A stretch of 29,892 nucleotides of DNA from Sphingobacteriaceae bacterium (GTDB lineage: Bacteria > Bacteroidota > Bacteroidia > B-17B0 > Aurantibacillaceae), in the NCBI GenBank assembly GCA_037440045.1, contig JBBIUW010000001.1, positions 1 to 29,892 on the forward strand, written 5' to 3'. Made by a program: the position numbers and the translations under genes. Below, piece by piece: positions 1 to 29,892 of the stretch (the first letter of the stretch is position 1; each line of letters opens with the position of its first letter). A model generated the notes under the pieces. The model had not been told where the DNA came from, ran no database searches, and saw only the letters and a list, made by a program, of their open reading frames with translations.

Positions 1-1202
1 CTACCTGGCCTATGCTTTGCTATACGTTGTTTTCTCTGTACTTCAGAACTACTAAGTTTAAAATTATTAAACGGTACACCTAAAGGAGAAGAATGACTTA
101 AATAGTAATCTTCTTTTGTAGCATGAGACAATTTATGAAGTGTTTCATAATCCACATTAGTAACTTCAGGAACCAGTAAAAATGGACTTCCCCACCCTAT
201 TGAATCTAAGTTATAATAACTTAATAAAAAGTTATTTTCCTGAGCTGTACCAACACCACCTTGAGCCGTAATTCTTAAACTAGGTTTATTAATAAATGCT
301 TGTTTGTTAAGCTTAATTAACCCACTATTACAATCAGTAAATATTTCATTATATAACAACTCTCTTTTGTTTTTAAATTCTTCCAGTATGGGTCCAAACA
401 AAACTCCGTCAGAAATAAATGCATGGCCTCCGCAGTTAATCCCAGACTCTATTCGAAACTCTGATACCCACAACCCTTTTTTTGCTAAATATTTACCCTG
501 TATTAATGCTGAGCGATAATCACTAACCTTCAAAATAATTTTCTTTTTTATATTTCCATTTTTATCTGGAAAAAAATCAGGGAACTGCTCACAATAGCTA
601 AATAATCTCGGGTTCATTCCCGCCGAAAAAACAATAGAAGACTCTAAATTACTATTGGCATAACCTCTTAATGCTGATAGTGCATCTGAGTATTCTGACG
701 GCAACTCATTACCCTCTTTGTCATAATTAGTTTTATCAAGCTTAGTCATGATATTAACATCAATAGATCCTGGAGTAATAAAACGTTTAAGCTTTTGATA
801 TACCACTTTTTTATCTCTTTCATTATATAAAAAAAGTGTTTGATAAATCTTCTTTTCAACTGAGGTATCTGGCAGCATTTTAAAATAATGATTAATATCA
901 TAATCAATCTCAAAGTCTTCAGTACGTATTTTTTCGATTTGTTTGGATATTATTTGATTCATTAAATTCAAATAAGCGGTAATTCTTCTAGCTCTATAAT
1001 CATCTTCTTTTTCTGATATTTTTTCATATTGTATTGCTTCATTTTTACATAAACACTCTCGCATTTTTTCAATTAAATGATCCTCCATGATAGTAATAGC
1101 GCTGGATATTCCATATTTAGAAACTTTTACAGGAGTATCAATTGTAAATGCTAAACCCATTACTGGTATATGAAAAATATGTGGTGATGCAGTTTGTTTC
1201 AT
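1..1202 (-). CDS. Conserved Bacteroidota hypothetical protein, nitronate-monooxygenase/FabK-like FMN TIM-barrel; 3' end runs off the window
   Basis: Absent from the ORF track (no stop in the window). Hand translation from ATG at 1202 gives MKQTASPHIFHIPVMGLAFTIDTPVKVSKYGISS...GSIDVNIMTKLDK...SSIVFSAGMNPRLF...IILKVSDYRSALIQGKYLAKKGLWVSEFRIESGINCGGHAF...RITAQGGVGT...SIGWGSPFLLVPE...KQRIAKHRPG. All segments checked lie in one frame. Confidence 0.85.
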   Translation of the reverse strand, partial: MKQTASPHIFHIPVMGLAFTIDTPVKVSKYGISSAITIMEDHLIEKMRECLCKNEAIQYEKISEKEDDYRARRITAYLNLMNQIISKQIEKIRTEDFEIDYDINHYFKMLPDTSVEKKIYQTLFLYNERDKKVVYQKLKRFITPGSIDVNIMTKLDKTNYDKEGNELPSEYSDALSALRGYANSNLESSIVFSAGMNPRLFSYCEQFPDFFPDKNGNIKKKIILKVSDYRSALIQGKYLAKKGLWVSEFRIESGINCGGHAFISDGVLFGPILEEFKNKRELLYNEIFTDCNSGLIKLNKQAFINKPSLRITAQGGVGTAQENNFLLSYYNLDSIGWGSPFLLVPEVTNVDYETLHKLSHATKEDYYLSHSSPLGVPFNNFKLSSSEVQRKQRIAKHRPG

Positions 1203-1280
1203 AAAATATTTTTTTTAAATAAGACTTATAATTAATAGGACAATTATGTCCGAAATAAGTGATACATATTAATATTTTAT

Positions 1281-1294
1281 ATGACTTGAATCAT
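1281..1294. promoter_or_regulatory. Crp/Fnr-type palindromic box ATGAC-TTGA-ATCAT between divergent genes
   Basis: Same motif recurs at 2099, 12969 and 13014. A -7-like TACATTTA lies 22 nt downstream (1317-1324). Confidence 0.65.
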
Positions 1295-1341
1295 ATTTTA
1301 TAATATATTAAGAATATACATTTACAAAAAATTATTTCATT

Positions 1342-1914
1342 ATGAAAACAACTTTTAAATATTTGCTTGTAGCAGGAACTGTAGGAATATTTTCTTGTAG
1401 TTCAAACACAGAATCAAATGCAGAAAATGCTAATCCAACAACAGAGGCAACTGCTAATACAGAAGCCCCTACTGTTGGTCAATCAGGTGTACAAGATGCC
1501 ACATCTGCACCAAACATTGTACAAACTGCGGTAGGAAGTAAGGATCACACAACTTTAGTTACAGCTGTAAAAGCGGCTGAGTTAGTTGATGCATTAAGTA
1601 ACGCAGGTCCATTTACTGTTTTTGCACCTACAAATGCAGCATTTGATAAATTACCGGCAGGTACTGTAGATGGACTATTAAAACCTGAAAAAAAGGCTGA
1701 TTTAACAAGTATATTAGAATACCATACTTATGTTGGCTCATTAAAAGCTGAATACATGCAAGATGGTCAAGAGTTTGAAATGGTTAATGGCGATAAGGTG
1801 AAAATTACTAAAAAAGACGGTAAAACATTTGTGAATGGATTTGAAATAGTAGCTTCTATTTCTACAGCAAATGGCATGATACACGTAATCAACGACGTTT
1901 TATTACCTAAATAG
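1342..1914 (+). CDS. Fasciclin (FAS1) domain lipoprotein
   Basis: Lipobox IFSC; FAS1 motifs TTLVTAVKAAELVDAL, GPFTVFAPTNAAF and NGMIHVINDVLLP. Confidence 0.92.
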   Translation: MKTTFKYLLVAGTVGIFSCSSNTESNAENANPTTEATANTEAPTVGQSGVQDATSAPNIVQTAVGSKDHTTLVTAVKAAELVDALSNAGPFTVFAPTNAAFDKLPAGTVDGLLKPEKKADLTSILEYHTYVGSLKAEYMQDGQEFEMVNGDKVKITKKDGKTFVNGFEIVASISTANGMIHVINDVLLPK

Positions 1915-2040
1915 TAAAATAATTTAATCAAAAAAAGCAAATTTTATTTGGGTTTTGTTCCGCAACAAATAAAACACTATTAATTTTTGTAAACCTGTTT
2001 ATTACTTTTTTCATTTAAGTTGAGGCTTTTTGATTAAATA

Positions 2041-2064
2041 GAAGGCGACCAATAGGTCGCCTTC
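2041..2064. terminator. Perfect GC-rich hairpin, possible terminator or RNA-stability element after the fasciclin gene
   Basis: GAAGGCGACC-AATA-GGTCGCCTTC (10-bp stem). No clear U-tract on the + strand. Confidence 0.45.
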
Positions 2065-2098
2065 GTCAATTATAAACAAAATTAATTATTTCATAATT

Positions 2099-2112
2099 AT
2101 GATTTCAATCAT
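2099..2112. promoter_or_regulatory. Crp/Fnr-type palindromic box ATGAT-TTCA-ATCAT
   Basis: Palindromic arms; -7-like AACCTTTG at 2135-2142, 22 nt downstream; ATG at 2157. Confidence 0.7.
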
Positions 2113-2156
2113 TAAATATAAATTGTAAAAGCTCAACCTTTGTCAAAAAAAAGATT

Positions 2157-2750
2157 ATGACACCAATAGAAATAGATAAAATAGTAAATCCTTATTCATA
2201 TAAGGAATACAAAGAGCTTGTAATAAAATTAGCAGAAGAAAAAAAATGTACCGGAGATTCGAGTCCTGAAAGAATTAATGCTACTACACTTAACGCCCAA
2301 AGAATGAAACGAATTGACAAGCAAATTGAATTAAATAATGATTTAAAAAATGTTATTTTATCAATTAATAAAAAATATACTTGGACTCTAATTGTTGAAT
2401 CTTGGTGCGGAGATGGAGCACAGTGTGTTCCAGTTATAGCAAAAATAGCTGAATCAAATCCAAACATTGAATTGAACCTTATTTTAAGAGATGAAAATCC
2501 AAGCTATATGGATATTTTTTTAACTAATGGTTCTAGAGCGATACCTAAATTAATTATTGAATATAATAACAAAGTTATTGGAACCTGGGGGCCAAGACCT
2601 AAAGCAATACAAAAAATGGTAACAGAATACAAACAAAATAATTCTAATGTCTCTCACGAGGATTTTGTTACCATATTACATCTATGGTATGCTAGAGATA
2701 AAACACAATCATTGCAAAATGAATTAAAAGAGATAATATCCGAATTATAA
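2157..2750 (+). CDS. Thioredoxin-family protein (WCGD type)
   Basis: IVESWCGDGAQCVP active-site region, NGSRAIPKLI cis-Pro loop and WGPRP motif. Confidence 0.88.
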   Translation: MTPIEIDKIVNPYSYKEYKELVIKLAEEKKCTGDSSPERINATTLNAQRMKRIDKQIELNNDLKNVILSINKKYTWTLIVESWCGDGAQCVPVIAKIAESNPNIELNLILRDENPSYMDIFLTNGSRAIPKLIIEYNNKVIGTWGPRPKAIQKMVTEYKQNNSNVSHEDFVTILHLWYARDKTQSLQNELKEIISEL

Positions 2751-2776
2751 AATAATAATTATAAAAAATTAAAACG

Positions 2777-3718
2777 ATGACTACAATAAGCAAAATTGAT
2801 GTGACTGTTCTTGAGCCAAGAATGAAACATCCAACAATTTTTAAAAAATTTGATGAAATAACTGCAGGTGAAAGTTTTATAATTTCCAACGATCACGATC
2901 CTAAACCTTTATATTATCAACTAATTGGAGAGCGTGGGAATATCTTTTCATGGGAATATATTGAAAATGGGCCCGATAACTGGCTGGTGAAAATTCAAAA
3001 AAATAATTCAACTAAAGAAGCTAGTATTGGTGAATTAGTGGCTAAAGATTTAAGAAAAGCTGAAGTGTTTAAGAAATTTAATATTGATTTCTGCTGTGGT
3101 GGTAAAAAAACCTTATCACAGGTTTGTAATGACAAACAAATCAATATAAAAGAGGTTGAAACAGAACTTGAAAAATTAGATTCAACTACCGAATCCGTAT
3201 CACAAAACTATAACGACTGGTCATTAGATTTTTTAGTTGATTTCATAATCAATACTCATCACAAATACGTGAAAAATTCGCTGCCTCTTCTTCTTGAATA
3301 TACTTCAAAAGTTGCCAAGGTACATGGCAAAGAACATCTAGAAGTAATTGCTATTTATGATTTATTTAAAGAAGCTTCTGACGAATTAAACTCACATATG
3401 ATGAAAGAAGAAAATGTCTTATTTCCATATATAAAGCAATTAGTTAACGAGAAGAATTCAGTAAATGAAGGATGTTCTTTTGGAACTGTCAAAAACCCAA
3501 TCAGAATGATGGAACACGAACATGATGTAGTTGGAAATATATTTAAAACTATTAGGGAACTATCTAACGATTATACTCCACCTGAAGATGCATGTACAAC
3601 CTACAAACTTTCATATAAAAAATTAGAAGAATTTGAGAATGATTTACATCAACATATTCATTTAGAGAATAATATATTATTCCCAAAAAGTATAAAATTA
3701 GAATCAGAATTATTATAA
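2777..3718 (+). CDS. ric: Iron-sulfur cluster repair di-iron protein (Ric/YtfE/ScdA) with N-terminal DUF2249 domain
   Basis: N-terminal DVTVLEPRMKHPTIF...NDHDPKPLYYQ (DUF2249); ScdA_N DFCCGG; hemerythrin-like HHKY, HMMKEENVLFP, EHEH and HIHLENNILFP. Confidence 0.93.
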   Translation: MTTISKIDVTVLEPRMKHPTIFKKFDEITAGESFIISNDHDPKPLYYQLIGERGNIFSWEYIENGPDNWLVKIQKNNSTKEASIGELVAKDLRKAEVFKKFNIDFCCGGKKTLSQVCNDKQINIKEVETELEKLDSTTESVSQNYNDWSLDFLVDFIINTHHKYVKNSLPLLLEYTSKVAKVHGKEHLEVIAIYDLFKEASDELNSHMMKEENVLFPYIKQLVNEKNSVNEGCSFGTVKNPIRMMEHEHDVVGNIFKTIRELSNDYTPPEDACTTYKLSYKKLEEFENDLHQHIHLENNILFPKSIKLESELL

Positions 3719-3724
3719 TCACTC

Positions 3725-3755
3725 AACAGGCCTCAAATGAGGCCTGTTTATTTTT
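3725..3755 (+). terminator. Intrinsic terminator-like hairpin after ric
   Basis: AACAGGCCTCA-AA-TGAGGCCTGTT followed by TATTTTT. Confidence 0.7.
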
Positions 3756-3761
3756 ATTGCC

Positions 3762-4568
3762 ATGTATATAGATGAAAATACTAAAATATCAAAAATCATA
3801 AATGATACACCTGAGGCTATTGATGCTATTGTTTCTCTATCGAAACATTTTGAAAAATTGCGAATCCCAATCCTTCGAAAAACACTCGCTTCAAGAGTAA
3901 CAATAAAACAAGCTGCCAAAATTGGAGGAGTATCGGTTAATGATTTTTACAAGAAACTATATCCTTTAGGATTTACATTTGAAACTAGTAAAACTAACAA
4001 CCTTGATTCCGAAAAAGAGGAAGAGGCTTTATTCATTAATAATTTTGAAAATGGTAATGTAGAGGAATTAGATGTAAGAGGAATATTAAAACAAAATAAA
4101 GACCCATTTAATCTTATAATGGATTCGCTAGAAAAACTTCCTGATGGATATACTTTAAATATCATTAATACATTTGAGCCAATTCCATTAATAAATATTT
4201 TATCAAAAAAAGGATATACGCATCAAACAATTTATAAAGACAAACAATTGGTACATACTTATTTCAAAAAACAAATAAGCACAAGCAAAACGATTGATTT
4301 AAATCAAGGTAAAAGCAAAGAAGAATCTGCAGAACTATTAAAAAAATATAAAACAAATATTAAAGAGATAGATGTAAGAAATTTAGAAATGCCATTACCT
4401 ATGTCTACTATTTTAAATGAGTTATTATTATTAAAGGACGATTATTTATTATTTGTTCATCATAAAAAGGTACCTAAATTTTTATTTCCTGAGCTTGCAG
4501 AAAGGGGCTATAAATGGCATATACAGGAAATAAAAGAAGATGATGTGAAATTATATATCTTTAAATAG
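3762..4568 (+). CDS. DUF1858 + tandem DUF2249 (TusA/SirA-like) domain protein
   Basis: N-terminal PEAIDAIVSLSKHFEKLRIPILRKTLASRVTIKQAA (DUF1858-like); two LDVR/IDVR-started domains (LDVRGILKQNKDPF...FEPIPL; IDVRNLEMPLPM...HHKKVPKFLFPEL). Confidence 0.8.
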   Translation: MYIDENTKISKIINDTPEAIDAIVSLSKHFEKLRIPILRKTLASRVTIKQAAKIGGVSVNDFYKKLYPLGFTFETSKTNNLDSEKEEEALFINNFENGNVEELDVRGILKQNKDPFNLIMDSLEKLPDGYTLNIINTFEPIPLINILSKKGYTHQTIYKDKQLVHTYFKKQISTSKTIDLNQGKSKEESAELLKKYKTNIKEIDVRNLEMPLPMSTILNELLLLKDDYLLFVHHKKVPKFLFPELAERGYKWHIQEIKEDDVKLYIFK

Positions 4569-5854
4569 TGATACAGCCAAACATAAAAGATGTAAAAACT
4601 GCTAATGTTGTAATGTTTCATTACATTACAGCTAGTATTCTTTTTTTGGTTATTTGTTGCTTAGTCTTATTTTCTTATCAATCATTTATAGGTCATTATT
4701 TTCATCCAAAATTATTAGCCATTACACATATTACAACACTTGGTTGGATAAGTATGGTTATTATTGGGTCACTTTACCAATTAGCTCCAGTTATTTCAAA
4801 CAGCAAGCTTTTTAGTTTAAAACTAGCTCAGGTCTCTTACTTCTTGATTTTGATTGGCACAACAATGCTAGCTTACTGTTTTTGGGAATTTAATGTGGGT
4901 TATTTAATGCAAGTAGCTTCATCCTTATTGTTTACAGGGGTTAGCTTGTTTGCTCTTAACATGTATTTAACCGCTAATAAAGCAGATGAAAAAAGTATTG
5001 AATCAGACTTTTTAATAAGTTCAGTTATTTGGTTTTGGATGACTGTGTTTTTGGGAGTATTGCTAGCATTTAATTTTCGTTATGCATTTTTACCAAAAGA
5101 GCATTTATACTTTCTGAAAATTCATGCCCATATAGGGCTTGTAGGTTGGTTTTTATGTTTAATAATCGGTATCGCTTCCAGACTGGTTCCTATGTTTTTG
5201 ATTTCTGGGAAACTAAATAAAACACGTTTAAATTATGCCTATTATCTTTTAAATATTGGATTATTGGGATTTATAATAGATAGTATATTTTTTAATGGCA
5301 TCAACAGATCATTTATATATATTATTCCAATCATCATTTCATTAGCGTTTTTTCTGATGTATATTAAAGAAGCCTATCAAAACAGATTAAAAAGAACTTT
5401 AGATATAGGACTTAAACACACCTTTATTTCATTTATTTTAATTATCATCCCAGTAAGTATATGGGTAATTTTAAAAACTATAATTACCGACGAAAAATTA
5501 AAAACTCAATTATCAATTGCCTTAACCTTTAGTATCTTATTTGGATTTATAAGTTTATTAATTTTAGGGCAAACATTTAAAAATTTAGCCTTCATTTCTT
5601 GGTTAAAAAACTATCAGAACTATTCGGGCAATTCTGAAGCACCTTTACCTAAAGACCTGTATTCAGAGAATATCGCAAATATGCAATTGTATCTGTTTTT
5701 AGCTGGTTTTTTAGTTACTTTGATAGGTATCGTTATTTCGAACGAGATCTCTATTCTAATAGGCGCAATCTGCTTATCTGTTACTGCAGTACTTTATAAT
5801 ATTAACGTGTTTAAAATTGTGTTTCATAAACGCAAATCACCAACAATCATATAA
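4568..5854 (+). CDS. Polytopic (~12 TM) membrane protein with conserved His-x5-GW motifs, haem-copper-oxidase subunit I/NnrS-like
   Basis: GTG start overlaps the upstream TAG. Hydrophobic throughout; motifs THITTLGW and HAHIGLVGW. Confidence 0.7.
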   Translation: MIQPNIKDVKTANVVMFHYITASILFLVICCLVLFSYQSFIGHYFHPKLLAITHITTLGWISMVIIGSLYQLAPVISNSKLFSLKLAQVSYFLILIGTTMLAYCFWEFNVGYLMQVASSLLFTGVSLFALNMYLTANKADEKSIESDFLISSVIWFWMTVFLGVLLAFNFRYAFLPKEHLYFLKIHAHIGLVGWFLCLIIGIASRLVPMFLISGKLNKTRLNYAYYLLNIGLLGFIIDSIFFNGINRSFIYIIPIIISLAFFLMYIKEAYQNRLKRTLDIGLKHTFISFILIIIPVSIWVILKTIITDEKLKTQLSIALTFSILFGFISLLILGQTFKNLAFISWLKNYQNYSGNSEAPLPKDLYSENIANMQLYLFLAGFLVTLIGIVISNEISILIGAICLSVTAVLYNINVFKIVFHKRKSPTII

Positions 5855-5855
5855 C

Positions 5856-6182
5856 ATGAACTTATATACTGAAAATAATAAAATTGAAATAGATATTCTT
5901 CATAATCTAAAAGAGATTATTGACCCTGAAGTTACAATCAATATAGTAGATTTAGGCTTAATATATAAGGTTAACTATAACAATGAAATCAATAAAATTC
6001 ACATAGTCATGACTTTATCTACAAAAGGATGTCCGATGGGAGATTTAATTATGTCGCAAATAAAGGAATGCATCAATAGGTATTACCCAACTAGTGAGCT
6101 TGAACTAGAATTAGTTTGGGATCCGGAATGGACGAGGGATTTTATTACACCAAATGGAAAAAAACAGTTGGGGCTTTATTAA
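5856..6182 (+). CDS. DUF59 / SufT-like metal-sulfur cluster biosynthesis protein
   Basis: IIDPEVTINIVDLGLIY, TLSTKGCPMG and VWDPEW motifs. Start moved to the ATG at 5856 (MNLYTEN), 1 nt after the upstream stop. Confidence 0.88.
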   Translation: MNLYTENNKIEIDILHNLKEIIDPEVTINIVDLGLIYKVNYNNEINKIHIVMTLSTKGCPMGDLIMSQIKECINRYYPTSELELELVWDPEWTRDFITPNGKKQLGLY

Positions 6183-6185
6183 ATG

Positions 6186-6557
6186 TTATTTAAACATTTT
6201 AATTTGCATGATTGTGCTGATACTTTGTGCTCTCTGTTTAATTAATTCCGCATTTTCTCCTTCAAATAACTCATCTACTGTTTCATTGAACAGTATTGTC
6301 CATTGAGTAAAATCTTTAATGGTAAAAGGATGTTTAGAGTGTATTGCTAAATGCTGCTGCATAGGATTTCCGTTATAATTGCCTGTATAAAACAACACGT
6401 TTTCCCAAAAACGATACATGATCGGTAAATGTTGCTCCCAATCAACTTTCACAACATCAGAAAAAAAATGACTAATGATTTTATCTTGCTTTACTTTCTC
6501 GTAAAAAACATTCACTAGTTTTTCAATGTCTTTTCTATTTAAAATATCTTTTTTCAT
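6186..6557 (-). CDS. Group III truncated haemoglobin
   Basis: DIEKLVNVFYEKVKQD, DWEQHLPIMYRFWENVLF, GNPMQQH, F..W..LF.ETVDELFEG and A..IK.RAQSI motifs. Confidence 0.9.
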   Translation of the reverse strand: MKKDILNRKDIEKLVNVFYEKVKQDKIISHFFSDVVKVDWEQHLPIMYRFWENVLFYTGNYNGNPMQQHLAIHSKHPFTIKDFTQWTILFNETVDELFEGENAELIKQRAQSISTIMQIKMFK

Positions 6558-6629
6558 GCGTAATTCTTATTGTTTTTAATTTATTGCAACATGATATTTA
6601 TAGTTATTAAAACAATTATAAATTCATGT

Positions 6630-7397
6630 TTATAAATCTTTACGTTTAAATTTAACAAGAGACACCCAATATGGAATTGCTATCCACAGAAACAAAATAA
6701 TAAACACTAATACCACCCCCAGAGTAGTCCCAAAAAAGTCTTTAAAAATAGCCCCAGTATATCCCATCATAGCAGAAACATCTAAATGCAGAAGAATTAG
6801 TATGCGAGCTAAATCAATTGGATTTAGAGCTGTAATTCCAACCATCATTTTTTCAATAGGGTAATCTGCTAATTGAAATAATAAAAACAAGACTATACCG
6901 TCAAAAAGCAAAGCAAAAAACAACCACAACATAATTGATATACCAATTCCCTTAGCTTTATCACGTGTTATAATAGAACTTAAAAAAGCAATAGACACAA
7001 ATACTGTTGAAATAAATAATCCAACCAACAACATCATAAAGCCAACGTCTCCGGGAGCATAGATTAAAATAGGAATTCCCACTCCAATAAAAAATGATAG
7101 TAATAATGAGATTACCAAACCGAAAAATAAACTCCACCAAATTTTAGACCTATTAATAGGCTGACTGAGCAACAATTCAATAAACTCTGAACTATTATAT
7201 AAATAAATGGTAGAAAAAATTACAGATACTAAAGGCACAGTTAATAAAACAACATTTAATAATGTCAAAATTCCTTTAGTACTATTATCCTCTAAACTAA
7301 ATACGCTCCAAGCTAACACAGCCAAAATAAGCGTGTAAACCAATACTATTTTGTTTTTTAAAATATCTAAAACTATAAACTTTACTATCCTATTCAT
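6630..7397 (-). CDS. nosY: Nos ABC transporter permease NosY
   Basis: ABC-2 permease (ELLLSQPINR, LNPIDLARILILL) directly downstream of nosF. Confidence 0.88.
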   Translation of the reverse strand: MNRIVKFIVLDILKNKIVLVYTLILAVLAWSVFSLEDNSTKGILTLLNVVLLTVPLVSVIFSTIYLYNSSEFIELLLSQPINRSKIWWSLFFGLVISLLLSFFIGVGIPILIYAPGDVGFMMLLVGLFISTVFVSIAFLSSIITRDKAKGIGISIMLWLFFALLFDGIVLFLLFQLADYPIEKMMVGITALNPIDLARILILLHLDVSAMMGYTGAIFKDFFGTTLGVVLVFIILFLWIAIPYWVSLVKFKRKDL

Positions 7398-8103
7398 TGC
7401 CTTTATTTCTTAAAACGTTTGCAATTGCTTTTGATATTTTTTCTTCTCCGGTTGTTTCTTTTAAATCCGAAATAGTTTTATGAAACTTAACATGTCCTTC
7501 TTGCATAAATACAACATGAGTAATTAAATCGTCTAATTCACTCAGTAAGTGTGAAGTAATTAAAATGAGTTTCCCTTTTTGTTTTTCGGTAATAATTTTT
7601 TCTTTTAAAATTTCGGAAGCTAAAGGATCTAGACCTGCAGTAGGCTCATCGAGAATTAAAATATCAGGATTAAATAAAAAGGCGAGTGTTGCACTTACTT
7701 TTTGTGTTGTTCCTCCTGATAATGTTCGCATACGCTTATCAAACATGTCACTAGACAAATACTGATGCAGTAATTCTTCGTCCAAAACCTGATCTGATTT
7801 CCGGATATCTTTAATCATATCGATAATTTGTCCAATCGTCATATTATCAGGATAGCGACCAATTTGCGGCATATAACCAATTTGTTTACGGTACTGATAA
7901 TTTTGCGAAATTAACTCCCCTTTAACTTTAATAGTTCCTTTAGTGGGAATAACCATTCCTAAAATACTTTTTATTAATGTTGTTTTTCCACAACCATTTG
8001 GGCCAATTAAAGCAATACACTCTCCTTTGTTAAACGACAAATTCACATTGTTTAATACTTCCAACTTTCCGAAGTTCTTATATAAATTACTAATCTCAAT
8101 CAT
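7390..8103 (-). CDS. nosF: Nos ABC transporter ATP-binding subunit NosF
   Basis: Walker A GPNGCGKTT, signature LSGGT, Walker B ILILDEP, H-loop ITSH; lies between nosD and nosY. Confidence 0.9.
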   Translation of the reverse strand: MIEISNLYKNFGKLEVLNNVNLSFNKGECIALIGPNGCGKTTLIKSILGMVIPTKGTIKVKGELISQNYQYRKQIGYMPQIGRYPDNMTIGQIIDMIKDIRKSDQVLDEELLHQYLSSDMFDKRMRTLSGGTTQKVSATLAFLFNPDILILDEPTAGLDPLASEILKEKIITEKQKGKLILITSHLLSELDDLITHVVFMQEGHVKFHKTISDLKETTGEEKISKAIANVLRNKGNE

Positions 8104-9335
8104 AAAGTAAGTGAGTGCATTAAAGGCGTATTATCAATAAAATTATCTGGTGTTAAACTAGGCATGATTTTCTCAGACTTATCAAGTAATGTAACCATAA
8201 AGCTTCTGAATAATAACATAGCGGGTGGGTTTTTCTCAACTATGATAGAGAAAATACTTAATGGATGATATGGGACGTCTCCAACCTTATCTTTATTTAA
8301 ATCATATCCTTCATACTTATCCCAATAATTAGAATTAAAAGTATTTAATACTAAACTTCCATTTGTGCTAATATCAAATGTATTTCCAATAAAATTATTT
8401 TTTGTAATTTCATTATCCATACAACTTGCCTGTATCTTCATCCCCCAACCATTAGACTCGAAAACATTTTTTTCAACCTTAATTCGATTAGTGCCTTCCA
8501 TATAAATACCAGACGTATTTCTTTTAAATTTATTTCCGATAATATAACTATCTGATATTTCTTTAAGCATTAATCCATAGGCTGCATCTCCCCAATTCTC
8601 TTCAAATGTGTTATTAAACATTTTTACTTTATGAGTGAACATAACAGCAACACCAGCCCCATTACTTTTAAAAACATTAGAAATATACGCATCGCTGTTG
8701 GAGAACATAAAATGTAACCCGTATCTGATATTGTTAGTTGAGATATTTCTCCAAATAATTGAATTCGTCACAAACTCAAAATAAATACCATCACGGTGTC
8801 CGGAAATAGAATTACCTACTATTTGCAAACTATCACTTTTCCAACAATGTATTCCATTGCCTATTTGTTGTTCTTCAATGCCATATGCAATGAGTTTATT
8901 GTTTTTAATAACACAATGTTTGCTATACTGTAAATAAATTCCAAAAAAATTATCATCCAAAACATTATTGCATATAGAAACATGGTGACTATCGTAAATT
9001 TTTATTCCTCCTGGGTCATTAAGTGTAGCATATCCCGAATGCTGGACTTTAAAACCTGTAAACAAAACGAAATTAGCTTTTATTGATACAACTTCGTACT
9101 GCTTTTGTCCATCTAAAATTGGAAGATTTTTTCCGATTAAGGCTATTGATTTATCAATAATGAGATTTCCTTCTTTGTATATTCCTCCAAACACAACTAT
9201 ACTGTCACCAACTGCACTTTGTTGAACGGCTTTTTTTATAGAATGAAATTCTTTATCGGTACCCACATATAGCTGCCGTGCTTCTAACCTGAAGGAAAGA
9301 AAAAAAACAATTAATATGCAGTGCCAGACTTTCAT
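8100..9335 (-). CDS. nosD: Nitrous oxide reductase maturation protein NosD (beta-helix)
   Basis: GNGIHCWK, HRDGIYFEF, RYGLHFMFS, NYWDKYEGYDLNKDKVGDVPY and CASH-type repeats. Confidence 0.93.
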   Translation of the reverse strand: MKVWHCILIVFFLSFRLEARQLYVGTDKEFHSIKKAVQQSAVGDSIVVFGGIYKEGNLIIDKSIALIGKNLPILDGQKQYEVVSIKANFVLFTGFKVQHSGYATLNDPGGIKIYDSHHVSICNNVLDDNFFGIYLQYSKHCVIKNNKLIAYGIEEQQIGNGIHCWKSDSLQIVGNSISGHRDGIYFEFVTNSIIWRNISTNNIRYGLHFMFSNSDAYISNVFKSNGAGVAVMFTHKVKMFNNTFEENWGDAAYGLMLKEISDSYIIGNKFKRNTSGIYMEGTNRIKVEKNVFESNGWGMKIQASCMDNEITKNNFIGNTFDISTNGSLVLNTFNSNYWDKYEGYDLNKDKVGDVPYHPLSIFSIIVEKNPPAMLLFRSFMVTLLDKSEKIMPSLTPDNFIDNTPLMHSLTL

Positions 9336-9336
9336 G

Positions 9337-9777
9337 TTATTGATTTATTATTTGCCAACTAATTATTTCAGCATTCCATCTAACTAAATATGTGCCTGCA
9401 CTATCTTTATTTGTAAAAGCTGCGACATTGCCTCCCATAGGACTGCTTATATTTTCTCCTTTCACAAACGTTAATTTATCAGAAAGTAATAAATCGTTTG
9501 GTAGTAAATAATTATTGATATAAAAATGAGCATTCGACATTTTATCTTTATTATCATTTTTATAGCTCATCATACAAGCCAAATCATCAAACTTATAGGC
9601 TCGTCCTTTCTCGGTAACTAATTCACATGCAAAACGTTTATCTGAAATTGACATTTTACAATTGTCACAATCATCCTTATTTATATTAATTTTTTCTGGC
9701 CCTGAGTGGCCACATGCAACTAATAAAACAAAAGTAGCAGCACTAATAAATAGGTTTAATTTTTTTAATGTTCTCAT
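9337..9777 (-). CDS. nosL: Copper chaperone lipoprotein NosL
   Basis: CDNCKMSISD, KFDDLACM and SPMGGN motifs; lipobox LVAC. Start moved to the ATG at 9777, which forms an ATGA overlap with the nosB stop. Confidence 0.88.
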   Translation of the reverse strand: MRTLKKLNLFISAATFVLLVACGHSGPEKININKDDCDNCKMSISDKRFACELVTEKGRAYKFDDLACMMSYKNDNKDKMSNAHFYINNYLLPNDLLLSDKLTFVKGENISSPMGGNVAAFTNKDSAGTYLVRWNAEIISWQIINQ

Positions 9778-10352
9778 TTTTTTGAAAATTTTACTTCTTT
9801 TATTACAGCTATTAACATCAATACCCCACTTCCGATAAACATCCAACCACCTGAATCAGGAATAGAATAAGCACCAAAATTAAGCAATTGTTTAAATCCA
9901 ATAAGTGGTGGTTGATAAGCCATTCCAGGAACAATAATTGCAGCATGTGGGTCTAATTCATGTCCGTAATTATATTCCCATCTCCAAAAATCAATCATTG
10001 CTATAACCCCAAATAAAACAAAAAGTGTAAATAAAGTGTACAGGATTTTTTTCTTTCCAAGAACTGCAGCTATTAAAGCTAACACTGCATAAAAAAAGAT
10101 AATATAAGTAAGTATTGAAAACTCTACAAAGTCTTTAGCATGAAGTGTTTTCATACCAATGTAGTGATTTAATCCATTAATGATTTCAACGTCACCACCC
10201 AATTTATCAGCGAAAATTTTCAAATTAAGTCCTTCAGGATATTGTGGTGCATCTAAGTCAATTTGCCATATAGGAACATATACAGAATAGACTAATAAAC
10301 CGGCTGATATTATCAATAAAATTCTTGACAATATGGATATATTATTCTTCAT
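9774..10352 (-). CDS. nosB: Clade II nos accessory membrane protein NosB
   Basis: WQIDLDAPQYPEGL, INGLNHYIGM and GMAYQPPLIG motifs; ~4 TM; sits right after nosZ. Confidence 0.8.
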   Translation of the reverse strand: MKNNISILSRILLIISAGLLVYSVYVPIWQIDLDAPQYPEGLNLKIFADKLGGDVEIINGLNHYIGMKTLHAKDFVEFSILTYIIFFYAVLALIAAVLGKKKILYTLFTLFVLFGVIAMIDFWRWEYNYGHELDPHAAIIVPGMAYQPPLIGFKQLLNFGAYSIPDSGGWMFIGSGVLMLIAVIKEVKFSKK

Positions 10353-10371
10353 GATTTCAAATTTTAAGTAT

Positions 10372-10411
10372 AAAAAAAGGGAGCAGTTTTATTATTTAAT
10401 ACCTGCTCCCC
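10372..10411 (-). terminator. Intrinsic terminator between nosZ and nosB
   Basis: On the - strand: GGGAGCAG-(16 nt)-CTGCTCCC followed by T7. Confidence 0.7.
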
Positions 10412-10429
10412 TTCTAACAATTTCATTTT

Positions 10430-12421
10430 TTATTTGGCAGCAGCCTCTTCAGCCTTAGGTTGGTTGGTACCAACGCTCCATACCAATGGTACATTACTTC
10501 CTGCAGGAGATACGCGAACATATCCTTGCATTTCTTGATGTAATGCACTACAGAAGTCTGTACAATACATTGGAGAAATACCAACTTTATCTGGAGTCCA
10601 TTTTAAAGTTTGAGTTTCGCCTGGCATAATTAACAACTCTGCATTAATTGCACCTTTAATTGCAAATCCGTGCGGAACATCCCAATCTTGTTCTAAGTTT
10701 GTGATATGGAAGTATACTTCATCTCCCATTTTAATTCCTTCGATGTTATCAGGCGCAAAGTGAGAACGAACACAAGTCATATACACATGTACTTTATTCC
10801 CTTCTCTTACTACTTTAGATTCAGGTTCACCTTTAGTTACGTAAGGATGTTTGTTTTCATCGATTTTGAAAATCTTAACTTGATTTTTTTGAATCTTTTC
10901 AGCTAACACCGCTTGAGCATAATGAGGCTCTCCAATAGTTGGGAAATCTAAAATCATTTCCATTTTATCGCCACTGATATCAAATAATTGAGCACTTTGA
11001 GATAACTCTGGACCTGTTGGTAAATAACGGTCTTTAGTAATTTTATTGTAAGCAATTAAATACTTACCTGTAGGATTTTTAGAATCTCCTTCAACCACAC
11101 ATAAGTGACCAACTGAGTAGAAAGTAGGAACACGATCAACTACTTTTAAATCTTTAATGTTCCATTTAACAACTTCTGAAGAAACGAAGAATGAAGTATA
11201 AGCATTTCCTTTAGCATCAAATTCTGTATGCAATGGCCCTAATCCTGGTTTTTTCACTTCACCATATAAAGCTGCCTCATATTTAATAATTGGTAACCCA
11301 TCATAAGCTCCATCAAATGTTTTTGCTGCAATTGCTTTTTGGATTTTATCAAAACTAAATACAGGAATTAATGCTGCTAATTTACCGCTACCTACAATGT
11401 ACTCACCTGTTGGATCAACGTCGCAACCATGAGGAGATTTGGGGCAAGGAATCATATAACATACATCTGGAAAATCTTTTACGTTTAAAACAGTAACTTC
11501 ATTTCTAATTTCAGAAGTTGCAGAATGAGTAACATCGCTGTAAACATTATGTGCGTATTTTGCAGCAACCTTTCTTCCTTTGCCTGCTTTAATATACTCT
11601 TCTGCTTTTTTCCAGTTAACCGCCATGATAAAATCTTTATCTTTTTGAGATGCATTAACCTCTAATAAAGTATTAGCTTGTTCGGTATTATAACAAGAGA
11701 AGAAGAACCATCCGTGTGATTTTCCTTTACCTGCTCGGCTTAAGTCAAAATTTACACCTGGGCATTCTAATTGGAATGCTATATCCATTTTACCATCTTC
11801 TTTACCAACACTAATAAAACTTAAATACCCTTTAAAGTTTTGTTTGTAGGTATTAATAGGCACATCACCATTTACATCATCTGGAGGAACACTGAAACGA
11901 GTCCCCGCTACAACATACTCAGTATTTTCTGTTAAGAAAGGGGAAGAGTGATTACCTGCACTATTTGGTAACTCAATAATTTCTTCTGTTCTAAAAGTTT
12001 TTAAACTAATTCGAGCAACACGAGGGGTATTATTAGCATTACCAAATACCCAACGACCATCTGCATCTCCATTTGTTTTTGATAACTGAACGTGATGTAA
12101 ATCATCCCAAGGTACCATACCATGCGAAGTATTTAACATAGGTTTTGTTTCTTCGCTATATCCCCAACCTTTTTCAGGATCTACCGAAAATACTGGAATT
12201 ACACGAAACAAACGTCCGCTTGGTAAACCATAAACGCTCATTTGTCCACTAAAACCTCCACTCACAAAATTATAAACTTCATCGTATTTGCCCGGAGCAA
12301 CGTACGATTTAACTGCTGCATTACCTGTAACAACATTACTGGTGTTTTGAGGCTTGCATGATTGTAACGCTGCTGCGATAAGTGTACCGCCAACAGCTAG
12401 AGTAACCAAATTGTTTTTCAT
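10430..12421 (-). CDS. nosZ: Sec-dependent (clade II) nitrous-oxide reductase, lipoprotein signal
   Basis: CuZ-type His motifs DDLHH, GNHSS, PKSPHG, GPLHT, VGHL and GEPH; CuA motif CTDFCSALHQEM; signal ...AAALQSC with no twin-Arg. Confidence 0.97.
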   Translation of the reverse strand: MKNNLVTLAVGGTLIAAALQSCKPQNTSNVVTGNAAVKSYVAPGKYDEVYNFVSGGFSGQMSVYGLPSGRLFRVIPVFSVDPEKGWGYSEETKPMLNTSHGMVPWDDLHHVQLSKTNGDADGRWVFGNANNTPRVARISLKTFRTEEIIELPNSAGNHSSPFLTENTEYVVAGTRFSVPPDDVNGDVPINTYKQNFKGYLSFISVGKEDGKMDIAFQLECPGVNFDLSRAGKGKSHGWFFFSCYNTEQANTLLEVNASQKDKDFIMAVNWKKAEEYIKAGKGRKVAAKYAHNVYSDVTHSATSEIRNEVTVLNVKDFPDVCYMIPCPKSPHGCDVDPTGEYIVGSGKLAALIPVFSFDKIQKAIAAKTFDGAYDGLPIIKYEAALYGEVKKPGLGPLHTEFDAKGNAYTSFFVSSEVVKWNIKDLKVVDRVPTFYSVGHLCVVEGDSKNPTGKYLIAYNKITKDRYLPTGPELSQSAQLFDISGDKMEMILDFPTIGEPHYAQAVLAEKIQKNQVKIFKIDENKHPYVTKGEPESKVVREGNKVHVYMTCVRSHFAPDNIEGIKMGDEVYFHITNLEQDWDVPHGFAIKGAINAELLIMPGETQTLKWTPDKVGISPMYCTDFCSALHQEMQGYVRVSPAGSNVPLVWSVGTNQPKAEEAAAK

Positions 12422-12426
12422 ATTAT

Positions 12427-12921
12427 TTATTTTAAACCGTCATTTTTACGCATAAACTCTAATAGTTGTCTTGCTTCATCATCAGTTAAACTTTGATTTG
12501 GCATACGAACTAAACATAATTCCAACATAGCTTGTGCTTCAGGATCTTTATCAATCATAGGATCTGGATTAGTAATAAAGTTCATAATCCATTCACCTGT
12601 TCTACGTGTAGTAACACCTTTCCAACCTGGTCCAACTAATTTCTCTTCTGTATACTTATGACAAGAACCGCATTTTACTCCCGCAGTAGTTTCTCCGGCA
12701 GTTGCTTTTGCTTCATCTAATTTAGTTCCAAGTGTCAATGATTCGGCTGTCCATTTTCCTTCACCTCTTTTAGGATCGTATGATTCGGGAGCAGGAGCTG
12801 CAGCCTGAGGTTGCTCTTGAGTAGTTGTTGCTTGAGTTTCGGTAGATTTTTTTTCTTCGCCTCCACAACTAATTAGCAGAGCCGAAACAGCGAATGATGA
12901 GATAATGATTAAGTTTTTCAT
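12427..12921 (-). CDS. Mono-haem c-type cytochrome lipoprotein, probable NosZ electron donor
   Basis: Lipobox LLISC, CGSCH haem motif, VGPGW and distal RMPNQ; 5 nt upstream of nosZ. Confidence 0.9.
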   Translation of the reverse strand: MKNLIIISSFAVSALLISCGGEEKKSTETQATTTQEQPQAAAPAPESYDPKRGEGKWTAESLTLGTKLDEAKATAGETTAGVKCGSCHKYTEEKLVGPGWKGVTTRRTGEWIMNFITNPDPMIDKDPEAQAMLELCLVRMPNQSLTDDEARQLLEFMRKNDGLK

Positions 12922-12937
12922 AATTAGAATTTTTTAA

Positions 12938-12945
12938 CAAATTTA
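12938..12945 (-). promoter_or_regulatory. Bacteroidota -7 promoter element TAAATTTG of the nos operon
   Basis: Exact TAnnTTTG match 16 nt upstream of the cytochrome ATG and 23 nt from the nearest palindromic box. Confidence 0.65.
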
Positions 12946-12968
12946 GTTTGTTGTGTCGGGTCAAAATT

Positions 12969-13049
12969 ATGATTGAAATCATAAAATAGACTAGATTAAT
13001 ATCATTTATAAATATGATTATAATCATATTTATAAATGATATTATATTT
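12969..13049. promoter_or_regulatory. Phased array of ATGAT-N4-ATCAT boxes upstream of the nos operon
   Basis: ATGAT-TGAA-ATCAT (12969), TAGAT-TAAT-ATCAT (12992), ATGAT-TATA-ATCAT (13014) and a half-site ATGAT (13036); spacings 23, 22 and 22 nt. Confidence 0.72.
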
Positions 13050-13058
13050 TCATATCTC

Positions 13059-13074
13059 ATATATATATATATAT
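13059..13074. repeat. (AT)8 dinucleotide microsatellite
   Basis: ATATATATATATATAT read directly from the sequence. Confidence 0.9.
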
Positions 13075-13134
13075 CAAATACCTGAAGTACTTTGTAATTA
13101 TAAAAACTCAAAAAAACTAAAAGTCTATTTTTGA

Positions 13135-13569
13135 TTATTGGGGTTATTCTTTTCTTTTATAATAGCAAAAACAGAAGAATTCAATGAAGAAAAAACTATC
13201 CATTCAACATCAATAAATTTTTAAAAGAGCTAAAGAGAGACATAAGTTTATCCATTCTTAATACATTTAAAAAGTTTGAATTTTTGATCATAATTATACT
13301 GATTGCTTTAATTCCAGTAATTGGAATAATAAATTCTTTATTATCTTTTATAACTCAGGCTTACTCTAATGACAGATTATAGATTAAAAAGAAAAGGAAT
13401 ATCTGTTAATAAAAGTGAGCGCTTTTATAAGGAAAATAAGTCTGAAATGTTTGCAATAAGCTTGGGGTTTATGTTGTTACGCTTAATTTCTTTAATTCGT
13501 TGGTTTTTAGCTCCAACCTACGGAATTGTAGCTTCTTACACATATTATAAAAATATAGTACAATTATGA
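13135..13569 (+). pseudogene. Frameshifted 3' remnant of an EI24/CysZ-family membrane protein gene
   Basis: Three segments join across two frameshifts: LLGLFFSFIIAKTEEFNEEK / NYPFNINKFLKELKRDISLSILN...LIALIPVIGIINSLLSFITQAYS / MTDYRLKRKGISVNKSERFYKENK...WFLAPTYGIVAS. This follows the EI24 pattern (LSEKTE..YPF..RGI..IP.IG..MDY..ER..W.LAP.Y). Shifts lie near the A6 run at 13190-13195 and near 13369. Confidence 0.65.
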
Positions 13570-13641
13570 TTTTTAAAAATTCATAATATTTAGAATTACC
13601 AATAAAATGACAATTTTAAGACTGTTCGAGATTTTAACGTT

Positions 13642-13770
13642 TAGGGTATCCAGGGGGAGCGCGTTCATTAGCTTTCTAAGTACCTGAAAATCATCAAAAA
13701 AGTTCGATAAATATGACCCATGGGATACTAGACCGGGCTTCTCATCAATGAATGAGTAGTCCGGTTTTAT
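13642..13770 (+). ncRNA. Candidate structured non-coding RNA ending in a terminator-like hairpin (family not recognised)
   Basis: About 42% GC (54/130) versus about 18% (11/60) at 13861-13920. Closing stem GTATCC(13646-51)/GGATAC(13723-28) plus GGG/CCC. Hairpin ACCGGGCT-T-CTCAT-CAATGA-ATGAG-T-AGTCCGGT then TTT. Confidence 0.4.
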
Positions 13771-13999
13771 TACTACTAAAACCTTAAGTGAATTAACATC
13801 TATTTCAACTCAATTATTTAAATTAAAAGTTAGAACAAGTTTCAATCACAAAATAGTAAACCATATTAATAACATGTATACACTGTGTTAAATAAAAAAT
13901 AAAAAAATTTAACTATGGTTAATATTACAAATCCAAAGCTTAATATTTTGTTCTTCATAAGTTAATATGTTCATTTCATAAAGGCTATAGTTTAGCTGT

Positions 14000-15793
14000 A
14001 TGAAACATTTATACCTTTTTTTAGTAATATCAATAAACAGTTTAATCGCTCAAACAGTAACTGTTACAAGAGGACCGTATTTACAGCAAGCTACTCCAAA
14101 TAGCATTATCATAAAATGGCAAACCAATAGCGCAACAAATACAAAAGTAAACTATGGTACAGTGCAAACTAATTTAAGCTCTATTGCTACCAACACAGTT
14201 TCTTCAACAAATCACGAAATAAAAATTACCGGATTATCACCTTACACCAAATACTTTTATTCTGTTGGTTCTACTACTGCTACTTTAGTTGTTGCCGATT
14301 CTAACGTATATTTTAGAACAATGCCTAATTATGGTCAAAAAGGAAATTATCGTTTTTGGGTAATTGGTGATGCTGGTACTGGTGACAACAATCAAAGAAA
14401 TGCAAGAAATGCATTTTTGACTTATAACAATAATAGAAATATTGATGGTTGGATTTGGTTAGGTGATAATGCTTACAATGGTGGATATAACAGCGAATAC
14501 CAATCAAATGTTTTTTCAAATAATACTTATGAAAATCAATTAAAAAACACGGTTGTTTGGCCAGCAGCAGGAAACCATGATTATAACAATCATATTCCTT
14601 TTTCTCCATCACCTGCGTACCTTGATATTTTTTCATTGCCTTCAAACGGTGAATGTGGAGGAGTTCCATCAGGTTCAGAAAAGTACTATTCTTATAATTA
14701 TGGCAATATTCATTTTATTGTACTGGAGTCCTACGACGAAAGTAGGGCTGCAAATGGAGCAATGGCAACATGGTTGCAATCTGATTTAAATGCAAATACT
14801 CAACCGTGGGTTATAGCATATTGGCACCATCCGCCTTATACAAAAGGTAGTCACAATTCAGATAATTCAAACTTTTTGGATGGAGAGTTAGTTGATATTA
14901 GACAAAATATTATTCCAATACTGGAAGCAAAAGGAGTTGATTTAGTTTTAAATGGTCATAGCCATGTTTACGAGCGTTCATATTTATTGGATGGGCATTA
15001 TGGATACTCTAGTTCATTAACCCCGGCTATGAAACTTGATAATACCTCCGGCAATTATCCAACTAGTTGTGCATACAATAAACAAACTAAAACAACCAGT
15101 TCTCATAAAGGGACTGTATATGTTGTTTGTGGATGTTCAGGGAAAAATGATGCTACTCCTTCTTCGGGATGGCCACATCCTGCTATGTATAAGTATATAA
15201 ATACTGTTTATGGTTCAATGGCTGTAGATGTAAAAGACAATAAACTAGAAGGAAAATTCATCACATCTACTGGAACTATTTTTGACTCGTTTACTATTGT
15301 AAAAAATGCGGGGGGAAGTAAAACATACACCGTTTGTCCAAATCAAGAAATTACATTAAAATCTACTTTTCCTGATGCTGTAACTTGGTCGACAGTATCT
15401 CAACAGTCAGATTCTATAACTGTAATTACTCCTACAAGCACCGTTATTTATGCCACAGATTTAGCAGGATGTATTAAAGATACATTTAATATTAATGTTG
15501 TGTTAAGCGGAGTATGTGCTACTGGAATAGATGAAAATAGTACAAATCCTTTTCTATTATATCCAAGTTATCTGCAAACAAACACGAACTATTTAACCAT
15601 AGAAAGTAACTATTCAATAACAACAAATGTAAGACTGATAGACATAAATGGAAAAATAGTATTAGATGAACACCTTGAATTGAAAGAAGGAAAAAATGAA
15701 TTACATGTGCCTACAACATTATCAAGAGGTATTTATTTTATAAAAATAGTAACCGATACTTATGAAAAAACATATAAATTATATGCTGAATAA
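14000..15793 (+). CDS. Purple-acid-phosphatase-like metallophosphoesterase with N-terminal FN3-like domain and T9SS type A CTD
   Basis: PAP ligand motifs GDAG, GDNAY, GNHD, WHHPPY and GHSH; Sec signal; CTD ...LSRGIYFIKI...KTYKLYAE. Confidence 0.88.
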   Translation: MKHLYLFLVISINSLIAQTVTVTRGPYLQQATPNSIIIKWQTNSATNTKVNYGTVQTNLSSIATNTVSSTNHEIKITGLSPYTKYFYSVGSTTATLVVADSNVYFRTMPNYGQKGNYRFWVIGDAGTGDNNQRNARNAFLTYNNNRNIDGWIWLGDNAYNGGYNSEYQSNVFSNNTYENQLKNTVVWPAAGNHDYNNHIPFSPSPAYLDIFSLPSNGECGGVPSGSEKYYSYNYGNIHFIVLESYDESRAANGAMATWLQSDLNANTQPWVIAYWHHPPYTKGSHNSDNSNFLDGELVDIRQNIIPILEAKGVDLVLNGHSHVYERSYLLDGHYGYSSSLTPAMKLDNTSGNYPTSCAYNKQTKTTSSHKGTVYVVCGCSGKNDATPSSGWPHPAMYKYINTVYGSMAVDVKDNKLEGKFITSTGTIFDSFTIVKNAGGSKTYTVCPNQEITLKSTFPDAVTWSTVSQQSDSITVITPTSTVIYATDLAGCIKDTFNINVVLSGVCATGIDENSTNPFLLYPSYLQTNTNYLTIESNYSITTNVRLIDINGKIVLDEHLELKEGKNELHVPTTLSRGIYFIKIVTDTYEKTYKLYAE

Positions 15794-25900: not shown

Positions 25901-27468
25901 GAAACAGCAATTGTATTTGAATTAGCTCCAGTATTCCATAAATAAGAAGAAGCCCCATTAGCGGTTAATGTAATAGAATTGCCTGAACATATTGTAGATG
26001 AATTAACTGTAACAGTAGGCAATGGTATCACAACAACATTTGATGTTACAGTGTTGGAGCAACCTGATGTTAAACCGGTTACAGTATAAATTGTATTTGA
26101 AGATGGCGTTACTGTTATTGAATTTGTATTTGCCCCTGTACTCCACGAATATGTTGATGCACCACTTGCATTTAATACAATTGAAGAACCCGAACAAATT
26201 GTTGCTGAATTTACTGTTACAGTAGGTTGAGGAATAACAGTAACAGATACGCTTCCTGTAGAAGTACAGCCAGCTAAATTATATGTTACTGAATATATCG
26301 TTGTTGAACTTGGGTTAACTGAAATGCTAGAAGATGTTTGAGAACTTGGGCTCCATAAAAATGTACCGCCTCCAGCAGATGGTGTAGCTGTTAATATAGT
26401 AGTATTACCAGCGCAAATTGTTTGTGAATTAACAGTTAATGAAGCAGCAGTAGATGATGTAATGGTTACAGAAGTTGTATCAGTACATCCAATAGAGGAT
26501 TTAGCAATTACGTTATATACACCCGCGCATAATCCAGTAGCAGTAGCACTTGTTTGGCCAATAGGATTAAAGCTTGAATCGTACCATATATAAGTGTATC
26601 CACCAATAGAACCAGATGCATTTGCAGTAGCAGAACCATTACAACTACAACCAGCATTAGTAGAAGATGCTGTAACATTAATAGGTGTTATAGGCAAACA
26701 ACCGTTATTAAATTGAGCAATATATGCAGCATTAGCCGCATTGTTTGGAGCCCCAGGTGTTTGCATAGTTGATGCGCTGCCTGATGTCCAATTGGCTTGT
26801 TGCTGTGGGTCAATGTTATTAAATGAATATACTGTACCTCCACCTGATGCTGGGAAATAAATCAATGTATTTAAATTATCCGTTGCACCATAACAAACTG
26901 AAAATACTTCACACCCAGCAAGATTTACAATCCTAGCACAATCCGAAGAGTTAGCTAAAGCAGTAAAAGCCCAATTACCGCCAGCCACCCAGCCAGTTGT
27001 TGGATATGAACAAGCTGCTGCCCCAGGAGTTGTGGTGTTTCTTTCAAATAAAGAAGTGTTACTTATTGGTGCAATAATAGTACAATTACCATCTGCCATT
27101 GAAAGATCATCAGTCGCAGGTATTGCTGGGTTTTTATCCGCATCATTATAAATTAAAATAATTGTGCCTAACGGTATACACGACCACATTGGATCTTGGG
27201 AAAATCTTATTGCACCCGCAGCAACACCACTTGTTCCATGATAGCCACTATTGTCATCAAAAATCCATCCTCTAATATCTATACATGGTGGTGTTGGACT
27301 ACTACAACTATATGAAACGGTATTACTAACTACAACAAACTCAACGTACTCTTGGCTGCCTGAAGGTCCGTTAGAAACCTCATTCATAATCAGAGTTTGT
27401 GATTTAGCAGCAAAAAAAGCAAAGGCAAAACTTATGATAAGTAAGACTTTAAATAAATGATTTTTCAT
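22957..27468 (-). CDS. Large T9SS-secreted surface protein: lamin-tail-like N-domain, SprB-like repeat, 13 Ig-like repeats, 2 PKD domains, gliding-motility-associated (type B) CTD
   Basis: Sec signal; LIMNEVSNG..EYVEF..DIRGWIFDD (LTD-like); NGSATANASG..YTYIW (SprB-like); PKD WTWTFNDG and YVWGFDG; CTD YAPNTFTPNDDNVND..IFDRWG..GWDG..YTWKV. Confidence 0.9.
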   Translation of the reverse strand: MKNHLFKVLLIISFAFAFFAAKSQTLIMNEVSNGPSGSQEYVEFVVVSNTVSYSCSSPTPPCIDIRGWIFDDNSGYHGTSGVAAGAIRFSQDPMWSCIPLGTIILIYNDADKNPAIPATDDLSMADGNCTIIAPISNTSLFERNTTTPGAAACSYPTTGWVAGGNWAFTALANSSDCARIVNLAGCEVFSVCYGATDNLNTLIYFPASGGGTVYSFNNIDPQQQANWTSGSASTMQTPGAPNNAANAAYIAQFNNGCLPITPINVTASSTNAGCSCNGSATANASGSIGGYTYIWYDSSFNPIGQTSATATGLCAGVYNVIAKSSIGCTDTTSVTITSSTAASLTVNSQTICAGNTTILTATPSAGGGTFLWSPSSQTSSSISVNPSSTTIYSVTYNLAGCTSTGSVSVTVIPQPTVTVNSATICSGSSIVLNASGASTYSWSTGANTNSITVTPSSNTIYTVTGLTSGCSNTVTSNVVVIPLPTVTVNSSTICSGNSITLTANGASSYLWNTGANSNTIAVSPSSNSNYTVIGTSSSCSNSAVSSIVVNISPTVTVNSSTICVGQLTSLIATGASSYFWHTGVTTNSLNVSPITTSNYTVTGTSSGCTNSIVTTVSVIPLPTVTVNSTTLCSGQSTTLTALGATSYTWNSGVNTNSLIVFPSSNTNYTVVGSALGCTNSAVSNVSVVPLPTVTVNSPTVCSGSTVILNASGTSTYTWNNGSSTNSLSVSPISNTSYSVIGSALGCTNIAVANVTVIPLPIVTVNSNTICAGQTVTINANGASSYLWSNGTNTNSLIISPTSNTSYTVIGTTLGCSNTSISNVFVTPFPTVTVNSNSICAGQTITLNAAGANSYIWNTGSVTNSITVSPNSNSSYTVIGSASGCTNTAISSISVTPMPTVTVNSSTICSGSSATLLVSGAATYTWSNGSNNSSVLVNPLTTTSYSVLGELSGCVTSATTNVVVSPNLVLSVNAPTICAGQTATLTSAGASTYTWSNGSVSNSIVVSPLVTSSFSVSGVNGLCSGTTVATVIVNPLPTVTVNSNTICSGQTTTLTANGASTYSWSTGLSSNFMVDSPSINSTYTVIGSSLGCTDTAVATILVMLTPTISVNSATICSGQTATLTASGANSFLWNNGFTTNTIIVNPNSSSTYSVLGTSGLCSSTSTTNVLVNQLPTISVNSSTICSGQNATLTVNGASSYVWSTGSTSNILTTTPNSTTIYTVVGTSLNCSSSATASVIVKAVPNILFNANKTIGCAPLCVQFADLSSVSGSTITNWTWTFNDGYSSNIQNPSHCFDNPGMYNISFLVTASNGCSNTLTNPNMIHVLANPIAEFTTDVFETDILNPVINFTNLSTNANEYVWGFDGVSTSTLTNPSHTYNHEGIYSTTLTATNQLGCKSVAIHDIIVNGIFTFYAPNTFTPNDDNVNDVFLPLGVGWDPEKYQLDIFDRWGNNCFNTKEVGKGWDGRANNGSETAQIDTYTWKVDLTDVFGKNHKYIGRVTIIR
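23743..26445 (-). repeat. Tandem array of 13 intragenic repeats (12 x 207 bp plus one 219-bp unit)
   Basis: Unit consensus PTVTVNSxTICxGQxxTLxAxGAxxYxWxxGxxxNSxxVxPxxxxxYTVxGxxxGCxxxxxxxVxVxPx. Unit starts checked at 26226, 26019 and 23949 fit an exact 207-nt period. Confidence 0.92.
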
Positions 27469-27759
27469 GTTGCCTAAATAAATTTAAATAAATTTAAAAA
27501 GCGGTTAAGGACTCTTATTCTTAAAATAATTCCTTTAGGGTGTTCACTTATTAAGTATAAAACTAAAACTTTAATAAAAGTAAACTAAACTCTTTTAAAA
27601 AACCTTAAGAACAGATTATATTTTTATGAAGAAATGCTAACAATAATTTTACATCAAGCATAAATTACTAAAAGCAAATAAAATCATGGTAGCTTAATAA
27701 TTCGATAACAATAATCGAGAAAACTTGTAAGAACTTTGTAGAAATAAAATTACACAACT

Positions 27760-27984
27760 ATGTTAAACTTCACGAAAAAAAAGAAAAACAACAAAATAAA
27801 TACTTACAGAACCGTTCGCGAGAATATCCTACTTAACAATAATAATCATTCAACGGAACCAACTCACAATATTAATTATGAAAGTTTAGTATTTCAGATG
27901 AATGAAATAAATTTAACACATCATATAACCAATCAGATAAAAGGGAAATCAAACAAAATAATAGTGAAATGGTGGGAAAATTAA
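27760..27984 (+). CDS. Small hypothetical protein (74 aa)
   Basis: Only ORF in a ~900-nt gap. It is preceded by -7-like GAACTTTG and a leader closely resembling that of pstS, and ends in KWWEN. Confidence 0.4.
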   Translation: MLNFTKKKKNNKINTYRTVRENILLNNNNHSTEPTHNINYESLVFQMNEINLTHHITNQIKGKSNKIIVKWWEN

Positions 27985-28379
27985 TCGAATATTAAGTTAA
28001 TAGAAAAATACAGCAGTAGTAAACACATTTAACAGCTAAAAACAGCTAATTAGTAACTGTAAAATTGACATCAAAATCTCGGAGACAAAATAGCAATCAA
28101 TTGTATGCCATTTTAGTTAAAAATTTAACAATTTACCAGGTTTTTATGATTCAAAGTTTGCTATATATAGCTATCTAAAAAGGCGTATTCTCGAAACGTA
28201 ATTACGAATTCAGTGAATCCACGATAAGGAAGCTCAATATAATAACTTTACAATATCTTTTTTGTATCTTTCTCTCATTCCTATCGTTATACTAACACAA
28301 ATCTGTTTAAAACATCGCTTATGATTTAATTTACTCGACTCTTTCTAAAGTAACTTCGTATAATTAACTTATAAGCTCT

Positions 28380-29114
28380 ATGATGTCATTTATTCTTCAA
28401 ATAACAAATACAGTAGCGTCTGCTGTTGTAGATACTGCTACTGCTGTTCAACCTGCTGTTACGGGTATTCAAACAGCTCCAGAACTACCTCCAAATGAAA
28501 TTTCATTATTTAGTATGGTAGCTAAAGGTGGGGTTATTATGATTCCATTGGCTATATTACTGTTAATGTCTATTTATGTTATGGTTGAACGAATGTTAAC
28601 CATTGGAAAAGCAGCTAAAAAAAATGCCACATTATTAGCAAGCATTAAAGACATGATTAATAATGGGAACTTAGCTAATGCGCGTAGCCTTTGTAAAAGT
28701 GTAAATACACCAGAAGCAATTATGTTAGAACAAGGAATTTCACGTATTGGGCAACCAATGCAAGAAATTCGTGAAGCTATGGATAAAGCTGGATCAGCTG
28801 AATTATCTCGCCTAGAAAAAAATATGAGTATTTTAAATATTACAGGACGTATTGCACCAATGTTTGGTTTTATTGGAACAATTATAGGTGTAATTAAAAT
28901 TTTCTATGATATTTCGGTAGCAAAAACAGTAGAAATTGAAGTTATTTCTTCTGGTTTATATCAAAAAATGATTACGTCTGGCGGTGGTTTAGTGGTTGGT
29001 GTTATTGCATTTATTGGATATCACTTTTTAAATGCTCGTATTGATAAGTTAGCTCATCGGATGGAAGAAACCCAAATTGCTTTTTTAGATATTTTAAACG
29101 AACCATCGAAATAA
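28380..29114 (+). CDS. exbB: MotA/TolQ/ExbB proton channel protein
   Basis: GGVIMIPL, LEKNMSILNITGRIAPMFGFIGTIIG and GLYQKMITSGGGLVVG. Confidence 0.88.
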   Translation: MMSFILQITNTVASAVVDTATAVQPAVTGIQTAPELPPNEISLFSMVAKGGVIMIPLAILLLMSIYVMVERMLTIGKAAKKNATLLASIKDMINNGNLANARSLCKSVNTPEAIMLEQGISRIGQPMQEIREAMDKAGSAELSRLEKNMSILNITGRIAPMFGFIGTIIGVIKIFYDISVAKTVEIEVISSGLYQKMITSGGGLVVGVIAFIGYHFLNARIDKLAHRMEETQIAFLDILNEPSK

Positions 29115-29177
29115 ATTAAAAGTCAGATTTTAGAAGTAAGAATTCTTAAATCACTAAATCTTAACTCTTAAATAATC

Positions 29178-29588
29178 ATGGGATTACGTAAAAAAGCACA
29201 TAGAGACGCAGAAGTAAGTACAGAGTCATTAAACGATATCATGTTCTTCTTACTGTTGTTCTTCCTTATATTATCAACTATGGTGAGCCCTAATGCTATT
29301 AAAGTAAACTTACCAAGTTCAAAACCAACAAAACCAGTTGAGAATAATAAAAAACCAATACACTTAGACGTATCAAATAACAGACATTATTTTGTAGAAG
29401 GAAAAGAAGTTGATTACTCTGTTTTAGAATCTGTTTTAGTGTCAGAAATTAATGGTAATCCAGAACCTACTGTTGTATTACAAATGGATAAAGATTTGAG
29501 CATACAAGATGCAGTAGATGTAATGATTATCGTAGATAAATTAAAATGCAAAATGGTTTGGGCAACTAAACCTTCAAATGGTAAATAG
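29178..29588 (+). CDS. exbD: ExbD/TolR biopolymer transport protein
   Basis: SLNDIMFFLLLFFLI TM segment with the conserved Asp, IKVNLPSS and VVLQMDK..VDVM. Confidence 0.88.
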   Translation: MGLRKKAHRDAEVSTESLNDIMFFLLLFFLILSTMVSPNAIKVNLPSSKPTKPVENNKKPIHLDVSNNRHYFVEGKEVDYSVLESVLVSEINGNPEPTVVLQMDKDLSIQDAVDVMIIVDKLKCKMVWATKPSNGK

Positions 29589-29590
29589 TC

Positions 29591-29892
29591 ATGATTTTAT
29601 CACAAGCTGAAGAAAATAAAAATAAGATAATCTCTGCAATTATTTCATTGTTAGTGTTTGCATTGCTCTTATTATTTTTGTTTTTATATATCATTATTAC
29701 ACCAAACCCTCCATTTCCTGTAACAGCTGGCGGCGGCGGTGGAATTGAGTTTAATATTGGTAACTTAATTGAAGGAACTGGAAATGTAGAAAACAATGGT
29801 ATTGGTGATGCTGTTCAAGTTGTAGAAAGTACAGAAACAACTCCTCCAACAAATCAAGAAAATAGTTCTGATAATTTAGTAACCTCTGAACA
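29591..29892 (+). CDS. TonB/TolA-like energy transducer, N-terminal part (runs off the window)
   Basis: ATG 2 nt after the exbD stop gives MILSQAEENKNKIISAIISLLVFALLLLFLFLYIIITPNPPFPVTAGGGGGIEFNIG...: a single TM followed by a Pro/Gly/acidic linker. Confidence 0.75.
   Translation, partial: MILSQAEENKNKIISAIISLLVFALLLLFLFLYIIITPNPPFPVTAGGGGGIEFNIGNLIEGTGNVENNGIGDAVQVVESTETTPPTNQENSSDNLVTSE

What the first reader, a model, noticed from the sequence alone, without database searches (positions are those of the whole stretch)
1281..13027. A shared ATGAY-N4-ATCAT operator with fixed geometry defines a Bacteroidota anoxia/NO regulon
Seen: ATGAC-TTGA-ATCAT (1281), ATGAT-TTCA-ATCAT (2099), ATGAT-TGAA-ATCAT (12969) and ATGAT-TATA-ATCAT (13014). 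In each promoter the proximal box lies 22-23 nt from a -7-like element: TACATTTA (1317), AACCTTTG (2135) and TAAATTTG (12945, - strand). A weaker TTATTTCG (1258, - strand) does the same for the divergent gene. Established: FNR/DNR boxes are TTGAT-N4-ATCAA centred near -41.5. Inference: this is an altered-specificity (T-to-A) Crp/Fnr-family site acting as a class-II-like activator, strongest where the -7 is degenerate. No regulator gene lies in this window.
Basis: partly seen in the sequence, partly recalled or inferred. Interest (0 to 1): 0.8.

Follow-up and report, generated by a model that had tools for sequence, protein, structure and literature searches.

The report
Operator of a Bacteroidota nitrogen-oxide regulon
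Four copies of a 14-bp palindrome (TATGAY-N4-RTCATA) sit at a fixed distance upstream of the nitrous-oxide reductase and nitric-oxide-stress genes, and are most likely the binding site of a dedicated, unnamed Crp/Fnr-type activator found in many Bacteroidota that consume the greenhouse gas N2O.

Summary
ATGAY-N4-RTCAT occurs 5 times in the window against 0.29 expected. Four copies are intergenic, at the stated coordinates.

A matrix trained only on other genomes ranks these four sites at the top of the 3.35-Mb genome. The fifth top site lies on contig C2, 62 nt upstream of a Crp/Fnr gene (P0002).

P0002 relatives were found in many Bacteroidota lineages. In 80 fetched loci the box precedes fasciclin, the regulator itself, cytc-nosZ, norC, ric and others. 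142 of 160 hits are intergenic.

A TAnnTTTG -7 box follows 22-23 nt after the box in 146 of 216 promoter pairs. This puts the box centre at about -41.5/-42.5, the class II position. A -33 TTG is almost always missing.

The base before TGA is A in 85% of half-sites, where FNR sites have T. The regulator's recognition helix is invariantly VETVIR, where FNR has VETISR. It has no invariant Cys or His, so it is not an FNR-type Fe-S oxygen sensor.

In a sample of 300 genomes of the class, 24 of 30 regulator-positive genomes carry nosZ, mostly within 20 kb. Yet 78 of 102 nosZ-positive genomes lack the regulator, so the regulon belongs to a subset of lineages.

I found no published description. Verdict: a real, conserved operator and a new variant of Crp/Fnr control. 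Binding, transcription starts and the signal are untested.

The parts
1281..1294 (.). Box ATGACTTGAATCAT in the divergent intergenic region between the 3-1202(-) gene and the fasciclin gene. It is placed to serve both promoters.
   Evidence: Matrix score 20.8, rank 4 in the genome. An orthologous box precedes fasciclin in 43 loci, and a TGA-N6-TCA core lies upstream of 16 of 17 orthologues of the 3-1202 gene.
1317..1324 (+). -7-like element TACATTTA, 22 nt after the box. Predicted start near 1329; box centre -41.5.
   Evidence: geometry statistics; -7 box position from PMC9723704. Inferred, no transcription start mapped.
1251..1258 (-). Weak -7-like element TTATTTCG (2 mismatches), 22 nt from the box on the other side, for the divergent gene.
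   Evidence: Weak on its own, but orthologues of the gene carry the box.
3..1202 (-). 5' part of a conserved gene of unknown function (604 aa in full-length orthologues). Likely regulon member.
   Evidence: No Pfam or NCBIfam hit. Atlas lead: nitronate-monooxygenase-like, score 0.92. A TGA-N6-TCA core lies upstream of 16 of 17 orthologues.
1342..1914 (+). Fasciclin-domain protein, the most frequent target of the box across genomes.
   Evidence: Pfam PF02469, E 1.6e-32; 43 box-fasciclin pairs.
2099..2112 (.). Box ATGATTTCAATCAT upstream of the Thioredoxin_9 / RIC operon.
   Evidence: matrix score 20.2, rank 5. Conserved in G004. ric genes carry the box in 12 other loci.
2135..2142 (+). -7-like element AACCTTTG, 22 nt after the box. 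Predicted start near 2147; box centre -41.5.
   Evidence: Inferred.
2157..6182 (+). Apparent operon: Thioredoxin_9, RIC/ScdA-hemerythrin with DUF2249, DUF1858-DUF2249, a haem-copper-oxidase-like membrane protein, and an FeS_assembly_P protein.
   Evidence: Pfam. Genes are closely spaced or overlapping.
12969..12982 (.). Proximal box ATGATTGAAATCAT of the nos promoter.
   Evidence: matrix score 23.9, rank 1. A TGA-N6-TCA core is present in 29 of 30 cytc-nos promoters; stacked orthologous promoters.
12938..12945 (-). Perfect -7 box TAAATTTG, 23 nt from the proximal box. Predicted start near 12933; box centre -42.5; leader about 12 nt.
   Evidence: RNA contigs of a ~92% relative end at 12918 and 12912, with no RNA contig laid from 12924 to 13300 (weak support).
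13014..13027 (.). Distal box ATGATTATAATCAT, 45 bp upstream of the proximal one (centre about -87.5). No intact divergent gene and no -7 box on the + strand.
   Evidence: The double box with 44-45 bp spacing also occurs in G004 and L080.
6630..12921 (-). nos operon: cytochrome c, clade II-type nosZ, a 192-aa unknown, nosL, nosD, nosF, nosY.
   Evidence: Pfam.
6186..6557 (-). Bacterial-like globin downstream of nosY. Globin genes carry their own box in 4 other loci.
   Evidence: Pfam.
888..901 (.). Fifth pattern match, inside the coding sequence. Probably chance or a minor site.
   Evidence: matrix score 17.6. Also present in the very close G004, which is uninformative.

Best explanation
The boxes are operators for a homodimeric Crp/Fnr-family transcription factor. 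In this genome it is encoded on another contig (C2:9056-9649, 197 aa, P0002).

The factor recognises TATGAY-N4-RTCATA. This is the FNR/DNR core TGA-N6-TCA with A instead of T at the discriminating flanking base. The difference matches an Ile in place of FNR Ser212 in an otherwise FNR-like recognition helix (VETVIR).

[quoted passage not shown] These promoters have a -7 box but no -33 element. The dimer therefore most likely acts as a class II activator that stands in for the missing upstream element.

Targets in this genome:
- cytc-nosZ and the nos accessory genes
- the Thioredoxin_9 / RIC operon
- fasciclin and the divergent 604-aa gene
- the regulator's own operon, which includes a haem-copper-oxidase/NnrS-like membrane protein
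- on contig C2, probably copper-supply genes (MbnP/MbnH; a 122-aa protein, a YtkA-like protein and a TonB-dependent receptor)
In relatives the box also precedes norCB and nirK.

What is shown: the sites, their conservation, their geometry relative to the -7 box, and the genomic linkage and co-occurrence with the regulator.

What is inferred: binding by P0002, activation rather than repression, the transcription starts, and the signal. The signal is probably NO or another nitrogen-oxide cue, as for DNR/NnrR, and not direct O2 sensing by an Fe-S cluster.
For: - Enrichment: 5 matches against 0.29 expected. The genome's top 8 matrix hits all fall on two contigs.
- The only other top-scoring site in the genome lies 62 nt upstream of the Crp/Fnr gene P0002. 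Every orthologue in the genus has such a box.
- In 80 loci from Flavobacterium, Chitinophagaceae, Saprospiraceae, Sphingobacteriales, Cytophagales and Myroides, 142 of 160 hits are intergenic. They precede fasciclin 43, the regulator 36, cytc-nos 30, the 122-aa gene 24, ric 12, norC 10 and Rrf2 5.
- Internal operon genes serve as controls and lack the core: unk407 1 of 79, nosD 3 of 42.
- In the 99%-complete close relative G004, TATGAYN4RTCATA gives 8 sites against 1 for the control pattern. The five intergenic sites precede nos (2), the regulator, fasciclin and nirK-cytc.
- Geometry: TAnnTTTG lies 22 or 23 nt after the box in 146 of 216 pairs. The -7 box spans -12 to -5 (PMC9723704). Only 12 of 146 promoters have TTG at -37 to -29.
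- Specificity: A precedes TGA in 85% of half-sites. LRVETVIRT is invariant in 11 orthologues and aligns to FNR LTVETISR.
- Co-occurrence within the genus: the regulator is present in 6 of 7 nosZ-positive genomes and in 0 of 29 nosZ-negative ones, apart from one fragment.
- Co-occurrence across the class: 24 of 30 regulator-positive genomes have nosZ, against 78 of 270 regulator-negative ones. In 22 of the 24 the two genes lie within 20 kb.
- nos loci of 8 regulator-negative genomes: 7 have no box, with best matrix score below 10.
Against: - No binding, expression or transcription-start data exist for any member. The RNA evidence is only contigs from a ~92% relative.
- The paralogue P0001, immediately upstream of P0002, also has ETVIR and could bind the same box.
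- One regulator-negative genome (G059) has a good box near nos, and G014 has the box but no detected regulator (89% complete).
- A site overlapping -35 could also serve repression.
- The distal nos box (centre about -87.5, 45 bp from the proximal one) is not on the usual class I helical phase.
- The matrix was trained on part of the sites it later scores in relatives. The core-only search addresses this.
- Related genomes are not independent, so the Fisher p-value overstates the case.
Confidence: 0.78

Rival explanations
1. The sites and protein family are the same, but the factor is a repressor. Its operator overlaps the -35 region and blocks RNA polymerase until a signal releases it.
For: The box covers -48 to -35. 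Negative control of nosZ by Crp/Fnr regulators was inferred for the clade II organism Nitrosophilus labii (PMC11539149). The regulator has a box at its own promoter, which would also fit negative autoregulation.
Against: The target promoters lack a -33 TTG: only 12 of 146 have one. That is typical of activator-dependent promoters. The strict 22-23 nt spacing to the -7 box is what a protein-polymerase contact needs; simple occlusion would tolerate variable positions. Crp/Fnr sites at -41.5 are classically activating (established knowledge).
Confidence: 0.1
2. Another Crp/Fnr paralogue binds the boxes instead of P0002, or together with it. The candidate in this lineage is the tandem gene P0001 (C2:8282-8947, helix YETVIRS).
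For: P0001 shares ETVIR and sits directly upstream of the box that precedes P0002. The genome has at least 8 further Crp/Fnr-like genes.
Against: P0001 occurs in only 4 of 91 loci, whereas the box and P0002 co-occur across orders. The other paralogues have different helices: RETLVR, TESCVR and RVVISR. P0002 is the one linked to nos and carries the conserved box at its own promoter.
Confidence: 0.08
3. The palindromes are chance products of AT-rich intergenic DNA, or a repeat with no regulatory role.
For: The genome-wide count of the bare 14-mer (28) is near the expectation from composition. The genome is 31.8% GC.
Against: The sites are concentrated in two contigs. They are conserved across orders at orthologous promoters with diverged flanks. 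Their distance to the -7 box is fixed. They are absent from internal operon genes and from regulator-negative genomes.
Confidence: 0.01
4. The factor is an FNR-type direct oxygen sensor, and the regulon is a general anaerobic regulon.
For: The best structure-database match by sequence is FNR of Aliivibrio fischeri. The targets are anaerobic respiration genes.
Against: There is no invariant Cys, and P0002 itself has none. nrdD promoters lack the box, 1 of 11. The close, complete genome G004 has only five intergenic sites, all at nitrogen-oxide genes or the regulator.
Confidence: 0.03

Closest known systems
DNR (Pseudomonas) and NnrR (alpha-proteobacteria): NO-responsive Crp/Fnr activators of nir, nor and nos
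   Same: Crp/Fnr fold. No FNR Cys cluster. A small dedicated regulon of nir, nor and nos. A palindrome with the TGA-N6-TCA core. The regulator lies close to its target genes. An NnrS-like membrane haemoprotein gene accompanies it, as nnrS accompanies nnrR. DNR is among the best structure-database sequence matches (3dkw, E 5e-14).
   Different: The box has A, not T or another base, before TGA: DNR uses TTGAT-N4-ATCAA and NnrR uses TTGCG-N4-CGCAA (PMC1274295). The helix is VETVIR. No invariant His that could ligate haem. Scores lie far below every NCBIfam equivalog cut-off. The promoter is of the Bacteroidota type (-7 TAnnTTTG). The regulon also includes fasciclin, RIC and copper-supply genes.
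E. coli FNR and class II FNR-dependent promoters
   Same: A dimer site of 5-4-5 symmetry centred near -41.5. The helix keeps Val, Glu and Arg at FNR positions 208, 209 and 213.
   Different: Ser212 is replaced by Ile. The first base is A, not T. There is no N-terminal Cys cluster, so no Fe-S oxygen sensing. The regulon is small.
NssR / NssA-C of Campylobacterota (Wolinella succinogenes, clade II nosZ)
   Same: Crp/Fnr regulators that control nap and nos in a clade II N2O reducer (as summarised in PMC11539149).
   Different: They use the canonical TTGA-N6-TCAA site and belong to a different phylum and promoter type. No orthology was shown here.
HcpR / HcpR2 of Bacteroides and Porphyromonas
   Same: A Crp/Fnr nitrosative-stress regulator in the same phylum, lacking Cys. 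Its motif co-varies with helix residues (PMC1274295).
   Different: The HcpR2 motif is GTAAC-N4-GTTAC, with Pro at the position of CRP residue 181. Its regulon is essentially hcp only. The family here keeps Glu at that position and controls nos, nor and ric.

Membership tests
Crp/Fnr transcription factor family (the regulator P0002) | N-terminal cNMP-binding-type beta-barrel plus a C-terminal HTH_Crp_2 domain | tested here: met
   PF00027 E 2.2e-24, PF13545 E 1.5e-10, PF00325 E 6e-7.
Crp/Fnr-type operator (the boxes) | Inverted repeat with the TGA-N6-TCA core, matching a dimer of helix-turn-helix domains | tested here: met
FNR subgroup | Cys cluster (three N-terminal Cys plus one central) that ligates a [4Fe-4S] cluster | tested here: not met
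   P0002 has no Cys, and the 11-orthologue alignment has no invariant Cys.
FNR subgroup | Recognition helix E-x-x-S-R and site TTGAT-N4-ATCAA | tested here: not met
   The helix is VETVIR. T precedes TGA in only 7% of half-sites and A in 85%.
DNR / NnrR subgroup | Controls nir, nor and nos, and lacks the Cys cluster | tested here: met
   The box precedes nos, norC and nirK. No Cys.
DNR / NnrR subgroup | Sequence membership (curated equivalog models) and the cognate motif | tested here: not met
   Best NCBIfam hits are FixK at 66 bits (cut-off 300) and Fnr at 64 bits (cut-off 228). The motif differs.
DNR / NnrR subgroup | Haem-dependent NO sensing | not testable with these tools
   No invariant His. 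The ligand is unknown.
Class II activator-dependent promoter | Activator site centred near -41.5 relative to the transcription start, with a weak or absent upstream promoter element | tested here: inconclusive
   The centre at -41.5/-42.5 is inferred from the -7 box. The -33 TTG is absent in 134 of 146 promoters. No transcription start was mapped; RNA contigs give only weak support.
NnrS / haem-copper oxidase subunit I superfamily (co-transcribed membrane protein P0003) | 12-helix fold with conserved His ligands | tested here: inconclusive
   Model pLDDT 88.6. TM-score by query (TMq) 0.67-0.76 to CcoN and NorB; an NnrS fragment is among the AlphaFold DB hits. H46, H181 and H316 are invariant. 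No Pfam hit even at E 10.

The most novel reading that the evidence does not exclude
The regulator and the haem-copper-oxidase/NnrS-like membrane protein always encoded just downstream of it form a previously unrecognised nitrogen-oxide sensing module of Bacteroidota. It may respond to N2O or NO through the membrane haemoprotein rather than through a cofactor in the regulator itself. The Ser-to-Ile change in the recognition helix, paired with the T-to-A change in the box, insulates this regulon from the canonical FNR/CRP-type sites present in the same cells.
Probability: 0.2. Interest if true: 0.8.

Novelty: new variant of a known kind. Interest (0 to 1): 0.62.

Why it matters
Bacteroidota with clade II nosZ are abundant N2O sinks in soils, sludge and waters. 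How they switch nosZ on is essentially unknown; the papers I found say that knowledge of regulation outside Proteobacteria is limited (PMC6264515, PMC11539149).

This finding gives a concrete, testable regulator-operator pair, and a predicted regulon: nos, nor, nirK, ric, fasciclin and copper supply. It also gives a simple rule for finding these promoters in metagenomes: TATGAY-N4-RTCATA, 22-23 nt upstream of TAnnTTTG.

It also offers a natural example of specificity change at the base that separates CRP sites (G) from FNR sites (T). Here the base is A, paired with Ile at the position of FNR Ser212.

Finally, it shows how class II activation may work on the unusual Bacteroidota sigma-A promoter.

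Tried and rejected
- Complex prediction with two P0002 chains plus the nos box DNA was not folded, because the tool gives no verdict for DNA. It is not evidence either way.
- Read laying: only Logan contigs from metatranscriptomes of a ~92% relative were available. They give no read-level 5' ends. The contigs end near the cytochrome c start codon, which is weak support only.
- Seven literature searches (one further attempt returned a syntax error) found no description of this motif or of a Flavobacteria/Bacteroidota nos regulator. The library lacks most subscription journals and RegPrecise, so prior description cannot be excluded.
- Pfam and NCBIfam gave nothing for the 407-aa membrane protein, the 3-1202 gene, the 122-aa gene or the 192-aa nos-cluster gene.
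- nirK was not found in this 72%-complete genome. At the position syntenic with G004's nirK there is no such gene.
- The idea that the distal nos box serves a divergent gene was rejected for this window. There is no intact ORF and no -7 box on the + strand.
- The bare 14-mer is not over-represented genome-wide. Only its placement is informative.

Full report
**Observation.** A fifth match, at 888-901, lies inside a coding sequence. The window has 5 matches to ATGAYN4RTCAT against 0.29 expected from dinucleotide shuffles.

The window is contig C1 of a 3.35-Mb, 695-contig, 72%-complete assembly with 31.8% GC. Genome-wide the bare 14-mer occurs 28 times. Composition alone predicts about that number, so the evidence lies in placement, not in count.

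**Gene context.** Searches give the following.
- 3-1202(-): conserved gene of unknown function
- 1342-1914: fasciclin
- 2157-6182: Thioredoxin_9, RIC/ScdA-hemerythrin-DUF2249, DUF1858-DUF2249, a haem-copper-oxidase-like membrane protein, and an FeS_assembly_P protein
- 6186-6557(-): globin
- 6630-12921(-): nosY, nosF, nosD, nosL, a 192-aa unknown, nosZ, cytochrome c

Each box lies in a promoter-sized gap in front of one of these units.

**Genome-wide ranking.** I trained a 20-nt symmetric matrix only on sites found in other genomes, upstream of nosZ operons and of regulator orthologues. In this genome its best hits are 12969, 13014, C2:8980, 1281, 2099, C2:14275, 888 (coding) and C2:19076.
- C2:8980 lies between two tandem Crp/Fnr genes, 62 nt upstream of P0002 (197 aa).
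- C2:14275 precedes a 122-aa gene, a YtkA-like gene and a TonB-dependent receptor gene.
- C2:19076 precedes MbnP and an MbnH-like gene, divergent from an Rrf2 gene.
- norCB is also on C2.

**Conservation.**
- In relatives holding nosZ, TTTATGAY-N4-RTCATAAA lies upstream of the cytochrome c-nosZ operon, while the flanks diverge.
- Orthologues of P0002 each carry the box 75-195 nt upstream.
- In the 99%-complete close relative G004, TATGAYN4RTCATA gives 8 sites against 1 for the reversed control. The five intergenic sites precede nos (two), the regulator, fasciclin and a nirK-cytochrome c fusion.
- A scan of one genome per species found at least 590 stretches encoding relatives. They come from Flavobacterium, Myroides, Chitinophagaceae, Saprospiraceae, Sphingobacteriales and Cytophagales.
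- In the 80 fetched loci, 142 of 160 matrix hits are intergenic. They precede fasciclin 43, the regulator 36, cytc-nos 30, the 122-aa gene 24, ric 12, norC 10, Rrf2 5 and globin 4.
- An unbiased count of 5-4-5 palindromes upstream of the regulators puts ATGAT and ATGAC arms first.
- A search that fixes only TGA-N6-TCA finds the core in 29 of 30 cytc-nos promoters, 19 of 22 fasciclin promoters and 16 of 17 promoters of the 604-aa gene. It finds it in only 1 of 79 and 3 of 42 internal operon genes.

**Geometry.** In 216 box-gene pairs, TAnnTTTG (at most 1 mismatch) starts 22 nt (93 pairs) or 23 nt (53 pairs) after the box. No other offset exceeds 20.

Transcription-start mapping in Flavobacterium psychrophilum places this sigma-A box at -12 to -5 (PMC9723704). 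The 14-bp box therefore spans about -48 to -35, with its centre at -41.5 or -42.5. Only 12 of 146 such promoters have a TTG where the -33 element should be. This is the anatomy of a class II activator-dependent promoter, inferred rather than measured.

In the window:
- the fasciclin, Thioredoxin_9 and divergent promoters have 22-nt spacers;
- the nos promoter has a 23-nt spacer with a perfect TAAATTTG;
- the distal nos box is centred near -87.5.

Metatranscriptome contigs of a ~92% relative cover cytc-nosZ, end at 12918 and 12912, and none was laid from 12924 to 13300. This is compatible but weak.

**Specificity.** In the core-only set the base before TGA is A in 85% of half-sites and T in 7%. 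The base before that is T in 78%. This is the position that separates CRP sites (G) from FNR-like sites (T) and that co-varies with helix residues (PMC1274295).

The regulator's helix LRVETVIRT is invariant in 11 orthologues sharing 42-91% identity. It aligns to FNR LTVETISR, so FNR Ser212 is Ile here. That Ser212 reads the first T is my recollection of the FNR literature and was not checked here. A causal link between Ile and A is inference.

**Regulator.** P0002 has both Crp/Fnr domains but falls far below every curated subfamily cut-off. It has no Cys. The family has no invariant Cys or His, so it has no FNR-type cluster and no obvious DNR-type haem ligand. Databases call it only 'Crp/Fnr family transcriptional regulator'.

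In 81 of 91 loci it is followed within a few bases by a 407-aa membrane protein. The predicted structure of that protein (pLDDT 88.6) has the haem-copper oxidase subunit I / NorB fold, and an NnrS fragment appears among the AlphaFold DB hits. This recalls the nnrR-nnrS pairing.

The tandem paralogue P0001 also has ETVIR but occurs in only 4 loci.

**Co-occurrence.**
- Within the genus, the regulator is present in 6 of 7 nosZ-positive genomes. It is absent from the 29 nosZ-negative genomes, apart from one fragment.
- In 300 genomes sampled across the class, 30 have the regulator.
- Of these, 24 have nosZ, against 78 of 270 without the regulator. In 22 of the 24 the two genes lie within 20 kb. 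Related genomes are not independent.
- 78 of 102 nosZ-positive genomes lack the regulator.
- In 7 of 8 regulator-negative genomes examined, the nos locus has no box.

The regulon therefore belongs to a widespread subset of Bacteroidota, not to the whole phylum.

**Signal.** The targets are nos, nor, nirK, RIC, globin, an Rrf2 gene and copper-supply genes. The anaerobic ribonucleotide reductase lacks the box. Together these point to a dedicated nitrogen-oxide response rather than a general anaerobic switch. The effector is unknown.

**Comparison and novelty.** The system works like DNR/NnrR-type control of denitrification genes and like class II FNR activation. It fails the sequence, motif and cofactor criteria for membership in FNR, DNR/NnrR or HcpR2.

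Papers found note Crp/Fnr or Rrf2 genes near clade II nos clusters (PMC6264515), and Crp/Fnr control in Campylobacterota through TTGA-N6-TCAA (PMC11539149). I found no description of this box or of this regulator clade.

I rate it a new variant of a known kind: well supported computationally, and experimentally untested.

Noticed in passing
L036:1501-3317 (G000 contig C2:9056-10875): The regulator gene is followed within 3 nt by a 407-aa, 12-helix membrane protein with no Pfam family. The pair is conserved in 81 of 91 loci. The predicted fold matches haem-copper oxidase subunit I / NorB / NnrS, with invariant His46, His181 and His316.
   Followed up: partly
G000 contigs C33:5439, C45:1377, C133:5318, C417:2860 (outside the window): A second class of intergenic palindromes, ATGAC-N4-GTCAT (for example ATGACTAAAGTCAT), not linked to nitrogen-oxide genes. 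It may be the site of another Crp/Fnr paralogue. Canonical TTGAT-N4-ATCAA and TTGAC-N4-GTCAA sites also occur in 8 intergenic places.
   Followed up: no
window 3-1202 (-): The gene divergent from fasciclin is 604 aa in full-length orthologues and has no Pfam hit. The Atlas places it next to 'nitronate monooxygenase domain-containing' clusters (score 0.92). A TGA-N6-TCA core lies upstream of 16 of 17 orthologues.
   Followed up: partly
L079:6076-7906 (G000 C2:19076-20906): A one-mismatch box (ATGCTTTCAATCAT) precedes MbnP and an MbnH-like di-haem peroxidase, divergent from an Rrf2 (NsrR-like) gene. Another box (C2:14275) precedes a 122-aa protein, a YtkA-like protein and a TonB-dependent receptor. 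Copper supply may be part of the regulon.
   Followed up: partly
L079:7960-9100 (G000 C2:20960-22100) compared with L072 (G004): In G004 a thioesterase gene and a 142-aa gene are followed by a box and nirK-cytochrome c. In this genome the same two genes are followed by no nirK, and nirK was not found anywhere in the 72%-complete assembly. The organism may be an N2O/NO reducer without nitrite reductase.
   Followed up: partly
window 12983-13049: Between and beyond the two full nos boxes lie TAGATTAATATCAT (12992; 2 mismatches in one arm) and a half-site ATGAT (13036), as another first-stage note says. I confirmed the sequences but did not test whether the extra sites are conserved.
   Followed up: partly
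L090:19463-19957 and 10 other loci; L089:18269-19204; L138:9373-9870: Further recurrent genes next to boxes in other genomes: an LTXXQ/Spy-like periplasmic protein divergent from nos (11 loci), quinolinate synthase NadA divergent from ric (7 loci), and an azurin-like cupredoxin (3 loci). Identified from their sequences only.
   Followed up: no
window 12000-12921: Activated-sludge and wetland metatranscriptome assemblies hold contigs 88-95% identical to cytc-nosZ, so close relatives are transcriptionally active in those habitats. The best DNA holder is a subsurface metagenome.
   Followed up: partly

What the first reader, a model, noticed from the sequence alone, without database searches (positions are those of the whole stretch)
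2777..6182. ric - DUF1858/DUF2249 - His-membrane protein - DUF59: candidate metal-cluster repair machine beside nos
Seen: four co-oriented genes, the last three translationally coupled (TAG/GTG overlap at 4568; 1-nt gap at 5855), containing three DUF2249 domains in total, one fused to Ric. Established: Ric repairs NO-damaged Fe-S/di-iron centres, DUF59/SufT assists Fe-S maturation, and DUF2249 resembles TusA/SirA sulfur-carrier folds. Inference: an integrated system in which a membrane haem protein senses or supplies reductant, DUF2249 modules shuttle sulfur or metal, and DUF59/Ric rebuild clusters. It could also feed sulfur to the NosDFY route for the CuZ sulfide. The module is not mechanistically described to my knowledge.
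Basis: partly seen in the sequence, partly recalled or inferred. Interest (0 to 1): 0.7.

Follow-up and report, generated by a model that had tools for sequence, protein, structure and literature searches.

The report
Conserved Ric plus oxidase-like membrane operon
This is a real, widely conserved operon of Bacteroidota that joins the iron-centre repair protein Ric to an untested one-haem, oxidase-shaped membrane protein and two small partners; it probably helps cells cope with nitric oxide, and it is not a sulfur supply line for nitrous-oxide reductase.

Summary
Four co-oriented genes lie at 2777-6182: DUF2249-Ric, DUF1858+2xDUF2249, a 428-aa membrane protein and DUF59. The junctions are as described. 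A fifth gene (Trx_9, 2157-2750) probably heads the operon.

- **Membrane protein:** it has the 12-helix fold of haem-copper oxidase/NO-reductase subunit I. Only two histidines (H54, H186) are invariant family-wide, which fits an 'HCO-homology' protein with one bis-His haem.
- **Second gene:** it has the domain architecture of Thermus DrpB.
- **Conservation in 80 Bacteroidota species genomes:** the DrpB-like gene is upstream in 75/75 loci, DUF59 downstream in 79/80, and DUF2249-Ric nearby in 63/67.
- **Wider spread:** natural membrane-protein/DUF59 fusions exist. The DUF2249 / membrane protein / DUF59 triad also recurs in distant metagenome contigs, once beside a Nar-type cluster.
- **Link to nos:** nos genes are within 10 kb in only 13/59 loci, although 20/22 sampled carrier genomes have nosZ or nirK.
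- **Sulfur relay:** the DUF2249 domains have a TusA/SirA fold but no conserved cysteine, so a persulfide relay and a CuZ sulfur feed are not supported.
- **Regulation:** a palindromic box is shared with the nos promoter.

This scan has already reported the same module on other DNA (at least 11 genomes). It is a new member of a known but biochemically untested kind.

The parts
2099..2112 (.). Perfect palindromic box ATGATTTCAATCAT, 45 nt upstream of the Trx_9 start. It is the same 14-mer (reverse complement) as the nos-promoter box at 12969-12982. Probable CRP/FNR-type operator.
   Evidence: 23 matches with up to 1 mismatch against 9.2 expected, and 0 of 100 shuffles reach 23; an exact box lies within 250 nt upstream of ric in 34/70 related loci, of Trx_9 in 20/33 and of the drpB-like gene in 0/78. 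Background density is 0.106 per kb.
2157..2750 (+). Thioredoxin_9-family protein (197 aa) with a single conserved Cys (WCGD). Probable first gene of the operon.
   Evidence: Pfam PF14595, E 5e-39. It lies 26 nt upstream of ric. It is directly upstream on the same strand in the closest relatives L002-L009, L011 and L013. Conservation. A 526-nt metatranscriptome contig of a relative spans the Trx_9-ric junction (record 17).
2777..3718 (+). DUF2249-Ric fusion (313 aa). Residues 1-78 are a Cys-free DUF2249 domain with invariant KHPTIF and NDHDPKPLYYQL motifs. Residues 79-313 are a RIC di-iron protein (ScdA_N with a CC pair, plus hemerythrin).
   Evidence: TIGR03652 254.8 bits, cut-off 204.7; YtfE 5fnn, E 2e-38; conservation.
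3725..3758 (+). Terminator-like hairpin (10-bp stem, 6 GC pairs) plus a T-run, between ric and the next gene. Probable partial terminator or attenuator, or an RNA-stabilising element.
   Evidence: a hairpin at the same place in L001-L009, L011, L013 and L069 has different stem sequences (CAGGCCTC, CAGACCC, AGGCCC, TAGCCC), all followed by T-rich runs.
3762..4568 (+). DrpB-like protein (268 aa): DUF1858 + DUF2249 + DUF2249. It has no Cys and no membrane helix.
   Evidence: AF2 model of mean pLDDT 76. Foldseek matches by domain: 2fi0 (DUF1858, TMt 0.76) and SirA-like 3hz7 (TMt 0.75). The same architecture is described for Thermus DrpB.
4568..5854 (+). 12-helix membrane protein (428 aa) with the haem-copper oxidase subunit I fold (HCO-homology type). 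Putative bis-His haem ligands are H54 (TM2) and H186 (TM6). The GTG start overlaps the upstream stop.
   Evidence: AF2 pLDDT 82.9, pTM 0.83. Foldseek PDB: CyoB, CtaD, CcoN and NorB at TMq 0.6-0.72, E down to 6e-6. H54 and H186 are invariant in 132/132 family representatives. Internal repeat. N-in/C-in topology, 16 against 5 K+R.
5856..6182 (+). DUF59 protein (108 aa) with the conserved Cys-Pro of the family. Its start lies 1 nt after the upstream stop.
   Evidence: PF01883 41.7 bits. The SufT and PaaD equivalog cut-offs are not reached. C59-P60 are at least 95% conserved. Downstream of the membrane gene in 79/80 loci. Fused to its C-terminus in P0143, P0149, P0161, P0174 and P0194.

Best explanation
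The stretch is one copy of a conserved operon induced by anoxia or NO. Its layout here is: box, Trx_9, DUF2249-Ric, hairpin, DrpB-like, oxidase-fold membrane protein, DUF59.

Shown:
- The gene order is conserved across Bacteroidota.
- The last three genes form a tight core. A triad of a DUF2249 protein, the membrane protein and DUF59 also occurs in distant metagenome contigs, once beside a Nar-type cluster.
- The membrane protein has the subunit I fold, and only two histidines are invariant across the family.
- DUF59 is sometimes fused to its cytoplasmic C-terminus.
- The DUF2249 domains are TusA-fold domains without the active cysteine.

Inferred:
- The membrane protein holds one b-type haem, ligated by H54 and H186 near the outer face.
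- It acts as a membrane anchor and redox link (quinol or redox state to cytoplasm) for DUF59 and the DrpB-like adaptor.
- Together with Ric, these protect, de-nitrosylate or re-metallate iron centres while the cell respires N-oxides.

Nos is a frequent neighbour because both belong to the same regulon, not because the module builds CuZ.
For: Conservation:
- DrpB-like gene upstream in 75/75 loci, DUF59 downstream in 79/80, DUF2249-Ric within 4 kb in 63/67.
- The core genes are tightly spaced in most loci.

Physical link:
- Five separate 50%-identity clusters encode membrane-protein/DUF59 fusions.

Fold and ligands:
-.

Context in relatives:
- An Rrf2 regulator follows on the same strand in 48/80 loci. 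CRP/FNR regulators, a truncated globin, a class II ribonucleotide reductase and the Fe-S enzyme NadA recur nearby.
- Distant members sit beside a Nar-type Mo enzyme with NarJ, CRP/FNR and hemerythrin.

Phyletic pattern:
- The membrane protein occurs in 23/401 sampled genomes of the phylum. Of the 22 other than this one, 17 have nosZ and 3 more have nirK. The sample background is nosZ 135/401 and nirK 49/401.

Shared box with nos:
-.

Other support:
- This genome also has a norCB-like pair.
- Ric is a full RIC.
- Literature: Thermus drpAB mutants deregulate nar and dnr and make little active nitrate reductase, and DrpB is partly membrane-bound (PMC6282519). Haloarchaeal DUF2249 genes are induced under denitrification (PMC11218638).
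- Weak hint of expression: activated-sludge metatranscriptome contigs of 90-95% relatives cover Trx_9, ric, the drpB-like gene and the 5' part of the membrane gene.
Against: - No biochemistry exists for the membrane protein, DUF2249, DUF1858 or this DUF59 subfamily.
- Haem binding is inferred only from two invariant His and the fold.
- The direction of any electron or signal flow is unknown.
- In Thermus the related DrpAB pair was read as a regulator, not a repair system.
- The RNA contigs may include DNA carry-over and come from relatives.
Confidence: 0.55

Rival explanations
1. Signal-transduction module of the Thermus DrpAB type. The membrane haem protein senses NO, O2 or redox state. The DrpB-like protein relays this to transcription factors that control denitrification genes. 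Ric and DUF59 are co-regulated passengers.
For: - Gene 2 has the DrpB architecture.
- drpA and drpB mutants change nar and dnr expression, and DrpB is partly membrane-associated without a membrane helix.
- Rrf2 or CRP/FNR regulator genes lie beside the module in many loci.
- A bis-His haem suits sensing or electron transfer better than catalysis.
Against: - The DrpB-like protein has no DNA-binding or phosphotransfer domain.
- The invariant partner is DUF59, a family tied to Fe-S protein maturation, and it is even fused to the membrane protein.
- One DUF2249 domain is fused to the enzyme Ric.
- Thermus double mutants also lose nitrate reductase activity despite normal protein levels, which points to maturation.
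Confidence: 0.2
2. The membrane protein is itself an NO-consuming or NO-buffering enzyme: a stripped-down NO reductase, or an NnrS-like protector. It would dispose of NO released by Ric and pass N2O on to the neighbouring NosZ.
For: - Subunit I / NorB fold.
- Within the Bacteroidota subfamily five His are invariant (H43, H54, H179, H186, H188), enough for a haem plus a second metal site.
- Recurrent closeness to nos: within 16 kb in 7 of 22 sampled carriers.
Against: - Across the wider family only H54 and H186 are invariant. H43, H179 and H188 fall to 50-66%.
- No canonical CuB/FeB ligand set is present, and Pfam COX1 is below its cut-off.
- There is no NnrS hit.
- The genome already has a norCB-like pair.
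Confidence: 0.12
3. A dedicated assembly or maturation factor set for a respiratory metalloenzyme (Nar, Nor or Nos, depending on the lineage), rather than a general repair system.
For: - The triad lies directly after a Nar-type cluster with NarJ in a distant contig, and after nar in Thermus.
- Thermus drpAB mutants make nitrate reductase protein with little activity.
- The module is beside nos here and in 13/59 loci.
Against: - In most Bacteroidota loci no respiratory enzyme gene lies within 10 kb.
- The neighbours vary: ribonucleotide reductase, NadA/NadB, Rrf2.
- The fused and adjacent partner is Ric, a general repair protein.
Confidence: 0.1
4. One reading: DUF2249 modules carry persulfide sulfur, and the module feeds sulfide to NosDFY for the CuZ centre.
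For: - TusA/SirA-like fold of DUF2249 and weak Pfam TusA hits.
- Position next to nosY-nosF-nosD in this window.
Against: - No Cys in 69/69 Ric-fused DUF2249 domains. The DrpB-like protein here has none, and none is conserved in the family.
- By motif alignment (inference), the position of the TusA Cys-Pro-x-Pro cysteine holds His, Asp or Met.
- The soluble proteins have no predicted membrane helix, and DUF59 attaches to the cytoplasmic end, whereas CuZ is assembled in the periplasm (established knowledge).
- nos is within 10 kb in only 13/59 loci.
- Five of 22 sampled carrier genomes showed no nosZ.
Confidence: 0.03

Closest known systems
RIC proteins (E. coli YtfE, S. aureus ScdA, DnrN)
   Same: Residues 79-313 of gene 1 match TIGR03652 above its cut-off and YtfE structures at E 2e-38. 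The ScdA_N Cys pair and the His/Glu di-iron ligands are conserved.
   Different: An extra N-terminal Cys-free DUF2249 domain is present in 63/67 related loci. The gene is also embedded in an operon with a membrane module. The named RICs are about 220 residues long and align only with residues 81-306.
Thermus thermophilus DrpB and DrpA (denitrification regulatory proteins, PMC6282519)
   Same: Gene 2 has the DrpB architecture: DUF1858 + 2 x DUF2249, 268 aa against 273 aa, with no membrane helix. Both are encoded in N-oxide respiration contexts.
   Different: There is no stand-alone DrpA here; the single DUF2249 domain is fused to Ric. Here the gene is translationally coupled to an oxidase-fold membrane protein and DUF59, which the Thermus paper does not discuss. 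Direct sequence similarity to Thermus DrpB was not tested, because no sequence was held.
Three-unit 'HCO homology' (HCOH) membrane proteins of Pei, Li, Kinch and Grishin 2014 (Protein Sci 23:1220), a group that includes NnrS
   Same: 12 helices in three 4-helix units, the subunit I fold, two conserved histidines suggesting one haem, and genomic links to denitrification and DUF2249. The DUF2249 link is cited in PMC11218638. The paper itself could not be opened, so its content is from my own knowledge.
   Different: It is not NnrS (no PF05940 hit). This Bacteroidota subfamily keeps three further histidines (H43, H179, H188).
Haem-copper oxidase / NO reductase catalytic subunits (CyoB, CtaD, CcoN, NorB)
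   Same: Overall fold: Foldseek TMq 0.6-0.72, probability 1.00.
   Different: About 10-14% identity. Pfam COX1 scores 27.6 bits, below its cut-off of 34.8. Only two invariant His are present instead of six metal ligands, and no partner subunit genes are found. Profile comparison with this genome's own NorB-like protein gave nothing.
SufT / DUF59 Fe-S maturation factors and TusA/SirA sulfur carriers
   Same: Gene 4 is a DUF59 protein with the conserved Cys-Pro. The DUF2249 domains have the TusA/SirA fold.
   Different: Gene 4 misses the SufT, SUF-associated and PaaD equivalog cut-offs. DUF2249 lacks the TusA cysteine.

Membership tests
RIC (repair of iron centres; TIGR03652) | Model score above the curated cut-off, over the full length | tested here: met
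   254.8 bits against a cut-off of 204.7, residues 84-304. YtfE 5fnn at E 1.9e-38.
RIC (repair of iron centres; TIGR03652) | ScdA_N domain with a conserved Cys pair, and a hemerythrin-like domain with His/Glu di-iron ligands | tested here: met
   The DFCCGG motif, HH, H, H..E, EH and H.H.E positions are at least 95% conserved in 71 homologues. Pfam ScdA_N and Hemerythrin hits.
RIC (repair of iron centres; TIGR03652) | Restores Fe-S enzyme activity after NO or peroxide damage | not testable with these tools
   Needs genetics and enzyme assays.
DrpB (Thermus denitrification regulatory protein B) | DUF1858 followed by two DUF2249 domains, about 270 aa, no membrane helix | tested here: met
   Architecture as described in PMC6282519.
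DrpB (Thermus denitrification regulatory protein B) | Encoded with an overlapping stand-alone DUF2249 gene (drpA), downstream of nar | tested here: not met
   There is no stand-alone DUF2249 gene and no nar in the window. The single DUF2249 domain is fused to Ric.
DrpB (Thermus denitrification regulatory protein B) | Direct sequence similarity to Thermus DrpB | not tested
   No Thermus sequence was available. The top 120 homologues were all Bacteroidota or unnamed.
Three-unit HCO-homology (HCOH) proteins | 12 membrane helices built from three related 4-helix units, with the subunit I fold | tested here: met
   AF2 model. Foldseek. hhalign unit 1 against unit 3: probability 94%, E 1e-7. Unit 1 against unit 2 is weak (E 0.0015) but aligns H43/H179 and the GW motif.
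Three-unit HCOH proteins | Two conserved histidines (one-haem site) instead of the six oxidase ligands | tested here: met
   H54 and H186 are invariant in 132/132 representatives. All other His are at most 66% conserved.
Three-unit HCOH proteins | Actually binds haem | not testable with these tools
   Needs purification and spectroscopy.
Haem-copper oxidase / NOR catalytic subunit (PF00115) | Pfam gathering score, and six canonical His ligands (two haems plus CuB/FeB) | tested here: not met
   27.6 bits against a cut-off of 34.8. Only two invariant His.
NnrS (PF05940) | Match to the NnrS model | tested here: not met
   No hit at E up to 0.01.
SufT / SUF-associated DUF59 / PaaD equivalogs | Equivalog score above the cut-off | tested here: not met
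   TIGR03406 85.3 against 202.6. TIGR02945 79.3 against 143.4. PaaD models are also below their cut-offs. Membership of the DUF59 domain family itself is met (PF01883).
TusA/SirA sulfur carriers | Two-layer alpha/beta TusA fold | tested here: met
   Foldseek to SirA-like 3hz7 (TMt 0.75, rmsd 1.9, probability 1.00) and to YeeD in 8k1r. Weak Pfam TusA hits.
TusA/SirA sulfur carriers | Conserved active-site cysteine (Cys-Pro-x-Pro) | tested here: not met
   0 Cys in 69/69 Ric-fused domains. No Cys in P0002. No conserved Cys in 72 DrpB-like proteins.

The most novel reading that the evidence does not exclude
The DrpB-like / oxidase-fold haem protein / DUF59 triad may be the missing physiological redox partner of RIC proteins. 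In this reading a quinol-linked, one-haem membrane protein delivers electrons, and possibly iron, through Cys-free TusA-fold DUF2249 adaptors to the di-iron centre of Ric and to DUF59-bound targets. The TusA cysteine position in the adaptors would be taken by His, Asp or Met metal ligands. That would explain the fusion of DUF2249 to Ric and of DUF59 to the membrane protein. It would also define a new use of the oxidase fold.
Probability: 0.18. Interest if true: 0.7.

Novelty: new member of a known kind. Interest (0 to 1): 0.42.

Why it matters
The module is conserved in Bacteroidota and recurs in distant contigs. In the sampled genomes it sits almost only in organisms that respire N-oxides, including the non-denitrifying N2O reducers that matter for N2O emissions from soils and wastewater. 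Its core proteins have never been purified: an oxidase-fold one-haem protein, DUF2249/DUF1858 and a DUF59. Knowing what they do would show how such bacteria keep iron enzymes working in the presence of NO. It might also identify the unknown reductant of RIC proteins. For this window specifically, the result is mainly a correction: the cluster is not a CuZ sulfur supply system, and nos is a regulon neighbour.

Tried and rejected
1. Complex prediction of the membrane protein with the DrpB-like protein (alignments A1 and A2) gave 'no answer' (score 0.12, mark 0.32). It says nothing either way.
2. Profile comparison of the membrane-protein alignment with this genome's NorB-like protein gave no usable alignment (probability 6%). 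The correspondence of H54 and H186 to particular oxidase ligands therefore could not be fixed by sequence.
3. Pei et al. 2014 (PMC4243994) is not held. A search for 'HCOH' returned only chemistry papers.
4. Sequence searches of PDB with the membrane protein and with the DrpB-like profile found only 2fi0, for DUF1858. No TusA alignment was obtained. The statement that His, Asp or Met sit at the TusA cysteine position therefore rests on motif comparison and on the range of a weak Pfam hit, not on an alignment.
5. The homologue search with the DrpB-like protein did not reach Thermus. Whether Thermus drpAB has an oxidase-fold gene nearby was not tested.
6. Read laying: parts of the operon (about 5530-6320) had little or no cover in the RNA contigs. 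This is not evidence of anything. The X17 contig ending at 4592 has fewer than 31 letters beyond the 4568 junction, so it does not count as bridging.
7. Chance adjacency of unrelated genes was rejected by the conservation counts.
8. nirK was not found in this genome. The assembly is only 72% complete, so absence is not shown.

Full report
**What is there.** The window is low-GC (about 30%) DNA of a Bacteroidota-type genome. On the + strand lie five genes.
- A Thioredoxin_9 gene (2157-2750).
- DUF2249-Ric (2777-3718).
- A DUF1858 + 2 x DUF2249 protein (3762-4568).
- A 428-aa polytopic membrane protein (4568-5854).
- A DUF59 protein, whose real start is ATG 5856 and which ends at 6182.

TAG and GTG share a base at 4568, and a single base separates TAA from ATG at 5855. 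The cluster converges on a clade-II-type nos cluster on the - strand: cytochrome c, nosZ, an ORF, nosL, nosD, nosF, nosY and a truncated globin. The two stop codons are only 3 nt apart.

**Operon limits and control.**
- A terminator-like hairpin lies before 2064.
- A perfect palindrome, ATGATTTCAATCAT, sits at 2099-2112, 45 nt before the Trx_9 start.
- In 80 related loci an exact ATGAY-N4-RTCAT box lies within 250 nt upstream of ric in 34/70, of Trx_9 in 20/33 and of the first nos gene in 8/14. It never lies upstream of the DrpB-like gene (0/78). Background density is 0.106 per kb.
- The downstream genes therefore depend on the ric or Trx_9 promoter, and the module shares a regulator with nos.
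- Between ric and the next gene lies a 10-bp GC-rich hairpin with a T-run (3725-3758). The same feature, with different stem sequences, is present in the dozen closest loci. It is probably a partial terminator that sets more Ric than membrane module.

**The membrane protein.**
- An AlphaFold model (pLDDT 82.9, pTM 0.83) has 12 long helices.
- Foldseek finds only catalytic subunits of haem-copper oxidases and NO reductases (TMq 0.6-0.72, E down to 6e-6, about 12% identity). In AFDB Swiss-Prot the best hits are two uncharacterised Aquifex proteins.
- Pfam COX1 is hit below its cut-off.
- The three 4-helix units are still related. Unit 1 against unit 3 gives hhalign probability 94%. Unit 1 against unit 2 is weak but aligns H43/H179.
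- In the Bacteroidota subfamily five His are invariant. Across 132 representatives of the wider family only H54 (helix 2) and H186 (helix 6) are invariant.
- The positive-inside count (16 against 5) puts both termini in the cytoplasm and both histidines 7-9 residues from the outer end of their helices.
- This fits the 'HCO homology' proteins with one bis-His haem described by Pei et al. 2014. I could not open that paper. Its link between DUF2249 and the oxidase superfamily is quoted in PMC11218638.
- The family is large: 2827 representatives at E <= 0.001.

**Conservation of the set.** From 80 species-representative genomes carrying the membrane protein:
- the DrpB-like gene is directly upstream in 75/75 evaluable loci;
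- DUF59 is directly downstream in 79/80;
- DUF2249-Ric lies within 4 kb in 63/67;
- the core genes are tightly spaced;
- five independent clusters encode the membrane protein fused at its C-terminus to DUF59, which is strong evidence that the two act together on the cytoplasmic side.

Distant members keep the triad of a DUF2249 protein, the membrane protein and DUF59. It was seen after a Nar-type molybdoenzyme with NarJ, and beside CRP/FNR regulators and hemerythrin. Ric is less tightly bound to the core. Pontibacter species insert an extra hemerythrin gene, other loci insert several kb, and here the hairpin intervenes.

**Relation to nos.**
- Any nos gene lies within 10 kb in only 13/59 loci, and nosZ in 9/59.
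- In an even sample of 401 genomes of the phylum, 23 carry the membrane protein. Of the 22 other than this one, 17 have nosZ (7 of them within 16 kb) and three more have nirK. The sample background is 135/401 for nosZ and 49/401 for nirK. Related genomes are not independent, but several families are involved.
- The module therefore belongs to N-oxide respirers, not to nos as such.
- Two control layouts exist. An Rrf2 regulator follows DUF59 in 48/80 loci. Loci without it, like this one, more often carry the box (23/31 against 14/36) and nos (9/31 against 4/36).
- This genome has an Rrf2 gene elsewhere, next to nrdD, and a norCB-like pair on another contig.

**The small proteins.**
- Gene 2 has the architecture of Thermus DrpB.
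- Its model matches 2fi0 for DUF1858, and the SirA-like protein 3hz7 and YeeD for DUF2249.
- The active cysteine is missing. There is none in 69/69 Ric-fused domains, none in this DrpB-like protein, and none conserved in 72 homologues.
- By motif comparison with the TusA Cys-Pro-x-Pro signature (inference, not an alignment), that position is taken by invariant His (KHPT, Ric-fused domain), Asp (DPF) and Met (EMPxPM). The second motif carries DHD, FE and H. These are residues that could bind metal.
- DUF59 keeps its Cys-Pro but is not a SufT or PaaD equivalog.
- The ScdA_N domain of Ric weakly resembles DUF1858 (E 0.056). If that is real, Ric and the DrpB-like protein are built from the same two module types.

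**Reading.**
- Most likely (0.55): a membrane-anchored system that protects or repairs iron centres, induced with the N-oxide respiration regulon. The one-haem protein would link membrane redox state to the cytoplasmic partners.
- Rivals: a DrpAB-type sensor (0.2), an NO-consuming enzyme (0.12), and a maturation factor for a respiratory enzyme (0.1).
- The CuZ sulfur feed (0.03) is contradicted by the lack of cysteine, the cytoplasmic location and the loose link to nos.
- Expression evidence is weak. Activated-sludge metatranscriptome contigs from 90-95% relatives cover parts of the operon, and one spans the Trx_9-ric junction.

**Novelty.** The components are known as families. The module has been reported repeatedly by this scan on other DNA (at least 11 genomes), including an Rrf2-controlled Bacteroidota version. 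This copy adds the following:
- the variant controlled by the box and adjacent to nos;
- the conserved hairpin;
- the DUF59 fusions;
- the two-histidine result across the family;
- the cysteine test.

No biochemistry exists, so the function remains open.

Noticed in passing
window 3725-3758; L001-L009, L011, L013, L069 (ric / drpB-like spacer): A conserved terminator-like hairpin with compensating stem changes lies only about 10-15 nt before the next start codon. It may be an attenuator that sets the ratio of Ric to the membrane module.
   Followed up: partly
window 6182-6186: The DUF59 gene and the truncated-globin gene that ends the nos operon converge with 3 nt between their stop codons. 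No room is left for terminators outside coding sequence, so the two transcripts may overlap.
   Followed up: no
G000 contig 2 (L086 10098-13027, - strand; 6403-6870): The same genome has a cytochrome c plus 443-aa COX1-family pair that looks like norCB. It also has an Rrf2 regulator next to the anaerobic ribonucleotide reductase nrdD. nirK was not found, but the assembly is 72% complete.
   Followed up: partly
G063:C1:345803-350188: In one sampled genome a sub-threshold nirK-like multicopper gene (176 bits, cut-off 296) lies about 2 kb from the membrane-protein gene.
   Followed up: no
L024 8321-8821 and other Pontibacter loci: An extra 166-aa hemerythrin gene sits between ric and the DrpB-like gene. 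Rrf2, then NadA and NadB, follow DUF59, and a class II ribonucleotide reductase lies upstream.
   Followed up: partly
window 2157-2750: The Trx_9 protein keeps only one conserved cysteine (WCGD), so it is a monothiol thioredoxin-like protein. It lies within 10 kb of the module in 29/59 loci.
   Followed up: partly
L077 5943-7238; L069 13261-15072: Two recurrent neighbours (a 431-aa protein in 33 loci and a roughly 600-aa protein in 16 loci) have no Pfam or NCBIfam match.
   Followed up: no
window 3639-3652: A one-mismatch copy of the box (ATGATTTACATCAA) lies inside the 3' end of ric, about 110 nt before the DrpB-like start. No exact box was found at this place in relatives.
   Followed up: partly
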